A DNA stretch of 64,000 nt from the IMG/VR virus record IMGVR_UViG_3300037264_008423, positions 174,437-238,436 of that record; one strand, written 5' to 3'. Both the position numbers and the translations under genes were made by a program. Below are positions 1 to 64,000 of the stretch, piece by piece. The notes under the pieces were generated by a model. The model saw only the letters and a program-made list of their open reading frames with translations. It had not been told where the DNA came from and did not search any database. Position 1 is the stretch's first letter. Every line of letters starts with the position of its first letter.

Positions 1-619
1 TGATCTGGCCCGACCGGAACAGCTTATAGCCGATAATCCAGGAGCCTGCGGTGATTTCAGAGCTAAGGAGCAAGCTTTCAAAATCCTGCTTGGCGATCTC
101 TGTTCCCATCATCCGGTCAAGGCTGCGGATGTCAAACGTTCCGTATTGACGCTGACAGGCCGCCGCGAAGACTTTGACCTGGCGCACGGCATGCTCCGTG
201 GTCAAGACTCTGGCGTGGAAATTTTCATCGGGCCGGGACTGCGCCCAGCCGGTCATGTTGGCCAGGATAAACAGTTTAACAGAAGTGCCACTCTGGCGCG
301 CCCTGGCCAGGACCAGATCGCGCTGGCGGCCCACCCGACCGGGCGCTCGGTGCTCGAAGACCCATTCGTGGCATAGCGCGTAAACATGTTCCAGGTCCGC
401 CGCGTCGGGGTCCAGGCTGTAAACATCTCCGTGCTCGTAGCGATGCAGGGTATAGGGCACAAAGTTAAACTCGGCCCGGTGGAGGGGCACGCGCCGCGCC
501 AAGTGGCCCATGAGTTCCGCGCAGGCGGCGCGATGGGGGCATACGGGACAGGCGGGGTTATCCCGGTTTTGTTCCAGCCCGAAGCAGGGCAGCGGCGGAT
601 CGTAGGCTTGTCTTTCCAC
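1..619 (-). CDS. Hypothetical phage protein, partial (runs off the left edge)
   Basis: Hand translation from GTG at 619 is open to the window edge (VERQAYDPPLPCFGLEQNRDNPACPVCPHRAAC...); Cys cluster; absent from the ORF track because it has no stop. Confidence 0.65.
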   Translation of the reverse strand, partial: MERQAYDPPLPCFGLEQNRDNPACPVCPHRAACAELMGHLARRVPLHRAEFNFVPYTLHRYEHGDVYSLDPDAADLEHVYALCHEWVFEHRAPGRVGRQRDLVLARARQSGTSVKLFILANMTGWAQSRPDENFHARVLTTEHAVRQVKVFAAACQRQYGTFDIRSLDRMMGTEIAKQDFESLLLSSEITAGSWIIGYKLFRSGQI

Positions 620-635
620 AGCCTTAAAGAACGAT

Positions 636-3600
636 TTGGTTCTAGCCCTCATGCCAGAAAATGAGCAAGTCGATGCGGAGACCAAAAAACCACGGGCACC
701 CCTGCGGGTTTTTCGCACCCACGCGGGTGAGCCGGTCAGCTACACGGGGGTCAAAAAGTTTTTTAAGGACATCATCACCTACCACAACGGCTCCCGGATG
801 GAGGGCAAGCGCGAGCTGGTGGAGCTGGCGGACCCCAACCTGCCGTTAGGCGACCGTCCGCTGATACCCGGCAGGCACAGCCCGGTGTGCGCCGCGTGCG
901 GCCTGGACCAGATGGGAGCCAAGCGGCCCTACCTGGAATATGCGGGGCCAGACCGACCGGTGGTCACGATCCTGGTGGAATGCGTGTCTAAAAGGGACGA
1001 TGATCGGGGACAGATCGGGGTGGGCAACCCTATCGCCTACCTGTCCAGCCTCATCTACCGGCTGGAATCGGTCCATAAGGTAAGCCTGGGCGAGATCCGC
1101 TGGGTTCCCATCACACGGTGCGCCTACCGGGAGGGAAAACCTCCCAACTACAAAACGAAAGGCAATTGGTGCCGTTACCACGCCATCCAAGACCTGATCC
1201 TCCATCCGCCCAAAGTGGTCATTCCCGTGGGCACGGACGTGCTGGGCCTTCTATCCCACAAAAGCAACGCCCAAGACTGGAGCGGACGGCTTTTAACCTG
1301 GCGGGGCTGGCCTGATGACTGGCTCACGGAACCGGACTACATACTGGACCGGACCGATCCCGCGCACAAGGAAGGCACGGTGCGCGGACACCCTATCTTT
1401 GGACCGGCCCCCCAGGTAAGGATACCAATGGTGCCACTGCAAAGTCAGCGAATCGTGCTGGCCGCGCAGAACGAAGTGGTCACCCGGCGCTGGGTGGACC
1501 ATTTGATTTACGCGCTTAAGGTGGGAAAAATGGAAATCCCGCCTCCCGACTATATCCGGCCCTGGTATCACCTTAGCCTCGATCCGCAGGAGATTATCCA
1601 AATCTTGCAGACGGTGATTCAGTATGCTAATGCGCACCCGCCCTTTCGCGTGGCTTACGACACCGAAACTACCGGGTTGAAGGCATGGGCTTACTATAAG
1701 CGCGTGAGCGCCGATGAGGTCACCCGCTCCGCTGATCCCCGCATTGTGTTCATGATGTTCCGCTGGGTTAACCCGGAAACACAGCAGCCGGAATCGCTGG
1801 GCTTTCCCTGGGACTACCCGGAGAGCGAGCTGAAGCCGTTTTTACAGGCCATCACACCCTACGTGGTCGAACTGCTGGCCACGGCCAGCATCGTGGGCCA
1901 CAACTTGACCTTCGATGAATTGTTCACCATCGCGACGGTGGGCACCGAGCCAGCCGAGCACGAGCCTTTTACGCCGGACGGCGCGCTCAATCCATCCTGG
2001 CTGTGGCTGCAAGACCGAATTAACCTGCTCGCAAGCGCGATGGGCTGGGATACCTGGCACATGGCTTTCACCGTTCAGAAGCGACGCGGGAGCTTGGGTC
2101 TGGAAGTCATTACTTATGGCTACGCCCCTGATTTGGCCGGTTACGAGGAGGACATGACCCTGCTGATTGATCTGCATGGCGATCTGATGAACCCCGCCAA
2201 TAATAAGGGAGGCCACTACGCCAATTGTCCCAAGCCTCTGTGGGAGACTCACTTAAAACCCTACGTGATGGGCGACGTGGAAGCGACCTATCGGGCCAGG
2301 GACGCGCTGGCCGTGGAACTGAGCCAGACCCAAGGCTACCGTATCCCGATGGCCAAGCCAGGGGTTCCCGGACGCTTCCGCTACTACACCTGTCCCAACC
2401 GGGAGTGGGTTTACCAAAATATCATGGTCCCCGCCTCGCGAACGCTCACCAAAATAATGGCCAGGGGTATGCACATCGACGCCGAGGAACTGATCACCCA
2501 GGAACAGGTTTACCCCGAACGCGTGGAAGCCGCCAAGCGCGAATTGCGCGACGTGGACCCGGCCATTAGCGCCTGGTGCCAGACCAAACTGAGCGAATCC
2601 CAGCAGGTGAAAGAGGGCCAGTCCTCCGAGGATCGGGTGCTGTGGGAACTGGATCTGGAAAATAAAAGTCAGTTGAAGGAGCTGCTGTTCCAGGTCTTAA
2701 AGTGTCCCATCCAACGCATGACAAAGAGCGGACGTAAAATTTATGGCGATGAACTCGCTGGCTGGGAACACCTGGAATGCGCGATCAAGCTCGAATACGC
2801 GGCAGTGGACAAATACACCCTGAACCGGCTAGCCGTGGATCACCCCAACCTGCGTCCGCTCCAGCAATATCGTAAAGAGTTCAAGCTCTATTCCACCTAT
2901 GTGCGGCCTTTGCGCAACATGATGGCCGAGCGCCTGGACAAAAAGCAGCGGGTCAAGGAGCCACACCTGTCCGTGGACCACTGCATTCATGCTCAATTTA
3001 TGCTGACCGGGACACGGGGAGGGCGTCTGTCCTGCCGCGACCCCAACCTGCAACAGCTTCCGAATGACGGCAAGGTGAAGCGCCTTTTTAGTTCCCGATT
3101 TGGCTCTCGTGGCTGTATCTATGCCGCCGATCTCAGCCAGATCGAGCTGCGCCTTATGGCGGCGGCCTGTGGTGACGCGTCAATGGTTGGCGCGTATTTG
3201 AACGATGTTGATCTTCACTCCTTGACCGCCAGCAAAATCGCCTGGAGCGACGGTAAGATCTCCTACGAGGAGTTCACGAAGAAGCACATGGAGAAGCTCC
3301 AGCACGAGGGCCACGCGGACCAGGCCAAGGATTTGGAACTGAAGCGTAAGATCGCAAAAACCGTAAACTTTTTAACGGGTTACGGCGGCGGTGCTTTTGG
3401 TTTACAAAATGTTCTTGCGAACAACCAGGTTTACATTACGCTGGAAGAGTGCGAGCACATTATCGACTCGTTCTTTGAAGCTTATCCCGCGCTTCAGCGT
3501 TTCCTGGGGGTTTACAAGGATTTCATCTTAACCAACGCGTGCGCCGTGTCGCTCTTTGGCCGGGTGCGCTTTTTCGAGGAAGTCCGGGGCGAAGACCAGG

Positions 3601-3983
3601 AGGCGACCAGCAAGGCGCTTCGCGCTGGCTGCAACCACCTGATTCAAAGCACGGCCAGCGACATGATGCTGCTGTGCCTGATCACTATCGAGGCGCTCAT
3701 GCGCGATGCCGGATTAAATTCCCTGCTGGTTTCCACGGTCCACGACAGCTTGGTTGTGGATGCGCTGCGCGAAGAGTTGCCGCAGATCCATGACATCGCG
3801 TATGGGGTGATGAACGACATCCCCACGGTCATTCAGTCCATGCTGCCTGGCTACGATACGTCCTGGATGATTGTGCCGCTGGCCGGGGATAGCGAAGTGG
3901 GCTTGAACTACCTGGAAACCAATAAAATATCCGGGTCCAACCCGGACTGGGAGGCTCTGCTGCAACCCTGGAAGAAGGGATAG
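636..3983 (+). CDS. polA: Family A DNA polymerase with N-terminal UDG-like domain and 3'-5' exonuclease
   Basis: Exo DTETTG; motif A DLSQIELR; motif B RKIAKTVNFLTGYG; motif C TVHDS; N-terminal CAAC...ITRC...LIPVGTD resembles family-4 UDG fold as in SPO1-type polymerases. Confidence 0.95.
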   Translation: MVLALMPENEQVDAETKKPRAPLRVFRTHAGEPVSYTGVKKFFKDIITYHNGSRMEGKRELVELADPNLPLGDRPLIPGRHSPVCAACGLDQMGAKRPYLEYAGPDRPVVTILVECVSKRDDDRGQIGVGNPIAYLSSLIYRLESVHKVSLGEIRWVPITRCAYREGKPPNYKTKGNWCRYHAIQDLILHPPKVVIPVGTDVLGLLSHKSNAQDWSGRLLTWRGWPDDWLTEPDYILDRTDPAHKEGTVRGHPIFGPAPQVRIPMVPLQSQRIVLAAQNEVVTRRWVDHLIYALKVGKMEIPPPDYIRPWYHLSLDPQEIIQILQTVIQYANAHPPFRVAYDTETTGLKAWAYYKRVSADEVTRSADPRIVFMMFRWVNPETQQPESLGFPWDYPESELKPFLQAITPYVVELLATASIVGHNLTFDELFTIATVGTEPAEHEPFTPDGALNPSWLWLQDRINLLASAMGWDTWHMAFTVQKRRGSLGLEVITYGYAPDLAGYEEDMTLLIDLHGDLMNPANNKGGHYANCPKPLWETHLKPYVMGDVEATYRARDALAVELSQTQGYRIPMAKPGVPGRFRYYTCPNREWVYQNIMVPASRTLTKIMARGMHIDAEELITQEQVYPERVEAAKRELRDVDPAISAWCQTKLSESQQVKEGQSSEDRVLWELDLENKSQLKELLFQVLKCPIQRMTKSGRKIYGDELAGWEHLECAIKLEYAAVDKYTLNRLAVDHPNLRPLQQYRKEFKLYSTYVRPLRNMMAERLDKKQRVKEPHLSVDHCIHAQFMLTGTRGGRLSCRDPNLQQLPNDGKVKRLFSSRFGSRGCIYAADLSQIELRLMAAACGDASMVGAYLNDVDLHSLTASKIAWSDGKISYEEFTKKHMEKLQHEGHADQAKDLELKRKIAKTVNFLTGYGGGAFGLQNVLANNQVYITLEECEHIIDSFFEAYPALQRFLGVYKDFILTNACAVSLFGRVRFFEEVRGEDQEATSKALRAGCNHLIQSTASDMMLLCLITIEALMRDAGLNSLLVSTVHDSLVVDALREELPQIHDIAYGVMNDIPTVIQSMLPGYDTSWMIVPLAGDSEVGLNYLETNKISGSNPDWEALLQPWKKG

Positions 3984-3993
3984 TAATTAGAGT

Positions 3994-4908
3994 GTGAATG
4001 CGAGATTGATCATCGAAAAGTTGGCGGCTCTGGATGAAGCACCGGTCGCACCAGAAGTTGAGCCGGATGTGAAACCGGGAGTGGAGCCAGATGCGCCTCC
4101 CGCGCCGTCACGTCCCAGGCGGACTGAACCGGCGCGGCCCACGCGCCCTTCCCCCAGCCCGTGGACGGTGCCCCCGGACTACGAGCCGGGCACTTTTCCG
4201 AGGCCCAAGGCGGAGGACGAATCCGAATCGATTGAATCCTGGCTGGAAGTGACCCAGCAGCCGATCCGCGATTGGGAGTGGGATGGCAATCATCTGCGAT
4301 TGATCATGCTGGACGGCTCCGTGGAGACCTACACCCGCGATCAACTGTCTGAATTTGGCGTGTTTGACTCCGGGGAAAGCCAGGCTTTCGCGGAGAGCCA
4401 GGACGACGATGATGACGACGCTGGCCAGGCGGAGGCAGAAGAGGATGATACCGAGGATGAAGAGGGCGCTGCCGAGAGTCCTTTTGGCGATGAGGGAGAG
4501 AGCTTAGATTCCTGCCCTTGTCCCGCTGGAGCGCCTTCCGGGCCGGACAGCACCATCCAGAGCATTCTAGGGGGTGAGGACACGCAAGTTATCACCGGCG
4601 AGCCAGCCGAGCGCCTCGCCTCGGCGGTGAGTGACGTAGTTTCGGCGATTATCGGATTGGTCACCGGCGACAGTCCGCCTGCGGGTGATCCCACAGGTGA
4701 TTCCGCCTGCGGCGCGGCTTCAGGAGAATTAGATTTGGCCGCCTCGGATCAGCGGCCCGACGAGGATTACGACCAGGGCCAACTGGCCCAAGGCGTCGAA
4801 GTGGAGCAGGAGCACACCCAGGACATGGACGAGGCCAAAAAGATCGCCAAAGACCACCTGGACGAGGACCCGCGTTACTACACCAAACTTAACCAGATGG
4901 AGGGCTGA
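3994..4908 (+). CDS. Acidic, Pro-rich protein with C-terminal DUF5661-like motif
   Basis: C-terminal GVEVEQEHT...AKKIAKDHLDEDPRYYTKL; low-complexity acidic middle. Confidence 0.7.
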   Translation: MNARLIIEKLAALDEAPVAPEVEPDVKPGVEPDAPPAPSRPRRTEPARPTRPSPSPWTVPPDYEPGTFPRPKAEDESESIESWLEVTQQPIRDWEWDGNHLRLIMLDGSVETYTRDQLSEFGVFDSGESQAFAESQDDDDDDAGQAEAEEDDTEDEEGAAESPFGDEGESLDSCPCPAGAPSGPDSTIQSILGGEDTQVITGEPAERLASAVSDVVSAIIGLVTGDSPPAGDPTGDSACGAASGELDLAASDQRPDEDYDQGQLAQGVEVEQEHTQDMDEAKKIAKDHLDEDPRYYTKLNQMEG

Positions 4909-6149
4909 TGCGCGCTTGGGAAATCATCGAGGCCATCGACGACCCCAGCGGCCTGATCCACCCGGAAAAGCATCAGGCCATCGGCGGTCGCACCCACCCG
5001 CTGGGCAGGCACCCCGCTTACCCGGAGCACACGCCTGGACCCGAGGAGCGCACGACCAACTACGAGGAAGTGCTGGCCAGCCGTCAATGGCAGAAGATTT
5101 TGCAAAAGGGCCAGCGTTACCTGGGGGTTCCCTTGACGCGGCAAGCGTTGCCGGTTATCCAGCGCAAGCTGATCCAGGCCATGCAGTTGATTGCCCAGGC
5201 GGAGGCCGAGCATAAGGAGGAGCTGGAAGCCCTGGCCATCGAGCTGGTGTTCGAGCTGCCGGAGTTTAAAAGCGCCCGGCAAGCGTATGAGTCCAACCAG
5301 ATTGTCATTGACGCTCAACTGACCGATGAACCCAGTCTGGAGGGGACCCTGACGAGCGACGAGCCGGAGGCTCAGGCTCCCCTGCACCAAGAGCGAACGC
5401 CTGCTGAAAAAGAGTGGATCAACAAGATGATCCAGCGGCGGCACTTTACCAACGCCATGATCCAAGGCTCCGCTGTCTCCAACAACTACCTGTTCGAGTT
5501 GGCTGGGCAAGCCCTGGACCGCATTCATCCTCAACTGCGCCAAGCCTATGGCACGCTCATGGTCGCCACGGAGACCGGCTACTGGATGTTCCCGCAAAGC
5601 GCCGTCATTCAAGGGGCGCGCGCTCAAACTCAGGTAGGTTCCACCAAAGTGGATTTTACGGACGAGCAGGAAATGGACCAGGACGAGCCGGAGGCTACCC
5701 CCGCCCAGCGCCGACCTAAAGTAAGCGCCCAGGCGCTTCATTTTCCCGTTTTGATTCAGGAAATCATCAAAGGCTTGACGGAATTAGCCTCGCTGCCCAG
5801 CCTGCCGCGTGACCCGGATGAACGCCAGGAAGTCATGAACAAAGCCGACCTGGTGGACATGGAGGCGTGGCACATGATCCTGGGTCCACAGCTTTGGGAC
5901 CAGTTCGTGGCCGCTACGGACGCCGAAAACGAGCGCGAGCTGACTTTTCACCTTTATCGCTATATCCAACAGATGGATGTGGACCAGTTCAACTCTTTCA
6001 TGCGCGAAATCTACGCCAAGACACCCAGGGGCATCCAATTGTTGCGCCAACTGGCGCAGCGGGTAAAGGCGGATCTACAGGCGTACGAGGAGGGCCAGGC
6101 AGGCATGGGTGAGTCCGTGCGCTGGCTGATTCGCGCGCTCATTGATTAA
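4908..6149 (+). CDS. Hypothetical phage protein (413 aa)
   Basis: Long ORF coupled to the upstream stop (TGATG). Confidence 0.8.
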   Translation: MRAWEIIEAIDDPSGLIHPEKHQAIGGRTHPLGRHPAYPEHTPGPEERTTNYEEVLASRQWQKILQKGQRYLGVPLTRQALPVIQRKLIQAMQLIAQAEAEHKEELEALAIELVFELPEFKSARQAYESNQIVIDAQLTDEPSLEGTLTSDEPEAQAPLHQERTPAEKEWINKMIQRRHFTNAMIQGSAVSNNYLFELAGQALDRIHPQLRQAYGTLMVATETGYWMFPQSAVIQGARAQTQVGSTKVDFTDEQEMDQDEPEATPAQRRPKVSAQALHFPVLIQEIIKGLTELASLPSLPRDPDERQEVMNKADLVDMEAWHMILGPQLWDQFVAATDAENERELTFHLYRYIQQMDVDQFNSFMREIYAKTPRGIQLLRQLAQRVKADLQAYEEGQAGMGESVRWLIRALID

Positions 6150-6544
6150 ACTTTGACCTCCACTACCGCGCCACAGTGTTCGCATTTGTAGCGCATTTCC
6201 GTTTTACCGTTCGCCGATTGCACGCGGGTCGCCGCGCTCTTAATGCTTTTCCGGCACGCGCCGCAAAGCAGGACAAAATCCGCAGGAATTTCCGGCTGCG
6301 GCTTGGGGGGTGGGGCCGGGCTGGGTTCCGGTTCTAGCGGGGGTAGGACTTGAGCGGCGGGAGCATTAATCGAAATCGAGGAAGTGGTGACAGGCTCAGC
6401 CGGGTTCATCCAGACATGTGTCTGCGTCGCGGACCGGCTGCCCCGCACGAAGTCGTAAGCCAATTTTAGCAGGACCACGGTCAAGGTCAATAGCCAGGCT
6501 GCGCCGCAGATCCAAAAAGTTTGAGCGCAAATATTTTTAAGCAT
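6146..6544 (-). CDS. Membrane-anchored Zn-ribbon protein
   Basis: N-terminal hydrophobic helix, Pro-rich linker, CGAC...CEHC. Confidence 0.65.
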   Translation of the reverse strand: MLKNICAQTFWICGAAWLLTLTVVLLKLAYDFVRGSRSATQTHVWMNPAEPVTTSSISINAPAAQVLPPLEPEPSPAPPPKPQPEIPADFVLLCGACRKSIKSAATRVQSANGKTEMRYKCEHCGAVVEVKV

Positions 6545-6585
6545 AATTATTTTTGTTTACAAATTCTACCCCATGCATCATCTTA

Positions 6586-8673
6586 ATGGAAAGAACCGAA
6601 TATATGACCATAACTGACGCCCAACGGATCGTGGCTCTTAGAACTGAACTCACTGACCACGCCTATCGCTATTACATCGCCAACTCGCCTTTTATTTCCG
6701 ATGACGAGTATGACCTGAAGTTTAAACAGCTCGTGGAAATGGAGAATCAGCACCCCGAAATGTTCGACCCCAATTCGCCCACTCAGCGCGTTGGTTCGCC
6801 AATTCCCGGAGAGCAGCGCAAAATGCATCACCGGGTGCGTATGCTGTCGCTGGATAACACGAACAGTCTTGACGAAGCGATGGATTTTCTGTCGGGTCAA
6901 GAGGGGAGAGAAGTGACTTTGGAGATGAAAATTGACGGCCTGAGCCTGCACCTGGACTACGAAAAAGGCAGGCTGGTCCGCGCCATCACGCGCGGCGATG
7001 GATCGGATGGCCAGGACGTGACGGAAAACGCGCGCACCATCCATACCCTCCCCCTGGTGCTGCGCCGACCCGTGGACATTTCAGTGCGCGGCGAGGTTTA
7101 TTGGAGTCTGACCCAGTTTGAAAAGTATAACACGACGGTCGCCGAGGGAGACCGGTTTGCCAATCCGCGCAATGGGGCTTCCGGCAGTCTTCAGCTCAAG
7201 GATTCCAGGGAAGTGGCGCGCCGCCACTTGAGTTTTGTGGCCTACAGCGTCCCCACGGATCTTCCCCCAGCCGTTACCACCCAGGAGGCCCTGCTGGAAT
7301 ATCTGGAAAGCCTGGGATTTATCAGCACCATGACGCTGCCGGTGCGCGCGGACATGGCCGGGCTGCCCTACTTGACCAGCGTGATTCAGCGGGAGGAGTT
7401 AGAGCGCGCGATTGGGTTTCTGAAAGAGTATCGGGCAAGCTTGGACCTGGAGACCGATGGCCTGGTGATTAAGCTTTCCTCCCTGGCGCTTCAGCGCGAT
7501 TTAGGCGAGGGCACGCGCGCGCCTAAATGGGCGGCGGCCTACAAATTTCCCCCGGAGAGCAAAGAGGCGCTGCTCCTGTCCATCGCTCCGCAACTAGGTC
7601 GAACGGGACAAATTACGCCCGTAGCTAAAATCGAACCTGTGACGCTGGATGGCGTGGTGGTTCAGAGCGTGTCCCTGTGCAATCAGGACGAACTGGACCG
7701 GCTGGGCATTGATATCGGCGACTATGTTCAGGTCCAGCGCAGCGGCAAAGTGATTCCCAAGATCGTGGGCCTGGCGCGGCCCTCTCCTTCCAAGTCCAGC
7801 CCCCATCAGAGTTTTCAACTTCCCAAAACCTGTCCGTGTTGCGCCACAACTTTGATCCGCCCCCAGGGCATGGTCCACCTATACTGCCCCAACCCGGACT
7901 GCCCGGATCAGGTTTACGCTCGCCTGGTTTACGCCCTGGGCAAAGAGGCGCTGGACATTGACGGTTGCGGGGACATTACCGTGCGCTTGCTGGTGGAAAA
8001 AGCAGGTGTGAAGAAACTGTCCGATCTGTTCGCTTTAACCGAGTTTGGATTCATTAAGGGCGCGGCCCAGCGCAAGCTGAAGGAGGGTATCGAGGCCGCC
8101 AAGAAAGCTCCGCTTTGGCGCAAGTTGGCGGCGCTCAGCATCGAAGAAGTGGGCAGGGTCAAGTGCCAGGACTTGGCCACTAAATTCAGCCAACCGGTGC
8201 CTGCGGATGAATTACAAAAAGAGGAGACGGCGGAAAAGCCGGAAGACCAGCTCAACCCCATCCTGCGCATGATGAACTACTCCGGGCAGGTCGAACGCCT
8301 GATCGGCGCATCAGCTAAAGACCAGCTTATCAACTATCTGTATGACCATATCGACGAGCTGGAGCGCCTGGCCGATCACGGTTTTATTTTCAGCGCGGAC
8401 GCCCGGTCTGCCGGTCCGCTCAGTGGCAAGACTTTTTGCATCACGGGCACGCTCATGAGCGGCAAGCGGGATGAAGTTAGCGCCTTGATCGAGAAGCTAG
8501 GCGGTGTGGTCAAGGGCGAGGTCACCAAGAACGTCGGGTTTTTAATTCAGGGGATGGGCGGGGGCAATAAAAAGGCGGCAGGCGCGCTCAAACACGGCAC
8601 CCGGACGATCACTGAGGAGGAACTTTATCAGATGATGGGTGTCCCTATGCCGATCATGGGAAAAATTGAGTAA
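6586..8673 (+). CDS. ligA: NAD-dependent DNA ligase
   Basis: KIDG adenylation motif, TRGDG, DGLVIK, CPCC..CPNPDC Zn finger, C-terminal BRCT (FCITGTL); start uncertain (6586 or 6604). Confidence 0.97.
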   Translation: MERTEYMTITDAQRIVALRTELTDHAYRYYIANSPFISDDEYDLKFKQLVEMENQHPEMFDPNSPTQRVGSPIPGEQRKMHHRVRMLSLDNTNSLDEAMDFLSGQEGREVTLEMKIDGLSLHLDYEKGRLVRAITRGDGSDGQDVTENARTIHTLPLVLRRPVDISVRGEVYWSLTQFEKYNTTVAEGDRFANPRNGASGSLQLKDSREVARRHLSFVAYSVPTDLPPAVTTQEALLEYLESLGFISTMTLPVRADMAGLPYLTSVIQREELERAIGFLKEYRASLDLETDGLVIKLSSLALQRDLGEGTRAPKWAAAYKFPPESKEALLLSIAPQLGRTGQITPVAKIEPVTLDGVVVQSVSLCNQDELDRLGIDIGDYVQVQRSGKVIPKIVGLARPSPSKSSPHQSFQLPKTCPCCATTLIRPQGMVHLYCPNPDCPDQVYARLVYALGKEALDIDGCGDITVRLLVEKAGVKKLSDLFALTEFGFIKGAAQRKLKEGIEAAKKAPLWRKLAALSIEEVGRVKCQDLATKFSQPVPADELQKEETAEKPEDQLNPILRMMNYSGQVERLIGASAKDQLINYLYDHIDELERLADHGFIFSADARSAGPLSGKTFCITGTLMSGKRDEVSALIEKLGGVVKGEVTKNVGFLIQGMGGGNKKAAGALKHGTRTITEEELYQMMGVPMPIMGKIE

Positions 8674-9260
8674 GCTGTAAAGGGTTGGCTGGCATGACTT
8701 TGCGTTGTCCGTAAAAATATTTTCATTTTTAATTTGCATTGTTTACGAAAATAATTTAGTTTCTGCTTGTCAATGAGACGTAATGTCTTTACGGTGAAAG
8801 TGCAAATCAGAATGAACTTAGAGCGTCACATGTCAGTCAATTTAAAACCCGCCAATTCGGGACGGCATTATGCTGCCCTGATTCAAGGGTGGGATAGTGC
8901 CGCCGTGTTGTGCTTTAGCGCCCGTAGCACACGCGAACCAGGTCAGGAGGTAGCAGGATAGGGTCGCACTCCAAAGAATTTTCATCCTGCTACCTCGAAA
9001 GAAGTCAGCAGGATTTTTCATTTTATGCCCCAGTGGGGACGAGAGCCAGGCCGTTAATCTGGTAAACGCCACAGTTAAAGACCCGTGGGTTCAACTCAGA
9101 CTTGAGATCGTAGGTGTGTGTTCTTTGTTGAAAGGCCCCACGGCCTGTAGCCGCAAGCCGGTGACCGCCGTGGGGCTTTTATTTTAAACCGTATTTAGAG
9201 AAAGAAAATTATGCCGACGCGCCAAGCCGAATCACAGAAGATCGCAGCCGCCGCGCGCAC

Positions 9261-9334
9261 GCGGGTATGGTCTAACAGCAGAACGAGGCGGTGCCAGCGC
9301 TTAGGTGGGGGTGCGATTCCCCCTACCCGCTCCA
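9261..9334 (+). tRNA. tRNA-Gly(GCC)
   Basis: Acceptor GCGGGTA/TACCCGC, loop GTGCCAG, CCA end. Confidence 0.8.
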
Positions 9335-9416
9335 AATTTAGAATGCTACCGGTCTCAACGGTGACGTGATTCAGACCACTGAGTCATCCGAGTTCTATCC
9401 TCGGCGGCTGCACCGT

Positions 9417-9492
9417 GGGGGCGCATGTTCCGTAGCGGCGAGATTGCCTTGCAAGCAAACTGGGTCGGGTGCGACTCCCGTCACCTCCACCA
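9417..9492 (+). tRNA. tRNA-Ala(TGC)
   Basis: Loop CTTGCAA, G3:U70, ACCA end. Confidence 0.8.
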
Positions 9493-9532
9493 AATCTTTT
9501 GACAGATTTTTTTGCGCGCGGTAAGGTCAAGT

Positions 9533-9721
9533 ATGAAACGTAAACACTTTCTATATGGCCTGCTCGCAGGCGCGGCGTCCACTTTAATGCTGGTCTTGTT
9601 CCTAGGCGCGGCAGATCCCACTTGGCTGGACATCGCAAGCAGCCTGAAGCGGATCGCCCATTCCCTGGAGATGATCTCCGGCCAGCGGCCCGGTTGGAAA
9701 ATTCCATACGCGGGTAAATGA
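9533..9721 (+). CDS. Small secreted/membrane protein
   Basis: MKRKHFLYGLLAGAASTLMLVLFLGAA signal-like N-terminus; fills the gap between tRNAs. Confidence 0.6.
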   Translation: MKRKHFLYGLLAGAASTLMLVLFLGAADPTWLDIASSLKRIAHSLEMISGQRPGWKIPYAGK

Positions 9722-9726
9722 CCTTC

Positions 9727-9800
9727 GGGGCCATAGCTCAATAGCAGAGCGGGTCGTTCGCAACGACTAGATCGGGGTGCGACTCCCCGTGGTTCCACCA
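9727..9800 (+). tRNA. tRNA-Ala(CGC)
   Basis: Cloverleaf, loop TTCGCAA, ACCA end. Confidence 0.9.
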
Positions 9801-9805
9801 GATTT

Positions 9806-9880
9806 CGGCTGCGTAGCTCAATAGCAGAGCGTGCGCGTCACATGCACAAGGAACCCGTGCGATTCGGGCGTGGCCGACCA
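9806..9880 (+). tRNA. tRNA-Val(CAC)
   Basis: D arm GCTC/GAGC, loop GTCACAT, ACCA end; one anticodon-stem mismatch. Confidence 0.75.
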
Positions 9881-9896
9881 TTTTGTTCTAAAGCTT

Positions 9897-10340
9897 GTGA
9901 TCAATAGTAAACAAATCAAAGCTGAATTAGCCGTCATAAAGGTGCAGGAAGCGGCACTTAAAATGGGCCGGATATGCAGCAAACCTGTCATTGAAGGGAC
10001 GCGCTACGATTTGATAGTTGATGACGGTAAGCGTCTTATGCGCGTTCAAGTCAAATACTGTGGTGGTTATTACGATGGCGTTGTTGCGGTTAAACTTAAA
10101 AGTTATGGTAGGCAGGGGGCAGACCGTAGCTATTGCGCCAGTGAAATCGACGCCGTTATAGCCTATTCTGATGTGAATGACCGGCTTTATTGTCTGCCGA
10201 TTACTATGCTAGCGGACAAAACAACCATCCGCTTGCGCCATGCTCGTCCTAGAAACAATCAAAAGCAGCGGATTTGGCAGGCAGAAGACTTTATATGGGG
10301 CTGTAGCTCAAATAGGCAGAGCAGCACGATGGCATCGTGA
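9897..10340 (+). CDS. PD-(D/E)XK endonuclease (group I intron-like family), putative free-standing homing endonuclease
   Basis: KAELAV...RYDLIVDDG...RVQVKY; GTG start inferred; stop lies inside tRNA-Ala(GGC). Confidence 0.85.
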   Translation: MINSKQIKAELAVIKVQEAALKMGRICSKPVIEGTRYDLIVDDGKRLMRVQVKYCGGYYDGVVAVKLKSYGRQGADRSYCASEIDAVIAYSDVNDRLYCLPITMLADKTTIRLRHARPRNNQKQRIWQAEDFIWGCSSNRQSSTMAS

Positions 10341-10373
10341 AGGTTGAGGGTGCGATTCCCTTCGGTTCCACCA
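10297..10373 (+). tRNA. tRNA-Ala(GGC)
   Basis: Loop ATGGCAT, G3:U70, ACCA end. Confidence 0.85.
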
Positions 10374-10379
10374 ATTTTT

Positions 10380-10596
10380 GCCAATAAGCTGGGCGGTTGA
10401 TCGAGACTTCCGTCTGGCCGAACGCGGTTACGATCAGCCGGGGGAACCGGTAAAACCTACGGCTGTTGGGAGCGAGGCTTGCCGAGCAGCAGGCCGCTTT
10501 GGCAGTATTTCACGGCACCCAACGTGGGACGGCGGCAGGCCGGTCGTGCGGTCTGTAAACGCGACTCCGCCCGTCAGCGTAAAACAGGTGCCGTGT
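10380..10596 (+). ncRNA. Unidentified structured RNA
   Basis: Stems GGTTGATCG/CGATCAGCC, CACGGCACC/GGTGCCGTG, GGTCGTG/CGCGACT; no credible ORF. Confidence 0.45.
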
Positions 10597-10598
10597 TT

Positions 10599-10674
10599 AC
10601 GGCAGTAGCTCAATTAGCAGAGCGGCGGTCTCCAAAACCGTTGGTTGGGGGTGCGAGTCCTCCCTGCCGTGCCA
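10599..10674 (+). tRNA. tRNA-Trp(CCA)
   Basis: Acceptor ACGGCAG/CTGCCGT, loop CTCCAAA, GCCA end. Confidence 0.9.
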
Positions 10675-10677
10675 TTT

Positions 10678-10917
10678 TTAGCGCGCGGGTTTTACTTTGC
10701 GCCGGGCGCGCGCCTTGCTTTTAGCAATGGGCGCTTGTTGGACATAACTCGGACACTTCGGGTTTTCGCAGTGACCGCCTTTTTTCACCAACCAGCCGCA
10801 AGCGCATTGGCTGAAGCAGTCACATTTTAAGAATCCCTGGGTGCCGCACGTGGGACAGACCACCGTGGCATCGATCAGGCGCTCAATGGCGCTCAAAGGT
10901 TTAGTTTGCATCGGCAT
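10678..10917 (-). CDS. Small Cys-rich putative Zn-binding protein
   Basis: CPTC, CDC, CAC, CENPKC motifs in 79 aa. Confidence 0.6.
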   Translation of the reverse strand: MPMQTKPLSAIERLIDATVVCPTCGTQGFLKCDCFSQCACGWLVKKGGHCENPKCPSYVQQAPIAKSKARARRKVKPAR

Positions 10918-10942
10918 ACACTAAGTCATAGAATCAATTTTA

Positions 10943-11027
10943 CCCACAGTCCAGAAAGAGTGGAGGAAGGTCCCTACGCGCCACAGCGGAAGTAACGGGG
11001 CCAGGACCACAGTGGTTTGGACTGGGG
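10943..11027 (+). ncRNA. Unidentified pseudoknotted small RNA
   Basis: Closing stem CAGTCCA/TGGACTG; interleaved GTGG/CCAC and GGTCC/GGACC pairings. Confidence 0.4.
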
Positions 11028-11032
11028 TGAAC

Positions 11033-11120
11033 GGGCGTGTGACCGGAGCAGCAATCGGCACGGGCTGTAAACCCGTCGGCCTAAAAACCTACGCAGGTGC
11101 GAGTCCTGCCACGCCCCCCA
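11033..11120 (+). tRNA. tRNA-Tyr(GTA)
   Basis: Acceptor GGGCGTG/CACGCCC, loop CTGTAAA, long variable arm. Confidence 0.9.
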
Positions 11121-11126
11121 TTTTAA

Positions 11127-11214
11127 GCGCCGTAGCTCAGAGGCAGAGCAAACCCAAAGCCTGTAACCAGGTGAGCGGTGGGGATGAGAGGTTCGAGTCC
11201 AATCCGGCGCACCA
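11127..11214 (+). ncRNA. tRNA-like RNA with expanded anticodon arm
   Basis: GCGCCG/CGGCGC acceptor, D arm, TTCGAGT loop, ACCA end; anticodon arm replaced by about 30 nt containing CCTG-TAAC-CAGG hairpin. Confidence 0.55.
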
Positions 11215-11243
11215 TTCTTCCGTCTGGCGGTGTAATTAAAGGC

Positions 11244-11666
11244 ATGAACAGCAAGATTATCGGGGATATTTCCGAAGCATCCGTAATTGCGGCTCTTTTA
11301 AAATCGGGTTTGAACGTGTTAATGCCTTTCGGTGACAGGAACAGGTATGATATCGTGATTGAACATGACGGAAAATTTGAACGTGTGCAGATAAAAACAG
11401 GTAGGCAGCGCGGGAGAGTTATAGTCTATAATACACAGAGTTCAACTCGCGTTAACGGCAAACGGTGTGAATTAGGCTACCAAGGCCAAGTTGAAACTTT
11501 TGCGGTTTATCACCGTGAGCTGGATCGGGTCTATATGGTTCCTGTCGGTAAAGCAGCTACCGGTAAAGGGAGTTTGCGCTTGGGGCCTAAAGGCGGTTCT
11601 GGTGTAGGACCAAGATGCCTTTACGCTGATGACTATATTTTAAGGAGCGTTAGCTCAGTCCAGTAG
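11244..11666 (+). CDS. PD-(D/E)XK endonuclease, putative free-standing homing endonuclease
   Basis: GDISEASV...RYDIVIEHDG...RVQIKTG; stop lies in the D loop of tRNA-Asp. Confidence 0.88.
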   Translation: MNSKIIGDISEASVIAALLKSGLNVLMPFGDRNRYDIVIEHDGKFERVQIKTGRQRGRVIVYNTQSSTRVNGKRCELGYQGQVETFAVYHRELDRVYMVPVGKAATGKGSLRLGPKGGSGVGPRCLYADDYILRSVSSVQ

Positions 11667-11720
11667 AGCAATCGACTGTCTATCGAAAGGTCAGGGGAGC
11701 AAAGCCCCTACGCTCCGCCA
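11644..11720 (+). tRNA. tRNA-Asp(GTC)
   Basis: Acceptor GGAGCGT/ACGCTCC, loop CTGTCTA, GCCA end. Confidence 0.85.
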
Positions 11721-11723
11721 TTT

Positions 11724-11833
11724 TTGCTTCCACAGCGCCGCCCCTGAAAGCGGCGACTGTTACGATCCAGACAGGACAGATCGAGCCGGTTAAATAGAGT
11801 CCTTCTTTAATTGGCGGACAGCATGGAAGCAAT
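11724..11833 (+). ncRNA. Unidentified multibranch structured RNA
   Basis: Terminal stem TTGCTTCCA/TGGAAGCAA enclosing three hairpins. Confidence 0.45.
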
Positions 11834-11848
11834 TTGTTCTTACGCGGT

Positions 11849-12463
11849 ATGACGAAACAGGAACAGCTACAGGCCCTTTCTTACCGCGTGATCCGCTGCC
11901 GCCAGTGTCCGCACCTGGTCCTATCCAGGACGCAGACCGTGTTTGGCACCGGTAATCCCGACGCGGAGTTCATGTTCGTAGGAGAGGCACCCGGCAAAGA
12001 TGAAGACCGGATCGGCGAGCCGTTTGTTGGCCGCGCCGGGAAATTTTTAACCAGCTTGATCCGCCTGATGGGATTTACCCGCGATCAGGTTTACATCGCC
12101 AACGTGCTCAAGTGCCGCCCGGACGCGGAATCAGGCAATCGCAAGCCGGAAGCGGAGGAGATGGAAAACTGCCTGCCGTTTTTAAAGGAGCAGATCCAGA
12201 TCATCCAGCCCAAAGTTTTAATCGCCCTGGGCGCGACCGCCCTGGAGGGCTTGAAGGGCAAAATCGCGCCCATCAGCCAAGTGCGCGGCCACATCTATGA
12301 CTTTCACGGCACGCCCCTGGTGCCCACGTTTCACCCGGCCTACGTGCTGCGCAATTCGGCCACGGAAGTCCGCAGCCTGGTCTGGCGGGATTGCTGCCGC
12401 GCAATGGACTTGGCCGGTTATGACACCCTGGACCGGCGCGAATGGGTGCCGGACATGGCTTAG
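11849..12463 (+). CDS. udg: Family-4 uracil-DNA glycosylase (4Fe-4S)
   Basis: CRQC, VFGTG, GEAPG, PFVG, NVLKCRP, FHPAY motifs. Confidence 0.95.
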   Translation: MTKQEQLQALSYRVIRCRQCPHLVLSRTQTVFGTGNPDAEFMFVGEAPGKDEDRIGEPFVGRAGKFLTSLIRLMGFTRDQVYIANVLKCRPDAESGNRKPEAEEMENCLPFLKEQIQIIQPKVLIALGATALEGLKGKIAPISQVRGHIYDFHGTPLVPTFHPAYVLRNSATEVRSLVWRDCCRAMDLAGYDTLDRREWVPDMA

Positions 12464-13792
12464 GATTGAGCGATGAAATTAAGGCTGGCGTAAATGGTTT
12501 CCCCAGCGCCAGTGAGCCTTTGCGCGCAGAGCCATAGCTCGTCGCGCCTGCCGCCGATGGACATGCCCAGCCCAAAAAAGCCCGTCATTCCAATGTTGGC
12601 CAGGCTGGTGCTGGCAATCGCGTAAGCGGCCATAACCTCCGTGCCGCTGACACACGTGTTCGTGTTGGTCGTCGCGGCGGCATACTCCACGGCGCTGTTC
12701 GGGATGGGCACCCAGGAAATCGCGCCTGCGCCGTTGATGGTTGGGTTGACCACCAGGGAGCACCGCAGCGCGGCGTTGCTGGTGCAGGCGGCGGATAAGC
12801 CCGTGGGGCTGACCGTGGCGTGGGTGCCGCTCGTCGTGAGGCGGAGGCCCAGGACCGCGTATAAATTCGCGTCGTTGCCGGTGGCAAAAGGATTAGTTCC
12901 CCGGCTCACCGCGCGCGGGTAGCCCGTATTGATAATGCCGCCCTCGCTAATGACCGTGGAGCAGATGCAGCTCAGCGTGGCCGCCGCCCCCGCGCCGCTG
13001 CTGGCGAGTTCGTAGCGCAGCGGCAAATTCGGTGAGGAGGTATAAACGTCGGTGGACTGGTTGGAGTGGTGCGCGTCATGGACCCGGACCATGTGATGGC
13101 CAAGGATAAACCCGAAATGGACCGTGCCCACCCCTAGCCACTCAAAGTCGATAAACATGATTTGCGCTTTGGACAGATCCAGCGTAATCCCGGAGGGTCC
13201 GGTCCCGTCCAGCCGGTCCATGTTCCAATCCGCCTGAGCAAACGTTTCCGCCGCCAAGCCGTTTTTCCGCAGCACAAAGGCTGGTCCGCTGGCCGTCTGC
13301 TCCAATAAAAATCCGTTGAAATCGTCGAAGTAGCCGACACGCCGGGTAATGCCGGTGGAGGCGGCTCCCATCACGAAGGTCATCATGACCAACTGCGATT
13401 TTCCGGGTTGATAATTGAATCGGCGATAGGTCTGCCGGACGCGCGTGCCAGCAGTGCTGGCCGAGACCCCCAGCAGGACTTTGGCATTGGTCCGATCATG
13501 GGTGCTGGAGGTTCCCGTGCCGCTGGTCGGCTGGTCGTCCCACAGGTGGGGCGCGGCGTCCATGAGCAGCTTGCTGTCCCATATGGTTTCGGGCTGGCTT
13601 ACCCCGCAAGCGTTGAAAGGCGTCGCGGCTCTCCGGCTCCTCGGTGACCGCTGTAAGCACCTGGGCTAAGGTGGCCTGCGTGGCCAGATTGCCCGTGGGT
13701 CCGCCCACGACCGACGTGCCCGTGGTGATAACCTGGGCGACAATGGTTCTGCCGTCCGCTCCGAGCGGATTTGGGACATATGTGATCTCCAT
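12460..13792 (-). pseudogene. Probable virion structural protein split by a 1-nt frameshift (ORFs 13496-13792 and 12460-13563)
   Basis: DAFQRLR in one frame continues as VSQPETIWDSKLLMD in the next across a G4 run at 13602-13605. Confidence 0.7.
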
Positions 13793-13812
13793 AATACGTT
13801 TTAACTACTTTT

Positions 13813-13889
13813 CAGGGTGTAGCTCAGCCTGGCGGAGCGCCTGGCCTGGGACCAGGAGGCCGTGGGATCGAAGCCCACCACCCTGACCA
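13813..13889 (+). tRNA. tRNA-Pro(TGG), C33
   Basis: CCTGG-CCTGGGA-CCAGG arm, CAGGGTG/CACCCTG acceptor. Confidence 0.85.
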
Positions 13890-13893
13890 TTTT

Positions 13894-13970
13894 CGGGCTG
13901 TAGCGTAGCCAAGTAACGCGCTTGCATGGGGTGCAAGAGATCGCCGGTGCGAATCCGGCCAGCCCGACCA
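13894..13970 (+). tRNA. tRNA-Pro(GGG)
   Basis: CTTGC-ATGGGGT-GCAAG arm, ACCA end. Confidence 0.9.
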
Positions 13971-13976
13971 TTTTAA

Positions 13977-14051
13977 CAGCGCGTAGCCTAAAAGCCAGGC
14001 GCTTGCTTCGGGAGCAAGATCAAGCAGGAGCGTTACCTGTCGCGCTGACCA
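13977..14051 (+). tRNA. tRNA-Pro(CGG)
   Basis: CTTGC-TTCGGGA-GCAAG arm, ACCA end. Confidence 0.85.
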
Positions 14052-14192
14052 TCTTAAACACTGGGTGGGCACAACCCCATGTGCCGCACGCATCAAGGGC
14101 GACAGAGCTAGTAGGAGGCTAATGCTGACCGTAATAGCCTGCCGTTGGCGGTGCGCTGCCCAAGAGGGTTATTGGCCCCAGGATCACTTTAT

Positions 14193-14268
14193 TGGCATGT
14201 AGCTCAACTGGTAGAGCACTCGGCTGTTAACCGAGACGTTGTTGGATCGTCCCCAACCATGCCAGCCA
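14193..14268 (+). tRNA. tRNA-Asn(GTT)
   Basis: CTCGG-CTGTTAA-CCGAG arm, GCCA end. Confidence 0.9.
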
Positions 14269-14274
14269 TTTTAG

Positions 14275-14350
14275 GCCCCCGTAGCTCAAAATACAGAGTG
14301 CGAGACTTCTAATCTCGGCGGTGCTGGTGAGAATCCAGCCGGGGGTGCCA
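14275..14350 (+). tRNA. tRNA-Arg(TCT)
   Basis: CGAGA-CTTCTAA-TCTCG arm, GCCA end. Confidence 0.9.
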
Positions 14351-14369
14351 ATTTCAGAAAATGCGGCTT

Positions 14370-14440
14370 TGGCTTGTTGACTCCGGTGTGTCCGACCGTC
14401 GCTAAAGCGGCAGAAGCGGGTTCGATTCCCGCCAAGTCCA
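14370..14440 (+). pseudogene. Degenerate tRNA-like element, possible CTA anticodon
   Basis: Perfect T arm GCGGG-TTCGATT-CCCGC, partial acceptor, loop CGCTAAA; poor D arm, no CCA. Confidence 0.35.
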
Positions 14441-14557
14441 TCGCTTGCGGCACAAAGTGCGCAGTGCTGCCGTTTTCTGATTTAAGGCCGTGTCCGGCAA
14501 TTCGTGAGCCGGGCTAATCACTCGCGCTATCTTGGGCGGGGCGGCGCTTACTTTATA

Positions 14558-14632
14558 GCTCGCGTGGCGCAATCACAGCGCGGGGACCTCCTAAGTCCCA
14601 GGTTGCGGGTGAGATTCCTGCCGCGAGCGCCA
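14558..14632 (+). tRNA. tRNA-Arg(CCT)
   Basis: GGGAC-CTCCTAA-GTCCC arm, GCCA end. Confidence 0.9.
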
Positions 14633-14634
14633 GC

Positions 14635-15114
14635 TTAACGCCTGGGTGTAAACGGGTGACCGCAGGCTTGGAACATTTCCTGGTTGAGGCGGCGGATGGG
14701 GCAGTCGTCTGTGCCGCACTGGGGCAGGATAAATCCGACGAAACCATTGTCATCGACCCGATCCACCAAAGTCAGGGCCAGCGTGGACGATCCATCTCTG
14801 TGCTGATAACGGTGCCAGTGCGAAATTTTTTTATCCGTCTGAATGAACACCCGCCAGACTTCCATCGCCGAGGCGCGGTCCTCTGGATGAATAACAATGG
14901 GCCATTTTCCGTCTTGTAGTTCATCGAGCGTTCTGCCGGTCAGCTCCCGGTAGGCTGGATTGATATAGACAATCGAAATCCCGTCCGAGCCAGTGATGAA
15001 CGCAGGCAGCGGACAGCGTTCTGCTACGGCCATGTAGCGGTGCATTTTTTCGCGATCCGCCTGAAACTTGTTGAGCAGGTGGAAGGCTATGCTGTTGTTA
15101 TACGTTACTTCCAT
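14635..15114 (-). CDS. Stand-alone PAS-domain protein
   Basis: PAFITGSDG.IVYINPAYRELTG.TLDEL.G..W..VIHPEDR...HRYQHRDGS PAS pattern. Confidence 0.85.
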   Translation of the reverse strand: MEVTYNNSIAFHLLNKFQADREKMHRYMAVAERCPLPAFITGSDGISIVYINPAYRELTGRTLDELQDGKWPIVIHPEDRASAMEVWRVFIQTDKKISHWHRYQHRDGSSTLALTLVDRVDDNGFVGFILPQCGTDDCPIRRLNQEMFQACGHPFTPRR

Positions 15115-15162
15115 TAATCTAGTTACTTTGACTTTAGCGGAAGACTGCCGGAACGCAAATTT

Positions 15163-15249
15163 GGCTCCGTAGCATTAAAGCAATGCCCCTGTCCTGAAAA
15201 CAGAGTGCGGGTAACACCGGTAGGGGTGCGAGTCCCCTCGGAGCCGTCA
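15163..15249 (+). tRNA. tRNA-Ser(TGA), C33
   Basis: GGCTCCG/CGGAGCC, loop CCTGAAA, long variable arm, G73; ends TCA. Confidence 0.75.
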
Positions 15250-15300
15250 TCTTGTTCTATTCCAGTTATGACAGCAAGGCATGATCGAACAAGTGGGGAA

Positions 15301-15388
15301 GGATGGTTGGCCGAGCAGCAAGGCTCCCGGTTGGAAGCCGGAGGACTGGGTAACACCAGCGCGGGTGCGATCCCTGCACCATCCGCCA
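15301..15388 (+). tRNA. tRNA-Ser(GGA)
   Basis: GGATGGT/ACCATCC, loop TTGGAAG, long variable arm. Confidence 0.88.
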
Positions 15389-15599
15389 AAAAGATAGGGC
15401 CTCCCCGGCCTGGAACTAAATTTGTTTACCAAGGTATCGACTACCGTTTCCGGTCTTTCAGCGTTGAGTATCAGGTCTTAAAATTGGACCCGGACGAGCG
15501 CCTGATCCACCTAAGCCGCCGTAAGCGCATTACCTACGAGGCATGGCAGACCTTGATGACGCATTATAGGGCTGCGATTACTTTTGTTAGTTGAATTTT

Positions 15600-15673
15600 G
15601 ACGGGCCGATTGGCTGTGGGTTATCTTCACTTGAAATGAAGCGATACGTGTTCAACTCACGTCCGTGGCTCCA
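15600..15673 (+). pseudogene. Degenerate tRNA-like element (TGA loop, short variable region)
   Basis: CTTCA-CTTGAAA-TGAAG and ACGTG-TTCAACT-CACGT arms, CCA; acceptor poorly paired. Confidence 0.4.
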
Positions 15674-15732
15674 TGTGCCACGGCCTCGGAGGTAGCAAAA
15701 ATTCCACGCCGCCCCTTGTCCGTCAATTAAAT

Positions 15733-15859
15733 CGCAGGGAAGTAAAACGGCAAAAACCCGTGACCATCCCTTGTCCGGTAACGGGCCGACCGGAAACGGT
15801 TATCATACATCAACCTAAAGAGTTGAAATTAGGAGGTTCGACTCCTCCCCCTGCGACCA
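15733..15859 (+). ncRNA. tRNA-like RNA with large D-arm insertion bearing a Ro-type bulged helix
   Basis: CGCAGGG/CCCTGCG+ACCA, GGAGG-TTCGACT-CCTCC T arm, TCAAC-CTAAAGA-GTTGA arm; insert TTGTCCG-GTAA-CGGGC-C-GA. Confidence 0.65.
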
Positions 15860-15863
15860 TTTT

Positions 15864-15951
15864 GGAAGGTGACCGGATACACGAGGACCCTGGCCCGAAC
15901 CCAGGCGCGGTGAAATACCCGTCGTGAGTGGAAATCTCACACCTTCCGCCA
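15864..15951 (+). tRNA. tRNA-Ser(CGA), C33
   Basis: GGAAGGT/ACCTTCC, CCTGG-CCCGAAC-CCAGG, long variable arm. Confidence 0.85.
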
Positions 15952-15958
15952 TTTTAAC

Positions 15959-16032
15959 GGCCCGTTAGCTCAAAAATAGAGCACCCGGCTGATAACCGGG
16001 AGACGCCGGAGTGTTACCGGCATGGGCTACCA
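15959..16032 (+). tRNA. tRNA-Ile(GAT)
   Basis: CCCGG-CTGATAA-CCGGG arm, ACCA end. Confidence 0.88.
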
Positions 16033-16347
16033 TTTCATTCGGGGCCGATGAAAAGTGGGAAGTATGGACGTGGCAAAGATACCAGACCTGGGCGACCGGG
16101 CTGTTTTTCACGGCGCGCACGAGCATCTGATAGTGCTTCAGCACCCGATTTGGCTCACTTTCCGGCTGTATGCTGGTTGACTGCATACAGCCTAATATAT
16201 CAAATAAGAATTACCAATGCTATAGGGTCTTTACCCCATATTTTGGCTTAATTTGTGTTGATATTGACTTGGAACTATAAGTAAACATTTAAGCCTGGAT
16301 AGCTCAGAAGTAGAGCGCAGTCAGATTAACTGTTGTTTTAGTTCTAT

Positions 16348-16422
16348 AGCGCATTAGACTAACAGCAAGGTCGCCGGTCTTTCTAACCGGAAGCGCGGGG
16401 GCAGCACCCGCATGCGCTGCCA
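16348..16422 (+). tRNA. tRNA-Glu(TTC)
   Basis: AGCGCAT/ATGCGCT, CCGGT-CTTTCTA-ACCGG. Confidence 0.85.
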
Positions 16423-16425
16423 TTT

Positions 16426-16501
16426 GCCCCCGTAGCTCAGTCTATAGAGCGTCCGCCTCCGAAGCGGAAGGCCGCTGGTGAGATTCCAGCCGGGGGTACC
16501 A
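16426..16501 (+). tRNA. tRNA-Arg(CCG)
   Basis: TCCGC-CTCCGAA-GCGGA arm, ACCA end. Confidence 0.9.
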
Positions 16502-16573
16502 ATTTGAAACCCGCTAGGCGCGCTGTTTGGCGACCAGGGCCTTGGCTTTGTGATAGGCGGCCTGGCGGCACAG

Positions 16574-16774
16574 TCACTTAAGCTGAGGCATATGCTTGGT
16601 GTGCCCGGAAAAAGAGGCGTAGCAACTGGCTGCGGCGAGATTGGCGACCATGCTGGGAAAGAGGCTCCAGTTGAAAGCCTGACCCCGCATGCGGGGGTCC
16701 TGCAAATCCTGATACATGTGCTCGGCCCAGTGGATGCCCACTTCCTTAGCTTTGTCACGGTTGGTTCTTGCCAT
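16574..16774 (-). CDS. Small hypothetical protein
   Basis: MARTNRDKAKEVGIHWAEH...; fills the gap between tRNAs. Confidence 0.5.
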   Translation of the reverse strand: MARTNRDKAKEVGIHWAEHMYQDLQDPRMRGQAFNWSLFPSMVANLAAASCYASFSGHTKHMPQLK

Positions 16775-16793
16775 AAACTGTAGAACATTTTTC

Positions 16794-16869
16794 GCTCCCA
16801 AGGTGTAAGAATCTGCACGCTTCCCTGCGAAGGAAGAGGCTCGTGGTGTGAATCCACGTGGGAGCGCCA
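16794..16869 (+). tRNA. tRNA-Arg(GCG)
   Basis: GCTCCCA/TGGGAGC, CTTCC-CTGCGAA-GGAAG. Confidence 0.85.
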
Positions 16870-16875
16870 TTTTAC

Positions 16876-17004
16876 GGGGACGTAGCTTAATCTGGTAGAG
16901 CGCCAGGGTGAAAACCTGGAGGTGCGGGTTCAAATCCCGTTGTAATTACCCTCCTACAATCCTTGCCTGAAAGGGCCGAACTATGAGGATTATCGTCCCC
17001 GCCA
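16876..17004 (+). tRNA. tRNA-Phe(GAA) interrupted by a 53-nt structured insert between T arm and 3' acceptor strand
   Basis: 5' GGGGACG pairs with CGTCCCC-GCCA at 16994-17004; insert 16941-16993. Confidence 0.75.
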
Positions 17005-17015
17005 TTTAAAAAGCG

Positions 17016-17040
17016 CAGCCCCGAATCCGGTTCGGGGCTG
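17016..17040. terminator. GC-rich hairpin between convergent units
   Basis: CAGCCCCGAA-TCCGG-TTCGGGGCTG. Confidence 0.55.
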
Positions 17041-17108
17041 GCCTGGCTAACTATGATGACTGAATCGAACGACTATCGGCAACCGCGCAACTCACACGGT
17101 CCGCACCA

Positions 17109-17822
17109 TTAACTACCGGGCTTGAGGGCCACGACAAAGTGAACCTCGTTACGGAGCCTCGTTTCGCAGCCGAGCGCCGCCAGCAGATCCATGATGGGGC
17201 GCGTTTTTTCAGGCGGGACCACGGGATCGTAGCAGTTGAGCGTGGCATGGCGCAGGACAGTAAAACCCGCTTGGGTTAAAATGGCGCGCAGGTCATTGAT
17301 GGAAAGCTCGCGCACATGCATCTCGTAGGAAAAGGGACTGCCCCCGGCCATGACCCGCCAGAGCGTGTTGAGCGAGCTTAAGTTAGGCGTGGTCAGAAAC
17401 ATTTTTCCGCCCGGTTTGAGGCAGGCGTAGCAGGTGTTTACAAAATTTTTCAGGCCATCGCCCACGTAGGAGTCGCGGTGAAGCACGTCCTGGACCTCCA
17501 GGTCCTTGATATGCTCGATGACCTCCATGTTCAGCAGCAGGTCATAGTGGTTGGTCTTGTCGGTGAAGACGGTGCGCAGGTCCGTGCTGGTGTTTTCAAC
17601 CGGCAGGTCCGGGAAGAGCAACCGCAGTCCGTCCGTGAAGGCTCCGGGAGAGCCGACCTCCAAAACAGAGCTGGCCTCCGCTAACTCCTGCTCGATAAAA
17701 AGCATCGAGTTGACGTAACGCTGGCAGTGGGGAATGACCCAGGGGTTTCGGCTGTGAGGACTGTCGTGCGGCACGAACTCCAAAAAATATTTCTCAACTC
17801 TGGCTTTAAAGATTTCACCCAT
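17109..17822 (-). CDS. Class I SAM-dependent methyltransferase
   Basis: VLEVGSPG, YDLLLNMEVIEH, LKPGGKMFLTTPN; start placed at MGEIF to avoid the tRNA. Confidence 0.88.
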   Translation of the reverse strand: MGEIFKARVEKYFLEFVPHDSPHSRNPWVIPHCQRYVNSMLFIEQELAEASSVLEVGSPGAFTDGLRLLFPDLPVENTSTDLRTVFTDKTNHYDLLLNMEVIEHIKDLEVQDVLHRDSYVGDGLKNFVNTCYACLKPGGKMFLTTPNLSSLNTLWRVMAGGSPFSYEMHVRELSINDLRAILTQAGFTVLRHATLNCYDPVVPPEKTRPIMDLLAALGCETRLRNEVHFVVALKPGS

Positions 17823-17861
17823 ATGAAAGCCAGAACCAATTTTTAGTGTAAACAAATTTAA

Positions 17862-17938
17862 GGAAGCATAGCTCAATCACGAAGAGCGGGAGTCCTACCC
17901 ACTCAAGGTTGCTGGTGCGAGTCCGGCTGCTTCCACCA
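17862..17938 (+). tRNA. tRNA-Val(TAC), atypical anticodon loop
   Basis: GGAAGCA/TGCTTCC, loop CCTACCC (C33, C37). Confidence 0.7.
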
Positions 17939-17960
17939 TTTTGTTCCAGTAGCCGGGTAT

Positions 17961-18461
17961 ATGGATGGTATTAGTGATGAGAACATGGGCTATATAGTTA
18001 AACTGATGAAAAAATTAGCCAAGCTCATTAGCTGGCTGATCGAACTTGCTTTTCGGCGCGGATACCGTGAAGGCCGGAAGATCGGTAAACTTGGGTTCTG
18101 TTTTCGAGTGGGACCCGTAACCAATAAGAAACCTATGCCATTAGAATTAAAGCTAACAACGGAGCAGCAAGTCGCTGTGCGCATTAAGCCGACCACGCCT
18201 AAAGGCCAACCCGCCCAGTTGGACGGGCTTCCGGCCTGGTCTGTGGCGGTCGGAGACGTAACCCTGCAACCCAGCCAGGACGGCCTGTCTTGCGTGATTG
18301 TCAGCGCGGACACAGCGGGGTTGAGCCAGGTGCTTGTGACCGCCGACGCCGACCTGGGTGAGGGCGTGGAAACGGTCAGCGATACCATCGCGGTGGACGT
18401 GGCCAGCCCTCGCGCGACGAATTTGGGCCTGGCGGCGGACCCGCCCGAACTCAAGCCTTAA
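17961..18461 (+). CDS. Hypothetical protein, beta-rich (Ig-like) C-terminus
   Basis: Alternating beta-strand pattern from MPLELKL... Confidence 0.65.
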   Translation: MDGISDENMGYIVKLMKKLAKLISWLIELAFRRGYREGRKIGKLGFCFRVGPVTNKKPMPLELKLTTEQQVAVRIKPTTPKGQPAQLDGLPAWSVAVGDVTLQPSQDGLSCVIVSADTAGLSQVLVTADADLGEGVETVSDTIAVDVASPRATNLGLAADPPELKP

Positions 18462-18553
18462 GCGCCGCAGGGCGCAACTCCTTGATTGCAGCCCGGAAGT
18501 ATTCCGGGCTTTTTGTTCTTAGGGGTGGAATCCATAAACCAAAGGACACCCCT

Positions 18554-19153
18554 ATGACAGAGAATACTCTTGCTGGCAAGCTGGTCGCGCTGATCCGCGA
18601 AACCGAAGCTCCGGCTCACACGGAAACAGTCAAAGCCGTCATCCGGCTTTTGAAAGAGGCGGTGGTAATACTGGCCCCCAAAATCATCAATCCCACCCAG
18701 GACGATTTTAAGACCACCGCTGAAATCGCGGCGGCTACGGGGATCGACCTGTCTCCCTTGATTCAAACCACCGGGGACCGGAGTCAGATTAAGATAAAGA
18801 CCGATCTGCTCGACTATTTCACCACCAACGACTTCAAAGACGATCCGCAGCCTTTTGTCGTCTGTCTGCCCATGCCGGGATTTAACCCCTCGGTAGTTTA
18901 TCCTGGCCAGGAGGCGGCTCCCTACAATCCTGGTTATCCCATTCGGGACGGGGCCACACTTTGGCTGGATTCGCAGGAGCCAGTGGCCGCGCCGAACGCG
19001 ATTTGCTGCGAGATCTATCAGCCCAAAATGGGCGGCCTATTCATGTTTGTCCGGCCCTTTGCCACGCAGAACTCGCGGCGCGTGGGCTTCAAGTTTACCC
19101 TGAAAGGGAATGGCCGGAAAACCACCGTGGACATGGTGAGCGCCTACTCGTAA
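18554..19153 (+). CDS. Hypothetical protein
   Basis: ATG after AAGGA RBS. Confidence 0.7.
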   Translation: MTENTLAGKLVALIRETEAPAHTETVKAVIRLLKEAVVILAPKIINPTQDDFKTTAEIAAATGIDLSPLIQTTGDRSQIKIKTDLLDYFTTNDFKDDPQPFVVCLPMPGFNPSVVYPGQEAAPYNPGYPIRDGATLWLDSQEPVAAPNAICCEIYQPKMGGLFMFVRPFATQNSRRVGFKFTLKGNGRKTTVDMVSAYS

Positions 19154-19161
19154 ACAATTTC

Positions 19162-19237
19162 GCCTCGCACGCACAGACAGCGGTGCGCCGGTTTCGTAAA
19201 CCGGAGATGGCCGGTGCGATTCCGGCGCGAGGCTCCA
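19162..19237 (+). tRNA. tRNA-Thr(CGT)
   Basis: GCCTCGC/GCGAGGC, CCGGT-TTCGTAA-ACCGG. Confidence 0.88.
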
Positions 19238-19247
19238 GTCGTAGCAT

Positions 19248-19325
19248 GGTGCGTGTAGCATAATCAGTTAGTGCCCTTGATTGTGAATCAAGACTGTGCC
19301 GGTGCAACTCCGGTCACGCACCCCA
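19248..19325 (+). tRNA. tRNA-His(GTG)
   Basis: G-1:C73, CTTGA-TTGTGAA-TCAAG. Confidence 0.9.
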
Positions 19326-19851
19326 AAGTGACAGCGTAACCAGCGTGTTTTACGACTTTTAGGCACATAGCTACAAACTCATTGTAGCTAAAGTCAGCTT
19401 TGGCTTTGTTCACGGGTTTGCAGGTCAGTCCCAGGTTCAGAAGGGAGTTATCCCCTCCCTTCGATACGGGTATGGTATGGTCAAAAGCATAATCATCCGA
19501 AAGCAGGTCTATCGGAGTGCCCGTGAGGTAACACACTGGATCAGACTTGAGCTTATTCCAAAGCATTTTAGCTGTGAACCGGCTTGACAGCTTGCTGCGC
19601 CGCCCCTTGACTGCTCTGTCGAAATTCTTTTTTCTTTCTCTGAACCGGCTGAGCTTCACGGAAAATCTTTTCAGTTTACGGAACTTTTTCACGCGTATAA
19701 TGGTCTGGCTTTTGACTTGGTTGGACAAGTGATACCGGACTGTGCTCGGTGGTAATTTGGTTTCACGGCTGATTCTTTTCACGCCCCAGTCAGGGTGTTC
19801 GCGTTTGACTGTTTCTATTAATTTCTTATTTAATACACGGGTCGTATCCAT
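19288..19851 (-). CDS. HNH endonuclease with N-terminal HTH
   Basis: CYLTG...FDHTIPVSKGGDNSLLNL..TCKPVNKAK; AT-rich; overlaps tRNA-His antisense. Confidence 0.88.
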   Translation of the reverse strand: MDTTRVLNKKLIETVKREHPDWGVKRISRETKLPPSTVRYHLSNQVKSQTIIRVKKFRKLKRFSVKLSRFRERKKNFDRAVKGRRSKLSSRFTAKMLWNKLKSDPVCYLTGTPIDLLSDDYAFDHTIPVSKGGDNSLLNLGLTCKPVNKAKADFSYNEFVAMCLKVVKHAGYAVTLGCVTGVAPAQS

Positions 19852-19883
19852 ACCGTAAATACAGTTACGACCCGTAAGAACAT

Positions 19884-19959
19884 GTTCGGCGACCGAGCTA
19901 GTGACCGGAATGGTCTGCAAAACCAATGTTGTAGAGTGCGATCCTCTAGCCGAACTCCA
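19884..19959 (+). tRNA. tRNA-Cys(GCA)
   Basis: GTTCGGC/GCCGAAC, loop CTGCAAA, U73. Confidence 0.85.
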
Positions 19960-19982
19960 GTATTTAAAGCATGCGGGAAAGC

Positions 19983-20258
19983 ATGGCATCTTTGGCGTCT
20001 CAAATTGTCGCCTACCTTTTGGAGTATGAAGTGGTTCGAGTCTGCGCGTCTTGTGAACAGGAAATGGGGCGGCGCGTCAAGGTCGAGCCAGGTCAGCACC
20101 GCAGCCACGGCTATTGCAGGCGACATATGCTGGAATACTACCGGCAGGCAGATATTGATCCTGGTCCCGTAGCGGCTAAGGACGACCGGATGTTCTGCCC
20201 GGATCTGCGCGAGCACCCGGAAATACCCACCGTCCCGATGGAAAATAACGAGCTATGA
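19983..20258 (+). CDS. Small Zn-binding hypothetical protein
   Basis: CASC...SHGYC..H. Confidence 0.65.
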   Translation: MASLASQIVAYLLEYEVVRVCASCEQEMGRRVKVEPGQHRSHGYCRRHMLEYYRQADIDPGPVAAKDDRMFCPDLREHPEIPTVPMENNEL

Positions 20259-20483
20259 TCTACTACTGGCTTTTCCACCGGGCCAGCCGGAATCGGTGGG
20301 CGCTGTGGGCCTGGCGCAAATGGTCCAGCTTGATCACAGTTCACAAGCACGTGCGCCGGGGTAATTGGGCGCAGGCATGGATCTGGACAAGAAATTTAAC
20401 GCGGCATTATCCCAACAGCTAAGGAGTCTGCCTTCCAAGCAGAAAAAGTCGGGGCAGCCCACCATTTTTAGTTCTATGGGCGT

Positions 20484-21086
20484 ATGATTAACTTGATCGC
20501 GATGTATTACGACCCGACCCGCGCTGATATCGCGCAGATTGCGATACCCGCCGCTACGGCGTTTGCGCAGGCAAACGGCTATGACCTGATCATTCGGGCT
20601 ACGGAAGCATTTCCAGACGCGAACACGGCCATGTTTTACAAGCCGCTGCTGATCGCCGAGCAACTGCCTCCGTGCGCGAAGCTGATTTACGTGGACGTTG
20701 ACATACTGTTCCGGCCCGGCGCTACCGACCAGGAACTCTTCCGAAGTGACCTTAACGTATCCTGCGACTTCAATGGTTTGTGCGTGGGCTTCATGGCGCT
20801 CCGTAATACTGAGACGGTGCGTCGCGCGATCCAGGTTTGGAATGAATTAGGACCCCTCAAGGGAGCGCCGCAGCACGACCAGACCACCTTCAAGTGGCTG
20901 GTAGAGAATGTTCCCTGGATTACAGGTATGACCTCGCTGATCCCAATGGGCCTGGTGTCCAATCCACGGCACCCGGTTCCGGGCACGGTCGCGCATCACT
21001 TCTGGAGCCAACACTCCGGTAAAGAGTGGATCGCCAAGTCAATGGCGGAATATCGATTTGAGCCGGTGCTTCCAGCGAAGGTCTGA
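20484..21086 (+). CDS. Nucleotide-diphospho-sugar transferase (GT-A)
   Basis: FYKPLLI...IYVDVDILF (DxD)...N.GFMALRN...DQTTF. Confidence 0.85.
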   Translation: MINLIAMYYDPTRADIAQIAIPAATAFAQANGYDLIIRATEAFPDANTAMFYKPLLIAEQLPPCAKLIYVDVDILFRPGATDQELFRSDLNVSCDFNGLCVGFMALRNTETVRRAIQVWNELGPLKGAPQHDQTTFKWLVENVPWITGMTSLIPMGLVSNPRHPVPGTVAHHFWSQHSGKEWIAKSMAEYRFEPVLPAKV

Positions 21087-21118
21087 GTCCTGTAAACTTA
21101 GGCAGGTGAGGGCGGCAC

Positions 21119-21403
21119 TCACCACCGGCTCCACAAGCTAGGCCGCTCTAGCAGGCGGTCGGCGGCGGACTCCAGGGTAGTGCCCATCATTTTGTCCTCT
21201 TCCTCGGTATCGCCCTTGTGCCGAAAAGCGCGTTAGCCGGGTAGAAGCCATTTGCCTGTGATCGGTTCCTGCATTCCCTTCCAGGAACACTTTTGGCAGT
21301 AGTCAAAGCACACATCCGTGTGATTGGTGCCAATCATCTGCTCATGGCCGCAAAGCGTGCATTCGTAGCGCCGAGGTTCGTGGGGTAGGCCGAAAAAAGG
21401 CAT
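21119..21403 (-). CDS. Small Cys-rich ORF (56 aa) with in-frame TAA and a 37-codon open continuation
   Basis: Hand translation MPFFGLPHEPRRYECTLCGH...CQKCSWK...LLPG*RAFRHK...LESAADRLLERPSLWSRW*. Confidence 0.5.
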
Positions 21404-21406
21404 AAG

Positions 21407-22135
21407 CTAAGCTGAGGTTACACCCCCGCCATCGCTGGGATAGAAAGAGGCTTTAGAGGGCGGCAGATAGCGGTCCGAGCGCCGTAGCTTTTGGCGAGGA
21501 TTAAGGGTTGTGGCCCGGATGTAAGCGCCGCGATCTTCCCGGAACAGGCCGGAGTCTAGCGCGTCCGACGCGCAGGTGTCACAGAAGAGGGTGCCCTTTT
21601 CGTCGGCCATGTCCACCCGGATCAGGTTGGTCTTGGCGCGCTTAGCGCACCGACCGCCGCAGGCGGGACAGCCAGGATCGGAGCACTCGCAACGGCCAAA
21701 TGGGCGCGACTCGCTTACGGGTGGAACCGGCTGCCAAGTGTGGCCCTTGTCGCGTGTAGTGAACCACCGCTCCAATTGGCATCTATGGCAACGCCAAAGC
21801 ACTTTTTCTCCAGGCTGATAGTGGTGCCCGTGCGACTGGACCTCGATCCACCGGTGCTCGCACTTAGCCTGGTCCTCCGGGCAATGGCCGCAATGCTCCA
21901 AAAGGTTGTCGGCGCGCCGCTGGGTGATGATTCCCTCGTAAGTGCGCGAGGGATCAAACTTGGGCGCAGGCATCAAGATCATGAGCGCCTGGTTATAGAC
22001 ATCCCGCTCCGCCGCCTCGCGGGTGTCCCAGGGCGCGGAGGCGATCCGCTTTCCGCCCGGCAGAAACGCAATGCTGACGAAGCTGTCCGCGTGCGGATAG
22101 GTCTCAACTTCGATCTGGTAATCGCCCACTTTCAT
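21407..22135 (-). CDS. Cys-rich hypothetical protein
   Basis: 242-aa ORF with several CxxC clusters. Confidence 0.7.
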   Translation of the reverse strand: MKVGDYQIEVETYPHADSFVSIAFLPGGKRIASAPWDTREAAERDVYNQALMILMPAPKFDPSRTYEGIITQRRADNLLEHCGHCPEDQAKCEHRWIEVQSHGHHYQPGEKVLWRCHRCQLERWFTTRDKGHTWQPVPPVSESRPFGRCECSDPGCPACGGRCAKRAKTNLIRVDMADEKGTLFCDTCASDALDSGLFREDRGAYIRATTLNPRQKLRRSDRYLPPSKASFYPSDGGGVTSA

Positions 22136-22168
22136 ATGTTAGCTACTCTTTTCAGTTCTAGCATGCGC

Positions 22169-22744
22169 ATGAAAACATTACAGGAAATATATCAGAACCA
22201 TCTGCAATCGGATAAAGGCACGTTTCACAGCTACATAGAAGTTTACGAGCGGATTTTTAGTTCACTTAGATTGGCGGCCAAAAAGGTGTTGGAAATTGGG
22301 ATTGCCGGGGGAGCGTCATTACAAATGTTCGAGGAATATTTTCAAGGAGCCGAGGTCTATGGCGTTGATGCCAGAATTAAACCAACTGGCCCTTTTGGAA
22401 ACTGCGACCTGACCGAGCTTATTGAAACCGGGATGCACCGGATCAGGATTTTAAACGCCAAGGTCAAAGCTCAAGTGGAACTCCACTTTAAGGGCGTAGA
22501 GTTCGATGTCATTATCGATGACGCCAGTCATGACTTGGAGAGCCAGTTAACGGTCTATTCTAATTTCAAAGACAAGCTGTCAGCAAACGGTCTATATGTG
22601 ATAGAAGATGTTTACGAATTAGAACAGCGACGCGCCAGCTATGAGCGCATGGACCCTGAAAAAAATGTAACCATTTACGACCTGCGTCCGATAAAACACC
22701 GAGTAGATGACGTGTTAGTGGTCCTCGGACAGCACAGACAGTAG
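22169..22744 (+). CDS. Class I SAM-dependent methyltransferase
   Basis: SDKGTFHSY...VLEIGIAGGASL...FDVIIDDASH...GLYVIEDV. Confidence 0.9.
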   Translation: MKTLQEIYQNHLQSDKGTFHSYIEVYERIFSSLRLAAKKVLEIGIAGGASLQMFEEYFQGAEVYGVDARIKPTGPFGNCDLTELIETGMHRIRILNAKVKAQVELHFKGVEFDVIIDDASHDLESQLTVYSNFKDKLSANGLYVIEDVYELEQRRASYERMDPEKNVTIYDLRPIKHRVDDVLVVLGQHRQ

Positions 22745-23710
22745 AACTTCAGTCAGGACGCGCACGGTATGCTCCGCCTTTAGAAATGACGGAAAAGCTG
22801 GATTAGGCTTCGGTTGAAGGGCGAGTAAGTCGCAGGCGATACGGCTGGCGTCCGCGTCGGTGGTAAAAGATCCATCCGCGCGCTGAGCCACTTTAAAGTC
22901 CATCAAGGTGCCCCCTAGATGCTGGGCGTGCTCCGCCTGGGAGGGACAATGCTTGGAAACAACAACATGACAGCCGAGCGCGGCGGCTTCGCTCAACAGC
23001 CGGGAATAACCGTCCCATATGGAGGGGTAAAAGAAAATTCGGGTCCGGCTCAGCTTATGCCACAAGTCCGTTTTAGACAGACCTTGCATCATTCCGGCGA
23101 ACCGGCCTCCCTGAACAACAATTTCTCGCATTACCTGTTCTGCGAGCGGCTGACTTTTCCGATTACCAATGCCACTGCTGGCCACGTCGAACTCTTTTAA
23201 AGGGCAACAGTAGGGCTGAATCCCGGTGTAATTTATTCCGCTTGGTATCCACTGGGCGCGCCGACAGAGCTTGGCTACCGCTTCCAGATTCGTCTGAAGC
23301 ATGGGCAGGATTACGTCCATCTGCTGAATAATCTGCGGGTAGTTGAAAAAACCGAACAAGTTAGCGTCACCGTGCAACCACCATACTCGTTTTTTGGCGC
23401 GAATGGGCAAATAGCAGGCGTTGTTCGGATCAAAGCATGTGGCAAGGGCCGAGGGCCAGGTGTTGAAGAAAAGGCAGTCCGTCGTTAAAGAGGGGAGCGC
23501 TTCTCCGTTTTTAGTGCCAATGAAATCAACACCGCGCTTGGTTACACGGCCTGAAACATCATAAGTCGCGCAGAGTAAGGTGCATTCGTGGCCCATAGCG
23601 GCTAATGCTTCCAGGACGGTTAGCACGACGAAGTTACAGGGGTCGGTGTCGTTTACCTTAGTCCACACGTCCCAGGTGTTGGCGTATTGAATTTCAGCGA
23701 TAAATTTCAT
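22715..23710 (-). CDS. Glycosyltransferase, GT-B (GT4-like)
   Basis: IFFYPSIWDGYSRLLSEAAALGCHVV. Confidence 0.8.
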   Translation of the reverse strand: MKFIAEIQYANTWDVWTKVNDTDPCNFVVLTVLEALAAMGHECTLLCATYDVSGRVTKRGVDFIGTKNGEALPSLTTDCLFFNTWPSALATCFDPNNACYLPIRAKKRVWWLHGDANLFGFFNYPQIIQQMDVILPMLQTNLEAVAKLCRRAQWIPSGINYTGIQPYCCPLKEFDVASSGIGNRKSQPLAEQVMREIVVQGGRFAGMMQGLSKTDLWHKLSRTRIFFYPSIWDGYSRLLSEAAALGCHVVVSKHCPSQAEHAQHLGGTLMDFKVAQRADGSFTTDADASRIACDLLALQPKPNPAFPSFLKAEHTVRVLTEVLLSVLSEDH

Positions 23711-24360
23711 AAGCTTTCGCGTTCAAATCCCAATCCGGCTGCAATATAGTCCGAACTCCAGAACTCCAGTTGTCGGCTGTAGAGGATACGGTGCATGCGC
23801 TTCCAGGAAAACCAAACGATCCCCTGCACCACGTTCGGGATCAGGCTTTGTTCGGCTCCGATCTGGCGGATGTCCTCCGCAACCGCGTCGTAAAAACCTG
23901 CGCGCAGCTTTTGGGCCGCCGAGGCCAAGGAGATGCGCACGCCGGTCCAGGCGTTAAAAATGTGCCCGTCCACGGTAACCGGTTGCGGATCTTCGGGATT
24001 CATGATGTTCAGGTAGAAGCTGCGGGTCTTGGGAAACACCAGCAGGTCCAGCGGTTTTTCGCCGTGCGCGATCCGCCAGGCTTTGCGCTTATTATTGCCG
24101 TAAGTGGACACCTTGAAGTCCTCCAGATTCATACCGGCACGCGCGCTGGCTAAGAGCCGGTTCGTGTCGCGCAGGTTGCCCAGGTAGTCGTTGTTAGGGC
24201 TGAGGGCAGCAAAGACGGCGGCTCCGGTGGAGGCGCTATACCCATGCTTGGCCGCGATACCGCCGACGATACGCCGGTAGCGAAACCAAGACTCATGGGC
24301 CAATTCGATGTCCCAGGGAGTAGCCTGGTCCATGACGTTCAGGAGGTTGACCTTGCTCAT
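23707..24360 (-). CDS. Conserved phage protein, possible HhH glycosylase-like fold
   Basis: AAVFAALSPNN...KTRSFYLNI...VTVDGH...QGIVW; family assignment from recall only. Confidence 0.6.
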   Translation of the reverse strand: MSKVNLLNVMDQATPWDIELAHESWFRYRRIVGGIAAKHGYSASTGAAVFAALSPNNDYLGNLRDTNRLLASARAGMNLEDFKVSTYGNNKRKAWRIAHGEKPLDLLVFPKTRSFYLNIMNPEDPQPVTVDGHIFNAWTGVRISLASAAQKLRAGFYDAVAEDIRQIGAEQSLIPNVVQGIVWFSWKRMHRILYSRQLEFWSSDYIAAGLGFERESL

Positions 24361-24488
24361 AGTTGCTCCATTAGAACATACTTTTGCCCCGGTAGTGAAA
24401 CCACAATCACGCGAGTCCTCGAAACTTGAATTGCGGGTGGGAGTCCCGCCTGGGGTGCCAGTATTTAAAGTAGTATGCAGGAAAATGT

Positions 24489-26042
24489 ATGACTCTTGAC
24501 GGGATAGATCAGACCGCGATTGATACAGTCCTATTGACGCTCTTGGAGAGTGACGAGGACGAGGAGTGGATTGGAGTAGATCTGGACGGAACGCTAGCCG
24601 AGTATGACGAGTGGGAAGGTCCGACCAAGATTGGCAAACCGGTCCCCGCGATGGCGCGCCGCATCCGCAACTGGGTAGGCCGCCGCAAGAAAGTTAAAAT
24701 ATTTACCGCCAGGGCCGATGACGAGCGGTCGGTCAACGCCATTAAAAAGTGGCTGAAGGATAACGAGCTGCCTGATCTGGAAATTACGAACCTAAAAGAC
24801 TGCCACATGGCCGAGCTATGGGATGACCGGGCAGTCGCCGTCGAACAGAACACCGGCAAGCTAAAAGAAGCTTACGGGGCGGATGACAAACCCGGCTACG
24901 CTTTTCACGACGATGATGACACCGAGTTGGAGGTCGCGGCTCGGTCGCCTTTCACGGCCCATGACTTGGCGCTCCGGCGCAACAAGCACCATCCGAAGCT
25001 GTGGCAGCGGGTTAAAGGCTCTCCCTACGAGCGGGAATATCGCAAGAAATTTAACCCGACCGAGGCCCTTATCAGCCATCTGCTGGAAGACGATATTGAT
25101 ACTCCGTGGCACCCGCTTTGGCGGCCTCACCCGATGCAGGTGCTCTGGTTTCAACGGCTGCTGTCAAGACTCAGTGTCCGTGCCACTTGGGAAATGCCCG
25201 GCACTGGACAAAAGTATCTGGTCGATAAGGCGAACTACACGGTGACTCTGATCCACGGTGATCCGCGCGATGAGAAGCACTGGCACGATAAAAACAAAAT
25301 AATTCTTAATCTGCTGGGTTTTCGCGTGATTGACGGCACGGAGCCTCCCCCCGATGAGATGACCGTGACGGAGGCGCTGGTCCAGGCATTGCTGGAGGAC
25401 GGGGTAGATGAAGCGCTCAGTCGGCGTGGATTTCTTAATCTTCTAGGCAAATCGGCGACCGCAGCTATGATGGTCAATTCAGTCGGTTTAGCCAAGCACC
25501 TGGTTGGCAGCCCGGCCATGTCGGACGCGGTTAATGACCAACAGCACGACTGGCAAAAATTTTGCGTGCGTTGCCACGCCCCTGTCCCGCGTGCTATGCT
25601 TCCGATTTGCTCTAAGTGTAGCGAATGGTATGCTAAAACTCACGCGGAACAATTGGAAAAAAGCAAGTCAGACCCGGTGCGTCCTGAATCTGAAAGAGGG
25701 TCACGCTTTGACTATGCAGGAGGCAGCGAAGATGCGGACTATTCAAAATACGCGGAATCCCGGTTTAGTTGCCACAGCAAAGCTCTAATCCACGAGTCGC
25801 CGCGTTTTGATGCGCTCAAAAGCAACCGCGTGGACTTGGAACCGGAAGAGCGCCGCCAGGTCATGGCAGCCAAAGCGGTGTGGCCCTTCGGCAAAAAGGG
25901 CGCGGACACGCCAGCCATCCACAAGTCAGTCGTTAAGGGCAAGACCTGGTATTGGAGCAGCACACACCGCTGCTACCAGGCTGATTCCACGCTCAAGAGC
26001 GCAATTAAGTCCTACCATGATACCGTAGAGCCGAGCGCATGA
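24489..26042 (+). CDS. Multidomain protein with N-terminal HAD-family phosphatase (PNKP phosphatase-like) domain
   Basis: WIGVDLDGTLAEY...IFTAR...ELWDDRAV; internal LSRRGFL motif; further unrelated modules. Confidence 0.8.
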   Translation: MTLDGIDQTAIDTVLLTLLESDEDEEWIGVDLDGTLAEYDEWEGPTKIGKPVPAMARRIRNWVGRRKKVKIFTARADDERSVNAIKKWLKDNELPDLEITNLKDCHMAELWDDRAVAVEQNTGKLKEAYGADDKPGYAFHDDDDTELEVAARSPFTAHDLALRRNKHHPKLWQRVKGSPYEREYRKKFNPTEALISHLLEDDIDTPWHPLWRPHPMQVLWFQRLLSRLSVRATWEMPGTGQKYLVDKANYTVTLIHGDPRDEKHWHDKNKIILNLLGFRVIDGTEPPPDEMTVTEALVQALLEDGVDEALSRRGFLNLLGKSATAAMMVNSVGLAKHLVGSPAMSDAVNDQQHDWQKFCVRCHAPVPRAMLPICSKCSEWYAKTHAEQLEKSKSDPVRPESERGSRFDYAGGSEDADYSKYAESRFSCHSKALIHESPRFDALKSNRVDLEPEERRQVMAAKAVWPFGKKGADTPAIHKSVVKGKTWYWSSTHRCYQADSTLKSAIKSYHDTVEPSA

Positions 26043-26065
26043 GCCGTGTCTGGTGGAAAGTTTAA

Positions 26066-26149
26066 GGGCATGTGGTTTACTCGGAATAGCAGACGAGACT
26101 CCCTCAGAAGGAGCCAGCCTTGGGAGTGCAATTCTCCCCATGCCCACCG
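26066..26149 (+). tRNA. tRNA-Leu(CAG), non-canonical core
   Basis: GGGCATG/CATGCCC, loop CTCAGAA, 7-nt connector. Confidence 0.8.
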
Positions 26150-26156
26150 ATTTAAA

Positions 26157-26240
26157 GCGCGACTGATTAAGCCAGAATAGCAGATGGTCCGCGTTTAGAG
26201 CGAGGGAGCCTTCAAGGTGCAAGTCCCTGGTCGCGCACTC
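26157..26240 (+). tRNA. tRNA-Leu(TAG), non-canonical core
   Basis: GCGCGAC/GTCGCGC, loop TTTAGAG; no encoded CCA. Confidence 0.7.
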
Positions 26241-26241
26241 A

Positions 26242-26502
26242 TTACTTAAAGTTGACCAAAGGATGGCCGGTCATGCCCAGCAGGAAGTTGATAAAAGCGA
26301 CTGCGACCAACAGGACAAAAATAGCGGTCCAGACGGTGAAGGCTAGCGGCGGCGGCGCTCCGAATTTCTGCATAAAGTAGCGCCCCAGGAACCAGATGAC
26401 TCCCAGGCAGATGCCGATGATCAAGACATAGAGCAAAGACTGCACCATACCATCGCCGCTAACATTCACAGCGGCTACGAACACCGAATTTAAAGCATTC
26501 AT
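26242..26502 (-). CDS. Small membrane protein (possible holin)
   Basis: Two to three hydrophobic helices in 86 aa. Confidence 0.65.
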   Translation of the reverse strand: MNALNSVFVAAVNVSGDGMVQSLLYVLIIGICLGVIWFLGRYFMQKFGAPPPLAFTVWTAIFVLLVAVAFINFLLGMTGHPLVNFK

Positions 26503-26537
26503 TATACTTTATACACGCCATTACCCGGTCGAATGGA

Positions 26538-27353
26538 CTAGCGCCGGTAGCGGTAAAGGCGCTCCACCACTTTTTGGCGGCCGGGGCCGTTAGGGATGTT
26601 TCGATGGCTTTCAAAGTCGCCCACCACGGTCCACGGTCCCTGGTCATAAAAAGCGTGCGGGTAGTGGGTGAGAAAGATATCCGCGTGTTTGGTCGCGCGC
26701 ACGGCTTCCACAAAAGTTACGTGGTTGAAAGCGTCATTCTCGTAGGCTGAGTTGTGACCTGCGGACTTGGGCCGGGATTCTTCCAGGTAGGGTGGGTCCA
26801 CCAGGTGCAGGATACCGGGATCATCCAATCGGGCCAGGCACTCATCCACGGGCCACTGGGACACTTGAACCTTGGCAAAACGAGCGGCGATGGTCCGCAG
26901 GTGCTCCGGCATGCTGGCCCAGCGCCCAGGCTTGTTGGCTTGCTTGGCGGCGCGCCCGTCCACGCTGTAAGACCAGCCGGTCTTGCCCGGCACCACGGCC
27001 ATCTGCATACGGATGAAAAAAGCCCATGCCTGGTCCACCGGACTTTCACCGGGTTGCCAAGCGGCCTTAAACTCTTCTCTGGCGTAGGGAGTGAGCGCCA
27101 CTCGGTCAATCAGTTCCGCGCCCCATTCCGGGTCGCGCAAGACTCGAAAAAAGTTTACTACCTCGTGATAGACATCGTTGACGGTCTCGAACATGGCTGG
27201 AGGCTTGGCCGCCATTACGGCGGCGCAACCGGCGCAAGTCTCCACGAAGTGGTTGTGTGGAGGCAGGCGCTCAATAATCCAAGGGGCCATGCGCACCTTG
27301 GCACCCCAGTAGCGGAAAGGAGCCATGTGTTTCATCTTGGGGTATAGAACCAA
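26538..27353 (-). CDS. dam: DNA adenine methyltransferase (Dam-like)
   Basis: FRYWGAK, FVETCAG, NDVY, VDPPY. Confidence 0.92.
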   Translation of the reverse strand: MVLYPKMKHMAPFRYWGAKVRMAPWIIERLPPHNHFVETCAGCAAVMAAKPPAMFETVNDVYHEVVNFFRVLRDPEWGAELIDRVALTPYAREEFKAAWQPGESPVDQAWAFFIRMQMAVVPGKTGWSYSVDGRAAKQANKPGRWASMPEHLRTIAARFAKVQVSQWPVDECLARLDDPGILHLVDPPYLEESRPKSAGHNSAYENDAFNHVTFVEAVRATKHADIFLTHYPHAFYDQGPWTVVGDFESHRNIPNGPGRQKVVERLYRYRR

Positions 27354-27362
27354 AGCAATTTA

Positions 27363-27447
27363 GCCAGCGTGGTTAAGGTGGAATGAGCAGACCCCTGCGA
27401 CTTAAAATCGCGGAGCCTTGGGGGTGCGAGTCCCCCCGCTGGCACCA
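27363..27447 (+). tRNA. tRNA-Leu(TAA), non-canonical core
   Basis: GCCAGCG/CGCTGGC, TGCGA-CTTAAAA-TCGCG. Confidence 0.85.
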
Positions 27448-27531
27448 CGGCGCGTGGTTTACCAGGAACAGCAGACTGGCGAGTTTCAAAAACTCTGAGC
27501 CTTGAGAGTGCAATTCTCTCTGCGCCGACCA
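27448..27531 (+). tRNA. tRNA-Leu(CAA), non-canonical core
   Basis: CGGCGCG/TGCGCCG, loop TTCAAAA. Confidence 0.85.
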
Positions 27532-27551
27532 TTTCAAGACAAACAAAAAAT

Positions 27552-27594
27552 GTTTACATTTTAATTTGACACCCGTTCCGCTATTTAATAGAGT
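27552..27594 (+). promoter_or_regulatory. Sigma70-type promoter with upstream GTTTAC box
   Basis: GTTTAC-N8-TTGACA-N17-TAGAGT. Confidence 0.7.
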
Positions 27595-27637
27595 CAGCGC
27601 CGTTCTTTGAGCAAATGCTCGAAGTGTCAGTTTTCAT

Positions 27638-28285
27638 ATGAAAAAACTATCTATGTTAGCGGTCGGAGCCATTCTGGTCGCTATGTTTGCGACAGGATGC
27701 AGCACGACTCATTCTAAAAGCACGACTCCGCTTTCGGAGCCGGTAACGGTCAGTGGACCCGTTAATGTCACAGGTCCCGTCACAGTCAGCGGACCCGTTT
27801 CTGTTACCAGCGGCCAGTCGTCCTCCCTGTCGGGAGGCGCGGCGCAACCCGCTTTACAGTCTGCGCGATCCACCGCCACGGGCGCTGCGGTGGGCGCTAC
27901 GGTGGGTGCTACAGCGGTGAATGGCGAGGGCACGGTCCTGGAGCTTAAGAAAGAGACCGCCACAGCGCAAAAGACGACCGTCAGCAACGGCAAAGCGGTC
28001 ATCCGAAAAAATGTCATCACCGAGCAGGTGAGTGTGCCGGTCCAGACCCGGCGAGAAGAGTTTACGGTGGAGGAGATCGCGGACGATGCCGCGCCCACCA
28101 CATCCTGGGGCGAGGCCCAGACGGTATTTGAGCTACCCTTAACCAGGGAATCGGCTTCGATTGTCATTACCCCGCGCGTGTATAAGCGGGTCAAGATCAA
28201 TAAAACGGCCACGGTGGACCAGGGCGCGGTAACGGGATCAGTTCGCACGGAAAACGTGGAAGTGGTCAAGCAGCCTGCCCCGTAG
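27638..28285 (+). CDS. Lipoprotein with YsnF/AvaK (DUF2382)-like domain
   Basis: Lipobox FATGC; LELKKE...VIRKNVITEQVSVPVQTRREE...LPLTRE. Confidence 0.8.
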   Translation: MKKLSMLAVGAILVAMFATGCSTTHSKSTTPLSEPVTVSGPVNVTGPVTVSGPVSVTSGQSSSLSGGAAQPALQSARSTATGAAVGATVGATAVNGEGTVLELKKETATAQKTTVSNGKAVIRKNVITEQVSVPVQTRREEFTVEEIADDAAPTTSWGEAQTVFELPLTRESASIVITPRVYKRVKINKTATVDQGAVTGSVRTENVEVVKQPAP

Positions 28286-28300
28286 ATTCAGCGGCAAGGG

Positions 28301-28330
28301 CACCTGGAACGGGTAAAACCGTTCCAGGTG
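28301..28330 (+). terminator. 12-bp hairpin after lipoprotein gene
   Basis: CACCTGGAACGG-GTAAAA-CCGTTCCAGGTG. Confidence 0.55.
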
Positions 28331-28347
28331 AAGATTTAAACAAAAAA

Positions 28348-28390
28348 GTTTACAATATTATTTGACACAGGGCTGAGCAGTGGTTAAGGT
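28348..28390 (+). promoter_or_regulatory. Sigma70-type promoter with upstream GTTTAC box
   Basis: GTTTAC-N8-TTGACA-N17-TAAGGT, upstream of the fMet/tmRNA unit. Confidence 0.7.
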
Positions 28391-28411
28391 AGGCGCAGAT
28401 TTTTGAAAAAT

Positions 28412-28478
28412 GCTCGTGCGAGCCAATTGAGCTAACGGTTCATGCTTGAATCCGGTGCTCCGGTAAGCACGAGCGCCA
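28412..28478 (+). ncRNA. 67-nt minimal tRNA-like RNA lacking a normal T arm
   Basis: GCTCGTGC/GCACGAGC+GCCA; three small hairpins, two with TGCT loops. Confidence 0.5.
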
Positions 28479-28481
28479 AGT

Positions 28482-28557
28482 CGCGGGGTGGCGCAGATGG
28501 TAGCGCGCTAGGCTCATAACCTAGAGGTCGCCGGTTCAAGTCCGGCCCCTGCAACCA
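28482..28557 (+). tRNA. tRNA-Met(CAT), initiator type
   Basis: C1:A72 mismatch, loop CTCATAA, canonical GG and TTC. Confidence 0.9.
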
Positions 28558-28774
28558 ATTTATCCGGGGACACCCGGATTTAAAGCAGGCGAAAGGGCTA
28601 GTTGAAGCGATTAAGAGTCGGGAGATGTCTCAGCTCAACGTTAAACCGGGTCCGTGTAGCCTGTAGCTTTAAACGTGGTGAAGTTTTAGTAGCCCAGGTC
28701 GCACCGGTAAGCGGCGTGCGAGAGGATTTTTTACCGGTCCTCTTGACGTTTCTTGGAATTTGATCTTTGACAGT

Positions 28775-29204
28775 GGGGGCGTATTAGACTCGATCTAGTG
28801 CCCTGAACGCTTAGCGACAGCCGAGGATGGTGGTTGGACCTCGATAATACCTCCACCGAAAACATCAAATGCCGAAAGCACTGATGATACGGCTCTCTTA
28901 GCCCAAGCCGAAGCGATCTTCGCCGACCCGGATGAAGTCCTCGCCAAGACCGGCTATGCAGAGCCAGCTTTGGCCTAGCGCCAAACCGTCCACCCTCTGA
29001 CGCCTGCTACGGGGTGTGGGCGTAACCAGCAGGCAAAAACGCGGTCTCTTCCCGTGAACCGCGCCGTAGATCACGTGAGTGTGGCCGGGGTGATGTCTTG
29101 CCGTTCTCTTACCCGGTCATTCTAAATAAAGAAGCGGAGATGCCTGTGGATGCTCGCGCAAGGACTATTAGAGACAGGAGGGGCAGTGCCTCCTCGCCTC
29201 CACC
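28775..29204 (+). ncRNA. ssrA: tmRNA
   Basis: 5' GGGGGCGTATTAGACTCGA; 3' T arm plus CGCCTCC-ACCA with G3:U70; tag frame 28871-28978 after the CAAAT resume context. Confidence 0.92.
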
Positions 29205-29239
29205 AATTTCCGCCTCCACTGTTTACAGTTCTGTAATCC

Positions 29240-29854
29240 ATGAACGTGGCTCTGAACTGTAAACAGTGTGGTGATTCTTTCGAGATCCGAAAGGCCGAGC
29301 ATAACCGGCAGCTTAAAAAAGGCAGGCAGCACTTTTTCTGTAGCCTTTCCTGTTGCGCCGCTTATGGCAACACAGCAAGGATCGCACCAGTCATAAAGAA
29401 AAACTGTAAGCATTGCGGTGGAGAGTTTGAGACAAAACAGGATCGGCATGAAGCTGACTTTTGCGGTAAACGATGCGCTTCGCTGGGAAGCGTAACTGCG
29501 TATCGTCGAGCCAGAGCGAGGCTGTCGGGACAGGCGCATGCCAATAATTTTAGCAACGCTAAGGCGCTGCTTGGTAGAGAAAATAAGAAATATAGGCTGC
29601 TGATTCCTTTGCTGACCGAAAGACAGATTAGGTATGAGTTTGAAAAAAGGATCGATAAGTTTGTATTTGACTTGGCGCTCGAAGACCAGAGGGTTTTGAT
29701 CGAGTTTGACGGTCCAGAGCACCGCACGCCTAAAGGGACCGAGCGAGATGCGGTCAGGGACAGGTCCGCCGAGCTGCTGGGTTGGAAGGTTTTAAGGATA
29801 CCGGTGAAAACCGGTCAGATTATTCCAGCTTCCATGCTGGAAGCTGTTCTTTGA
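29240..29854 (+). CDS. DUF559/Vsr-like endonuclease with N-terminal Zn-binding repeats
   Basis: CKQC..FFCSLSC..CKHC; FVFDLALEDQRVLIEFDGPEH...RD...LGWKVLRI. Confidence 0.85.
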   Translation: MNVALNCKQCGDSFEIRKAEHNRQLKKGRQHFFCSLSCCAAYGNTARIAPVIKKNCKHCGGEFETKQDRHEADFCGKRCASLGSVTAYRRARARLSGQAHANNFSNAKALLGRENKKYRLLIPLLTERQIRYEFEKRIDKFVFDLALEDQRVLIEFDGPEHRTPKGTERDAVRDRSAELLGWKVLRIPVKTGQIIPASMLEAVL

Positions 29855-30098
29855 TAAATTTTGCGCCGGTCTGGCCAAGATCGTTCGTAGCGTTTGTGTA
29901 ACGGAACTTGTCTTTCATTCTCCAGACTGGCGCGATCTTTTTAATTTGACGGGTCGTTTGATGTCGGTTATCAGCACCAAAATCATAAGTTGGAAATTGT
30001 GGCGTAACAACCACCAGGGGCACCATCAGCTCACGCGCGTCGTGGTCTGAATTGCCCCTGAAGCTAAAATCAAAACGATGTCGCTTTTTATCCGTCAA
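29820..30098 (-). CDS. Hypothetical protein
   Basis: 92-aa ORF filling the gap. Confidence 0.45.
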   Translation of the reverse strand: MTDKKRHRFDFSFRGNSDHDARELMVPLVVVTPQFPTYDFGADNRHQTTRQIKKIAPVWRMKDKFRYTNATNDLGQTGAKFIKEQLPAWKLE

Positions 30099-30106
30099 AA
30101 CTTTTT

Positions 30107-30268
30107 AGCGCGCGAACCGCGCGGGTCGAATGTGATTGGTTACCATCAAACCGTTGGTTATTGGTGCAAATCCAATCCGGTCCGCAAGGGCCGGTAGCTC
30201 AATCAGCAGAGCAGCGGTTCCCGTAAGGGATTTCCGATCCTGAGCCTTACCCGTGCGGTTCGCGCGCT
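30107..30268 (+). ncRNA. yrlA: YrlA-type Y RNA (circularly permuted tRNA-like domain plus Ro60-binding stem)
   Basis: 19-bp terminal stem; GTCGAATG with bulged C opposite TTACC; T arm, GCAA-closed acceptor, D arm; about 0.8 kb from Ro60. Confidence 0.88.
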
Positions 30269-30313
30269 CATTTTGGTTCTACAGTGGAGATTAAAAGTAA
30301 ACAAAGCAAAACT

Positions 30314-30880
30314 ATGCTCGATAAAAATAATATCCTCTCTGTGGTGCAAGCCAACCTGTTTGAACCAGTTAACGACGCTAACCGCGAGGCTACCCGGCAG
30401 CGCATCGCTTCCGGTTTGAATCTCGGCCCGGACAAAGTGCTCCTGGGCCGTGAGGCCATCACGATCATTGATGATCAGGAAGTTCATCAGGTCCAGATCG
30501 GCACGGATGGTCAAGCCGTGCTCCTGGGAAACGCCATCGACCGCGCTCTCGGCTTCCTCAACGATCTGTTCAACTGCGACCCCATCGCGATCTGGCTGGC
30601 TTGCTGCAACCGTATTCCGATCAGTGAGAGGGTGAGCCGGGAAAATGTCATGCAGCCGGTGAGCCACGTCCGCGCCGACGGCACGTCTTACTCCCTCAGC
30701 GGTTTGGACCTGGTGAACGGCGTGCTGGCCGCCATGACGGGCAGATACCTGGAAATTGATTTCGTGAAGCCCGAGGAGGGCCGTCCGCCGACCGCGATGA
30801 AGGGCTTTAAAATTCACAGGGAGGCCCTCCAGTCTTCTGAGCCTGCCGCAAATTTAGGCGGCGAGTCCCATACCGATTAG
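30314..30880 (+). CDS. Hypothetical protein between the Y RNAs
   Basis: ORF of about 190 aa. Confidence 0.7.
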   Translation: MLDKNNILSVVQANLFEPVNDANREATRQRIASGLNLGPDKVLLGREAITIIDDQEVHQVQIGTDGQAVLLGNAIDRALGFLNDLFNCDPIAIWLACCNRIPISERVSRENVMQPVSHVRADGTSYSLSGLDLVNGVLAAMTGRYLEIDFVKPEEGRPPTAMKGFKIHREALQSSEPAANLGGESHTD

Positions 30881-30891
30881 CTGCTTTTGAT

Positions 30892-30985
30892 GCCACGAGC
30901 CGAACAGGACCGCGCCCTTGAGTGAGGGGGCTGTCGATGTTTCATGGCGCGCTTCCCGCGCCGTCCAACTTGCTCGTTGCCGTTA
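30892..30985 (+). ncRNA. Second Y RNA candidate (non-tRNA-like)
   Basis: ACGAGC-C-GA pairs with TT-GCTCGT; followed by terminator and Ro60. Confidence 0.7.
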
Positions 30986-30992
30986 GAAAGTC

Positions 30993-31015
30993 AGGCCGCA
31001 CGCAGCGGCCTTTTT
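30993..31015 (+). terminator. Rho-independent terminator after the Y RNA candidate
   Basis: AGGCCGC-ACGCA-GCGGCCT then TTTT. Confidence 0.6.
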
Positions 31016-31058
31016 GCTGCCACATGGTTGGGGGCAGACTGCGCTGAAAGGAAAAACC

Positions 31059-32708
31059 ATGAGTGTTTACCAGACGGTTAGCCGTAAGGCAACCCCGCAA
31101 AATCAACCCATTCCCGGTTCCAAGCAGGTGAAGAACTCCGCAGGTGGTTACACCTGGCTCCTGGATGACTGGAGCCGCCTGCGCCGATTCCTGGTGCTTG
31201 GCTCCCAGGGTGGAACGTATTACGTCAAGGAACAGGATCTCGTCAAGGCCAACGCGGAAGTGGTTGACCGGTGCTTGGGTCTTGACGCGGCCAGGACGAT
31301 TCAGCAAATCGTGGAAGTTTCGGATAAGGGCCTGGCCTATCGCAACGAGGCGGCGCTCTTCGCGCTGGCCAAGGCCGCCGCCGACCAGAATGAAAAGTCA
31401 CGAGCGTTGGCTCTTGACGCGCTGCCGCAAGTGGCGCGCACCGGCACCCACCTGTTTCACTGGGCAAACTATGTTCAGTCGATGCGGGGCTGGGGCCGCG
31501 CCCTGAGAAAGGCGGTCGGGCACTGGTATAACCAGTGGACGGCGGACGAGCTGGCCTACCAGGTCGTCAAGTATCAGCAGCGCGATGGCTGGTCCCACCG
31601 GGACCTGCTCCGCCTGGCGCACCCGGTCGCCGAGACCGAGGGGCACGACGCGGTATTCCGCTGGGTCCTGGGCGGCCAGGAGGCCCTGGCGGCGCGCACG
31701 GTGAAGCGCCAGCGTCCCGGTCAAGAGGTAAAGCCTGAATACACCTACCCGGATCTGGCTTTCCACCTGCCGCAGTTCATCGAGATCTTTGAAAAGGCCA
31801 AGACGGCGGACGCCAAGACGCTTGTCAAGCTGATCACCGAGCGCAGCCTGCCCCGCGAGGCGATCCCCACGGAGCAGTTGAACTGCCCGGAGGTTTGGGA
31901 GGCGCTCTTAGTCAACATGCCAGCCACGGCCCTGGTCCGCAACCTGGGCAAGATGACCAGCATCGGGCTGGTCAAGACGCTTTCCAAGGCGTCCAAGACC
32001 ATTGTGGACAAGCTGGGTAACGCCGCGTGGCTCAAGAAGTCCCGCGTCCACCCGATGCAGTTTTTGATCGCGGCCAAGGTGTATGCCCAGGGTCACGGGG
32101 AAAAGGGCAAGCTCGCCTGGACGCCGGATCAGTCGGTGGTCTCGGCCCTGGAGCGCGCCTTCTACGCCTCTTTTGGCAACGTCAAGCCCATCGGCAACAA
32201 CGTGCTGATCTCGCTGGATATCTCCAGTTCGATGGGACATACGATGGAAGGCACCTGCTTGTCCTGCTACGAGGCGGAAGCGGCCCTGGCGCTAATCCAT
32301 GTCAGCATTGAGGACACCGTGGGGGTCATGGGTTTCGCCACAAACTACCGGGAAATCAAGATCCGCAAGGGCATGAGCCTGGTGGACGCGATGCAGCACG
32401 TCGCCGGTCAGGGCTTCGGCGGCACGGACTGCTCGCTGCCGTTTCGCTGGGCGGGAACGGAGCGGATGGATGTGAACTCATTTATCACGGTCACGGACAA
32501 TGAATCATGGCACGGCGGTGTTCACCCGTCCCAGGCGCTCAACGCCTATCGCCAGGCTTCCGGCAATCAGGCCCGGTCGGTCGTCATGGGCATGACGAGC
32601 ACGGGCTTTACTATCGCGGACCCCAATGACGCGGGTTCGCTCGACGTGGTGGGCTTTGACGCCTCCGCGCCTGCGCTCATCTCGGATTTCTGCCGGGGTG
32701 ATGTCTAA
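31059..32708 (+). CDS. rsr: Ro60/TROVE ribonucleoprotein (Rsr)
   Basis: NSAGGY..LRRFLVLGSQGGTYY; ARTGTHLF; KYQQRDGWSHRDLLRLAHP; vWA DISSSM, GGTDCSLP, TDNESW, VVGFD. Confidence 0.97.
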   Translation: MSVYQTVSRKATPQNQPIPGSKQVKNSAGGYTWLLDDWSRLRRFLVLGSQGGTYYVKEQDLVKANAEVVDRCLGLDAARTIQQIVEVSDKGLAYRNEAALFALAKAAADQNEKSRALALDALPQVARTGTHLFHWANYVQSMRGWGRALRKAVGHWYNQWTADELAYQVVKYQQRDGWSHRDLLRLAHPVAETEGHDAVFRWVLGGQEALAARTVKRQRPGQEVKPEYTYPDLAFHLPQFIEIFEKAKTADAKTLVKLITERSLPREAIPTEQLNCPEVWEALLVNMPATALVRNLGKMTSIGLVKTLSKASKTIVDKLGNAAWLKKSRVHPMQFLIAAKVYAQGHGEKGKLAWTPDQSVVSALERAFYASFGNVKPIGNNVLISLDISSSMGHTMEGTCLSCYEAEAALALIHVSIEDTVGVMGFATNYREIKIRKGMSLVDAMQHVAGQGFGGTDCSLPFRWAGTERMDVNSFITVTDNESWHGGVHPSQALNAYRQASGNQARSVVMGMTSTGFTIADPNDAGSLDVVGFDASAPALISDFCRGDV

Positions 32709-33285
32709 TTCACGGAACCGCGCCCTGGGTGACCGGGACGCGGTTCTACTCTTTACTATGGGTGCTAATCGTCACTGTGTGATTGACTGTTTCGAGTTTG
32801 AGCCAGATAGCAATATCGTGGAAATTGGAACCGATCAGGGCGGGGGTTCCACTCGATTTTTGGCGGACTACGCGCGAGCGCGCCGTTTGAATTTTTGGAC
32901 CGTGGACATCAATCCCCAGCGCATTGATCAGGCCGCCCGGCTGGGCTGCCACGCGGTTTGCGCCAAGGGGGAGGATTTTCTGATCGACTTTGGCAGGCCG
33001 ATTCACTTTGCCTATCTGGACAATCTGGACTGGATGGGCGGCGGCATGGAGGTCCCCGCCAACGTGGCCAGCGCCCAGGCTCACCTGCTTCAAGCGCGGC
33101 GTTTGCTCCAATGGATGACAGCGGGGGTCATCGTCATTGATGATACCTGGCTTAGCCAGGGATTTGGCAAGGGTTATTACGCCGCTCAATTTCTGGCTGA
33201 TTCCGGTTTTACGGTGGAATCGGGACCCGGCTGGCTGGTCCTGGTTCGGAGCATGGCCGCTGGCCGCCGTCTATCGGAAAAGTAA
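32701..33285 (+). CDS. Class I SAM-dependent methyltransferase
   Basis: IVEIGT..GGGST..WTVDIN..FAYLD..VIVIDD; start overlaps Ro60 stop. Confidence 0.82.
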   Translation: MSNSRNRALGDRDAVLLFTMGANRHCVIDCFEFEPDSNIVEIGTDQGGGSTRFLADYARARRLNFWTVDINPQRIDQAARLGCHAVCAKGEDFLIDFGRPIHFAYLDNLDWMGGGMEVPANVASAQAHLLQARRLLQWMTAGVIVIDDTWLSQGFGKGYYAAQFLADSGFTVESGPGWLVLVRSMAAGRRLSEK

Positions 33286-33297
33286 TCGCTTTCAATT

Positions 33298-33486
33298 ATG
33301 GCCTACCTCAATAAGATTGTAAACGGACACCGGGTTCGAGTGAAGTTGCTCAGTCCCGCCGCCTTGCGGAAGCTGAAAAAAGAAGAACTGGAGTTGGTGC
33401 GAGAGATGTCCGGTCTCGCCGATGAATTGATCGCCGAAAGGCGCACGGAAAGCAAACCGGTCAAGCGTGCCGGGACTGTCCGCTAA
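33298..33486 (+). CDS. Small basic hypothetical protein
   Basis: 62-aa ORF ending inside tRNA-Ser(GCT). Confidence 0.5.
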   Translation: MAYLNKIVNGHRVRVKLLSPAALRKLKKEELELVREMSGLADELIAERRTESKPVKRAGTVR

Positions 33487-33537
33487 ACAGCTCGCCCCTT
33501 CACTGCGGGTGTGGTGCAAGTCCACTGCTTTCCGCCA
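33447..33537 (+). tRNA. tRNA-Ser(GCT), C33
   Basis: GGAAAGC/GCTTTCC-GCCA, CTGT-CCGCTAA-ACAG, long variable arm. Confidence 0.8.
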
Positions 33538-33543
33538 TTTTAT

Positions 33544-33635
33544 GGCCCCTTGGTGTAACAGTAACACGACCGTCTTATACACGGGAAGTCCTAGATGTGG
33601 GCACGATGCTGGTGCAAATCCGGCAGGGGCTACCA
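33544..33635 (+). tRNA. tRNA-Ile(TAT) with long variable region
   Basis: GGCCCCT/AGGGGCT-ACCA, loop CTTATAC, about 22-nt variable region. Confidence 0.75.
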
Positions 33636-33644
33636 CTATTTAGA

Positions 33645-34682
33645 CTATTGGTTTACAGGCACTTGAGCTACGCTCATTGTGGTTTTGACTTGGGATTTGT
33701 AGATCTGTCTCGAAACACCACTGAGACGATACAGATCCCATAGCGCAGTGCTAATAGCCTTGGCAGTGGGGCGATCCAGTTTGCTGTTATCACTTTTTTT
33801 CCATTCAGGCCGACTTGCCACGTATTGGTGGATGATCTCCACAACATGCGCCATGTGGTTCAGAGTGAGCTGATCGAGCCACCGCTCAAAACTTTCACGA
33901 GGATTTTGCGCGGCTTCTTTACCAAAGAAGAAGTCCCACACCCAAGCCATGCAGATGTTTATTTGACGACTGCCATGCTTATACTTGTTCTCGTAGGCCC
34001 GGTTGATGCAATTGGTAAGATCTTCGGCCCAATCCAGGTAGCGGGTAAGCGTGGGAGACTCCAGCCTCTTCAAGAATTTACCACGGTATTCGTAGTCCAC
34101 GATTTGCCAGTCGTTAAAACCGTGGCTACTAAGCCACGTGAGTATCTCGTAACCGCTAAAATGCCTGGCGCGCGCAAAGCCAGCGGCCACGGTGCTTGCC
34201 AGCGTGCAGATGACACTGGATCTGTGGAGTCCCTTAACCAGATTTTTAGCGTTGGATTCGTTAATTTGAGTATTAATGGGTTGGCTCAGATCAAGGCTAA
34301 CCGTGCTTGCATTTCTCAGTGTTACGGAGGTAAGTTGCGAGATCGGAGGATTAGGGCTAGGGGCCTGAACGCGCACTTCAACTTGTTGGACGCGCACTTC
34401 AGCTTGTTGCGAGGATTTCTGTGTGCCCTCTCTGTAACCTTGAACAAAGCCTTCATGAAAGCCTTTAGTATAGCCCGTCTTTTTTCCATTTCGCTCGCCC
34501 ACGGTCTTACCGTAATCGAAGCCCTCCTCCCAGGCTACGTGAACCTGCTGGTTCGTTATTGTATTAATGATCAGCGCGTTCCTGTTGACGCTTTCAATGC
34601 CCTTCTCTAGTTTTTGAAAAGCTTCATCAGGCTCTTTGGTTTGCGGTGGGGGTTCGTTTTTGAGATTTAATTCAGCATTCAT
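33645..34682 (-). CDS. Hypothetical protein with GxxxG repeat segment
   Basis: EEGFDYG..VGE.NG..TGYTKGFHEGFVQGYREG; AT-rich. Confidence 0.75.
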   Translation of the reverse strand: MNAELNLKNEPPPQTKEPDEAFQKLEKGIESVNRNALIINTITNQQVHVAWEEGFDYGKTVGERNGKKTGYTKGFHEGFVQGYREGTQKSSQQAEVRVQQVEVRVQAPSPNPPISQLTSVTLRNASTVSLDLSQPINTQINESNAKNLVKGLHRSSVICTLASTVAAGFARARHFSGYEILTWLSSHGFNDWQIVDYEYRGKFLKRLESPTLTRYLDWAEDLTNCINRAYENKYKHGSRQINICMAWVWDFFFGKEAAQNPRESFERWLDQLTLNHMAHVVEIIHQYVASRPEWKKSDNSKLDRPTAKAISTALWDLYRLSGVSRQIYKSQVKTTMSVAQVPVNQ

Positions 34683-34716
34683 AGTTTCATTTAGAACGAA
34701 AAAAGTTCTATGGGTC

Positions 34717-35334
34717 ATGATTCGTCAAAGCAGCATCGACGCTTACCGTGAAGCTCAGGAGAGCGGCCTGGTCGCCCAGTGCCAGATCCTTGTGCTGGAA
34801 ACCGTGTTCAACCACCATCCGGTTACGGCCAATGAAGTTTTAGACATCCTCTACCAGCAGAACCAGCGTGTGTCTCAAAACACCATCAACACGCGCTTCA
34901 GCGAGTTGGAGGGCATGGGTTTGATCAAGACGGTGGAGCGCAAGCAGGACAAGGTGACTGGCAAGCTCAATAACGCCTGGGTGCCCTGCCCGGAGTTCAG
35001 TGACGAGCAGATTCAGGCTTACAAGCAGGCGCGCCAGCAGGCCGTCAAAGAGAGGCAATCCAACGTGGCGCGCCTGGAGGCGGAGTGCGCCAACCTGCGC
35101 GCCGAGGTTCAACGTTTAAGCCGCCACGCTACGGTGAGCACCGCTTTCACACCGGTCGCCGCCCCCGCCGCTGGCGCTCAGCGGTATGAGCTTTACGCCA
35201 AAGACAAGCCGGGCATGACCGTCAGCAGCCTGGAGCGCGCCAAATCGGAAAAGATGATGCTTTTCTACTGCGAGGCTTTTCAGGTCCCGATGATCCAGGT
35301 TAAGATCAGAAAATTAGCGGTTATCCCGGAATAA
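34717..35334 (+). CDS. Winged HTH DNA-binding protein
   Basis: TANEV...SQNTINTRFSELEGMGLIK; coiled coil. Confidence 0.75.
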   Translation: MIRQSSIDAYREAQESGLVAQCQILVLETVFNHHPVTANEVLDILYQQNQRVSQNTINTRFSELEGMGLIKTVERKQDKVTGKLNNAWVPCPEFSDEQIQAYKQARQQAVKERQSNVARLEAECANLRAEVQRLSRHATVSTAFTPVAAPAAGAQRYELYAKDKPGMTVSSLERAKSEKMMLFYCEAFQVPMIQVKIRKLAVIPE

Positions 35335-35345
35335 ACAGGCACCCT

Positions 35346-35651
35346 ATGACACATCCTATCATTGAGGCTTTTCGGATCGAACAATGCACGATGGGCGGCT
35401 CGGCGTTTCTGCCCACGGTTTACCTGGACAAGGCGGTTGCGACCAGCATCGCCCAAAGTAAAAACGAGGAATTTGTTGACTATAAAGTCAGGCCAGTGCG
35501 CGTGAGGCGCTTTGGAAAAACCGAGTGCGTGGCGGTTGAGAATATTTTAACCCTGGACGAAACGACCGAGCCGGAGCATGCGCGCCGGAACGCTTTAAAG
35601 AAACTGACTCCCTCGGACCGGAAGGCGCTGGGGTTAACCCCTTTAAAATAA
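35346..35651 (+). CDS. Hypothetical protein
   Basis: 101 aa; ALKKLTPSDRKALGL C-terminus typical of phage small proteins. Confidence 0.65.
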   Translation: MTHPIIEAFRIEQCTMGGSAFLPTVYLDKAVATSIAQSKNEEFVDYKVRPVRVRRFGKTECVAVENILTLDETTEPEHARRNALKKLTPSDRKALGLTPLK

Positions 35652-35660
35652 AAACGAGCT

Positions 35661-35993
35661 ATGTATGGTTTTTCCGATTCCTGGCACACGCTGGTCATTG
35701 ACTTTGGCGCGGAAGAGCGCCTTCAGCGCGCCGCGCAGGAGCAGACGATTGGCACGGAGATCGTAACGCTTACCGTTGACGGTTTCAGACAGCGTTACAT
35801 CGAAGAGAGCGACCTTCATTTTTTAGAAAACGATCCCCGCTGGCAGAGACTCAAAGCGGTGTTTAGGCCGGGGGACGTGCTAGTCAAGTTTAATAGCAGC
35901 GAGGCGAGCTGGGCAGCGTTAGCCGGACGCGCTGGATACGCGGTTGTGCGCGACGGCCAAGCGGTGGATAGTTACTTGACTCGGTTATCTTAG
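35661..35993 (+). CDS. Hypothetical protein
   Basis: 110 aa; WAALAGRAGYAVVRDG. Confidence 0.65.
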   Translation: MYGFSDSWHTLVIDFGAEERLQRAAQEQTIGTEIVTLTVDGFRQRYIEESDLHFLENDPRWQRLKAVFRPGDVLVKFNSSEASWAALAGRAGYAVVRDGQAVDSYLTRLS

Positions 35994-36076
35994 GGCGCGT
36001 GGTTTACCCGGAACAGCAGACGGGCCTGGTCGAGAACCAGTGAGCCTTGGAAGTGCAATTCTTCTCGCGCCCACCA
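35993..36076 (+). tRNA. tRNA-Leu(GAG), non-canonical core, C33
   Basis: GGGCGCG/CGCGCCC, loop TCGAGAA. Confidence 0.82.
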
Positions 36077-36083
36077 TTTTTAA

Positions 36084-36159
36084 GCTGACGTAACTCAATT
36101 GGCAGAGTAACGGACTTTTAATCCGTAAGTTACGGGATCGTGGCCCGTCGTCAGCACCA
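36084..36159 (+). tRNA. tRNA-Lys(TTT)
   Basis: ACGGA-CTTTTAA-TCCGT arm, ACCA end. Confidence 0.9.
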
Positions 36160-36166
36160 ATTTTAC

Positions 36167-36240
36167 AGCCCAGTAGCACAATGCGGTGCGGCTCCCTTTG
36201 AAGGAGACGGATGGGGGTGCGAATCCCTCCTGGGCTACCA
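36167..36240 (+). tRNA. tRNA-Gln(TTG)
   Basis: AGCCCAG/CTGGGCT, loop CTTTGAA. Confidence 0.85.
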
Positions 36241-36261
36241 TTTTTAAGCTAAAAATAAAAA

Positions 36262-36304
36262 GTTTACTTTTTATTTTGACAGCCAGGTCACTTTCTTTTA
36301 AGTT
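36262..36304 (+). promoter_or_regulatory. Sigma70-type promoter with upstream GTTTAC box
   Basis: GTTTAC-N8-TTGACA-N17-TAAGTT. Confidence 0.7.
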
Positions 36305-36334
36305 CTGGCTCAACGAACAGAAAGACAAAAACCA

Positions 36335-37099
36335 GTGAAACCAAAACTACATGAACTCCTGGCGGCGGAGACGAACCTGGACAACCAGGCGAATAAGTGC
36401 CGCACTGACTTGGTGGACACCCTGACCAAGAAACGGCACCACTTTGAGGAAAAAAAGACGGTGTTTATCCCGAATACGGAAGGCGCGACGCCGATGGTGG
36501 AAGCGCAGTCCGACATCGTGACCACCGTGCGCAAGGAGCTGGACTGGATCAAGGGCCATCTCACCAAAGCTTTGGACGCCGCGTTCCAGATTGCGGAGAC
36601 CAACATGGTCGCGCGCGGCGACGTGGTGATCGATGATGACGCGGCGACGGTTCTGCTCACGGGGATTCCAGCCACGGCGCTCCTGGAACTGGAAAAGCGC
36701 GCCGTTGAGATCAAGCAGCTAGTCGAGGCGATCCCCACGCTGGACCCCGCCAAAGGTTTCCAGTCCGACGAACAGCGGGGCGATGGATTCTTCAAGGCCA
36801 GGGACGTGGCGAAAACGCGCACCAAGAAAGAGAAGAAAGTCATCGTGCTCCACGCGCCGACCAAAGAGCATCCGGCCCAGGTGCAGTTGATCGATGTGGA
36901 TGTGCCGGTGGGCGCTTTGCAGGAGCAGGAATGGTCCAGCCTGATCACCACCGCCCAAAAAGCGGACATGCTGGATCGGGCAGAGAAAGTGGTTCGCGCG
37001 CTCAAGAAAGCGCGCTCGCGTGCCAATGACACGGAAGTGGACACGACCAAGAAGCTGGGCAACCGGCTGCTGAGCTACGTGTTTGATGGAAAAGTGTAA
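36335..37099 (+). CDS. Conserved hypothetical coiled-coil protein
   Basis: KLHELLAAE...IPATALLELEKR...IPTLDP..HPAQV; GTG start. Confidence 0.85.
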   Translation: MKPKLHELLAAETNLDNQANKCRTDLVDTLTKKRHHFEEKKTVFIPNTEGATPMVEAQSDIVTTVRKELDWIKGHLTKALDAAFQIAETNMVARGDVVIDDDAATVLLTGIPATALLELEKRAVEIKQLVEAIPTLDPAKGFQSDEQRGDGFFKARDVAKTRTKKEKKVIVLHAPTKEHPAQVQLIDVDVPVGALQEQEWSSLITTAQKADMLDRAEKVVRALKKARSRANDTEVDTTKKLGNRLLSYVFDGKV

Positions 37100-37210
37100 A
37101 CAATTTCGGGTGTGGAAAGCGGCCTCCGGGTTGCTTTCCTAGCTCAAAGCTCAAGGTGAAGCTCAGATTCAGGGTTACAGGTCAGGCTATCACCCGAAGG
37201 CTCAAAACCC

Positions 37211-37376
37211 TAAGCGAAAGGAACGTTGAAAGGTAGCGCCACTCCAACTGAGGTCGGGGGTTCAAATCCCTCCTCCGCCCCCAAAATCATATGGCGGAGT
37301 AGCTCAGCGGTAGAGCATCAGGATCAGGCTAACGGCGCTAAGCGTTTTGACGAACAGAGCTAAAAAGCTTCGCTTA
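37211..37376 (+). ncRNA. Second YrlA-like circularly permuted tRNA-like RNA
   Basis: T arm, then CTCCGCC-loop-GGCGGAG acceptor, then D arm; closed by CTGA/TCAG, TAGCGCC/GGCGCTA, TAAGCGAA/TTCGCTTA. Confidence 0.75.
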
Positions 37377-37432
37377 ATAAAACCAAGGGCCACTCGCGTG
37401 GAAGCGGGTGGCCCCCATTATTTCAAAGTTCT

Positions 37433-37675
37433 ATGATCGATCAGTCTCCCCCTACGGAAGCCATTGAGGCGTTTCACCGGCATTTGGATCGCTGTGAGCA
37501 GTGCCGGGACCGGCCCTTTGAATTATGCGCGGTGGGCCAGCCTCTTTTGCTGGCAGCCGCCAACCAGGACCAACTGGGGCCGCAGCCGCCGCCTAATCCC
37601 TATAATCACGAAGAGTGCTTGCTCGCGGCAGTGGGCTGGCTCATACTCAACCGTAAACGATTTATTGCCGGGTAG
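37433..37675 (+). CDS. Small hypothetical protein
   Basis: HLDRCEQC..C; ends in tRNA-Gln. Confidence 0.45.
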   Translation: MIDQSPPTEAIEAFHRHLDRCEQCRDRPFELCAVGQPLLLAAANQDQLGPQPPPNPYNHEECLLAAVGWLILNRKRFIAG

Positions 37676-37741
37676 TTCAAGTAGTGGAACGCGGGTCTCT
37701 GAAACCCGATGGTGCTGGTGCGAGTCCAGCCCCGGCAACCA
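37666..37741 (+). tRNA. tRNA-Gln(CTG)
   Basis: TGCCGGG/CCCGGCA, CGGGT-CTCTGAA-ACCCG. Confidence 0.9.
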
Positions 37742-37783
37742 CTTTCAACAAAGACACACACGCCAAAATAATTAGCGGGAAAA

Positions 37784-38389
37784 ATGTCTATGAAGAGCAT
37801 ACTCCAAGAGGAAGTCCTGGTCTTGAACCGGGGCTGGCAGGCGATTGACACTACCGATGTCGCCACGGCGCTGTGCGATTTATTTCGGGGCGTGGCCACG
37901 GCCATTGATACCGGTAACGAGGATAGCGGCATGCAGGCGGTCACCCTTGAAGAGTGGCTGACCCTGCCGATTCGACCCGCTCGGCCAGGGCACGCGGCGG
38001 ACAAGTGGATTGGCACGGTGCGCAGCAAAGTGCGCGTGCCCACGGTGATCGTAAAGGCCAGCTACAGCGACATCCCCAAAAGACGGCCCAAGCTGGATAA
38101 CCGGGGCATCCGCGACCGCGACCGCTGCCGGTGCCAGGTCACTGGCGATCTCTGCCCGGACGGCTCGGTGGATCACCTGGTTCCTCGCAGCCGGGGCGGC
38201 GCGAAGAAGTCCTGGACCAACATGGTCTGGATGCGCCGCGACCTGAATGGCAAAAAGGGCGACCGCACGCTGGAGGAAATGGGCTGGAAACTGCGCCGAC
38301 CGCCCAAGGAGCCAATGGCTGTTCCGGTGAGTATCACGATTCGTCGGCGCGAGGATAAGCCTGACTGGAATCATTTCTTGATTCACTAA
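37784..38389 (+). CDS. HNH endonuclease (McrA-like)
   Basis: VLVLN...VPTVI...RDRDRCRCQVTG..SVDHLVPRSRGG..SWTNMV. Confidence 0.9.
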   Translation: MSMKSILQEEVLVLNRGWQAIDTTDVATALCDLFRGVATAIDTGNEDSGMQAVTLEEWLTLPIRPARPGHAADKWIGTVRSKVRVPTVIVKASYSDIPKRRPKLDNRGIRDRDRCRCQVTGDLCPDGSVDHLVPRSRGGAKKSWTNMVWMRRDLNGKKGDRTLEEMGWKLRRPPKEPMAVPVSITIRRREDKPDWNHFLIH

Positions 38390-38393
38390 CCGA

Positions 38394-38427
38394 CTGCCCC
38401 CAGGACATCACCTGGGGGCGGTTTTTT
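38394..38427 (+). terminator. Rho-independent terminator
   Basis: GCCCCCAGG-ACATCA-CCTGGGGGC then T run. Confidence 0.65.
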
Positions 38428-38447
38428 GTTTTCGAGGTAGTTACGAT

Positions 38448-39692
38448 GTGCAAGTGGAAAGCGATACCAAACAACTGATTAACCGGCTCATGGAATCGGA
38501 GGGCATACACGCCTTTGTCCTGATTAGCGAAGCAGCGGACAAATATTTGCCGATCATCGACAGCTTGACGGTGCGGCTGGCCAACGATCAGCAGGTCAAG
38601 GCCACCGCGTTGCAGCCGGAAGTCGCCCAAAAGGTCGATGAAACCCGCAGGACGCTCAAGCGGGAAGACCGGATCATGTGGGCCCTGCGTTTCTACAAGA
38701 AAGCTTTGATCGAGGAGCTGCTCTGGATGGTTATTAACGAGCCAAAATTTTTTATCAAAAAAGCCGGATTTCCAGCCAGTGTGGAGCAGCCGCAACTCAA
38801 CCGGCAGTTGCAGAAACTCGCCGATGTGGACTTGGCCCCTTTCCAAGAGAGCGACCCGGATGATCTTGAATCCATCAGTCCCGCCTACACGGGCTACGGG
38901 GTGATCGACGGTATTAACGCGACCCTGGGCCAGTATTTGAAGATCCACGAGAGCTACGGCGAGCACGAGCCGCATAACCCCATTAACCGCTTGAGGCTAC
39001 AGCGGCAGCCTTTCGGGGAAGTAATCTATTTTTACCGGCGCGGCGCGGTAGAGTTGATGCGCCGGTATGGCGCGGCCATCGAAATCGTTCCCCAACCGCG
39101 CCAGCAGGCGGCCAGGGGCGGGTCTTTCTCGGATATGCGGGACAAGGAAGGCCCCCTGGAAACCATTGTTCAATTTCCCAACGGCTGGCGCTGGTTCAAT
39201 CTGCACCGCAATTGCAGCGAGATCCGCAGCGATCCCGGTGTGCATGGACCCAGGGCCATTACCGGTCACTGTGCCAATACCGCCGCCAAAGGCGACGTGG
39301 AGTGCCTGGAACTGGCTGAACCGCTGGGCGGAAACCGCTGGCGACACCATGCCCTGTTTATTCTCCATCGCGATGGCACCCTGGGCGAAATGAAGGGCCG
39401 GGAAAACCAAAAGCCCTCCCACCGTTTGCACAAATATATTTTTGGGCTACTGCGGCAGTATTCGCAGATCAAGGGGCTGGAAGGTGAGGGGTATAACGCC
39501 TCCAATAATTTTTACCTGAAAGAGCTACCCCGCCCCTACTTGGAGCAGTTGGCCGCCGCGCGCCCGGAACTTTGGCGGAACTCTGCGGAAAACCAACTAC
39601 CCGAGGAGCCAGATCCCCGCCCAGCGCTCCCTGGAGGCGCGGCCCAGGGTCGGCCTATTCCCGGCCAGATTGGTCCAGGCCAGCCAGCTTGA
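38448..39692 (+). CDS. Hypothetical jumbo-phage protein (possible PcfJ-like C-terminal domain)
   Basis: GWRWFNL...GHCAN...EMKGRENQKP. Confidence 0.75.
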   Translation: MQVESDTKQLINRLMESEGIHAFVLISEAADKYLPIIDSLTVRLANDQQVKATALQPEVAQKVDETRRTLKREDRIMWALRFYKKALIEELLWMVINEPKFFIKKAGFPASVEQPQLNRQLQKLADVDLAPFQESDPDDLESISPAYTGYGVIDGINATLGQYLKIHESYGEHEPHNPINRLRLQRQPFGEVIYFYRRGAVELMRRYGAAIEIVPQPRQQAARGGSFSDMRDKEGPLETIVQFPNGWRWFNLHRNCSEIRSDPGVHGPRAITGHCANTAAKGDVECLELAEPLGGNRWRHHALFILHRDGTLGEMKGRENQKPSHRLHKYIFGLLRQYSQIKGLEGEGYNASNNFYLKELPRPYLEQLAAARPELWRNSAENQLPEEPDPRPALPGGAAQGRPIPGQIGPGQPA

Positions 39693-39961
39693 AGCTGTTT
39701 ACAATTTAGAGAAAAACTTGTTTACTTATTTGCATTCATGGTCGATGTTGTGCCCATGAATGCAAATATAAACGCATACGCACCCAGGGAACAGGGGAGT
39801 GCGCACAAGTCTCCTTGCTTTTGCGAGATCTGCGTGCCGGTGTGGGCTGACCTAGACCGGTTGCCGATTCAGGTAGAGCCTCCCGCAGAAGAGACGGAGG
39901 AGGACACCGTGCCAGTAAATCGGCTAACGGGACGGCGCGCTCCAGTTTTAACTCGCCGATT

Positions 39962-40804
39962 CTAAGCCGGAGGAGGCTTACAGAAACCTCCAAATGCTTG
40001 AGGATGCGCCGGTGCCGCGAGAACAGGCGTCTTGTCCACCTGTATCCCGTCTTTTAGCAGCCCTTCCCGGTCCGAATAGAAGATCTCCAGTGTAGCCAGG
40101 ACCAGTCCCCGCTGAAAATAAGCCTGAGTGACGCAATCGGTCGCCGCCGATCCGTAGCCAGTGCCCAGGTTGAAGTCTGGCGCGCTACAGCAGGCGTTGA
40201 ACGCTTGCGCAGGTGTATGTTTGCTGGAAGTAAGGCATCTCTCTACCGGGGTGCCGAGGGTCTCCTCCAGACTAGCGGTCAGTCCTTGGCTGGCACAGGT
40301 GGTGTATTCTTTGAAGATCGAGGGCTTGGCTGTAGGCCAGTCATAGGGCAAGACCGGCGTTACGAGGACTGGCGCAGGCGGCTGCTCGGCATACACCAGC
40401 ACACCGATTACTCCGCAATTCTGTTGTCCTTGGGTTTTACCCGCGTAGCTGCCGCTGCGGTCGGTAAACTCAAACTGGCGAACTTCGGTCATGGAAGTCC
40501 GCCAGCCCCGCACAGTAAGCGAGCTGTAGCCTTGGACCACGTAGCCTGACGAGTTGCCGTGGGCGGGTTGGCCCTCCACTGTGCTCAGGCCATCCACGCT
40601 GGGAACCACCAGGACGCGCTCCGGTCGGTTATTGCGGAATTTGATTTGATAGTAGTGGCCTTTTCTACCGGCCACGTAAGTGAGACCCTTGTGCCCGTAT
40701 TCGGGGATGCGGCTGCCATTAACCTCAACGGACAGCTCGAAGCCATTAACAAACATAGGAACCTTTCTATTGCCGCTTCGCGGACTTTTAACGCCCGGCA
40801 TCAT
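39962..40804 (-). CDS. Conserved hypothetical protein
   Basis: FELSVEVNG..YVAG..YQIKFRNN..SVDGL..GVIGV. Confidence 0.8.
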   Translation of the reverse strand: MMPGVKSPRSGNRKVPMFVNGFELSVEVNGSRIPEYGHKGLTYVAGRKGHYYQIKFRNNRPERVLVVPSVDGLSTVEGQPAHGNSSGYVVQGYSSLTVRGWRTSMTEVRQFEFTDRSGSYAGKTQGQQNCGVIGVLVYAEQPPAPVLVTPVLPYDWPTAKPSIFKEYTTCASQGLTASLEETLGTPVERCLTSSKHTPAQAFNACCSAPDFNLGTGYGSAATDCVTQAYFQRGLVLATLEIFYSDREGLLKDGIQVDKTPVLAAPAHPQAFGGFCKPPPA

Positions 40805-40927
40805 TGCCGGACTGATTTAGCTACTCCCGATAGAACTTTTCCACGTGGAACTTTTTTTGTTTACATTTTATATCCAATTCGCTACGTTGAGCGATATTTA
40901 TCGATACGGTTTAAAAACGAACAATTT

Positions 40928-41527
40928 ATGCCTAAGCTGGGTGATAAAATTCACGGCTGCTGGTTCGAGTGCCTTGTCTGTCGAAAAGCATTCTGGCGAG
41001 TAAACGCTTGGTTGAGAAAGTCAGGCAATCCCAAAACTTGTAGTTTGGAATGCAGGAAGCGTTTTTTAAGTGGAATAATTGGGCAAGAAGACGAGATTCT
41101 CTCGGATTACAGGTCTGGAAGCAGTCTTACACGCCTATGTGAAAGCTACCGGTCAGATAATAAAACACTGCGTGATTTTCTCGTTAGAAACGGAGAATTT
41201 GTGAGACCTAATGGGTTTTATCAAGAGGGGTCGCGCAACAAGAACTGGAAAGGCGGACACATCACAAAAGAGGGTTATCGGCGCATTGGGCACCGCTTTG
41301 AGCACCGGATTGTCATGGAGCAGATCATCGGTAGGAAATTATTAAGAAATGAACACGTTCACCACCTTAACGGTATTAAGCTCGATAATCGTCCAGAAAA
41401 TCTGGCTTTACACTCACCACACGCGCACGGAGAACTTCATGCGAAACAATTCAGAGATTTGCAAGAAATGTATTATGCTCGGATTCGTTTTCTTGAGCAT
41501 AGACTTCAAAGTATCGGGCAGCAGTGA
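40928..41527 (+). CDS. HNH homing endonuclease
   Basis: NKNWKGG..YR..EHRIVMEQIIGRKL...VHHLNGIKLDNRPENL; AT-rich. Confidence 0.9.
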   Translation: MPKLGDKIHGCWFECLVCRKAFWRVNAWLRKSGNPKTCSLECRKRFLSGIIGQEDEILSDYRSGSSLTRLCESYRSDNKTLRDFLVRNGEFVRPNGFYQEGSRNKNWKGGHITKEGYRRIGHRFEHRIVMEQIIGRKLLRNEHVHHLNGIKLDNRPENLALHSPHAHGELHAKQFRDLQEMYYARIRFLEHRLQSIGQQ

Positions 41528-41912
41528 AACTTATGGTCAGAGGATAGTGGCCAGCGTTCTATGCGCTGAAGCCGGTAATCAAGGCATGATCGGCATGACT
41601 GCCGTAGCGGAAGTCATCCGCAATAGGTCCAAGGCTACAGGCAGCACACCGCTGGAAGTGGTGACCAAGCGCAAACAATTTTCCTGCCTGAACGGAGTGG
41701 GGCCGGACAAGCTCTACCAGCGTTATGCCCGGCAGCGGCAATTCAGCCTGGCCCTGCGGATCGCCCGGACGTGCTGCGACGTTCCCCATCAGCTTCCCAA
41801 CCGCACCCGAGGAGCCACTTACTACGACCAAAAAGCCAACCGGCCTCCGTGGCTCAGCCAGATGAAACTGGTTGCAACGATTGGCAATCATAGCTTTTAC
41901 ACGCTTAAATGA
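41475..41912 (+). CDS. Cell wall hydrolase, SleB/Hydrolase_2 family
   Basis: LCAEAGNQG..GM.AVAEVIRNR..QFSC..GATYY..IGNHSFY; start uncertain. Confidence 0.9.
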   Translation: MLGFVFLSIDFKVSGSSETYGQRIVASVLCAEAGNQGMIGMTAVAEVIRNRSKATGSTPLEVVTKRKQFSCLNGVGPDKLYQRYARQRQFSLALRIARTCCDVPHQLPNRTRGATYYDQKANRPPWLSQMKLVATIGNHSFYTLK

Positions 41913-42012
41913 CGTTTAAGCTTGACACGAGACCGGTCTATCCGCACACTGAACTGACCAACGCGCCGAACACGTTTCAGTAAGACGTGTGCCTATACCA
42001 TTCTATGGGCAC

Positions 42013-42300
42013 ATGGAGCTACCGGAAAAGATAAACGAGTTAGCGGCAGCCAACGATGAAGCGATCACCTTTGACGGCTACGAGGACGCGCTGATCGGCA
42101 TATGCCATCAGTTCGGTCGCCCTCCGGTCGCCTGCTACGACCTGGACAAGTGCCTTAAGATTCTGCAAGAACGCGACGGCATGACCGAGGAAGACGCGCT
42201 GGAGTTTTTTGATTTCAATACCCTGGGCTGCTCGGTGGGTGACAGCACGCCAGTTTTCATTAAATTGTTTACATGCCAGACCAACGGCCATGAGTTGTAG
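42013..42300 (+). CDS. Conserved small phage protein
   Basis: DGYEDALIG..YD..K..L..DGMTEEDALEFFDFNTLG..G..TPVF. Confidence 0.8.
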   Translation: MELPEKINELAAANDEAITFDGYEDALIGICHQFGRPPVACYDLDKCLKILQERDGMTEEDALEFFDFNTLGCSVGDSTPVFIKLFTCQTNGHEL

Positions 42301-42307
42301 CTAAGTC

Positions 42308-42886
42308 ATGGATAATAATTCGTGGTCCGTAGCTGGTCAGTCCGTAGCGGTTGGAAGCGTGTATGGTCGGCTTACTGTCGTTCGTATTTTTAGGCGAGAG
42401 GGCAAAGTTATGGCTGAAGCTGTTTGCCTTTGCGGTAAAACTATTACTACGCGCGCCTACCATCTCGTTAAAAGCCAATCAACAAGCTGTGGCTGCACAC
42501 GAGCGGCGATCACTGCTTCTGTAAACGCTATTAAGCGGCGGAAGACTTACGGCTGGGCTTCAATGATCCAAGTTTACAATTCTTATCGGGCTGGAGCCAG
42601 ACGTAGAAATGTGGATTTTACAATCTCTAAAGAATTGTTTTCCGTTCTTTCTAAGCAAAACTGCCACTACTGTGGTAAAGAACCGGATAATGTAAACAAG
42701 GCAGCTCGTCGCTATGGTGAATACGTCTATAGTGGAATCGACAGGGTGGATAATTCGATTGGCTATGTGCCGTCGAATGTTGTTCCAGCATGCTATACCT
42801 GTAACCGGGCGAAGGGCACCAAGTCAAAAAATGATTTTTTAGCATGGGTCCTGACTGTAGCCAAATACTATGAACAAAGAAGCTGA
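42308..42886 (+). CDS. HNH homing endonuclease
   Basis: YGRLTV..CLCG..SCGC; CHYCG..GIDRVDNSIGY...NVVPACYTCNRAK. Confidence 0.9.
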   Translation: MDNNSWSVAGQSVAVGSVYGRLTVVRIFRREGKVMAEAVCLCGKTITTRAYHLVKSQSTSCGCTRAAITASVNAIKRRKTYGWASMIQVYNSYRAGARRRNVDFTISKELFSVLSKQNCHYCGKEPDNVNKAARRYGEYVYSGIDRVDNSIGYVPSNVVPACYTCNRAKGTKSKNDFLAWVLTVAKYYEQRS

Positions 42887-44024
42887 TCCAGCCTGCACCA
42901 AGGTCGTCGGTTATTTTAACCCCAACTCCTGGTCCATCTATTTTGAAGTGTCGGAGCTGAACCTCCGTTGCGAGCTTAAACCAAACCAGTATATCACGGA
43001 TCGAGCTGGCCACTATATCAACGATCCGGTGTTCGAGGACTACGTGCAGCCCAAGGGTTTGAGCCGGGCCACAGGCACCCAGGATTTGCCCTTCAATTAT
43101 GTGCCGCGCGTCGTCAAAAGTGCCCGGCCCATCCACGCGGTCACCCAGGCGTCTGGTTTCGTGCGCACTGCGGATGGATCGGTAATGCCCACCTATACCA
43201 CACCACCGCCCACTGTGGCCGTCGAGACTCCCGCCAATAAAGCTCCCATTTTGGGTATGTCGATGACCAAGGCGCGTGAGTTGGGCCTGGTCGGCAAACC
43301 TCGTCTGGTGCCAGAGGATTACGGAGTGGCCGATTCCTCCGGCGCACCAGACTCCTCCGCTAAAATTCCCGACATTCGCTATTCCATCGAATCGAATCCC
43401 AAAGTAAGGACCGCCGCGCCGCTGACGCCTGAGCTAATGGAGGCGGACGCGCGCTTGTCGCCACAAGAAGCCGCTCACCGCGCGGTATTGCAGCAGAGCT
43501 TAAATCAGGTCGCTAACCAGCCCATGGACGAGTTTAATCCTGCCGCCGTGGGTCCAACCCCGGTTTCCGCCGTAGCGGCTGCCCCGGTCGCCGTGGCCCG
43601 GCGCGTTTCCGCCGCCGCCCCTCCCCTCCCCGAAATTCCCGCGCCGGTGCGCATGCGAGCGCCCAAGGAGCCTGCCCCGATCAGGGTGCCCAGCGCCGCC
43701 CACCCCCTGCCCGAAATTCCCCAGCGAGTGCTGGCGCAGCGCGTGGCGACTGTGGTTGCCCCCCGGTCAGAGGAGGAGTTTGAGCCAGCGGAGGCATCGG
43801 GGGTAATGCAGCCTTTAAGCGAAGGCCAGGAGATGCCCAATCCAATTCTGGGCACGCCCCCGGTTTCCCAGCCGGACGGCGACACGGAAAAGCGTTTTGT
43901 TTGCGCGGCTGACGGCAGGCCGTTCCACTACCGCTCGGAGCTGGATCGGTATGTCCGGCGCAAGTATCCCACCCAATACGAACAATTGATGAGCGCCTAT
44001 CCTGCCGAGCACCAGCCCGGCTAG
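42870..44024 (+). CDS. Pro/Ala-rich hypothetical protein
   Basis: 384-aa ORF. Confidence 0.75.
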   Translation: MNKEADPACTKVVGYFNPNSWSIYFEVSELNLRCELKPNQYITDRAGHYINDPVFEDYVQPKGLSRATGTQDLPFNYVPRVVKSARPIHAVTQASGFVRTADGSVMPTYTTPPPTVAVETPANKAPILGMSMTKARELGLVGKPRLVPEDYGVADSSGAPDSSAKIPDIRYSIESNPKVRTAAPLTPELMEADARLSPQEAAHRAVLQQSLNQVANQPMDEFNPAAVGPTPVSAVAAAPVAVARRVSAAAPPLPEIPAPVRMRAPKEPAPIRVPSAAHPLPEIPQRVLAQRVATVVAPRSEEEFEPAEASGVMQPLSEGQEMPNPILGTPPVSQPDGDTEKRFVCAADGRPFHYRSELDRYVRRKYPTQYEQLMSAYPAEHQPG

Positions 44025-44049
44025 TTAGGACATGGTAACAAGTAACGCG

Positions 44050-44793
44050 ATGCAGCCGGTAAAGTCGTCGCAGCAGTCTCCCGACACGCTGCCGATGACC
44101 GGCTTTACCTGCGACCAGTTGACTGACTACATCTTCCGGCAACTTGGCTCTCCGACCTGGCAGGTAGAATTAACCCGCCAGCAGGTGCTTGACGCGATTC
44201 AAGACGCGCTTCAACTGTGCGGCCAATGGCGGCCCACGATTCGCGTGGGCAACGTGCAGTTGAGCCGGGGAATTTTCGAGTATCTCAGCGGTGCCAACGT
44301 TTTCCTGGGGATCGCGGATGTTCAGTTCGTGGAACCCAACCCGGTTCCGACCGAGCTATTTTACGGCAACCTTATTAACCCAGCGCCGCTTTTCCGCACC
44401 GGACTGGATGAATACGACAGCTTTCTGCGCTGGCGCAAAGTATGGCAGCGGGTGACCTCGATTCAGCCCAATTGGTTCTACGATGACGGGCGCAAGTGCC
44501 TTTACATCCACAATCCCATCGAACGCTATCAGGCGGGGGTGTTCATGTATGCCCCTTATGACCGGACTCAGGACTTGGATTTTACGGGCGCTCAGTGGGT
44601 CAAGGAGTATTCGCTGGAGCAGGCGCGCTACCTTTACGGAGAAGTCCTGGCCAAGTATAGTGGCGCGGTGCCCGGTCCGCTGCAAGCACTCGTGCTGGAC
44701 CAGAATAAGCGCCAAAACGCCGAGGAAAGGCTCAAAGCACTCAGGTTAAAACTGGAGGGGATGCAGCTAATTCCTCCCATCAGTGTGGACTAG
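44050..44793 (+). CDS. gp13: Neck/head-completion protein (T4 gp13-like)
   Basis: LTDYIFRQLGSP..VEL...DAIQDAL; WVKEYSLEQAR..GE..AKY. Confidence 0.75.
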   Translation: MQPVKSSQQSPDTLPMTGFTCDQLTDYIFRQLGSPTWQVELTRQQVLDAIQDALQLCGQWRPTIRVGNVQLSRGIFEYLSGANVFLGIADVQFVEPNPVPTELFYGNLINPAPLFRTGLDEYDSFLRWRKVWQRVTSIQPNWFYDDGRKCLYIHNPIERYQAGVFMYAPYDRTQDLDFTGAQWVKEYSLEQARYLYGEVLAKYSGAVPGPLQALVLDQNKRQNAEERLKALRLKLEGMQLIPPISVD

Positions 44794-45080
44794 CTGGTAG
44801 CCCTATCTATCAGGCCACAGGCGGCAAGGACCAGCTTTCCCCTGGATTCACGAACAAACACGCCAAGGCACTCCACCTTGGCGTCATTTTTTCGGGTGGA
44901 GACTTCTTCGGAATGGAATAGGCGGCACTCCACGGGCACTCCCTCCCACACCGGAGCAACGCTCTGTTTTAATCCTAGCGCGACCAGGGCTACCGGCGCA
45001 ACCACAATTTTATCCGGCAGCCGACCGTGGACTGCTAGAAACCGCCGCACCATTAAGCTTAGGACTTTCTTCTCGCTCAT
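44790..45080 (-). CDS. Hypothetical protein
   Basis: 96-aa ORF. Confidence 0.5.
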   Translation of the reverse strand: MSEKKVLSLMVRRFLAVHGRLPDKIVVAPVALVALGLKQSVAPVWEGVPVECRLFHSEEVSTRKNDAKVECLGVFVRESRGKLVLAACGLIDRATS

Positions 45081-45243
45081 TTTTAAAATTTTCGGTCAGC
45101 TCGGCGACGAGGCGGACAAGCTGCTGGTTAAGGTTCACGGCCTCCTGGAGCAAAGCCGACGCCATGATTAAGGGCGCGGCTTTGGCCGCCAATCGGGCGC
45201 TCTGCTGTTGCAGGGCCAAACTCTTTTGATCCAACTCCGACAT
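45010..45243 (-). CDS. Small coiled-coil hypothetical protein
   Basis: 77-aa ORF. Confidence 0.4.
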   Translation of the reverse strand: MSELDQKSLALQQQSARLAAKAAPLIMASALLQEAVNLNQQLVRLVAELTENFKNEREESPKLNGAAVSSSPRSAAG

Positions 45244-45288
45244 ACGTCACGTTCTATTCTTCTAAACTGTATGAAGATATAGAACGAT

Positions 45289-46836
45289 ATGACCCAACCA
45301 ATATTCAGCTTAGCTTACACCAGCGCGCGCCCGGACGATATTTTTTCCGTGGTCGAGCTTTGGAGAAAAACCGCCACAGGCCGCTATCCCATCGAAGTGG
45401 TGATCTCGGTGGACGCACCGAATGCCAGGGCTTTAGAGCAGGCGCGCCGCGTGCCGGAAGCCCTGGCGGTGGTGCAGGAGAAAGCGCCCTTTAACTGCGT
45501 TCGGGGCTGGAACGCGGCAGCCGCCGCGACCAGCGGCAAAGTGATCATCGCCGTGGCGGACGACTTCAAACCGTGCCAGGACTGGGATGATAAATTGTTT
45601 ACATTAAAAACCGGCTGGATGGAGGAAGACTGGACGGTCCACACGGAGGATGGCTACGTGCATAACCTCATGGTCCTGGCTATCCTGACCCGCAAACGCT
45701 ACGAGCGGTTCGGCTACCTTTTTTATCCCAACTATGAAAGCATTTTCTGCGATACGGAGTTTACGGAGGTCGCTTACGCCGAGGGCCGCGTGATCAACGC
45801 CAAGCATATCTTGATGGAGCACCTGCACCCGGACTGCCACAAGCGGCCCAGGGACGCGGTGGATCTGAGCCACGCCAGTGAGGAACGCTGGCGGCGCGGC
45901 GAGATGTTGTTCAATTACCGGAAACATCGCCAATTTCCTAACGATATCAAGCTCGAAACGACACCCACGGCCTCCGCTGGTCCGACTCTGAGCGGAGCTT
46001 ACGGCGACTACGCCGTCTATATGCAGGCCAATCGAAACGATTTCTGTTTGATGGAAGTAGTGCAGCGCCTTTTTGAGGAGGGTCTGCGCAATTTCTTTTT
46101 CTGTATTCCTAATGAATACTGGTCGGGCAAGCCCAGCAGTGCCCCGGAGATGGACCAGGTGTTGGCCGCTGCCGAGTATTTGAACCACCTGGGGGCCAAG
46201 GCCCAGTCCAAAATATTCAATGTCGCTGACTTCCGCTTCCCAGGGGACACGCGCATTACCGTGGAAACGCGCGTGCGCAACGACGCCCTGGCCTGGGTGC
46301 GCCAGCAGGGCTTTCAGCAGATCTGCGTTGTGGACAGCGACGAACTATGGCCCAAAGGCAGTCTGGCCGTTGTAAGTGGTATTGTAAACAAAGTAAATCC
46401 ACTGGCTATCTCCCTGCCTATGATTCCGGTGGTGGGGCTGCCGGGGTATCCTATTGGCGGGGCCACGGACCGAGTGATCTCCTACGTGGGTCAAGGCTGC
46501 CAGTTGCGGGACTGCCGCACCCCCGTGGGTCAAGTCCACTACGAGAACAGCATCAAGGTATATCACTTTACCGGCACGCGGCGGACGATGGCCGAGACCA
46601 TTGAGAAACACCGGCAGAGCGGACATTTCGATGATCCTGAGTATTTATTTGAAGAATGGCTGGAAAACGTTCTGCCAAATATAAAACCAGGATTCGACTA
46701 CCAATGGAAAAACGGAATGAAAGGACTGCACATGTATTCAAAGTATCAAATATGGCCAGCGTGTCGCGCATGGACGGCACAGGAGTTGGAACACATTCCG
46801 AAGTCCATTCATCCTTACCTCGGTATTGGCTCATAA
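45289..46836 (+). CDS. Two-domain GT-A glycosyltransferase (GT2-like)
   Basis: VIIAVADDF; YESIFCDTEF; second domain VVDSDELW. Confidence 0.85.
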   Translation: MTQPIFSLAYTSARPDDIFSVVELWRKTATGRYPIEVVISVDAPNARALEQARRVPEALAVVQEKAPFNCVRGWNAAAAATSGKVIIAVADDFKPCQDWDDKLFTLKTGWMEEDWTVHTEDGYVHNLMVLAILTRKRYERFGYLFYPNYESIFCDTEFTEVAYAEGRVINAKHILMEHLHPDCHKRPRDAVDLSHASEERWRRGEMLFNYRKHRQFPNDIKLETTPTASAGPTLSGAYGDYAVYMQANRNDFCLMEVVQRLFEEGLRNFFFCIPNEYWSGKPSSAPEMDQVLAAAEYLNHLGAKAQSKIFNVADFRFPGDTRITVETRVRNDALAWVRQQGFQQICVVDSDELWPKGSLAVVSGIVNKVNPLAISLPMIPVVGLPGYPIGGATDRVISYVGQGCQLRDCRTPVGQVHYENSIKVYHFTGTRRTMAETIEKHRQSGHFDDPEYLFEEWLENVLPNIKPGFDYQWKNGMKGLHMYSKYQIWPACRAWTAQELEHIPKSIHPYLGIGS

Positions 46837-46886
46837 AAGGCGATCCAATAGCCCGTGCGGAAGCTAAACGGAGTTACGGGCGGCAG

Positions 46887-47435
46887 ATGTATCGTAAACA
46901 TTTTGACAAAAACAGGGACCAGCGCAATGCCAAAATTAGAAGGCGCAGACGAGAAATCAGTGCCAGGCGCAAGCGGGAGCGGCGCTACCGCCTCAACCAC
47001 TTGGAAAAAGTCCGGGCTTCGGGGCGAGCTTGCTACCGCAAACGGCGTGTTTATTACGTTAATAAGTCAAAAAAATACGCGAGGGAACATCGACATGAAC
47101 GAGCTGAGAGAATGAAAAGCTGCTATGCCAAAAATCCGCAGGCAAAACTGGCGCACGCTCTGCGCACGCGGCTTAATAGAGTGCTGTCTGGCCGAGCTAA
47201 AACAAGTAGCGCCCTGGACTTGCTGGGATGCAGCATTGTTAGCTTTAAAAATTACATTGAATCGCTTTTTAAGCCGGGCATGTCTTGGAAGGACAGGCAC
47301 CTTTGGCACTTGGATCATATTAGGCCGTGCGCTTCGTTTAATCTTAACTGCAAATCGGAATTACGTTCTTGTTTTCATTGGTCTAACTTTCAACCGCTTT
47401 GGAAGAAGGAAAATCTCATAAAATGGGCACATTGA
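46887..47435 (+). CDS. HNH-type endonuclease
   Basis: LGCS...GMSW....WHLDHIRPCASF...CFHWSNFQPLW..EN; start uncertain. Confidence 0.85.
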   Translation: MYRKHFDKNRDQRNAKIRRRRREISARRKRERRYRLNHLEKVRASGRACYRKRRVYYVNKSKKYAREHRHERAERMKSCYAKNPQAKLAHALRTRLNRVLSGRAKTSSALDLLGCSIVSFKNYIESLFKPGMSWKDRHLWHLDHIRPCASFNLNCKSELRSCFHWSNFQPLWKKENLIKWAH

Positions 47436-47704
47436 TTGAAGCTCAAGTCTCCTTTTCCGACGATATTCTGGACTACCTGCGCGTCCGGCGCGGCACGCTG
47501 GTGTGCATGATGGACATGATCGATGACCTGACCCGGCGCATTAATGACCGCAGCGAGTCGCGCCGCCTGCGCGGAAGGCTGTTATCCGATCTTTCCCTCT
47601 TGACGCGACAGAAAAAGGTCATTCGCTATCGGCGCGTCAGCATGGTCAAGCGCCTACCCCGCTCGGCTCAGGGCTTGCTGCGAATCTCCGAACTACACGC
47701 TTGA
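47423..47704 (+). CDS. Hypothetical protein
   Basis: About 93-aa ORF in the gene string. Confidence 0.55.
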   Translation: MGTLIEAQVSFSDDILDYLRVRRGTLVCMMDMIDDLTRRINDRSESRRLRGRLLSDLSLLTRQKKVIRYRRVSMVKRLPRSAQGLLRISELHA

Positions 47705-47728
47705 CGCTTCCCTATTGACGATTAAATT

Positions 47729-48988
47729 ATGACCCCAAGAAAACCTCACAACGCGCGCTGGGCGGTAGTCTCCGTCAACCGGCCCATGCTGATGCGCCGG
47801 TCCGACGAGGAAACCTGGCTGCTCAATCCCCGCCGCCGCTATATCCTGAACACCGATGTGTTGGACGAGCTAACCCCCTATATTGATCGCATGTCCGACC
47901 TGGCCGGGTGCTCGGCGTTTAATCCCCTGGTTCAAGCGCCCAAGGTCCGGCTTCCCGGCTCCTCTGTGCTGATTGACCGGTATCGGGATCGGGGCATCGG
48001 AGATCTGCTTTTCACCACCGGCCCCCTGGCTTACATGCACCACGTCACGGGCGGCACCGCCTCGCTTTATTTTTACGCGTATGCCGAGCGGGGAGCGGTG
48101 CTCAATAAGTGCCCATACCTGATGGATAACAGTCCCCTGGTGGGACCCATCCTTTACAGCGACCTGGCCGAGTATGACTATCACTGGTTCGTGGAGACGG
48201 TGACCGAGTTTAACGAACAGGCCGACCAGTTAAATGTCTATGACGCGCTTTACGCCAGTTTGGGCATTGATCCGTCCACCGTGGACCGGCGCTTCAAGCG
48301 TCCCTACGTGCAACTGTATGATTCGGAAATTAAACACCTGGACGACTTCTTTTATTGGGTTTTCGTCAATACTCGTGTCAAAATGGACCTGCGGCACACC
48401 GGCTACTACGTGGTAGCTCCCCTGGCCAACAGCGCCCTCCGCTGCGCCCCCTACGCGCTGTGGCTCGAAGTCATCGCCGCGCTGTCCGAGAAACGACCGG
48501 TCCTGGTCGTGGGCGCGCTACGGGATCGGATGCCCCCGGCAGGCATGTCGGTGGGAGATTTTGGAGCGCGCCTGGATAGTGACCTAGTGGCCACGGGCCG
48601 GGTGCTCAACCTGATGGGCAAGACGCAGTTGCGCCATCTCATGGAAATCATCTCCAAAGCAACCGCTGTGCTTAGCTTGGATTCAGCCTCCCTCTACCTC
48701 GCGCAGGCGTTTCGGACCCCTTGCGTGTCCCTGTGGGGCAGCCACGATCCGCAGGTTCGCCTGGGCTACGATACGGAATACATGAGCACGGCCATCTGGC
48801 AAAAGTCCGCCTGTCGCCATAGCCCTTGTTTTGCGTGGCAGGGCTTTCCCGTCAACCGGTGCCCCTTGGGTGAGGCGCAGTCGGTGTGTCACTGTCAGTT
48901 GGCCGTGGAGCCGACCGACATCCTCCAAATGGTCCAAAGAATCGAAGACCAAACTCCCAGCTTCATTACTGTTCCCCCCGCCCCATGA
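47729..48988 (+). CDS. GT9 (heptosyltransferase-like) glycosyltransferase
   Basis: RGIGDLLF; LMGKTQLRHL..II..A..V.SLDS..L..AQA...PCVSLWG. Confidence 0.88.
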   Translation: MTPRKPHNARWAVVSVNRPMLMRRSDEETWLLNPRRRYILNTDVLDELTPYIDRMSDLAGCSAFNPLVQAPKVRLPGSSVLIDRYRDRGIGDLLFTTGPLAYMHHVTGGTASLYFYAYAERGAVLNKCPYLMDNSPLVGPILYSDLAEYDYHWFVETVTEFNEQADQLNVYDALYASLGIDPSTVDRRFKRPYVQLYDSEIKHLDDFFYWVFVNTRVKMDLRHTGYYVVAPLANSALRCAPYALWLEVIAALSEKRPVLVVGALRDRMPPAGMSVGDFGARLDSDLVATGRVLNLMGKTQLRHLMEIISKATAVLSLDSASLYLAQAFRTPCVSLWGSHDPQVRLGYDTEYMSTAIWQKSACRHSPCFAWQGFPVNRCPLGEAQSVCHCQLAVEPTDILQMVQRIEDQTPSFITVPPAP

Positions 48989-49485
48989 AAAGAAAACCTG
49001 TTCATGCCCCGCCAGAAATGGAGATCCGCGAGCGTATTGACCCGGAAACGCCCGTGCTGGATGCCATCGACAACGAGTTGATCGGCATCAACGTGGATAA
49101 GTGGTTTAAAAAATCATACCCTCTTGACTTCGGCCTGGCCCACATCGAGATCTCGTCCGTTTTAGAGGAAATCAACTGCGCTATTCAGCGCACCGCAATC
49201 TATGTGTATGACTCCAAAGCCGACGCCGAGCGCCTGGAGTCGGCAAAGCTGCTAAAATTGCGTCAAGAGTGGAGCACTCTCTATCAGGATAAAATGACCG
49301 TGGAGACCCTCAAAGCCGTGTTGGCCCAGGATGAGGAGATCCTTGCCGCCTGGCACCGGCACCACGTTCTTAAGGGATACTTGGCGCGCTTTGAAAACAT
49401 GATGGAAAACTTGAGGCTGAAGCTGGGGGCCATGCGCTCCTTTGAGGCAACCCGCCGCAAGATCATCGATGACGATCCGCGCTAA
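48985..49485 (+). CDS. uvsY: Recombination mediator, UvsY-like
   Basis: Helical protein of fitting size next to SSB and RecA; ENMMENLRLKLGAMRS. Confidence 0.55.
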   Translation: MKRKPVHAPPEMEIRERIDPETPVLDAIDNELIGINVDKWFKKSYPLDFGLAHIEISSVLEEINCAIQRTAIYVYDSKADAERLESAKLLKLRQEWSTLYQDKMTVETLKAVLAQDEEILAAWHRHHVLKGYLARFENMMENLRLKLGAMRSFEATRRKIIDDDPR

Positions 49486-49514
49486 AAATTAAATGTAAAC
49501 AGCAGACTAAAACT

Positions 49515-51122
49515 ATGAATGACATTAGCCCGACAGCCATGATGCGCTACATGGAAGAAGATGAGGCCGTGGTAGCCTCCCTGACCAAATCGGTCCGGCG
49601 CGTAAAAATCGAACTTAACCACACCTGGAACTTGCGTTTGCTGCCGGTCCAGATCGGGGCCGACAAAATGCCTTACGTGCGTGTCGCCCAGCACTGGCGG
49701 AACAACAAGCCGCTGCATTGTCCCCGGCACACCCCCAAATCTTGGGGCGGTGATCCCGAACGTGTCTGTCCCGTGTGCGAGTTGTCCGAGCGGCTTTCCG
49801 AAAGTGGTTCAGAGGCCGTGCGTGATTTTGGTTACCAAGCCAAGTGCGTGCTTCGCTTTCGCTTCTGGTGCGTGGTCTTCGACAAGGAGGATCAGCGCGG
49901 ACGCATTGAGGAAATGCCCTGGAACGAAATCATCAATCCCTACGAGTTCGACATGTATAAGACCACCTGGGAGGATTTCAAAAAATGGCAGCGGTGGGCC
50001 ACAACCCGGCGCAAAAACGCTTCGGACTGGGGTATCATGGACCTGGAAGCGGGTTGCAATGTCCTGGCAACTCACACCACGAAAGGCGTCAAGCTGGATC
50101 GTAATGATCCGGGTCCGATTTTTGACCTGGAGGGCCAGGCGTTGGACGATGCCATTGCCAAAGTATGGACGCGCATCCGCAAGCCCGTCATTCCCATGCC
50201 CACCGAGAAACAGCTCGTGGAGATGTCGGTAAAGTTTGAAGAGGATTCGGAAGGAGGAGGCCGAGGGCGCTCTCGCCGTAGCCGGGATGAAGATGACGAC
50301 AGCCGGGGCGGACGCTTCCGGGGTCGCCGGGAAGGGGATGATGAAGGCTACGGTCGCGCGCGCCGCTCAGGCGGTGACGAGGGTGCCGGTCGCGGTCGTT
50401 ACCGGGGTGACGACGACGAAGAGCCAGTGCGCGGTCAGCGCAGTCGCTACACCGGTGAAGACGAGGACGAGTCCTCCCCGCCTAACAATGGTCGCCGTCG
50501 CTACGCCGGAGAGGACGAGTCGGGGACGGAACCGGCTACCCGGCGCGGGAGCGCGAGCGCGGAAGCGGAAGCGGATTCCACCCCGCTGCCCCCGCCCCGC
50601 CGCCGCGAACAGCCTGCCAGCGCGCGGGAGAGCGGAGAACGCGCGGAAGCGGATTCCACCCCGCTGCCCCCGCCCCGCCGCCGCGAACAGCCGGTAACGC
50701 CGGAAGAGCTGGACGAGGACCAAATTCCGGGCGCTGAGTATCCGGCTCGGAACCCGGTTCCGACCACGCGTCGCGCGCCTCCCGCTGAGGAAGCCGACAA
50801 TACCGCCGTGCCGCCCCCGCCCCGCCGCGTCGCCGCTCCGGCCAGAGACGACAGCAAACCCGCCAGAGCGAGCAAGGAACCCCCTGCCGAGGAGAATACC
50901 GTTGCTCCGCCTCCGCCCCGGCGCAGCGCGCCGCCTGCTACGGGAGTGAGCGAAGAGGAAGACACCGCGCCCGAAGAGCGGCGTGATCCGGCCCCGCCCC
51001 TCAAGGAAAAGGTAGAAGACGCCCCCACTCCTGTCAGCGCCAGCGCCCCCGCCCCGGCGCGTGCCGTGACCGAATCCATGCTTAAAAACCGGCTCGGTCG
51101 CCTTACCAATCGTGGACAATAG
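49515..51122 (+). CDS. gp32: ssDNA-binding protein (gp32-like) with long disordered tail
   Basis: LRLLP..VAQHW..HCP..CPVCE core; acidic/Arg/Pro tail. Confidence 0.75.
   Translation: MNDISPTAMMRYMEEDEAVVASLTKSVRRVKIELNHTWNLRLLPVQIGADKMPYVRVAQHWRNNKPLHCPRHTPKSWGGDPERVCPVCELSERLSESGSEAVRDFGYQAKCVLRFRFWCVVFDKEDQRGRIEEMPWNEIINPYEFDMYKTTWEDFKKWQRWATTRRKNASDWGIMDLEAGCNVLATHTTKGVKLDRNDPGPIFDLEGQALDDAIAKVWTRIRKPVIPMPTEKQLVEMSVKFEEDSEGGGRGRSRRSRDEDDDSRGGRFRGRREGDDEGYGRARRSGGDEGAGRGRYRGDDDEEPVRGQRSRYTGEDEDESSPPNNGRRRYAGEDESGTEPATRRGSASAEAEADSTPLPPPRRREQPASARESGERAEADSTPLPPPRRREQPVTPEELDEDQIPGAEYPARNPVPTTRRAPPAEEADNTAVPPPPRRVAAPARDDSKPARASKEPPAEENTVAPPPPRRSAPPATGVSEEEDTAPEERRDPAPPLKEKVEDAPTPVSASAPAPARAVTESMLKNRLGRLTNRGQ
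50565..50692 (+). repeat. 50-bp exact direct repeat (50565-50614, 50643-50692)
   Basis: Encodes AEADSTPLPPPRRREQP twice; 78-bp period. Confidence 0.9.
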
Positions 51123-51124
51123 CT

Positions 51125-52630
51125 ATGGCCAAATCTGCAAAAGAAGAGCGCGATCTCACGTCCTCTTTTGTGGCATCCATGACGAAGCGGCGGCCCTACA
51201 AAGCAGGGGCCGCCACATTTGACATTGTGATGTCCGACAAAACGATCCTGGGAGATGTGCGCTACGTGCTGCTCACCGGCATTGACGCCTTCGACAAAAT
51301 CGTGGGCGGCTTTCCTTTTGGCCGTATCAACGAGGTTTTTGGCCTGGAAAATTGCGGCAAGACCGCCATGATGATCCGGGCCATGTGCCGCTTCCAGGCT
51401 AATCACATCTACGAAGTAATCGACCGACAGGGATTTGTTTATTCATTAAGGAGGGTCAATTCCAAAAAGACCCGGCAAATTCGAGCTTACGTGGACAACG
51501 AGCACTCGCTGGAGCGTGGTTTTAAAATTACGATCAACGATGTGACTTACAACGAGGCGGGAGAAGAAGTTTCTGAGCGCGTGGAAATGAAAACCGCACT
51601 CATGATGTGCGACACCGTGGACCAGATCTTCGAGGCTGTGGACCACTTCATTGATTTGATTAAAGCCGCCGAAATACAAGAAAAAGAGCGCGAGAAAGAT
51701 GAGAAAGGCTCAGGCCGCATGGTCTTCGGCTTGTTTTTAGTGGACACCGTTGCGGGAACCAGTAGCAAAGAAGAGTTGGAGCGTGAGTGGGGCAAGCGGG
51801 ACTATCCGCGCCACGCTCAGCAGATTAGCGAGGGTTTCCGCTGCATGACCAACGAGATCAGCCGCCATAACGTCGCCATGATCTGCACCAACCAGGTGCG
51901 CACCAAGTTTAAGGATTTGCAGCAAGGCAGAGGTCATCAGGCGCGTTTTAATACGCCGCAGGCTGATGATTTTTCGACTTTCGGCGGCAAAGCCCTGTCT
52001 TACTATTCCACCCATCGGGTCTTCATGTTCAGGATGCCGATCAAATACACCCTGGTCAAAGGAGCGCAGTTTCCCGCTGGCTACTTGATTGGATTTAGGA
52101 CGGACAAAAACCGCTTGCGCAAGCCAGGCCGGGAGGGGCGCATCGTGCTTTTGTTTGACGAGGAAAAGGGCGGACTACACGACGCTCTGAGCATATTGGA
52201 ATCAATGATATTCCTCCGCGTTGCGAAAATGCAAGAGGGCGGCGGCGCGATCAGTTTTCTGTTCCGCAAGCACGGGATCACCACGACCACCTTCGCGGAG
52301 AACATCATACTGGACGCGTCTGACCAAGCTCTGTCAGTAAAACCGGCCAAGCGGGTCAAAGATCCACAGATCGACGGTCGCTACGAGTGGCTTAGCTTCT
52401 ACAAAGCCCATCGTTCTGACTTGAATCTACTGTGGGACGCAGCGATGCGAAAAGCCTATGAAACCGAGGGATTGGGTGAATTTTACGCACCTCCCGACGA
52501 TGATGATGATGATGATGACACTGCCGCCGAGGATGAGGATTACGGCGAGGATGAGGCCGAGGCGGTGTCCCGACCGGCAGCACCCCGCCGAAAACCATCC
52601 ATTCCCACTATCAGTGACGAGGATTTATGA
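51125..52630 (+). CDS. recA: RecA/UvsX recombinase
   Basis: TGIDAFD..GGFPFGRINEVFGLENCGKT; LVDTVA; NQVRTK; GGKAL..YST. Confidence 0.93.
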   Translation: MAKSAKEERDLTSSFVASMTKRRPYKAGAATFDIVMSDKTILGDVRYVLLTGIDAFDKIVGGFPFGRINEVFGLENCGKTAMMIRAMCRFQANHIYEVIDRQGFVYSLRRVNSKKTRQIRAYVDNEHSLERGFKITINDVTYNEAGEEVSERVEMKTALMMCDTVDQIFEAVDHFIDLIKAAEIQEKEREKDEKGSGRMVFGLFLVDTVAGTSSKEELEREWGKRDYPRHAQQISEGFRCMTNEISRHNVAMICTNQVRTKFKDLQQGRGHQARFNTPQADDFSTFGGKALSYYSTHRVFMFRMPIKYTLVKGAQFPAGYLIGFRTDKNRLRKPGREGRIVLLFDEEKGGLHDALSILESMIFLRVAKMQEGGGAISFLFRKHGITTTTFAENIILDASDQALSVKPAKRVKDPQIDGRYEWLSFYKAHRSDLNLLWDAAMRKAYETEGLGEFYAPPDDDDDDDDTAAEDEDYGEDEAEAVSRPAAPRRKPSIPTISDEDL

Positions 52631-53109
52631 TCGAATACGAGGTAAACGAAGGCTTTGACAAAGACGTGCGCCGGGTCCTGGACGATCCGAGCTTCGTCGA
52701 GTTCAACGGCATACGGGATCTTGAGGTTGTCATCTTGACCGCCTTAGTGATCCGCACCAACACCGAGGGCGAGCATCAACCGGGCAAGGGATGCCCGGTG
52801 GTTTGCAAAAAGATCTCCCCTCTTTACCAGTTGCTCACCGAGGCCCATTACATCGTCGTGGGCGAGTATTATTATTGGACTCATGTGAGCGACGTGCAGC
52901 GGGATGCTGCCATCCATCGTGCTTTGTCCACAATTCTAGTGGAAAAAGTTGACGACGCGATTAAGTTAAAAACACGGAAGCCGGATATACAGGAATTTAC
53001 AGCGACCATCGCTCGGTTTGGAGCTTGGAACGAGCCGTTATTGGATGTTAAAGAAGTTTTAAGATCGGCGGGGAAACAGTTCGCGGAAAGTCTTAAGTCG
53101 AAGGCTTAA
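52627..53109 (+). CDS. Putative phage metallopeptidase-like protein, degenerate site
   Basis: RDAAIHRAL...KPDIQEF..IARFGAW; HE replaced by HR. Confidence 0.6.
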   Translation: MIEYEVNEGFDKDVRRVLDDPSFVEFNGIRDLEVVILTALVIRTNTEGEHQPGKGCPVVCKKISPLYQLLTEAHYIVVGEYYYWTHVSDVQRDAAIHRALSTILVEKVDDAIKLKTRKPDIQEFTATIARFGAWNEPLLDVKEVLRSAGKQFAESLKSKA

Positions 53110-53172
53110 AAATTTCTAACTAAAAAAGTGGACAAAATTATTTAAGCCGTTAAATAGGATACGAACACGAGT

Positions 53173-53970
53173 ATGTCTTCAAATGTTACAGCTACTAAAA
53201 TGCAAACTAAGCCGCCTACATCGATGCGCTACGAACGGGTGCAGGAGATCCTGGACCATGAACCGGCGTTTGAGGGGCGGCTGAGTCCGCGCACGGTTCA
53301 GGTGGAAACCCGCTTTGGGGAAAAGCTCTTCTTTTCCAAGGAAACGGTGGAAATCACGGAAACCATGCACCGGGAAGGACGGGACGCGCACAAAGTGCCT
53401 AAATCCGACGTGCTGAGGGCAGCCGGTCGCTTGATCCGCGCCGTAGCGCACGGCGGCTTGTCTTCCGTAAGCGGTAACGGCAGCGCCCACGAGTCAGGCA
53501 CTCCTCCCAAGAATCCTTACGAACTGGTCGCGCCGCCGTCGCCGCCTCCTCCGCGCTCGGAGAAACCGGCCAGCGTGGCATCGGACACCAAGCTTAAGAA
53601 AAAGCCGGTCGGGGTCGCTAAACCCGTTTTGGCGGCGACCCCGAAAAAAGCGCCCGTCAAAAAATCCGAAGCATCGCCCTCCACGGTTAAGCCCAAGCCT
53701 GCCAAGCCCGGACCGGCGCTAGAGCCGGAGTTGCCTTTGAGCGAGCTTCCGCCCGAAAAGCAGCCCCTTAGTCTGCCGCCTGGTTTCGACCCCAGCAAGT
53801 ATCCGCACTACAGCGTTCAATCCAGCGTTTACTCACTGCTGCTGAGCGCGCTGGCCATGTCCGAGCAGTATGAGAAATATCCTAATCACGAGCAGCGCCA
53901 GCACAAGTTGGACGAGCTGGTGAAGGAGTATCAAGCGACTTGTGACACGCTGCGAGTGGTTCATACCTGA
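53173..53970 (+). CDS. Pro/Lys-rich hypothetical protein
   Basis: 265-aa ORF. Confidence 0.7.
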   Translation: MSSNVTATKMQTKPPTSMRYERVQEILDHEPAFEGRLSPRTVQVETRFGEKLFFSKETVEITETMHREGRDAHKVPKSDVLRAAGRLIRAVAHGGLSSVSGNGSAHESGTPPKNPYELVAPPSPPPPRSEKPASVASDTKLKKKPVGVAKPVLAATPKKAPVKKSEASPSTVKPKPAKPGPALEPELPLSELPPEKQPLSLPPGFDPSKYPHYSVQSSVYSLLLSALAMSEQYEKYPNHEQRQHKLDELVKEYQATCDTLRVVHT

Positions 53971-54998
53971 TGTCCAAAACTCCTGTCAAAAGTGCCGTGG
54001 TCCCGGTCGCCGGAGAGCATATTTTTCCGGCGAGCTACCTGGAGCCGCTAGCGATCCGCTGGAAAGAGCTGAATGCCAAGGGCAGGCATACCGAAGCGAT
54101 GCACGTGCTGGAGGATATCGTAGTGGGATCTACGCAGATGTTCGAGCGCCTGGCCCAGCACGAGGGCTATCACTACACCGTGGATCTGGACGTGCTGGTG
54201 GACGCCGCCCAGCAGAAAGTCGTTAAATGGCTGCTGCGCTGGCAGCGCAAGCGAGGCCGCCTCTTTGCCTGGTTTTCCAAGTGCGCCAAAAACGCGTTCC
54301 GGTCGGAATTGGTCAAGGTTAACCAATTCCGCAAACGTTACCACGTTACCAGCGATAGTTTGGAAAAGTTTTTTGGAGCGGAAGACCACACGGTGGACAA
54401 GCACGACATGGCGGCGGAAGTGCGCGCGCGCCTGGCCAACTTAACCTGTCGCTGGGGCAGCCCCCAGGAGATCGGAGCCATCCACTACCTGGTGGAGTGC
54501 ATTATCGACGAAGACCACGACAGGCAGGCGGCTATTAAAGGAGCCGCCTACGCTTTCGGGATCTCGATGGAACTTTCCAAATTTTTTTACTCCTGGGCGC
54601 TCGTGGCGCTCCGGGACCAGATGTATCGAAAAATCCGCGTGCCCTTCACTGAAGAGGATCTGGTGCGCGCGGCGATGAGCTACACGCACTTTGTAAACTT
54701 GTTCGACCTGCCCAACACACCTTTTACCTGGCCGGTTCATGGCAAGTATCTCTGCGCGGTATATGGGGGCATGCGCATTAAGATTCCAACCATTGCGCAG
54801 ATCAGTAACTTGGTGGAAGCCAAGAAGTTGTTTGATGAAATCGATAATGGCGACAAAGACCCTGAAGCGATTGCGGAAGCGGGTCAGCGCCACGGAAAGA
54901 ACGCCCGAACCGCCCAGGAGATCTACCACGAAATGGTGGAAGTCCTGGACCCGCGCCGTTCAGGTGAATACGAGGTATATGCACCGAACTCCGAATAA
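53970..54998 (+). CDS. Sigma-factor-like protein
   Basis: Region-2-like DAAQQKVVKWL..W...RGRLFAWFSKCAKNAF; C-terminal YGGMRIKIP. Confidence 0.6.
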   Translation: MSKTPVKSAVVPVAGEHIFPASYLEPLAIRWKELNAKGRHTEAMHVLEDIVVGSTQMFERLAQHEGYHYTVDLDVLVDAAQQKVVKWLLRWQRKRGRLFAWFSKCAKNAFRSELVKVNQFRKRYHVTSDSLEKFFGAEDHTVDKHDMAAEVRARLANLTCRWGSPQEIGAIHYLVECIIDEDHDRQAAIKGAAYAFGISMELSKFFYSWALVALRDQMYRKIRVPFTEEDLVRAAMSYTHFVNLFDLPNTPFTWPVHGKYLCAVYGGMRIKIPTIAQISNLVEAKKLFDEIDNGDKDPEAIAEAGQRHGKNARTAQEIYHEMVEVLDPRRSGEYEVYAPNSE

Positions 54999-55002
54999 AC
55001 TG

Positions 55003-56490
55003 ATGCCCACGGCTGCCCCGACGCAAGCCCCTGTCATTAACGTGATGGTGGTTGTCCTGCCCCCACCCCCACCCCGTCATCGTCTTTTCCTGGTCTTCCG
55101 CGAGCCGGAACTGCGGCCTCCCGTTTACGACGAGATGCTCACGGACATGACCCACGTGATCCATAAGTCGGTGGAGCCTTACGTGGACCCGTCCTGCGTG
55201 GAATTACACCACGATGAACTCGTAGCTGGCTGCTGGGCCAAGACTACCGAGATGGTTCATCGGGGCTTGATCATCCGGTGCCGCACGCGCTTGGAGTTTT
55301 TCAAACAATACAAGACCGCGATCCTGAACCATATCCGCAGCCTGGTCCAAAAGCACCGATTTACCGAAAAACGAACGGGGGTCAAGCCGCCGCCCAAGGA
55401 CCAGCGCAACATCTTCACCAATCAGTCCACCAAGCCCAAAGAGATCCGCATCGATGACCCGGATTCCGGCTTTCAGGTTGCGGATATCGACTCCGGCAAT
55501 GAGGCGATGGTCATGCGGGAGCTTATGGAGGAGATTAATTTGCGCCTTAACTGGGCGGAACGCATCGTTCTGGAACAATTGGTCTCCCCTAACGAGGAGG
55601 CGCTCCACTACGCCAGGATGGACGCGGAAATTGGACGCAAAGACGGCGATCCACTGAGCATCAGAATCCGCCAGGAGCACCTGGCCAAAGGTATAGGAGA
55701 ACAGATAAAACCTGAACTGTTTCAGGAAATCCACGATTCGATTAAAGCCAAGTGCTTGTTTATGAAGAGCCAACATGAGGACGATCCTAATAGAGCCGCT
55801 GCGATGGCCACGCTGCTGCAATTTTTCGGCATCCAAATTCCCAACGGTATCGACAGCACCACCCGCAAGCGCACCCTGATGCTGGCCGCTCAGCACCAAT
55901 TTGACCGGCTCAAGGATGACGACGGTATTAAAGAGGCCCTGGTCGCCGTGGGGGTGCCTGTGCCCTGCTTGCGCAACGACCGGTTCAAGTGCTTTGGAAT
56001 CATGTTCCAAAAGCATCACCGCACTTGCGACAACTGCGGCCTGCGGGAAAGCTGTGAACTCAAGGCGGCTAATTTCGGCCTGGGCGAGTTTACGATCAGT
56101 CACAAGCTCTTGGGTTCCCGCCACGCGCGGGTGCCGGTCTTGCAGCCCACGCGCTCCCTCCAGGACAGCGCCATTTCCGAGTCCATGCGCGACGAGGAAA
56201 TTTTGGCTTTCCTGGACGAGCATTTTAAATTAGTGCGGCACCAGGGAGACAACTATTATCGGCACAAAGACCGGCTGGAAAAGAAAGGCATGCAGTTTAT
56301 TTTTTCGACGGGCCGCCAAGAGTTTCGGCTGCGTTTCATTAATCCGACTGACGTGCTCAAAAAGTCTTTGGTGCTGGAGACCAGCCAAAAAGGCGGAAAA
56401 TCCCTTTGGTTCTTGCCCGGTCAGCTCAGTTCCGAGGAGGCGATCAACTTAATCCGCGCGCATGCCCAAGCCACTTTTGTAAACGAATAA
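55003..56490 (+). CDS. Hypothetical protein, weak sigma-like N-terminus and Cys cluster
   Basis: DELVAGCW..FKTAILNHIRSL; CFG..CDNCGLRESC; start uncertain. Confidence 0.7.
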   Translation: MPTAAPTQAPVINVMVVVLPPPPPRHRLFLVFREPELRPPVYDEMLTDMTHVIHKSVEPYVDPSCVELHHDELVAGCWAKTTEMVHRGLIIRCRTRLEFFKQYKTAILNHIRSLVQKHRFTEKRTGVKPPPKDQRNIFTNQSTKPKEIRIDDPDSGFQVADIDSGNEAMVMRELMEEINLRLNWAERIVLEQLVSPNEEALHYARMDAEIGRKDGDPLSIRIRQEHLAKGIGEQIKPELFQEIHDSIKAKCLFMKSQHEDDPNRAAAMATLLQFFGIQIPNGIDSTTRKRTLMLAAQHQFDRLKDDDGIKEALVAVGVPVPCLRNDRFKCFGIMFQKHHRTCDNCGLRESCELKAANFGLGEFTISHKLLGSRHARVPVLQPTRSLQDSAISESMRDEEILAFLDEHFKLVRHQGDNYYRHKDRLEKKGMQFIFSTGRQEFRLRFINPTDVLKKSLVLETSQKGGKSLWFLPGQLSSEEAINLIRAHAQATFVNE

Positions 56491-56492
56491 GT

Positions 56493-56882
56493 ATGGCCGA
56501 CGCAATTCCTACCCCCGCTGGAGAGCCGCAGGCTCCGATTCAATCCACCGTCGTCATCAAATCACCGCCGCTCACGCAGTGGCAGGCGCTCAAAGAGGCA
56601 GGCTGGTGGACCCCCTATGATTGGGTCATGACGGGGCTGATCGGGCTGGTGGGGACTACGACGGCGTTCTGGCTGATCTTTAGCTCGCACGGGCCGGAAA
56701 GCGTTCCGGTGACAACGGGCCTCATCCTGGCCCTGCTGGTGAAACTGGATCTACTGGGTATCTGGATCGTTTCCCTGGCCTTTCGCTGCTCCTGGTTCGT
56801 GCTGCGCGTCCACGCGGATATCGCTATGCTGCCCCATGAGTCAGCGCGCATCGCCGCGTCGTTCTTAGCGGGTAAACAGTGA
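56493..56882 (+). CDS. Membrane protein
   Basis: Two hydrophobic helices. Confidence 0.65.
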   Translation: MADAIPTPAGEPQAPIQSTVVIKSPPLTQWQALKEAGWWTPYDWVMTGLIGLVGTTTAFWLIFSSHGPESVPVTTGLILALLVKLDLLGIWIVSLAFRCSWFVLRVHADIAMLPHESARIAASFLAGKQ

Positions 56883-56885
56883 TTT

Positions 56886-57245
56886 ATGCGAAACCATACG
56901 ACAACCAAAATTGATCTCATCAAGTATGTGGCGAAGCAAACGGGGCAGACACAAGCGGTCGTGGAGCTTGTGATTAACGCCCTGATCAGCCAGATTGCCG
57001 GGTCACTGGCTAGTTTCCAGCGGGTGGAGTTGCGTAATTTCGGCGTTTGGGAGGTCTATATCGGCGCATCGCGTGTGGGCCGAAATCCCGCTTTACCGGA
57101 ACAGGGTCCCATCCATATCCCGCCGCGACCGACCGTTCGCTTTCGCTCCAGCCAGGAATTAAAAAGCACTGTCCAACGCTCGAACAAAGGTAAAAGCAAA
57201 GTCCTTGTGGCCGAGCCAGTGGCCGCGCCGATTACGCGCGTATGA
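56886..57245 (+). CDS. hup: HU/IHF DNA-binding protein
   Basis: TKIDLI..VA..TG; VELRNFGVW..R.GRNP..I.IP.R..V.FR.S..LK. Confidence 0.93.
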   Translation: MRNHTTTKIDLIKYVAKQTGQTQAVVELVINALISQIAGSLASFQRVELRNFGVWEVYIGASRVGRNPALPEQGPIHIPPRPTVRFRSSQELKSTVQRSNKGKSKVLVAEPVAAPITRV

Positions 57246-58135
57246 AATCAGCTATCGCTATTATCACCTATAACCGACTGGGCGCGCTCCAGGAAACTCT
57301 GAAGGGCCTGACCGAGCACTGTGCTCAGTATCCTTTAGCCATATTCGAGGACTGCGGCCAAAGAGACGGGACGGAAACCTGGCTCAAAGGGCCTCAGCCA
57401 CGCTTGATCCAGGCAAGGCCGGAGATCCTGGCGGAGGAATACGACGCTAAGCACCTGGCCCCGCACGCGCAAGTGTTCCTGGGCACAACCAACCTGGGCG
57501 TGAGCGGCAACAGCAATCGGGCACTGCGCTGGTTCGCCGGGACCGATTGCGAGCACTTATGCCTGCTTAACGATGATTTGCATGTTCTAGGGGACTTTGT
57601 AAACTTTTACAAGAGTGGCCATCAAGACCTGGGCGTGGGACTGTTTTGCTTCTGCGATTTCACCCACAACAGTTACCGGTGGATGACGGTCAACTCGCGC
57701 GGCTACCGGGTAAAGCTTCTGCCGCGTATGACGGGAATCATGCTATCGCTTACCCGTGAGGTCCTGGATAAAATCGGCTACTTCGATGTGCGGTTTGGTA
57801 AATTTGGCGAGGAACACTGCGACTACACCGTGCGCGCTCGTTTTAGCGGATTCGTGAACCTGGACGGCCAGCCGCAAAACTGCTTGGACCTGGAATTTCC
57901 GCAAAGCCCCCTGCTGAAACATCAGGAAGTGGAAACCAGCGTGATTGGGCCGGAGCGCGCCGCGCGCGACCAGGAAGCCTACCAGATCATGAACTATATC
58001 TCTAAACGCTACGGCCAGGAGCCGCTGTATCGTCCTTTTTATCTGCGTCTGCCCGGCCCAGTTGGGGGTCAGGGAGGTTTAGGTACCCCATTCGATAAAC
58101 TCAAGCATTACCAGCTTGTGGATGTCCCGGCGTAA
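57242..58135 (+). CDS. GT2 glycosyltransferase
   Basis: IAIITYNR; LLNDDL; IGYFD.RFG.FGEEH.DY..R. Confidence 0.9.
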   Translation: MKSAIAIITYNRLGALQETLKGLTEHCAQYPLAIFEDCGQRDGTETWLKGPQPRLIQARPEILAEEYDAKHLAPHAQVFLGTTNLGVSGNSNRALRWFAGTDCEHLCLLNDDLHVLGDFVNFYKSGHQDLGVGLFCFCDFTHNSYRWMTVNSRGYRVKLLPRMTGIMLSLTREVLDKIGYFDVRFGKFGEEHCDYTVRARFSGFVNLDGQPQNCLDLEFPQSPLLKHQEVETSVIGPERAARDQEAYQIMNYISKRYGQEPLYRPFYLRLPGPVGGQGGLGTPFDKLKHYQLVDVPA

Positions 58136-58143
58136 TTAGGGTT

Positions 58144-58638
58144 ATGGACAGCACCATTAAGCGTATTTTAGGCGAGGCGGAGGACGATACAGAGAAGCCG
58201 GATAAGAAGAAGAAGAAAAGTCAGCCCAAGGGCAAAACTGCGCCGCCGTCTAAATCGGAATCAGAGCCAGAGACGGAGACGGATCGGGAACAGCCGGATC
58301 GCCAGGTCCCGGAAGAAGCCGAAATCGAGGAATTGGCAAATTTGTGGACCCAGGGAAATCGCAACGAAGTCGTTCGCCGGTTCATGCAGATGGACAACGA
58401 AACCGCTGTGAAGGTCGTGTTTGTCATAGGCCGGGAAGGGGCGCTGGAATTAGGGCGGATGGTGGATGATATGCTCGAACAGATGGGAGATCAGGAGGGC
58501 GTTACGCCTCCTTCCGAGTTTGGGAGTCTCCCTGCGGGTGGTCGAGCAGAAGCGCCGTCCACCGAGCCAATCTCCGTCGAGCACCCCTCCGCCGAGGAGG
58601 ACTATCCGGCACGCCAGATTATGGGCGGTTCTCGCTAA
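58144..58638 (+). CDS. Acidic hypothetical (probable head) protein
   Basis: MDSTIKRILGEAED N-terminus. Confidence 0.7.
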   Translation: MDSTIKRILGEAEDDTEKPDKKKKKSQPKGKTAPPSKSESEPETETDREQPDRQVPEEAEIEELANLWTQGNRNEVVRRFMQMDNETAVKVVFVIGREGALELGRMVDDMLEQMGDQEGVTPPSEFGSLPAGGRAEAPSTEPISVEHPSAEEDYPARQIMGGSR

Positions 58639-58660
58639 AAACCAGTGTAATATAAGCGGT

Positions 58661-59380
58661 ATGAGCTTGGTTGATCAAATTCTAGGCCGTGCAAAAAACT
58701 TGCGCGAGGACAGCTCGGTTCCTCCTGTCATGGCTGCCAGAGCGCGGCGGCCTCAACCCGCGCGGATCGCGCCTCCCCAGGACAAGGAGGAGGACAAGTT
58801 GAGAAACAAAGCCCGGCACGGAAGTGTGGTTGCCAGTATTTTGGGCATGACGGAGAGCGAGAGCGAGGGCATTATACCTGATGACGCCACGCTGATGGAC
58901 CAGTTCGGGTCCGCCGCCGCGATTCCCGGTGTGCGCCGCGATCCTGTGCCGCGCCAGGATGAGCCTGCCGAGCCTGCCGCGACCGCACTGGTGGACGGCG
59001 AGGAACTGATCCAGCCCACAGCGGCCCTGGTCGCTCCCGATGTTACGCCCAACGCTTTGAAGCCGATTGATCCTTCTCAGGTTCCGGCTGCCCCCAGGCC
59101 AATGGCGCGCCCTATGCCGCATCCCGCCACGGGTGCGCCCGGTGGCGCGGCGGGGACAATGGATACCGTGCTGGGCCGCCAAGACCCCCAGGCGGAGATG
59201 GCTGCCAACGCGATGGCCGAAAGTTTGGCCGCTTCCGCGTATGAGCCTGACCCGGAAGTAGTGCAGGCTAAAGCGGCGGCGGCGTTGACCCCCGCTCCTG
59301 CAAATGCGTCCATTATGCCGGATCACAAGGAAGGGGACGGTAAAAGAATTTACGAGACCTTCCGCCGTTTTTCCAAATGA
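58661..59380 (+). CDS. Pro/Ala-rich hypothetical (probable head) protein
   Basis: MSLVDQILG start. Confidence 0.7.
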   Translation: MSLVDQILGRAKNLREDSSVPPVMAARARRPQPARIAPPQDKEEDKLRNKARHGSVVASILGMTESESEGIIPDDATLMDQFGSAAAIPGVRRDPVPRQDEPAEPAATALVDGEELIQPTAALVAPDVTPNALKPIDPSQVPAAPRPMARPMPHPATGAPGGAAGTMDTVLGRQDPQAEMAANAMAESLAASAYEPDPEVVQAKAAAALTPAPANASIMPDHKEGDGKRIYETFRRFSK

Positions 59381-59664
59381 CCGAAGCGCCTAAAACTGTC
59401 CTTAAGTCCCTTACCGTGCTCATCACCCGTGAGGCGTTCACGGATTTTTTCATTTTGACCGTGCCCAAGGCGGGAGGGCAGGTCTATACGGAGGAACTGG
59501 AAGTGGACGACGCCGTGGAGTGGTTTCGCCTGCGCGGTGCCGATCCGATCCTGGTGGAAAAGGCGCTTGATCACTGCTGGAATTTTTATCGGGCTTCGGT
59601 TGAGATTGTAAACTACAGAGAGCCTCCAGTCCGCGATCCGCTGCTCGCGCCCAAGCTAGACTAA
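59377..59664 (+). CDS. Hypothetical protein
   Basis: 95-aa ORF coupled to upstream gene. Confidence 0.65.
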   Translation: MTEAPKTVLKSLTVLITREAFTDFFILTVPKAGGQVYTEELEVDDAVEWFRLRGADPILVEKALDHCWNFYRASVEIVNYREPPVRDPLLAPKLD

Positions 59665-59798
59665 CTACTCGTAAAAGTTGACTTTTATTAGCAGTGACAA
59701 GTTAATTTTCAATCGTCTTAGCTGCGTTTGTCCCTAAACGCGCATACGCAAGGTTGCTCCATAATGTTTACGGTAGTCTTGTAAACTATCTATAACAC

Positions 59799-61415
59799 AT
59801 GGCACGTCAATACCTTGCCGAAGGGCTGAAAGGCGCTTTTCCTTTCATTGCCGATGTTAAAAACATCGTGGTTGAAAGCTTGCCCAACGGCAAGATCCGA
59901 ACCCGAATCCCTGGTCGTTTTAGCGTATGCGATTGTGTCAACGGCAATGGTCGCCGCTACGGCAGGCATGTTTGGGAAAAGAACCTGGATACCACATCCA
60001 CCTTGATGGAGTCTATCCGGCGCAATGCCGCTTTCGGTCTGCTCGAACACCCCAAGGACGGCCAAGTTACCCTCCTGTCGCCGATCTCTCACCTGGTCAC
60101 CGAGGCCAAGTTGCAGCGGGGCCAGAACACCGCTGGTAAAGAAATTTGGGAGGTTGTCGGCGAGATTCAAGTCCTGGGCACGGAGGAAGGCAAAAAATTA
60201 ACCGCGCTCATCGAGGCCGGATATAACCCCCTGGTCTCCAGTCGCGGGTTCGGCTCCCTGGTGCGCGCCACGGACGGCGTGGATGACGTGCAGGATGACT
60301 ACGTGTGCGAAGGGTGGGATGTGGTCATTAAACCTTCCTTTGAGACCGCCGAGCTGAATCCCCCGCGCGAAACCATTTTAACCACGACCGAAGCAGCCTC
60401 CCCGCAGGCTGCTTCACCGTCTCCAGCCGCGACGATTACGGAAAATAAACCCCCCGTGGCTCCCCCCGCCGCCGCGAAACCTAATTTGGAACCTGCCGCT
60501 TGTGCGCCGGTTCCGGCTCCGGGGCCAACTCCGGTGAAAACCACAAATGAATCATCCCAAGATAAAACTATGAATCTGAATGAGATTAAACAGGCAATCG
60601 CCTCGTTCAGGAGCACGGAAGCCCGTAAGCTCCAGCCGAAGCAGTTTGCCGAAGGGATGGCTCAATTGGGTGCCCTCCACCAGGAGGTTGCGAACTACCT
60701 CGCCGAGGATACTAAACGGTCCTGGCAGGCGACGCAGCTTCAGGAAGAGATCACCGCGATTGAGGCCGCCTGGAATGAGACTCAGCTTGCTCCTGTCAAG
60801 ACCGCCGCCAAGTTGAATGAGAATAACACCAAATTGATGCACGTCATCAAAGCGGTCGCGAAAACCGGGCTGTCCTACAAAAACCAACTGGGCGAGTCAG
60901 TCAAGCAGGCTACCCGCCAGTCCGCCTTGTTAAACGAAGTAGTGGAGCGGGGCCGCGCCTGGCGTCAAGTGGCCAAGGTTAACGAGTCCGCCGCCGCCAA
61001 GTATAAGCGCCGGTTCATGATGGCTTCGGAGACCCTGACCCAGCTCGCCGACAAATACAAGAGTGACGTGGTGGAGCTGGGACGGCGCGTCATCACTTTA
61101 GAGTTTGGCGACAAGGCCCAAACTCCCGATATCCAGAAGATGCTCAAAGAGGCGACCAAGCCCAAGCGGATCGTCGAGATCCGCAACATCCTGGAAGGTA
61201 AGACTACGGCTGCCGCGTGCAACGCGTCCAAGCAGCCCACGGTGGCTCCGCCTGTCGCGGAGGGACGGAAACCTGCGGCTCCGCCAGCAGGAAACCCCGC
61301 AGCTACGGTTAGCGAAGGGGTGACGATCCTTAGCCAGGCCCCCAAAGATCCTCGTGGTCTGACGGAGGCCGTTGGCATGGTCAACCGGCTGTCCAAAGCG
61401 ATGGTCCAAGGTTGA
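59799..61415 (+). CDS. gp21: Prohead protease (gp21-like) fused to coiled-coil scaffold
   Basis: NGNGRRY; GLLEHP; SHLV; VSSRGFGS; WDVV..PS; helical C-terminal half. Confidence 0.92.
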   Translation: MARQYLAEGLKGAFPFIADVKNIVVESLPNGKIRTRIPGRFSVCDCVNGNGRRYGRHVWEKNLDTTSTLMESIRRNAAFGLLEHPKDGQVTLLSPISHLVTEAKLQRGQNTAGKEIWEVVGEIQVLGTEEGKKLTALIEAGYNPLVSSRGFGSLVRATDGVDDVQDDYVCEGWDVVIKPSFETAELNPPRETILTTTEAASPQAASPSPAATITENKPPVAPPAAAKPNLEPAACAPVPAPGPTPVKTTNESSQDKTMNLNEIKQAIASFRSTEARKLQPKQFAEGMAQLGALHQEVANYLAEDTKRSWQATQLQEEITAIEAAWNETQLAPVKTAAKLNENNTKLMHVIKAVAKTGLSYKNQLGESVKQATRQSALLNEVVERGRAWRQVAKVNESAAAKYKRRFMMASETLTQLADKYKSDVVELGRRVITLEFGDKAQTPDIQKMLKEATKPKRIVEIRNILEGKTTAAACNASKQPTVAPPVAEGRKPAAPPAGNPAATVSEGVTILSQAPKDPRGLTEAVGMVNRLSKAMVQG

Positions 61416-61464
61416 GCGTTAACCAATAACCGAAACTGAACTATCAAATAAAAAGCAAAAACTT

Positions 61465-62919
61465 ATGGTTATTCAAGATGCACTAACCGGTAGGCCGATG
61501 CTGGCGACTAATGGTGGGCACATCGCCCGTTTCACCGAAACACTGGAATGGGGCTACAAGCTGGCCGAGACGCCGGTCGGAGTTACCGACAAAAATCCGA
61601 AAGGTCTTTGGGAAGCCAAGGGCTGGAAAGAGTTCGTATCGCACATGCCTGAGCACAAACAGGCATACACCGCAATCATGCTCGAAAACTGCCGGGCGCG
61701 CTTTGGCCAACTGGACGAAGTGACCCGCACCAGCAGCCTGGGCACTTTTGATAAGTGGATCTTCCCGATCATTGCCAATATGTCGGAGAACGACGTAATC
61801 GATCAACTCGTCGCTCTCCAACCGATGGCCGGGCCGGTCTCCCAAATTGTTTACATGGACATCGTGACGGGTCGGCGCAAAGGCCGCACTCCGGCTGGCG
61901 CTCCCATGTGGCGCGCTTTGCAGGGAGCGGTGGACCGTGACGATGATGCCGACGAACTCGTCCAAGACGAGACCGGAGTTCTGGCAGGTAACGCCGCGAC
62001 CCTGGAATGGTCTCCCGTGCGCGCTGGCACCTTGACGGTCACCGTGGGCAGCGACACCACGACCGATGACAGCAACGGCAATATTCTGCCTTCCGGTGTC
62101 ATCGCTGGCGGCACGGTCAACTATGTTACCGGTGCGATCACAGTTACGGGTGTAGGGGCCACGGCGACCTACAGCGTGACTTACGCGTTTAACGCGGAAG
62201 GCAACCTGAACATTCAGGACTACGAGATGAAGCTCTCCAGCACCCCGGTTACAGCCAAGGTGATGAAGCTCAAAACGCTCTGGTCCGAGGAAGCCGACCA
62301 GAACTTGCAAGCGATGTATAACATCAAAGCGGAGAGCGTCCTGCTTAACGCCTTGACCAATGCCTTGACTTACCAGAAGCACCGTCAAGTCATCTACGAC
62401 CTGCGCGCTCGCGCGGACGCCGGTTTCGTGGTTTGGGACGCGGTAGCTCCCGCTTCGGTCAACTACCAGACCCATAAATTCTCGATTATCGACGCGTTCG
62501 AGACCGCCAGCAATTTCATCTACGGCGCGACCAACATGGTCTGCGGCAACTGGCTCCTGCTGGGTCTCCAGGCGGCGACCGTTGTCGTTACCCTGCCCCA
62601 GTTCGTGGCGCGCAACGCCCGGACACAGATGCAGGGTGTGACTTACCTCGGTGATCTCGGCAACAAGAAAGTTTTTGCCGATCCTCACTTCCCCGTCAAT
62701 GAGTGGCTGGTTGGCCACAAAGGCGACCAATTTTTGACCACGGGCTACGTTCTGGCGGAATACCAGAAACTATACACCACCCCGGATGTGGTGCTGCCTG
62801 ACTTCATCCATCAACGGGGTTTTGCGACCTCGTTCGCGCGGAAGATGATCAACAGCAAGATGTATTGCCGCGGTTTAGTTCAGAACAGTCCAACTAGCTT
62901 CGGTTCGGTCATCGGCTAA
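61465..62919 (+). CDS. gp23: Major capsid protein (T4 gp23-like)
   Basis: MLEN; VALQPMAGPVSQI.Y; VTAK..KLK..WSEEA.QNL.A.Y.I.AE; EYQKLY. Confidence 0.93.
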   Translation: MVIQDALTGRPMLATNGGHIARFTETLEWGYKLAETPVGVTDKNPKGLWEAKGWKEFVSHMPEHKQAYTAIMLENCRARFGQLDEVTRTSSLGTFDKWIFPIIANMSENDVIDQLVALQPMAGPVSQIVYMDIVTGRRKGRTPAGAPMWRALQGAVDRDDDADELVQDETGVLAGNAATLEWSPVRAGTLTVTVGSDTTTDDSNGNILPSGVIAGGTVNYVTGAITVTGVGATATYSVTYAFNAEGNLNIQDYEMKLSSTPVTAKVMKLKTLWSEEADQNLQAMYNIKAESVLLNALTNALTYQKHRQVIYDLRARADAGFVVWDAVAPASVNYQTHKFSIIDAFETASNFIYGATNMVCGNWLLLGLQAATVVVTLPQFVARNARTQMQGVTYLGDLGNKKVFADPHFPVNEWLVGHKGDQFLTTGYVLAEYQKLYTTPDVVLPDFIHQRGFATSFARKMINSKMYCRGLVQNSPTSFGSVIG

Positions 62920-62956
62920 GCCCGACCCAGCCTTCGACAACTGGATATTTCCAATA

Positions 62957-62995
62957 AGATGGCCCTCGGATCTCCGAGGGCCATCTCTGTTTTTC
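62957..62995 (+). terminator. Terminator after capsid gene
   Basis: AGATGGCCCTCGGA/TCCGAGGGCCATCT then T run. Confidence 0.75.
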
Positions 62996-63017
62996 GATCA
63001 GTTGGCGCGCGCCGTGA

Positions 63018-63635
63018 TTAGTGCTTTTCCTTTTCCAGGTTCAGGGCCGAGGCCACAGTTTTTCCGTGGCCCATCGGCGTGTTCGTCTGGTCCAGTAGTT
63101 GGACCATCCAGGCACCCACCTGGTGAAAAAGGTAGCTGTCCCCTGAGATAAGAGCGCCGTCTTGCAGATTACCCAGGCAGACGGCTTGGCCCCGGTCCCC
63201 GGCATTTCGTCCGGGCTGGTCGCTGATGGGAAAATCGGTGACGGTTATGTGCCAGAGTGGCGAGCGTGCCTCCCAAAACCGGCTCCGCGCGATCACTCGC
63301 TGGGCTTCAGGATTGTCCGGTTCCTCTGGCGGTCGGCATGCGCGCCAATCCTGGGGGCTGTGGAGCAGCCGGTCCAGATCGAGAGACGCCTCGGCGGAGA
63401 TGCTTTTTCCGCTGATAAAAAGAAACATGATAAAGTGTTGAACCGGGTCCAGCATACTTAGAATCCTGTGGGAGTGTTTTGAAAACCGACCATCGGGTCC
63501 GGGTAGTTGTCCAACGGTCGTACGGGGGCCTGTCCGTCCAGCGCGCGCTTTTGGTCGGCGCAGCAAGCTGTAGCGTGCAAAAAGGCGCGGATCAGCGTCA
63601 ACGGAAAACCTTCGTGCATCAAATTGGAGGGACAC
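63018..63635 (-). CDS. Hypothetical protein
   Basis: ORF; true start probably internal (MLDPV or MFLFI). Confidence 0.5.
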   Translation of the reverse strand: MSLQFDARRFSVDADPRLFARYSLLRRPKARAGRTGPRTTVGQLPGPDGRFSKHSHRILSMLDPVQHFIMFLFISGKSISAEASLDLDRLLHSPQDWRACRPPEEPDNPEAQRVIARSRFWEARSPLWHITVTDFPISDQPGRNAGDRGQAVCLGNLQDGALISGDSYLFHQVGAWMVQLLDQTNTPMGHGKTVASALNLEKEKH

Positions 63636-63722
63636 CCGTGCTCAATGAGCCTGTGGAGCCGCTGTGCTTCATTTCGGACTTGTTCCGAGTCAGGGTTTAT
63701 CGGTATGGATGTGGGCATAGGT

Positions 63723-63968
63723 TTAGCGTGAGGGGGCATGGATGATAATCTCGTAGCGGTCGAAGTCGCAGAGTCGGCCTAGCTGGGTGTGGTTGATGCG
63801 GTCTCCAACTTTGAACGTTTTGTCGGCATCGGCGGAAGTCAGGCCAGGAAGGAGCACGTCGGCCCGGCCTACCAGGCTGAGCAGCGTGTAATTAGCCATC
63901 GGTCCGACATCCCCGATCCTTTCGACAACGAGCTTAATCTTGCGGCTGTTCTTAGATTTTAATGGCAT
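63723..63968 (-). CDS. Hypothetical protein
   Basis: 81-aa ORF. Confidence 0.45.
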   Translation of the reverse strand: MPLKSKNSRKIKLVVERIGDVGPMANYTLLSLVGRADVLLPGLTSADADKTFKVGDRINHTQLGRLCDFDRYEIIIHAPSR

Positions 63969-64000
63969 GGGATTAAAAGGGGGCTGGCCTGTAGAAGCCA

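Follow-up and report, generated by a model that had tools for sequence, protein, structure and literature searches.

Leucine tRNA genes with a predicted extra helix in a jumbo phage and in mobile tRNA gene arrays of Verrucomicrobiota

Can a bacterial leucine tRNA dispense with its long variable arm and instead form a helix between two linkers that are normally single-stranded? This question is raised by five tRNA-Leu genes in a 64,000-nucleotide stretch (hereafter, the window) of a 238-kb jumbo phage record, IMG/VR IMGVR_UViG_3300037264_008423. The original prediction, made from the sequence alone, held that all five isoacceptors (CAG, TAG, TAA, CAA and GAG) share a 7-nt connector between the acceptor stem and the D stem and a hairpin-less variable region, that the GGTT of the connector can pair with AGCC of the variable region so as to rebuild the variable-arm helix, and that conservation across the five genes suggests function. 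The observation proved to be correct, all five genes being located where they had been placed (Table 1). Each consists of a 7-bp acceptor stem; the 7-nt connector (TGGTTTA in three genes, TGGTTAA and TGATTAA in one each); a D arm of 4 bp with the loop GAAYAGCAGA (one extra G in TAA); a 17-nt anticodon arm, with the anticodon in a 7-nt loop on a 5-bp stem, directly abutting the D stem so that there is no nucleotide 26; a 7-nt variable region (GAGCCTT in four genes, CAGCCTT in one); a T arm with the loop TGCRAKT; and A73.

Table 1. Coordinates of the five tRNA-Leu genes in the window, with the elements of the CAG gene. R1 and R2 are covariance models without and with the extra helix (X), respectively.
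Feature	Strand	Position	Position with encoded CCA	Length (nt, without CCA)	Remarks
tRNA-Leu(CAG)	+	26066-26146			Followed by CCG, not CCA; R1 98.4 bits
CAG acceptor stem	+	26066-26072 / 26139-26145
CAG U8	+	26073
CAG helix X, 5' strand	+	26074-26077			GGTT
CAG D arm	+	26080-26097
CAG anticodon arm	+	26098-26114
CAG helix X, 3' strand	+	26116-26119			AGCC
CAG UU	+	26120-26121
CAG T arm	+	26122-26138
CAG A73	+	26146
tRNA-Leu(TAG)	+	26157-26237			Weakest copy; connector TGATTAA gives an A.C in helix X; one mismatch in the anticodon stem (G.A) and one in the T stem (A.C); no CCA encoded (CTC); R1 90.0 bits, R2 87.0 bits
tRNA-Leu(TAA)	+	27363-27444	27363-27447	82	Connector TGGTTAA, variable region GAGCCTT; mis-framed by ARAGORN as 27372-27447
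tRNA-Leu(CAA)	+	27448-27528	27448-27531	81	Starts directly after the CCA of the TAA gene, with no spacer; MFE fold gives a 6-bp helix X (GGUUUA/UGAGCC)
tRNA-Leu(GAG)	+	35993-36073	35993-36076	81	Anticodon loop TCGAGAA, with C at position 33; MFE fold gives the 6-bp helix X

Standard tRNA finders largely fail on these genes. The Rfam tRNA model (RF00005, gathering threshold 29 bits) reported none of the five even at E<=10, although one bacterial relative reaches 31.4 bits, and ARAGORN detected only the TAA gene, in the wrong frame. No canonical tRNA-Leu exists anywhere in the 238-kb record, and these five genes, within a set of roughly 35 phage tRNAs located between 9 and 38 kb of the window, supply all five standard bacterial Leu anticodons. 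Searches of the phage for a LeuRS domain and for RtcB were likewise negative. Reading the GAG gene as a Ser tRNA with a CGA anticodon and U33 was rejected because the stem register does not allow it.

The architecture is not a chance resemblance, as a covariance model built from the five genes finds relatives elsewhere at E of about 1e-19 to 1e-25. A first collection pattern was too loose and yielded mostly chance hits, but the subsequent searches identified 18 further strong hits in nine IMG/VR contigs, at least 120 soil, peat and sediment metagenome contigs, and 96 stretches in genome contigs, mostly labelled Verrucomicrobiota and many on contigs of 100-850 kb; in total, the family comprises 251 unique sequences from IMG/VR phage contigs, these metagenome contigs, and about 80 loci in genomes, mostly Verrucomicrobiota MAGs. 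In contrast, megablast and blastn searches of GenBank phages gave no match, Ro60 protein hits there say nothing about the host, and a search for related loci carrying the neighbouring DUF7873 protein found none. Among the 251 unique sequences, the connector is 7 nt in 190 and 8 nt in 56, and the variable region is 7 nt (6 in a few relatives) with no self-pairing; A73 is present in 250, U8 in 250, UU before the T stem in 251, and an encoded CCA in 216. A scan with no anticodon filter found only Leu anticodons in family-like sequences. The 7-bp acceptor and 5-bp T stems are each 99% paired and covary, and together with the lack of complementarity for an extended acceptor stem, this rules out an 8/4 or 9/3 reading.

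The proposed pairing, of nucleotides 9-12 with the four bases before the UU that precedes the T stem, is supported by several lines of evidence. Because MAFFT alignments and alignments fitted to a covariance model without helix X place the extra connector base inconsistently, helix X could not be scored by columns, and we therefore used registers anchored on sequence landmarks. In this analysis, 96.8% of cells are paired, against 7-74% in slid registers, and 0 of 1000 shuffles reach the observed pairing; in the 26 sequences that were not selected by the search motif, pairing is 81.7% against 65% in shuffles (0 of 1000). In an Infernal alignment fitted to a model with helix X, which leans towards the structure, 96.0% of cells are paired and 3 of the 4 pairs change on both sides. 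Independent 4-mer pairs that differ at 2-4 positions still pair fully (GGGG/CCCC, GUCC/GGAU, GACC/GGUU, GGUC/GACU, GGCC/GGCC and GGGU/ACCU). When helix X is added to the model (R2 compared to R1), most divergent members with full compensatory pairing gain 3.9 to 7.4 bits and two gain 1.1 to 1.7 bits, whereas members with a mismatch lose about 3-5 bits and the main type is unchanged (about -0.5). However, helix X is highly conserved in sequence, with 195 of 251 being GGUU/AGCC, partly because the search motif demanded AGCCTT, so that covariation rests on a few dozen sequences that are related to each other, and tolerance of G.U further weakens the test. Some members carry a mismatch, namely the TAG gene of the window, the GGCU/AACC group (C.A), and the GGCC/AGCC and GGCC/CGCC groups (fourth pair). 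The MFE folds of the CAA and GAG genes contain helix X, but those of the other three genes of the window do not give the full helix. Extension by pairs 13-44 and 14-43, which works for CAA and GAG, is by inspection not conserved in the family and is not claimed here.

Thus, the original interpretation is only partly supported. The connector does pair with the variable region, and conservation far beyond this phage argues for function, but the notion of a rebuilt variable arm is not supported: a variable arm is a local hairpin, whereas helix X is a nested helix whose strands come from the 8-9 connector and the variable region, so that it closes off the D and anticodon arms together and turns the four-way junction into two three-way junctions.

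It had been specified beforehand that the prediction would fail if this architecture were the norm in the host lineage, and this is not what we found. One Verrucomicrobiota genome (G006) has canonical class II tRNA-Leu for TAA, TAG, CAG, CAA and GAG scattered over the chromosome, within a complete dispersed housekeeping set, whereas its X-helix genes lie only in a 6-kb array of at least 20 tRNAs that contains RtcB and is surrounded by integrase, HNH, R-M, AbiE and IS110 genes. This array also includes a true 74-nt type-I-like Leu(GAG). Two further genomes, G009 and G010, also have canonical Leu genes. Only 1 of 151 sampled genomes of the phylum gave a strong match, which is a lower bound given that only 30 candidates per genome were scored. 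The bacterial array cluster is present in at least 10 metatranscriptome runs, with a local depth peak over the CAA gene, but the contigs are shallow and span several genes, and DNA carry-over is not excluded, so that neither transcription nor processing is shown; the phage window itself occurs only in DNA runs.

Comparison with known tRNAs clarifies what is new. Relative to the canonical class II tRNA-Leu of Verrucomicrobiota, such as those of G006, which span 81-85 nt and can be of the same length (81 nt in Leu-TAG), the variable-arm hairpin is gone (7 nt instead of about 13), about six nucleotides have been added between U8 and the D stem (connector of 7-8 nt instead of 2), nucleotide 26 is missing, helix X is present, and A18/G55 replace G18/U55; the score is below or near the Rfam threshold. 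The Leu anticodons, U8, A73, the UU before the T stem and the 7/5 acceptor/T branch are shared, and the D loops are nearly identical, GAATGGCAGA in canonical and GAATAGCAGA in X-type genes, with T loops TTCAAGT and TGCAAGT, respectively. The type I tRNA-Leu(CAA) of Streptomyces coelicolor, like mitochondrial tRNA-Leu, lacks the long variable arm, coexists with class II Leu tRNAs in one cell and is charged by the single bacterial LeuRS (PMC6614811), but has a plain 5-nt variable loop and, as far as that paper describes, an ordinary cloverleaf, with no extended connector or extra helix; here, all isoacceptors are affected, and the genes are on mobile arrays and phages. Long tRNA arrays (PMC8421152) are similarly dense same-strand clusters of supernumerary tRNA genes, with RtcB and homing or HNH nucleases nearby, a patchy distribution and a mobile context, but that literature describes gene organisation and expression, and no connector-variable helix is mentioned in the papers found. 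Allo-tRNAs and 8/4 or 9/3 tRNAs (PMC5389517), tRNA-Sec and tRNA-Pyl (PMC7609411) are natural departures from the cloverleaf, some found in phage tRNA clusters and metagenomes, but alter the acceptor/T-stem split or shorten loops, whereas the X-type keeps 7/5 and adds a helix between the two inter-domain connectors. We found no description of the X-helix design.

Taking into account all these observations, we consider it most likely, with moderate confidence, that the five genes are functional supernumerary leucine tRNAs of a non-canonical structural class, which we call X-helix tRNA-Leu. They retain U8, the Leu-type D loop (G13, A14, A15 ... AGA), the UU before the T stem, A73 and, in most genes, an encoded CCA. 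Elements of this kind (A73, U8, A14 and A15-U48) are used by bacterial LeuRS (PMC6614811). The host LeuRS, which in well-studied bacteria does not need the variable arm, is therefore expected to charge them. The class is not specific to this phage but travels with mobile tRNA arrays found in some Verrucomicrobiota chromosomes and in large phages from soil and sediment, so that the host of the phage is probably a member of that phylum. The genes, the family, its distribution, the covariation in helix X and the coexistence with canonical Leu tRNAs are demonstrated by our analysis, whereas charging, use in translation, the three-dimensional arrangement and the identity of the host are inferred without direct evidence of aminoacylation, ribosome use or mature RNA ends. 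Several features could impair normal function: many members, including all five in the window, have A37 after G36 where canonical CUN-reading Leu tRNAs have G37, the GAG isoacceptor has C33, and the T loop has G55; furthermore, a 4-bp helix between the connectors might disturb the L shape.

Other explanations appear less likely. The one concerning the origin of the design, which is compatible with functional tRNAs but remains a tentative possibility, is an anti-defence adaptation, whereby 'stealth' Leu tRNAs without the protruding arm, and with altered elbow bases, would escape immune or toxin nucleases that recognise or cut class II tRNAs, keeping phage or island translation going. Phage tRNAs escape tRNA-targeting defences through sequence changes (PMC10264068, PMC11555353), a Septu system is reported to cut the variable loop of tRNA-Tyr (PMC13096335), the G006 array sits among defence and mobility genes and contains RtcB, a tRNA repair ligase, and long tRNA arrays with RtcB nearby are linked to translational stress (PMC8421152). 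Only Leu lost the arm, and Leu is the one class II tRNA whose bacterial synthetase is not known to need it; the Ser and Tyr tRNAs in the window keep theirs. This argument is circumstantial, however, as no nuclease aimed at the tRNA-Leu variable arm is known in this lineage and the phage has no RtcB. Should it nevertheless be correct, which we regard as possible but improbable, X-helix tRNA-Leu would be a distinct fifth-helix fold that evolved on mobile arrays and phages, moving the variable-arm pairing into the core and changing A18/G55 so as to stay chargeable by LeuRS yet become invisible to such nucleases or toxins, a structural and not merely sequence-level escape from tRNA-targeting immunity.

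It is unlikely that these are tRNA-like RNAs that do not decode, such as decoys or sponges for tRNA-binding toxins or enzymes, regulators, processing punctuation or decaying pseudogenes. Failure of the standard finders, the unusual core, G55, C33 in GAG, A37, the three stem mismatches and missing CCA of the TAG copy, and the suggestion that L-array tRNAs could be toxin sponges (PMC8421152) are compatible with such roles, but the phage carries exactly the five standard Leu anticodons, the anticodon loops are conserved per isoacceptor, A73, U8 and the encoded CCA are nearly invariant, and all four classical stems covary strongly, which is purifying selection on a complete adaptor and not decay. 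Still less likely is that helix X does not form and that the connector and variable region are conserved single strands engaged in tertiary contacts or protein binding: related sequences can beat shuffles without any structure, so that the apparent covariation could reflect shared ancestry, but the fully compensated variants, the much poorer pairing in slid registers and the gains in model score speak against this. Finally, the possibility that the phage copies are ordinary host-like genes, suggested by the predominance of Verrucomicrobiota among the genome hits, is already contradicted by the canonical tRNA-Leu genes described above and is highly improbable.

Because standard finders miss or mis-frame these genes, phage and MAG annotations will wrongly report missing tRNA-Leu. 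The distribution of the family also provides a host-lineage marker (Verrucomicrobiota) for otherwise unassignable soil and sediment jumbo phages, and the link to mobile arrays and phage tRNA sets bears on what supernumerary tRNA sets are for, with back-up under translational stress and escape from tRNA-cutting defences as the candidates. If these RNAs are charged and used, they show that a bacterial translation system accepts an elongator tRNA whose four-way junction is replaced by two three-way junctions, which widens the known limits of tRNA architecture outside mitochondria and offers a natural scaffold for orthogonal or engineered tRNAs.

The window, the last 64 kb of a 238,436-bp IMG/VR virus record, 57% G+C and judged 96% complete, encodes a phage-type DNA polymerase, an NAD-dependent ligase, a UvsX-like recombinase and a head maturation protease. 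Between about 9 and 38 kb, it holds a very large tRNA island in which ARAGORN finds 23 tRNAs and Rfam adds five more, and which also contains a tmRNA (Rfam score of 55 bits, ending in CCACCA) that is not called by ARAGORN. No canonical tRNA-Leu is present anywhere in the record. A motif search recovered exactly the five leucine tRNA genes that had been singled out in the original prediction, and the observation on which that prediction was based is confirmed. Each of these genes consists of a 7-bp acceptor stem, a 7-nt connector (TGGTTTA, TGGTTAA or TGATTAA), a 4-bp D stem with the loop GAAYAGCAGA, a 17-nt anticodon arm that directly abuts the D stem, a 7-nt variable region (GAGCCTT or CAGCCTT), a T arm with the loop TGCRAKT, and A73. 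Three of the genes are followed by an encoded CCA, and the Leu(CAA) gene starts on the base immediately after the CCA of Leu(TAA), so that the two tRNAs are head-to-tail without a spacer and one cut would make both a 3' and a 5' end. The Rfam tRNA model reports none of the five genes even at E<=10, whereas ARAGORN reports only Leu(TAA), and in the wrong frame. The Leu(TAG) copy is the poorest, with an A.C in the proposed additional helix, one mismatch each in the anticodon and T stems, and no CCA.

Locations of the leucine tRNA genes and of the other features discussed (the window unless a genome, contig or stretch is named)
Location	Strand	Feature
26066-26146	+	tRNA-Leu(CAG)
26157-26237	+	tRNA-Leu(TAG)
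27363-27444	+	tRNA-Leu(TAA)
27448-27528	+	tRNA-Leu(CAA)
35993-36073	+	tRNA-Leu(GAG)
27445-27448		encoded CCA of Leu(TAA) and first base of Leu(CAA)
9261-37741		tRNA genes, nearly all with a non-standard T loop
14365-14440	+	tRNA with a CUA anticodon, putative suppressor
28482-28557		tRNA-Met
28775-29205	+	tmRNA
30152-30216	+	YrlA-like match, sub-threshold
31014-32708	+	Ro60 orthologue
33544-33635	+	tRNA-Ile(UAU)
37233-37344	+	YrlA-like match, sub-threshold
viral contig L124:5537-5618		canonical-shaped Leu(CAA) with X-type D and T loops
bacterial cluster L159:4980-5285		cluster present in metatranscriptome runs
genome G006, contig C5:802.8-808.8 kb		array of at least 20 low-scoring tRNAs
G006:C5:802997-803073 (L385:10998-11074)	-	Leu(GAG)-like tRNA of type-I shape
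stretch L316:7489-7561		Leu(GAG)-like tRNA of type-I shape
L385:11857-11943 (G006 array)		tRNA-Thr(UGU), 87 nt
genome G010, contig C44:22900-22987		relative with a longer variable region
genome G010, contig C44:23972-24060		relative with a longer variable region

The same architecture is found in a large family. A covariance model of the plain cloverleaf (R1) and two motif scans detected it in nine other IMG/VR contigs of 4.5-203 kb. It also occurs in at least 120 soil, peat, wetland and sediment metagenome contigs, often as tandem runs of 3-5 Leu genes among other tRNAs, and in 96 stretches of species-representative genomes, of which about 80 contain true members. About five in six of the labelled genome hits are Verrucomicrobiota MAGs (Limisphaerales, Pedosphaerales, Opitutaceae, Chthoniobacterales and others), and several of these hits lie on contigs of 500-850 kb. 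A landmark-based scan yielded 251 unique sequences, of which 250 have A73, 250 have U8, all have UU before the T stem, and 216 encode CCA. In a scan with no anticodon filter, every sequence with the family hallmarks carried a Leu anticodon. In the GAG gene of the window and in 32 of the 35 GAG members of the family, the anticodon loop is TCGAGAR, with C33 instead of the near-universal U33, and many CUN-reading members, including all those in the window, have A37 rather than G37. Two relatives of 88-89 nt in genome G010 keep the X-type connector but carry a longer, partly self-complementary variable region and may be hybrids or decayed copies.

The original prediction proposed that GGTT of the connector pairs with AGCC of the variable region. 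We defined the register of this putative helix, denoted X, by landmarks, namely, nt 9-12 after the acceptor stem and the four bases before the UU that precedes the T stem. In this register, 96.8% of the cells are paired across the 251 unique sequences plus one hand-parsed divergent member, compared to 7-74% in slid registers, and none of 1000 shuffles reached the observed value. Because the collection motif demanded AGCCTT, we also analyzed only the 26 sequences in which the 4-mer is not AGCC; in these, 81.7% of the cells are paired against 65% for whole-strand shuffles (0 of 1000). The informative variants are GGCU/AGCC (in which a C-G replaces the U.G), GGGG/CCCC, GGGG/CCCU, GUCC/GGAU, GACC/GGUU, GGUC/GACU, GGCC/GGCC and GGGU/ACCU. 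A second covariance model that adds the four pairs (R2) leaves the scores of the main type unchanged but raises those of most divergent members with full compensatory pairing by 3.9-7.4 bits, and those of two (GGUC/GACU and GGGU/ACCU) by only 1.1-1.7 bits, whereas members that carry a mismatch lose about 3-5 bits. On the alignment fitted to R2, which leans towards the structure, helix X is 96% paired and three of its four pairs change on both sides, and the four classical stems covary strongly. MFE folding gives helix X, extended to 6 bp, for the CAA and GAG genes of the window, and only part of it for the others. Exceptions exist, namely, the A.C in the TAG gene of the window, a C.A in a GGCU/AACC group, and a mismatch at the fourth pair in part of the TAA subfamily. 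We consider the helix to be well supported, albeit by a modest number of independent changes.

The 5' strand of helix X lies between U8 and the D stem, and the helix is nested around the D and anticodon arms, so that the four-way junction becomes two three-way junctions: acceptor/X/T, with linkers of 1, 2 and 0 nt, and X/D/anticodon, with linkers of 2-3, 0 and 1 nt. The interpretation offered in the original prediction is therefore only partly supported: the pairing itself is supported, but the helix is a nested fifth helix rather than a rebuilt variable arm, which is a local hairpin. The zero-length linkers suggest that the usual acceptor-T and D-anticodon stacks persist, and U8, A14, A15 and the final U (a candidate U48) are kept. 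We infer that X runs alongside the D stem, between the 8/48 and 26/44 levels of the core, spanning the distance that nt 9 and nt 44-48 normally span as single strands. Whereas the genes, the family and the covariation in helix X follow directly from the sequence comparisons, the spatial placement of X, the charging and decoding capacity of these RNAs, and the identity of the phage host are inferences.

The housekeeping Leu tRNAs of the Verrucomicrobiota genomes examined here are ordinary class II molecules. In the 3.7-Mb Verrucomicrobiota genome G006, the Leu-TAG gene has the connector TG, the D loop GAATGGCAGA, nt 26, a 13-nt variable hairpin and the T loop TTCAAGT, and is 81 nt long, the same length as the X-type, whereas other canonical Leu genes seen in this analysis are up to 85 nt. 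Compared to these, the X-type has about six more nucleotides after U8, about six fewer in the variable region, no nt 26 as a free base, and a coupled change at the elbow, from G18 to A in the D loop and from U55 to G in the T loop. One viral contig carries a canonical-shaped Leu(CAA) that already has the X-type D and T loops and looks like an intermediate form. The change at the elbow is not limited to the Leu genes as far as the T loop is concerned: nearly all tRNAs of this phage have a non-standard T loop, most with U54-G55-C56 (GTGCRA...) and a few with GATCG, GAGCG or GTGAGA, and only tRNA-Met keeps GGTTCAAGTCC; the same G55 is found in the bacterial array tRNAs. In addition, at a relaxed threshold, ARAGORN calls a tRNA with a CUA (amber-reading) anticodon and a standard GGTTCGATTCC T arm, which is not reported by Rfam at the gathering threshold. 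Other departures from the standard shape were also detected. The tRNA-Ile(UAU), of 92 nt, has an insertion of roughly 19 nt in the variable region that can form a 4-bp hairpin, which would make it a class II-shaped Ile tRNA with A73, and in the G006 array, ARAGORN likewise calls an 87-nt tRNA-Thr(UGU). The phage further encodes a Ro60 orthologue (TROVE + vWA, E about 1e-50) with two sub-threshold YrlA-like (Y RNA) matches nearby, each containing a tRNA-like module; Ro-like proteins are annotated in many actinobacteriophages and in the Sinorhizobium jumbo phage Phosso (best hit, 47% identity).

We next addressed the possibility, which would have argued against the original prediction, that this architecture is the norm in the host lineage, and found that it is not. 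In genome G006, Rfam finds a dispersed, high-scoring housekeeping tRNA set and, separately, the 6-kb array of low-scoring tRNAs. The X-type CAA, TAA and CAG genes lie in that array, together with a 74-nt type-I-like Leu(GAG); such Leu(GAG)-like tRNAs of 73-74 nt, with a normal 2-nt connector, a 5-nt variable loop and the same TCGAGAG or TTGAGAG loop, represent a true type-I shape beside the X-type genes in the bacterial arrays. The G006 array contains RtcB and an SPFH protein and is flanked by a tyrosine integrase, an HNH nuclease, a restriction-modification pair, AbiE and an IS110 transposase, with ordinary chromosomal genes beyond. The same genome has canonical class II tRNA-Leu for TAA, TAG, CAG, CAA and GAG elsewhere. 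Furthermore, in an even sample of the phylum, only the query genome among 151 gave a strong match, although the sensitivity of this search was reduced.

The phage has no LeuRS domain, so charging, which is inferred here, must rely on the host enzyme. In well-studied bacteria, LeuRS relies on A73 and on core and D-loop geometry rather than on the variable arm, whereas seryl- and tyrosyl-tRNA synthetases use the arm, which fits the fact that the Ser and Tyr tRNAs of the phage keep theirs. Charging of a tRNA-Leu with a short variable loop by a bacterial LeuRS is documented in Streptomyces coelicolor (PMC6614811). The full set of five anticodons, the isoacceptor-specific conservation of the anticodon loops, the covarying stems, A73 and the encoded CCA all argue for working adaptors rather than decoys or pseudogenes. 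The evidence of expression is weak: a common bacterial cluster is present in at least ten metatranscriptome runs, but the contigs are shallow and span multiple genes, and although one run shows a local peak over the CAA gene (about 40 against about 5), DNA carry-over cannot be excluded. As to the origin of this shape, the most interesting possibility is escape from tRNA-directed immunity or toxins, given that phage tRNAs evade anticodon nucleases through sequence changes (PMC10264068), that a Septu system is reported to cut the variable loop of tRNA-Tyr (PMC13096335), and that the arrays sit among defence and repair genes. However, we regard this explanation as tentative at best, and a neutral origin within the array lineage, followed by spread, is equally possible.

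Full-text literature searches for this architecture returned reviews of non-canonical tRNAs, the allo-tRNA paper, the description of long tRNA arrays and the S. coelicolor study, none of which describes a connector-variable helix or a Verrucomicrobiota or phage tRNA-Leu of this kind, although, because most subscription journals were outside the scope of these searches, this is absence of evidence only. Taken together, our results indicate that these genes represent a new structural variant of tRNA-Leu, distinguished from the canonical class II form by a nested fifth helix and carried by mobile tRNA arrays and phages. The family is a supernumerary, horizontally moving set, matching the long tRNA arrays described by Santamaria-Gomez et al. 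(PMC8421152), and its sharing with this phage points, by inference, to a Verrucomicrobiota host.

What the first reader, a model, noticed from the sequence alone, without database searches (positions are those of the whole stretch)
30107..30268. Textbook YrlA Y RNA 0.8 kb upstream of Ro60
Terminal 19-bp stem (30108-30126/30249-30267). GTCGAATG matches GNCGAAN0-1G with the bulged C. It is followed by a T arm (30160-30176), an acceptor stem closed by a GCAA tetraloop (30177-30194), a D arm (30197-30212) and an anticodon-equivalent stem AACCGT/GCGGTT. This is the circular permutation that defines YrlA, and tRNA finders would miss or mis-call it.
Basis: partly seen in the sequence, partly recalled or inferred. 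Interest (0 to 1): 0.8.

Follow-up and report, generated by a model that had tools for sequence, protein, structure and literature searches.

The report
Phage YrlA-type Y RNA beside Ro60
A giant phage from sediment carries, just upstream of its Ro60 gene, a ~160-nt gene for a Y RNA with a built-in tRNA look-alike; it is a new member of a known RNA family, and standard annotation tools miss it.

Summary
Ro60 (Pfam TROVE plus vWA_Ro60) starts 790 nt downstream on the same strand.

The interpretation, a YrlA-class Y RNA, is supported. Rfam's YrlA model matches only the tRNA-like core (33.5 bits; gathering score 69). The element upstream of Ro60 in Bixzunavirus mycobacteriophages scores the same way (36.1 bits). 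A covariance model built here from seven homologues in related giant phages finds full-length copies beside Ro60 in many phage and bacterial loci. Of 214 matches, 212 lie on the Ro60 strand. All nine helices covary, and the tRNA Levitt pair 15:48 is kept in 28 of 28 sequences.

"Textbook" is too strong. This RNA has a 12-bp stem extension, an extra hairpin and an A18/G55 elbow variant.

Neither expression nor Ro60 binding was shown.

Novelty: new member of a known kind.

The most interesting by-product concerns the stem module, including a near-invariant GG-UUAYC. It lines up with animal Y RNA and nematode sbRNA consensus sequences.

The parts
30107..30268 (+). Whole predicted Y RNA (YrlA class), about 162 nt from the base of the terminal stem to its end
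   Evidence: Sequence; fold z = -7.3; R1 covariance-model match at 30119-30256, 140.7 bits
30107..30126 (+). 5' strand of the terminal (lower) stem. 30119-30126 is the conserved core; 30107-30118 is a GC-rich extension found only in the window, L002 and L004
   Evidence: Alignment A2 and pair table. Core pairs covary across 28 sequences. The extension shows compensatory changes among its three carriers
30125..30132 (+). GUCGAAUG, the GNCGAAN0-1G Ro60-binding motif. C30127 is bulged, followed by G30128.U30248 and A30129-U30247
   Evidence: Sequence; motif definition from PMC4201824. The pair before the bulge is U-A in 11 and C-G in 15 of 28 sequences. The G.U after the bulge is kept in 27 of 28
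30132..30139 (+). 5' strand of the second (upper) helix P2, pairing with 30234-30240; U30133 is bulged
   Evidence: RNAalifold. Helix 3: all 6 pairs show changes on both sides, 95% of cells paired
30140..30144 (+). Unpaired UUACC, one instance of the UUAYC motif that follows the GG closing P2
   Evidence: UUAYC in 27 of 28 phage sequences and 127 of 144 bacterial matches
30149..30154 (+). 5' strand of the anticodon-like stem, pairing with 30214-30219
   Evidence: Helix 4: all 5 pairs show changes on both sides
30155..30159 (+). Variable-loop equivalent UGGUU. U30159 is position 48 of the Levitt pair, with A30202 at position 15
   Evidence: The 15:48 pair is G:C in 19 and A:U in 9 of 28, with no exception
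30160..30176 (+). T arm: 5-bp stem and 7-nt loop UGCAAAU, with G at position 55 instead of U
   Evidence: Rfam YrlA alignment; helix 5; loop table
30177..30194 (+). Acceptor-like hairpin: 7 bp closed by the GCAA tetraloop
   Evidence: Sequence. Helices 6 and 7: all 7 pairs show changes on both sides. Sequence and length vary freely among homologues
30195..30213 (+). U8-A9 equivalent (30195-30196), D arm (30197-30212; loop AAUCAGCA with A18 G19) and A26 equivalent (30213)
   Evidence: Rfam YrlA alignment; helix 8; loop table
30214..30219 (+). 3' strand of the anticodon-like stem
   Evidence: helix 4
30220..30229 (+). Accessory hairpin CCC-GUAA-GGG on the 3' side. Present in the close relatives and some others, absent in many
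   Evidence: Helix 9 (13-15 of 28 sequences have gaps there)
30234..30240 (+). 3' strand of helix P2
30247..30268 (+). 3' strand of the Ro60-binding helix and terminal stem (UUACCCGU...)
30269..30276 (+). CAUUUUGG U-tract directly after the stem; stem plus tract resembles an intrinsic terminator
   Evidence: Terminator-like sites at 30252-30267 followed by CTCATTTTGG. A U-rich tract follows the stem in five of the six homologues whose downstream flank was printed, but not in L004
31059..32708 (+). Ro60 (TROVE plus vWA) gene, the presumed protein partner
   Evidence: Pfam. P0001, 549 aa, 100% identical. PDB matches: Ro60 9nen 1.9e-113, 1yvp 1.8e-112, Rsr 2nvo 1.2e-104

Best explanation
Window 30107-30268 (+) encodes a non-coding Y RNA of the YrlA class. 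It belongs to the Ro60 gene of a roughly 238-kb phage contig.

Inferred mechanism, from the known biology of Ro60 and Y RNA:
1. The conserved lower helix (GCGGGU / ACCCGU), with its bulged C and the following G.U pair, docks on the outer surface of the phage Ro60 ring.
2. The permuted tRNA-like module folds into a tRNA-like L shape. Its order is anticodon-like stem, variable loop, T arm, closed acceptor hairpin, D arm.
3. This module serves as the effector arm. It tethers the Ro60 ring to a host tRNA-binding or RNA-decay factor, most likely the 3'-5' exoribonuclease PNPase. It also gates access to the Ro60 cavity.
4. In this way the phage could redirect or dampen host decay of structured RNA during infection.
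5. The terminal stem followed by UCAUUUU probably also ends transcription.

Shown here: the anatomy, conservation next to Ro60 on the Ro60 strand, covariation of every helix and of the Levitt pair, and homology to elements upstream of Ro60 in mycobacteriophages and Gordonia phages.

Inferred only: transcription, Ro60 binding, and the identity of the effector.
For: Anatomy and fold.

Rfam YrlA is the best family for the region: E 1.7e-5 on 601 nt and 0.0018 on the whole window.

Synteny: the order tmRNA, YrlA-like RNA, small MLDK... ORF (shown in three relatives), Ro60 holds in six related giant-phage loci whose Ro60 is 63-74% identical.

Model R1:
- 70 matches in phage loci, all on the Ro60 strand, mostly within 1 kb of Ro60.
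- 144 matches in 80 bacterial Ro60 loci, 142 on the Ro60 strand.

Covariation on 28 sequences:
- 93.9% of cells are paired, against 67% in shuffles and 38-47% when partners are slid.
- 37 of 43 pairs have changes on both sides.

Tertiary structure: the Levitt pair is kept in 28 of 28. The window and L010 share A18 together with G55. L090:5077 has U19 with A56.

R1 also matches elements just upstream of Ro60 in Mycobacterium phage McWolfish and Gordonia phage Cashline.

Precedents:
- YrlA in 254 bacteria and 22 phages (PMC4201824).
- tRNA-like crystal structure of YrlA (bioRxiv 10.1101/312249).
- Thermus phage phiLo Ro60 binds two phage Y-like RNAs and host PNPase (PMC12135203).
Against: - Rfam YrlA reaches only 33.5 bits against a gathering score of 69, and does not align the stem.
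- There is no evidence of transcription. The one metatranscriptome with matching words has a contig only at 30475-30665 and none over the RNA. Contigs can show presence but not absence.
- No sigma-70-like promoter was found on the + strand upstream.
- U55 is replaced by G, so the pseudouridine-55 modification seen in Salmonella YrlA cannot occur here.
- One close relative (L009) lacks the RNA between its tmRNA and the small ORF.
- The covariation counts come from an alignment fitted to the model, which leans towards the structure.
- The PNPase link is by analogy only.
Confidence: 0.85

Rival explanations
1. It is a tRNA-related artefact: two degenerate tandem tRNA genes, a permuted or split tRNA gene, or a tRNA pseudogene in this tRNA-rich island. 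The T arm of one and the D arm of the next would mimic YrlA.
For: The window holds 23 tRNA genes and a tmRNA. Chen et al. warn that dimeric tRNAs can score as YrlA. R1 gives weak matches of 25-29 bits; two of them end inside tRNA genes, 36019-36149 in tRNA-Lys and 10533-10669 in tRNA-Trp.
Against: ARAGORN and Rfam tRNA call nothing at 30107-30268. Only an 18-nt closed hairpin separates the T and D arms, leaving no room for two acceptor ends, and there is no anticodon loop. The flanking stem with GNCGAA and a bulged C is conserved and covaries. Homologues sit beside Ro60 in loci without tRNA arrays.
Confidence: 0.03
2. It is a tRNA mimic that acts without Ro60. For example, it could be a decoy for host tRNA-targeting defence nucleases or tRNA-modifying enzymes, with the stem serving only as a terminator or stabiliser.
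For: The phage invests heavily in tRNAs and a tmRNA. A second tRNA-like RNA without a clear Ro motif lies at about 37.2 kb. YrlA is a substrate of tRNA enzymes (PMC4201824).
Against: The GNCG motif, the bulged C and the G.U pair are the most conserved part outside the tRNA core (G.U kept in 27 of 28). The linkage to Ro60 in position and strand is near-absolute across phages and bacteria.
Confidence: 0.07
3. It is a cis-acting leader or terminator that controls read-through into the downstream ORF and Ro60, not a stable trans-acting RNA.
For: The terminal stem is followed by a U-tract 46 nt before the next ORF. No promoter of its own was detected.
Against: In other phages homologues lie downstream of Ro60 (L041, L040, L075, L045). 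In other loci they occur as 2-4 tandem copies. Conservation of a tRNA-like tertiary structure is not expected of a terminator.
Confidence: 0.03
4. It is a small ribozyme or a group II intron fragment. Rfam reports Twister-sister at 22.6 bits (E 0.021) and group-II-D1D4-4 at 15.4 bits (E 0.45).
For: Weak Rfam matches.
Against: Both are far below their gathering scores (34 and 49). They reuse the T arm and the acceptor hairpin. The alternative fold is not needed to explain the covariation, which fits the tRNA-like structure.
Confidence: 0.01

Closest known systems
YrlA (Y RNA-like A) of Salmonella Typhimurium, Mycobacterium smegmatis and other bacteria; Rfam RF02553; tRNA-like domain structure PDB 6cu1
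   Same: It is encoded next to Ro60 on the same strand. It has the GNCGAAN0-1G motif near the 5' end. The order of the permuted tRNA-like module is the same: anticodon-like stem, variable loop, T arm, closed acceptor hairpin, UA, D arm. The Levitt pair covaries. The 7-bp acceptor stem matches that of M. smegmatis YrlA.
   Different: The Rfam model aligns only the core (33.5 bits). Both strands of the Ro60-binding helix are recognisable here, whereas Chen et al. say only the 5' strand is recognisable in Salmonella and M. smegmatis. This RNA also has a second helix followed by UUAYC, an extra 3' hairpin, a 12-bp stem extension, and A18/G55 instead of G18/U55.
Element upstream of Ro60 in Bixzunavirus (Bxz1-like) mycobacteriophages, where phage YrlA was first reported (phage ET08 in PMC4201824)
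   Same: It matches R1 over its full length (L092 3706-3849, 33.3 bits, E 2.8e-6). It has the same architecture, including CGGUUACC, lies immediately upstream of Ro60, and shows the same sub-threshold Rfam behaviour.
   Different: The sequence is distant. The acceptor hairpin is longer. The accessory hairpin is absent. That McWolfish's element equals the published ET08 YrlA is my inference from genus membership, not a direct comparison.
Yrl1 and Yrl2 of Thermus phage phiLo, with phiRo60 and host PNPase (PMC12135203; PDB 9kop, 9l5y)
   Same: These are phage-encoded Y-like RNAs upstream of a phage Ro60, with a CGAA motif needed for binding. They give an experimental model for how a phage Ro60-Y RNA particle can engage host PNPase.
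   Different: The phiLo Ro60 is only distantly related to the window's Ro60 (E 1.8e-11, against about 1e-113 for animal Ro60). No tRNA-like module is mentioned for Yrl1 or Yrl2 (zero occurrences of 'tRNA-like' in the text).
Metazoan Y RNAs (Rfam RF00019) and nematode stem-bulge RNAs (RF01656)
   Same: They share the order of the stem module: lower stem, bulged C, CGA, short internal loop, upper stem ending in GG, then UUAUC. In a verrucomicrobial homologue, RF00019 aligns end to end with both strands in register, and RF01656 aligns including UGGGUUAUCAU.
   Different: The loop is replaced by a tRNA-like module. The Rfam matches are weak (13.5 bits, E 5.5; 19.8 bits, E 0.11). None was reported for the window's own RNA at E up to 10.

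Membership tests
YrlA-class bacterial/phage Y RNA (Chen et al. 2014) | Encoded within 4 kb of a Ro60 (TROVE) gene, on the same strand | tested here: met
   The RNA ends at 30268. Ro60 spans 31059-32708 on the + strand.
YrlA-class bacterial/phage Y RNA (Chen et al. 2014) | GNCGAAN0-1G motif near the 5' end | tested here: met
   GUCGAAUG at 30125-30132. Motif definition in PMC4201824.
YrlA-class bacterial/phage Y RNA (Chen et al. 2014) | Conserved T-like and D-like stem-loops, separated by an acceptor-like stem-loop, in the order T, AS, D | tested here: met
   T arm 30160-30176, acceptor-like stem 30177-30194, D arm 30197-30212. They align to Rfam YrlA positions 23-85, and all helices covary.
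YrlA-class bacterial/phage Y RNA (Chen et al. 2014) | tRNA-like tertiary signature: Levitt pair 15:48 kept by compensatory change, U8-A9 linker, D-loop GG with T-loop UUC | tested here: inconclusive
   The Levitt pair is A:U here and is kept in 28 of 28 homologues. The UA linker is present. The D-loop has A18 G19 and the T-loop has G55 instead of U55. L010 shows the same A18/G55 combination, which suggests a compensated contact, but this is not proven.
YrlA-class bacterial/phage Y RNA (Chen et al. 2014) | Bound by the Ro60/Rsr protein in vivo | not testable with these tools
   This needs co-immunoprecipitation or a gel-shift assay.
YrlA-class bacterial/phage Y RNA (Chen et al. 2014) | Expressed as a discrete small RNA | tested here: inconclusive
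   One metatranscriptome run has a 191-nt contig at 30475-30665 but nothing over the RNA. Contigs show presence, not absence.
Rfam RF02553 (YrlA) as curated | Score at or above the gathering threshold of 69 bits | tested here: not met
   33.5 bits, local match to positions 23-85 only. None of the Ro60-linked elements I scanned with Rfam reached 69 bits: the best was 43.2, and the Bixzunavirus element scored 36.1.
Metazoan Y RNA (Rfam RF00019) | Match to the family model | tested here: not met
   No match at E up to 10 on window 29900-30500. Only a weak end-to-end alignment was seen in a bacterial homologue (13.5 bits, E 5.5).
tRNA | Cloverleaf with an anticodon arm and free acceptor ends | tested here: not met
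   There is no ARAGORN or Rfam tRNA call at the locus. The acceptor is a closed hairpin and there is no anticodon loop.

The most novel reading that the evidence does not exclude
The whole Ro60-binding stem module may be one ancient unit shared between the phage and bacterial YrlA-class RNAs found here and animal Y RNAs and nematode sbRNAs. The module runs: lower stem, bulged C, G.U pair, upper stem ending in GG, then an unpaired UUAYC. On this reading the tRNA-like module sits where the animal loop is.

That would contradict the published view that bacterial Y RNAs are 'not homologous with' vertebrate Y RNAs (PMC4726728). It would also give the UUAUC motif a role older than DNA replication in animals, probably in the Ro60 particle. 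In the literature UUAUC is known only from vertebrate Y RNAs and sbRNAs, where it is tied to DNA-replication activity.

Evidence:
- UUAYC occurs in 27 of 28 phage and 127 of 144 bacterial copies.
- Rfam Y_RNA and sbRNA alignments to a verrucomicrobial copy line up.
- The human Y4 5' 31-mer scores 11.6 bits against an HMM of the bacterial and phage 5' strands. The part after GNCG scores 8.6 bits. In both cases 0 of 3000 shuffles reach that score.

Caveats:
- The comparison was made after the resemblance was noticed.
- The HMM input was selected on the presence of UUAYC.
- The Rfam E-values are weak.
- Convergence under a shared Ro60 constraint would look the same.
- I could not read the main reviews to check whether this has been described. 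No paper in the searchable library contains both 'UUAUC' and 'YrlA'.
Probability: 0.35. Interest if true: 0.65.

Novelty: new member of a known kind. Interest (0 to 1): 0.35.

Why it matters
Taken alone, this adds one more phage to the list of those carrying a Ro60 / Y RNA pair. It is useful for annotation but not surprising.

Three points go a little further:

1. Annotation gap. None of the Ro60-linked copies I scanned with Rfam reached the family's gathering threshold. In 202 mycobacteriophage records the element carries no RNA feature among those listed for it. The listed rows show either none or 'hypothetical protein'.

2. A conserved cassette. Six related giant phages keep the RNA between a tmRNA gene and Ro60, in a large tRNA island. 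Three of them also show the small ORF that starts MLDK.... This suggests the particle belongs to a phage toolkit for RNA quality control or host takeover. Work on Thermus phage phiLo shows that such a particle can engage host PNPase.

3. Possible link to animal Y RNAs. The stem module resembles animal Y RNAs down to the UUAUC motif. If confirmed, this bears on the origin of Y RNAs and on what that motif does.

Tried and rejected
- Near-identity DNA search of 29000-33000 against 50,697 phage records: no match. The phage is not a deposited one. IMG/VR holds the contig itself (IMGVR_UViG_3300037264_008423, 238,436 bp).
- Rfam at gathering thresholds: only tRNAs and the tmRNA.
- Supplementary alignments and tables of Chen et al. 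2014 are not held. I could not run their second covariance model or compare directly with their phage list.
- Two reviews (PMC10870794, PMC6542706) are not held.
- RNA evidence: one metatranscriptome run shares 13% of the words of 29900-31100. When laid on the window it covers 30475-30665 exactly, plus divergent pieces of Ro60, but not the RNA. This neither supports nor refutes expression.
- Promoter scan: no + strand sigma-70-like site upstream of the RNA. Co-transcription with upstream RNA genes followed by processing remains possible. In L007 the RNA starts about 10 nt after the tmRNA's CCA end.
- The ORF between the RNA and Ro60 (30314-30880, 188 aa) has no Pfam or PHROG family and no useful ESM Atlas lead; the best score was 0.47. 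Its N-terminal part (MLDK...) is conserved in the relatives.
- Sinorhizobium phage Phosso has the best deposited phage Ro60 match (47% identity), but R1 finds nothing near its Ro60 at E up to 1.
- The Twister-sister and group II intron matches were treated as chance.
- R1 matches at 36019-36149, 10533-10669 and 15599-15725 (25-29 bits) were set aside as probable tRNA-derived false positives. The first two end inside tRNA genes; the third overlaps only a weak Rfam tRNA match.

Full report
**What is there**

The window is part of IMG/VR contig IMGVR_UViG_3300037264_008423 (238,436 bp). No near-identical phage is deposited. The window is an RNA-gene island with 23 tRNA genes and a tmRNA at 28775-29205.

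The ORF ending at 32708 is a Ro60 protein. It matches Pfam TROVE (2.5e-47) and vWA_Ro60 (2.2e-53). The product on record is 549 aa, starting at 31059. It resembles solved animal and Deinococcus Ro60 structures at E of 1e-113 to 1e-104.

**Checking the observation**

- The terminal stem 30108-30126 / 30249-30267 has 19 pairs, one of them G.U (30121.30254). A30107-U30268 adds a 20th pair.
- GUCGAAUG at 30125-30132 fits GNCGAAN0-1G, the motif Chen et al. describe near the 5' end of YrlA RNAs (PMC4201824).
- C30127 is left unpaired between U30126-A30249 and G30128.U30248.
- The remaining elements are the T arm (30160-30176), the 7-bp acceptor hairpin with a GCAA loop (30177-30194), UA (30195-30196), the D arm (30197-30212) and the anticodon-like stem (30149-30154 / 30214-30219).
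- The + strand folds much better than shuffles (z = -7.3).
- tRNA finders call nothing here.

- a second helix, 30132-30139 / 30234-30240;
- the unpaired UUACC at 30140-30144;
- a small hairpin at 30220-29 (30220-30229).

Rfam YrlA (RF02553) is the best-scoring family. It reaches only 33.5 bits against a gathering score of 69, and it aligns only model positions 23-85, the T / acceptor / D core.

I do not take this as a refutation. No Ro60-linked element that I scanned with Rfam reached the threshold; the best scored 43.2 bits. The element directly upstream of Ro60 in the Bixzunavirus mycobacteriophage McWolfish behaves the same way (36.1 bits, positions 23-87). Bxz1-like phages are the group in which phage YrlA was first reported (ET08 in Fig. 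1D of PMC4201824). That McWolfish's element is the published one is my inference from genus membership.

**Relatives**

Ro60 proteins 61-74% identical to the window's lie on other large contigs. I fetched seven of these loci.

- In six of them the RNA is present between a tmRNA gene and Ro60. A small ORF starting MLDK... follows it in the window and in the three relatives where I translated it.
- L009 lacks the RNA.
- Only in the window does a DUF559/HNH-like endonuclease ORF (29240-29854) sit between the tmRNA and the RNA.
- In L010 the N of GNCGAA and its partner change together, U-A to C-G.

I built a covariance model, R1, from the seven sequences.

- In 87 phage sources R1 gave 70 matches at E below 0.01, all on the Ro60 strand. 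Most lie within 0.6 kb upstream or 1 kb downstream of Ro60, and they are often in tandem pairs.
- In 80 bacterial Ro60 loci, mostly Verrucomicrobiota MAGs with Ro60 47-54% identical, R1 gave 144 matches. Of these, 142 are on the Ro60 strand, typically as 2-4 tandem copies upstream.
- R1 also matches two tandem copies upstream of Ro60 in Gordonia phage Cashline and one in McWolfish.

**Structure**

On the 28 best phage sequences, 93.9% of cells form standard pairs. This compares with 67% in shuffles and 38-47% when partners are slid by 1-3 columns. Thirty-seven of 43 pairs show changes on both sides, and all nine helices contribute. The alignment was fitted to the model, so these counts lean towards the structure, but the margin is large.

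- The pair just before the bulged C is U-A in 11 and C-G in 15 sequences.
- The G.U pair after the bulge is kept in 27 of 28.
- The tRNA Levitt pair 15:48 is G:C in 19 and A:U in 9, with no exception. Chen et al. and the YrlA crystal-structure paper both highlight this feature.
- The window's T-loop reads UGCAAAU (G55) and its D-loop reads AAUCAGCA (A18 G19). L010 has the same combination, while the nearest relatives of both have G18 with U55.
- L090:5077 has A56 together with U19.

These look like compensated elbow contacts. They are only a few cases, and I did not test them further.

**How it most likely works**

By analogy with characterised systems, the lower helix with its bulged C binds the outside of the Ro60 ring. 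The tRNA-shaped module is the effector arm.

- In Deinococcus and Salmonella, Y RNA tethers Ro60 to PNPase (PMC4201824).
- In Thermus phage phiLo, the phage Ro60 and two phage Y-like RNAs bind host PNPase and slow it in vitro (PMC12135203).

I therefore favour a phage Ro60-Y RNA particle that engages a host RNA-decay or tRNA-binding factor.

The terminal stem is followed by UCAUUUU here. U-rich tracts follow it in five of the six homologues whose downstream flank I read, but not in L004, so it probably also terminates transcription. The 12-bp GC-rich extension occurs only in the window, L002 and L004, and it shows compensatory changes among them.

Transcription, Ro60 binding and the identity of the effector are all inferred. 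The only RNA run with matching words covers 30475-30665 but not the RNA.

**Rivals**

- A tandem- or permuted-tRNA artefact is excluded by the closed 18-nt acceptor hairpin, the missing anticodon loop and the conserved Ro-type stem.
- A Ro60-independent tRNA decoy is hard to square with the near-absolute linkage to Ro60.
- A pure terminator or leader does not explain copies downstream of Ro60, tandem copies, or the tRNA-like tertiary signature.
- The ribozyme and intron matches are weak and reuse the tRNA-like helices.

**Comparison and novelty**

This is a new member of a known kind, a YrlA-class Y RNA in a giant phage. It differs from the Salmonella type in five ways:
- both strands of the Ro60-binding helix are recognisable;
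- it has a second helix followed by UUAYC;
- it has an accessory hairpin;
- its stem is extended;
- it carries the A18/G55 variant.

**A by-product worth a second look**

Directly after the second helix, GG-UUAYC occurs in 27 of 28 phage and 127 of 144 bacterial copies. A typical verrucomicrobial 5' strand reads GAUGGGCCGAAGUUGUGGGUUAUCG. The human Y4 5' end printed in PMC7012775 reads GGCUGGUCCGAUGGUAGUGGGUUAUCAGAAC.

- On a Limisphaerales locus, Rfam's animal Y_RNA model aligns end to end with both stem strands in register. The tRNA-like module appears as a 76-nt insertion (13.5 bits, E 5.5).
- On the same locus a nematode sbRNA model aligns through UGGGUUAUCAU (19.8 bits, E 0.11).
- An HMM of the bacterial and phage 5' strands scores the Y4 31-mer at 11.6 bits, a score that 0 of 3000 shuffles reach. 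The part after GNCG scores 8.6 bits, again with 0 of 3000.
- UUAUC is described as conserved in sbRNAs and vertebrate Y RNAs and as needed for sbRNA replication activity. The same review calls bacterial Y RNAs not homologous to vertebrate ones (PMC4726728).
- No paper in the searchable library contains both 'UUAUC' and 'YrlA'.

The comparison was made after I noticed the resemblance, the HMM input was selected on the motif, and the Rfam E-values are weak. This is a lead, not a result.

**Verdict**

Interest is modest. The call is solid at the sequence level and untested at the bench.

Noticed in passing
window 37211-37375, with a terminator-like hairpin at about 37386-37414: There is a second, larger tRNA-like RNA 4.5 kb downstream of Ro60, just after a DUF7873 gene (36335-37099). 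Rfam YrlA scores it 36.6 bits over the full model at 37233-37344, better than the finding itself. It has T, acceptor and D arms inside a long stem, and no clear GNCGAA motif. Orthologues lie at L004 9102-9254 and L002 8393-8550, also after DUF7873. TCAGGCTA occurs as a direct repeat on both sides of the core (37182-37189 and 37324-37331).
   Followed up: partly
window 30140-30144; alignments A4 and A6; L113 4216-4400: GG-UUAYC after the second helix is near-invariant in the phage and bacterial copies. The whole stem module lines up with the animal Y RNA and nematode sbRNA consensus sequences.
   Followed up: partly
window 30166 and 30205; L010 3483-3620: The T-loop has G55 together with D-loop A18 in the window and in L010 only. 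Their nearest relatives have U55 with G18. L090:5077-5206 has A56 with U19. These are possible compensated tRNA-elbow contacts.
   Followed up: partly
L092 3706-3849 (Mycobacterium phage McWolfish) and 201 other records: The YrlA-class element upstream of Ro60 is at least 90% identical in all 202 mycobacteriophage records (at least 95% in 200). No listed record gives it an RNA feature. Most listed rows show one or two 'hypothetical protein' genes over it, the rest none.
   Followed up: partly
L094-L173 (bacterial Ro60 loci, mostly Verrucomicrobiota MAGs): There are 2-4 tandem YrlA-class copies directly upstream of Ro60 in many loci. The nearest cellular Ro60 proteins to the phage's are verrucomicrobial (50-54% identity), a possible hint to the host or to the gene's origin.
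   Followed up: partly
window 29240-29854: A DUF559 / HNH-endonuclease-like ORF lies between the tmRNA and the Y RNA. In L007, by contrast, the Y RNA starts about 10 nt after the tmRNA. More HNH-like ORFs lie at 37784-38389 and 40559-41527. These look like homing-endonuclease insertions in the RNA island.
   Followed up: no
window 30314-30880; L010 3642-3845; L006 3625-3846; L002 3329-3823: A conserved ORF of unknown function, starting MLDK(K/N/Q) or MLSKD, always sits between the Y RNA and Ro60. It is 67-73 aa in some relatives and 164-188 aa in L002 and the window. It has no Pfam, PHROG or Atlas lead.
   Followed up: partly
window 14370-14494: Weak YrlA (27.8 bits) and tmRNA (22.1 bits) matches fall on a T-arm-containing stretch between two tRNA-Arg genes. 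This may be a tRNA-like fragment or a third mimic.
   Followed up: no
L009 3489-3637: One close relative (Ro60 63% identical) has the tmRNA, the small ORF and Ro60, but no Y RNA between them and no R1 match elsewhere in the 9.6 kb fetched.
   Followed up: no
window 28775-29205: Rfam finds a full-length tmRNA (55.2 bits), but ARAGORN does not report it.
   Followed up: no

What the first reader, a model, noticed from the sequence alone, without database searches (positions are those of the whole stretch)
30892..31015. Second, non-tRNA-like Y RNA candidate immediately upstream of Ro60
ACGAGC-[C]-GA pairs with TT-GCTCGT, mirroring the vertebrate GUC-C-GA/UU-GAC helix. The interior is closed by GGAC/GTCC with two hairpins. 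A terminator follows. The arrangement recalls the two-Y-RNA rsr loci (YrlA plus YrlB) of Salmonella.
Basis: partly seen in the sequence, partly recalled or inferred. Interest (0 to 1): 0.7.

Follow-up and report, generated by a model that had tools for sequence, protein, structure and literature searches.

The report
Second Y-like RNA before phage Ro60
A jumbo phage carries, directly in front of its Ro60 gene, a conserved RNA hairpin whose base copies the Ro60-binding helix of the phage's own tRNA-like Y RNA. It is very likely a second, hairpin-type Y RNA of a kind already known from bacteria and one Thermus phage, and it is joined to a previously undescribed pseudoknotted leader of the Ro60 mRNA.

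Summary
ACGAGC (30895-30900), bulged C30901 and GA pair with UU and GCUCGU (30970-30977), 82 nt upstream of a genuine Ro60 gene (31059-32708).

The bare pattern is common by chance, about 0.4 per kb. Comparative data make it real. Twelve related phage contigs (Ro60 61-74% identical) have the same element at the same place. The C bulge is invariant. All seven core pairs are kept in 13 of 13 sequences, and four of them show compensatory changes. The YrlA-like RNA of the same genomes has the same helix.

It matches no Rfam family and has no tRNA-like domain. It is best read as a hairpin-type second Y RNA, like M. smegmatis YrlB or phage phiLo Yrl2.

That hairpin is conserved without a U run in all 13 relatives examined. 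Its loop forms a covariation-supported pseudoknot with bases just upstream of the Ro60 start codon. The element is therefore part of a roughly 165-nt structured intercistronic RNA.

Ro60 binding and a discrete transcript could not be tested. A cis-acting, Ro60-sensing leader remains a live alternative.

The parts
30108..30270 (+). First, tRNA-like Y RNA (YrlA-like). The Ro-type helix is GCGGGU-C-GA (30121-30129) with UU-ACCCGU (ending at 30254), and an extra outer stem lies outside it.
   Evidence: Rfam YrlA partial match at 30152-30216, 33.5 bits, E 1.3e-4, below the gathering score of 69. Homologous YrlA matches sit at the syntenic place in 8 relatives. The helix was read.
30284..30880 (+). 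ORF P0001 (198 aa, no Pfam match) between the two Y-like RNAs. It ends 14 nt before the element.
   Evidence: Relatives have ORFs of about 70-80 aa here in most cases, 164 aa in L096 and 214 aa in L098. An RNA-library contig identical to 30475-30665 exists.
30894..30903 (+). 5' strand of the basal helix: (C)ACGAGC, bulged C30901, G30902 and A30903. It contains GCCGAA, the CGAA motif of Y RNAs.
   Evidence: The bulged C is invariant in 13 of 13 sequences. The pair below the bulge is C-G here and U-A in all 12 relatives.
30908..30935 (+). Upper stem and apical hairpin with the conserved CCUU-GAGU-GAGG apex (30915-30928).
   Evidence: The apex is conserved in 11 of 12 relatives. Upper-stem pairs covary, for example GGGCAGC/GCUGCCC in L098 against AACCACC/GG..GGUU.
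30944..30964 (+). Window-specific inserted GC hairpin (AUGGCGCG-CUUCC-CGCGCCGU).
   Evidence: Absent from all 12 relatives. There is no other close copy in the window.
30965..30977 (+). 3' strand: near-invariant CCAAC, then UU, then GCUCGU.
   Evidence: CCAAC is present in 12 of 13 sequences; L110 has UCAAC.
30993..31015 (+). P1 hairpin (GGCCGC-ACGCA-GCGGCC) plus a U5 run. It is terminator-like in the window only.
   Evidence: One search gives the terminator scan. Searches show the hairpin conserved with compensatory changes and without a U run in all 13 relatives.
31001..31005 (+). 5' strand of the pseudoknot (CGCAG in the P1 loop), pairing with CUGCG at 31039-31043.
   Evidence: In relatives CACAG pairs with CUGUG. 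The helix is 96% paired and 3 of its 5 pairs have changes on both sides. The window adds A-U to G-C.
31017..31037 (+). P3 hairpin (CUGCC / GGCAG) with the conserved GGUUGG loop (31026-31031).
   Evidence: Model R2, built without the window, aligns it. The relatives' stem is CGCGC/GCGYG.
31039..31043 (+). 3' strand of the pseudoknot (CUGCG), 16-20 nt upstream of the start codon.
   Evidence: and the sequence.
31059..32708 (+). Ro60 (TROVE plus vWA), 549 aa. An AAGGA ribosome-binding site lies at 31048-31052.
   Evidence: Pfam. PDB matches: Ro60 chain 9nen at 1.9e-113, Ro60 1yvp at 1.8e-112, Rsr 2nvo at 1.2e-104.

Best explanation
The stretch 30894-30977 is a second, hairpin-type Y RNA module of this jumbo phage. 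Its ends form a 6-8 bp helix with an invariant bulged C and a G-R/U-U step above it. This is the same design as the Ro60-binding helix of the phage's own YrlA-like RNA, and I infer that the phage Ro60 encoded next door binds it.

The interior (upper stem, GAGUG apex, and in this phage an extra hairpin) is the variable effector or spacer part, as in other Y RNAs.

The element has no room for its own promoter. It starts 14 nt after the stop codon of the upstream ORF. It must therefore be made from a polycistronic transcript (tmRNA, YrlA, ORF, element, Ro60).

In this phage the following P1 hairpin has acquired a U5 run. I infer that many transcripts end there, giving an RNA of about 120 nt, while read-through yields Ro60 mRNA. 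In read-through RNA the P1 loop pairs with CUGCG just upstream of the ribosome-binding site to form a pseudoknot.

Shown here: conservation, covariation, synteny, shared helix design, absence of coding potential, and absence of any Rfam match. Inferred: Ro60 binding, termination or processing, and any regulatory effect of the pseudoknot.
For: - Ro60 is genuine.
- The element is present at the same place in 12 relatives with 61-74% identical Ro60.
- The structure model on 10 relatives gives 94% of cells paired, against 39-55% for slid controls. Eight pairs have changes on both sides, and 0 of 500 shuffles reach the observed value.
- With the window, L101 and L110 added, the five core pairs and the two pairs above the bulge are kept in 13 of 13 sequences. 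Four core pairs each carry one compensatory change. The bulged C is invariant.
- A covariance model built without the window finds 30892-30984 as its best hit in 64 kb and in the whole 238-kb genome.
- The YrlA-like RNAs of the same genomes carry GCGGGU-C-GA / UU-ACCCGC, including the same U-A to C-G swap below the bulge in L083.
- The GNCGAA/CGAA motif of bacterial and phage Y RNAs (PMC4201824, PMC12135203) is present as GCCGAA.
- No reading frame is consistently open across the relatives.
- The interior is replaceable while the helix is kept, as in L101 and the window insert.
- Precedents exist for a second, non-tRNA-like Y RNA between YrlA and rsr, processed from one precursor (M. smegmatis, PMC4201824), and for two Ro60-binding Yrl RNAs upstream of a phage Ro60 (PMC12135203).
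Against: - No binding or expression data exist. The one RNA library holding this phage has contigs only inside the flanking ORFs, and no RNA run was listed for the element alone.
- The C-bulge plus GA/UU register is not the minimum-energy fold. An alternative GRAC/GUUY pairing is favoured by 3.1 kcal/mol in the window, and covariation cannot separate the two.
- The strict motif GNCGAAN0-1G is not met, because the spacing to the final G is 2 nt. Seven relatives have CGGA or CAGA instead of CGAA.
- In all 13 relatives the hairpin has no U run. The conserved structure continues to the start codon, which fits a leader element at least as well as a free sRNA.
- The apex loop is purine-rich. It is not the small pyrimidine-rich loop noted for YrlB and Yrn2.
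Confidence: 0.6

Rival explanations
1. Cis-acting operator. The Y-like helix is not released. It is a Y RNA mimic inside the Ro60 mRNA leader. Free Ro60 binds it and, through the attached pseudoknotted leader (P1 loop with the bases before the AUG, and possibly CCAACU with the GGUUGG loop of P3), changes translation initiation or termination. Ro60 synthesis would then be tied to the amount of unoccupied Ro60.
For: - The element abuts the upstream stop codon and the structure runs without a break to the start codon.
- The P1 hairpin lacks a U run in all 13 relatives.
- The pseudoknot's 3' strand sits at -11 to -20 from the start codon, inside the 30S footprint, and relatives show no Shine-Dalgarno sequence after it.
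- NCAACY of the Y-like module and RGUUGR of the P3 loop can form 6 contiguous pairs in 12 of 14 sequences, with one double change in L110.
- The leader alone persists in L109 (Ro60 55% identical), where the Y-like part has diverged.
Against: - No case of Ro60 autoregulation through a leader is known to me.
- The CCAAC/GUUGG pairing rests on one compensatory event.
- An alternative helix that would make a switch (ACGCGC with GUGCGU) is not supported by covariation: on the alignment L099, L102 and L103 keep the P3 pair but not the alternative.
- In the window the U5 run and a normal AAGGA site suggest a free RNA plus a conventional ribosome-binding site.
- This reading and the best explanation are not mutually exclusive.
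Confidence: 0.25
2. A structured intercistronic RNA unrelated to Ro60 binding. It could be a processing or stability element for the polycistronic tmRNA-YrlA-Ro60 transcript, or an unknown riboswitch or ribozyme. Its basal helix would resemble the Y RNA helix only by convergence or chance.
For: - Many invariant unpaired nucleotides (GUCGRAC, CCAACUU, AACAGG, GGUGAAAAUCC, GGUUGG, CUGUGCGUA) and one or two pseudoknots are typical of riboswitch-like RNAs.
- The bare helix pattern is frequent by chance.
Against: - The same helix design, with the same covariation below the bulge, occurs in the YrlA-like RNA of each genome.
- The element is found only next to Ro60. It is the single best hit in the 238-kb genome.
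- No Rfam riboswitch or ribozyme family matches it.
Confidence: 0.1
3. Nothing specific: an ordinary 5' UTR with a terminator of the upstream gene, or a small ORF (30922-31047 or 30944-31081).
For: Terminator-like site at 30993-31015. Two short ORFs are listed mechanically.
Against: - Conservation with compensatory changes across 12-13 contigs.
- Stop codons are present in nearly every + strand frame of the relatives; L098 has one open frame.
- The short ORFs depend on the window-specific insert.
Confidence: 0.03

Closest known systems
Mycobacterium smegmatis YrlB (Chen et al. 2014, PMC4201824)
   Same: It is a second Ro60-bound RNA lying between YrlA and rsr on the same strand and made from the same precursor. 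It is shorter than YrlA and is a hairpin-type RNA.
   Different: There is no detectable sequence similarity. M. smegmatis YrlB was reported to have a possible T-arm, which the window element lacks. Binding is shown there and only inferred here.
Thermus phage phiLo Yrl1/Yrl2 (PMC12135203)
   Same: This is a phage Ro60 with two Y RNA-like sequences upstream, recognised by a CGAA motif in a stem-bulge-stem. Yrl2 is a single hairpin.
   Different: phiLo Ro60 is only distantly related (E 1.8e-11 to 9kop). EMSA and cryo-EM evidence exists for phiLo and none exists here. No pseudoknotted leader was described there.
Salmonella Typhimurium YrlB and D. radiodurans Yrn2
   Same: These are second, non-tRNA-like Y RNAs forming a long hairpin. 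Salmonella YrlB shares the GNCGAA-type motif.
   Different: In Salmonella the Y RNAs lie downstream of rsr in the rsr-yrlBA-rtcBA operon. Their apical loops are small and pyrimidine-rich, whereas this apex is GAGUG.
YrlA (Rfam RF02553) of the same phage, 30108-30270
   Same: It has the same basal helix design (stem, U-A or C-G pair, bulged C, G-A over U-U), the same strand and the same locus.
   Different: YrlA encloses a T-arm/D-arm tRNA-like domain. The candidate encloses a simple interrupted hairpin.
Vertebrate Y RNAs (GGUC-C-GA / UU-GACC helix; Stein et al. 2005, as cited in PMC4201824)
   Same: They have the bulged-C helix formed by the 5' and 3' ends, an internal loop above it and a variable upper part. 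Their size is 80-130 nt.
   Different: They are separate Pol III genes, with a La-binding U tail and no linkage to the Ro60 gene.
Autoregulatory mRNA leaders that mimic the protein's RNA ligand (E. coli thrS operator, ribosomal protein S15 pseudoknot; from my own knowledge)
   Same: This is a functional analogy only: a ligand-like helix plus a pseudoknot at the ribosome-binding site.
   Different: No such mechanism is known for Ro60, and nothing was tested here.

Membership tests
Y RNA (Ro60-associated ncRNA, bacterial/phage Yrl type) | Encoded close to a Ro60 ortholog and on the same strand | tested here: met
   The element ends 82 nt upstream of the Ro60 start codon on the + strand. The position is the same in 12 relatives.
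Y RNA (Ro60-associated ncRNA, bacterial/phage Yrl type) | The 5' and 3' ends form a long stem that carries the Ro60 site (a bulged helix) | tested here: met
   The basal helix is 97% paired in 10 relatives, and 5 of its 10 pairs have changes on both sides. Core pairs are kept in 13 of 13 sequences and the bulged C is invariant. The helix design matches that of the co-resident YrlA.
Y RNA (Ro60-associated ncRNA, bacterial/phage Yrl type) | 5' motif GNCGAAN0-1G (Chen 2014) or CGAA (phiLo study) | tested here: inconclusive
   The window has GCCGAA followed by CAG, so the spacing to the G is 2 nt rather than 0-1. Five relatives have GUCGAA, six have GUCGGA and one has GUCAGA.
Y RNA (Ro60-associated ncRNA, bacterial/phage Yrl type) | Size of about 80-130 nt with an internal loop above the stem | tested here: met
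   It is 84 nt from stem to stem (30894-30977) and 122 nt to the end of the U run. There is an internal loop or junction above the helix.
Y RNA (Ro60-associated ncRNA, bacterial/phage Yrl type) | Physically bound by Ro60 | not testable with these tools
   Complex prediction did not fold the protein-RNA job. EMSA or RIP is needed.
Y RNA (Ro60-associated ncRNA, bacterial/phage Yrl type) | Accumulates as a discrete stable RNA | tested here: inconclusive
   One metatranscriptome holds contigs of the flanking ORFs only. No RNA run was listed for the element. Contigs show presence, not absence.
YrlA (Rfam RF02553) | tRNA-like T-arm and D-arm domain enclosed by the stem | tested here: not met
   There is no YrlA or tRNA match to 30880-31060 at E<=10. 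The homologous stretch of L100 also has none. The fold is a simple interrupted hairpin.
Intrinsic terminator (for 30993-31015) | GC-rich hairpin directly followed by a U run, conserved as such | tested here: inconclusive
   Met in the window: 7 pairs, 6 of them GC, then T5. None of the 13 relatives has the U run, and the loop is engaged in a conserved pseudoknot.
Any described RNA family (Rfam 15) | Covariance-model match | tested here: not met
   No match to the element or the leader in the window or in 10 relatives at E<=1 to 10.

The most novel reading that the evidence does not exclude
The Y-like helix and the pseudoknotted leader are one roughly 165-nt cis-acting sensor. Ro60 binds a mimic of its own Y RNA in the leader of its own mRNA. 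Through the CCAACU to GGUUGG contact and the pseudoknot over the ribosome landing site, binding sets Ro60 translation, or in this phage termination at P1. This would be the first autoregulatory circuit described for a Ro60 protein. It would also be a new structured RNA class of jumbo phages.
Probability: 0.2. Interest if true: 0.7.

Novelty: new member of a known kind. Interest (0 to 1): 0.45.

Why it matters
Second Y RNAs were said to elude bioinformatic discovery (PMC4201824), having been found only by immunoprecipitation. This work provides a covariation-supported family of such RNAs from uncultured jumbo phages. The family shows which part is constant (the bulged-C helix plus CCAAC) and which part is free to vary.

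The family gives a defined, small RNA to test against a phage Ro60 that is very close to the structurally solved Ro60 proteins.

The attached conserved pseudoknot over the Ro60 translation start is not in Rfam. It raises a testable question about how Ro60 dosage relative to its Y RNAs is controlled. The arrangement itself (YrlA plus a short Y RNA next to Ro60) is already known, so the result extends current understanding rather than overturning it.

Tried and rejected
- A megablast of the locus against GenBank phages gave no match. The closest phage Ro60 there is 47% identical.
- Single-protein scans of IMG/VR with Ro60 and with P0001 found nothing.
- Models R1 (element) and R2 (leader) found nothing credible in 91 more distant phage or metagenome Ro60 loci. 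The R2 hits there lie inside Ro60 ORFs at E 0.05-0.85 and are chance.
- The second R1 hit in the window, 35065-35109, lies inside a coiled-coil ORF and is rejected as chance.
- The Rfam scans gave only noise on the element and leader. In L100 the only hits were mir-650, a frameshift element and a snoRNA, all on the minus strand.
- RNA evidence: one metatranscriptome (X2) has contigs at 30475-30665 and 32809-33004 but none on the element. No RNA run was listed for the element alone.
- Complex prediction with Ro60 plus the RNA was not folded, so it gives no evidence either way.
- A switch helix (ACGCGC with GUGCGU) competing with P3 was considered and rejected, because L099, L102 and L103 keep P3 but break the alternative.
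- A tRNA-like reading of the leader (P2 as T-arm, P3 as D-arm) rests only on a 13-nt resemblance and has no covariance-model support.
- The window-specific hairpin is not a repeated element in the window.
- One contig (P0005) could not be fetched.

Full report
**Context.** The window is the last 64 kb of a 238-kb IMG/VR virus record estimated 96% complete, so it comes from a jumbo phage. It carries 23 tRNA genes and a tmRNA. The ORF at 31059-32708 is a genuine Ro60. It has TROVE (2e-47) and Ro60-vWA (2e-53) domains. Its PDB matches are Ro60 chains 9nen at 1.9e-113 and 1yvp at 1.8e-112, and Rsr 2nvo at 1.2e-104. About 0.9 kb upstream, at 30108-30270, lies a YrlA-like tRNA-mimicking Y RNA. Rfam gives only a partial hit there (33.5 bits, below gathering), but the same RNA is found at the syntenic place in relatives. 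ORF P0001 (30284-30880, no Pfam match) separates it from the candidate.

**The observation.** The pairing is there as described: ACGAGC 30895-30900, bulged C30901 and GA 30902-3 against UU 30970-1 and GCUCGU 30972-7. The 124-nt stretch folds better than shuffles, with z = -2.9 and 2 of 200 shuffles as good. The minimum-energy fold keeps the basal stem but pairs GAACA with UGUUU instead of GA with UU. Enforcing the Ro-like register costs 3.1 kcal/mol. The bare pattern is not rare, with 51 instances on both strands of the window and 5 if CGAA is required. The single sequence therefore proves nothing.

**Relatives.** GenBank phages hold no close relative. The 5.8-billion-protein search returned a clade of 22 Ro60 proteins 61-74% identical, many on contigs of 130-250 kb. 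I fetched 12 of their loci. All show the same order: tRNA, tmRNA, YrlA-like RNA, small ORF(s), the element, Ro60. All carry the element immediately upstream of Ro60.

**Covariation in the element.**
- On 10 relatives, a model of basal helix, bulged C, two pairs above it and an interrupted upper hairpin gives 94% paired cells. Controls slid by 1-3 columns give 39-55%.
- Eight pairs have changes on both sides, and no shuffle of 500 reaches the observed values.
- With the window, L101 and L110 added, the five core pairs and the two pairs above the bulge are standard pairs in 13 of 13 sequences.
- Four core pairs each carry a compensatory change in one lineage: C-G to U-A in L103, A-U to G-C in L104, G-C to A-U in L083, and U-A to C-G in the window. 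The bulged C never varies.
- A covariance model built without the window (R1) picks 30892-30984 as its best hit in the window and in the whole genome.
- No + strand reading frame is open across the relatives as a set.
- The interior is replaceable. L101 has two unrelated hairpins there, and the window has an extra GC hairpin (30944-30964). The helix and the 3' CCAAC are kept.

**Link to Ro60.** The YrlA-like RNAs of these genomes close with GCGGGU-C-GA / UU-ACCCGC. One of them (L083) shows the same U-A to C-G swap directly below the bulge that distinguishes the window's candidate from its relatives. Two RNAs in one locus thus share one helix design, next to the gene of the protein known to recognise that design. 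The 5' strand contains GCCGAA. The published motif is GNCGAAN0-1G (PMC4201824), or simply CGAA (PMC12135203). The strict spacing to the last G is not met, and seven relatives have CGGA or CAGA.

**Precedents.** In M. smegmatis a second Rsr-bound RNA, YrlB, lies between YrlA and rsr and is cut from the same precursor. In all three bacteria studied one Y RNA is tRNA-like and another is a long hairpin (PMC4201824). Thermus phage phiLo has two Ro60-binding Yrl RNAs upstream of its Ro60 (PMC12135203). A crude scan of more distant IMG/VR Ro60 loci also finds two or three tandem bulged-C helices upstream of Ro60 in 10 of 57 loci.

**The 'terminator'.** The hairpin at 30993-31011 with T5 is the best terminator-like site of the region. 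In all 13 relatives the same hairpin (P1) is conserved with compensatory changes, but without a U run.
- P1 is followed by a small hairpin P2 (YGG-UGAAAAU-CCR), which is absent from the window.
- P2 is followed by P3, a hairpin with a GGUUGG loop.
- The P1 loop (CACAG) is complementary to CUGUG 11-17 nt before the start codon. This pseudoknot is 96% paired, and three of its five pairs have changes on both sides. The whole leader model reaches 97%, against 27-43% for slid controls.
- The window keeps the pseudoknot as CGCAG 31001-5 with CUGCG 31039-43, a further A-U to G-C change. It keeps P3 with a rewritten stem.
- The leader is unique in the genome. It is absent from 91 more distant Ro60 loci. 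It is present in L109, whose Ro60 is only 55% identical and whose Y-like part has diverged.
- No Rfam family matches it.
- The 3' CCAACU of the Y-like module can pair with the RGUUGG loop of P3 in 12 of 14 sequences over six pairs. L110 has one double change, UCAAC with GUUGA. This is suggestive but thin.

**Mechanism.** I take the element to be a Ro60-binding, hairpin-type Y RNA module made from a polycistronic transcript. In this phage P1 has gained a U run and the leader has gained an AAGGA ribosome-binding site and lost P2. A free RNA of about 120 nt plus read-through Ro60 mRNA is therefore the simplest reading (confidence 0.6). In the relatives, and possibly here, the same helix may work in cis as a Ro60-sensing operator coupled to the pseudoknot over the ribosome landing site (0.25). 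The two readings are compatible. A Ro60-independent structured RNA (0.1) is disfavoured by the shared helix design and the exclusive linkage to Ro60.

**What could not be tested.** One metatranscriptome holds contigs of the two flanking ORFs but none on the element. No RNA run was listed for the element alone. The complex predictor does not handle protein-RNA pairs.

**Novelty.** This is a new sequence family of a known kind, a second non-tRNA-like Y RNA next to a phage Ro60. The pseudoknotted leader attached to it is, as far as Rfam and the papers I could read show, undescribed.

Noticed in passing
window 30985-31058; L082-L110 about 2420-2503: The leader of Ro60 is a conserved pseudoknotted RNA: P1, P2, P3 and the P1 loop pairing with bases just before the AUG. 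It is not in Rfam. It is also present in L109, whose Ro60 is only 55% identical.
   Followed up: yes
window 30965-30970 with 31026-31031: CCAACU of the Y-like module is complementary to the GGUUGG loop of P3. Six contiguous pairs form in 12 of 14 sequences, with one compensatory change in L110. This may be a long-range contact joining the two modules.
   Followed up: partly
relatives, e.g. L100 2450-2462; window 13945-13957: Leader hairpin P2 (CGGUGAAAAUCCG) resembles a tRNA T-arm; model R2 weakly hits the T-arm of tRNA-Pro. P2 is deleted in the window and replaced there by the U5 run.
   Followed up: partly
window 30108-30270: This YrlA-like tRNA-mimic Y RNA scores far below the Rfam gathering threshold (33.5 against 69 bits) but is conserved in the clade. 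The window copy has an extra outer GC stem (GCGCGCGAACCGC / GCGGUUCGCGCGC).
   Followed up: partly
window 29240-29854: A DUF559/endonuclease-like ORF sits between the tmRNA and YrlA. These two RNAs lie 20 to about 450 nt apart in the relatives, too close for an ORF of this size, so this looks like an inserted homing-endonuclease-type gene.
   Followed up: no
window 33544-33635: An 89-92 nt tRNA-like gene (called Ile-UAU) with a 19-nt insertion after the anticodon arm lies downstream of Ro60. Similarly long tRNA hits lie downstream of Ro60 in L104 and L099.
   Followed up: no
L101 124-194: A further short bulged-C stem (GGCGGGUCGAAUGG ... AACUUAUCCGCC) lies upstream of the tmRNA in a relative that has no Rfam YrlA hit. 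It may be a third type of short Y-like RNA.
   Followed up: no
L037 2704-2859 and 2876-2943; L018 2654-2957; L044, L066, L038: Distant IMG/VR phage Ro60 loci often carry two or three tandem bulged-C helices just upstream of Ro60, typically one long and one of about 60-70 nt. The rate is 1.07 per kb against a background of 0.38 per kb.
   Followed up: partly
L109 780-886 and 1308-1374: This contig has two YrlA-type hits, a tRNA and a tmRNA upstream of the leader and Ro60. That would make three candidate Y-type RNAs in one locus.
   Followed up: no
window 30475-30665 and 32809-33004: A sediment metatranscriptome library holds contigs identical or nearly identical to parts of the two ORFs flanking the Ro60 region. 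This hints that the phage is active in that sample, although DNA carry-over is not excluded.
   Followed up: partly
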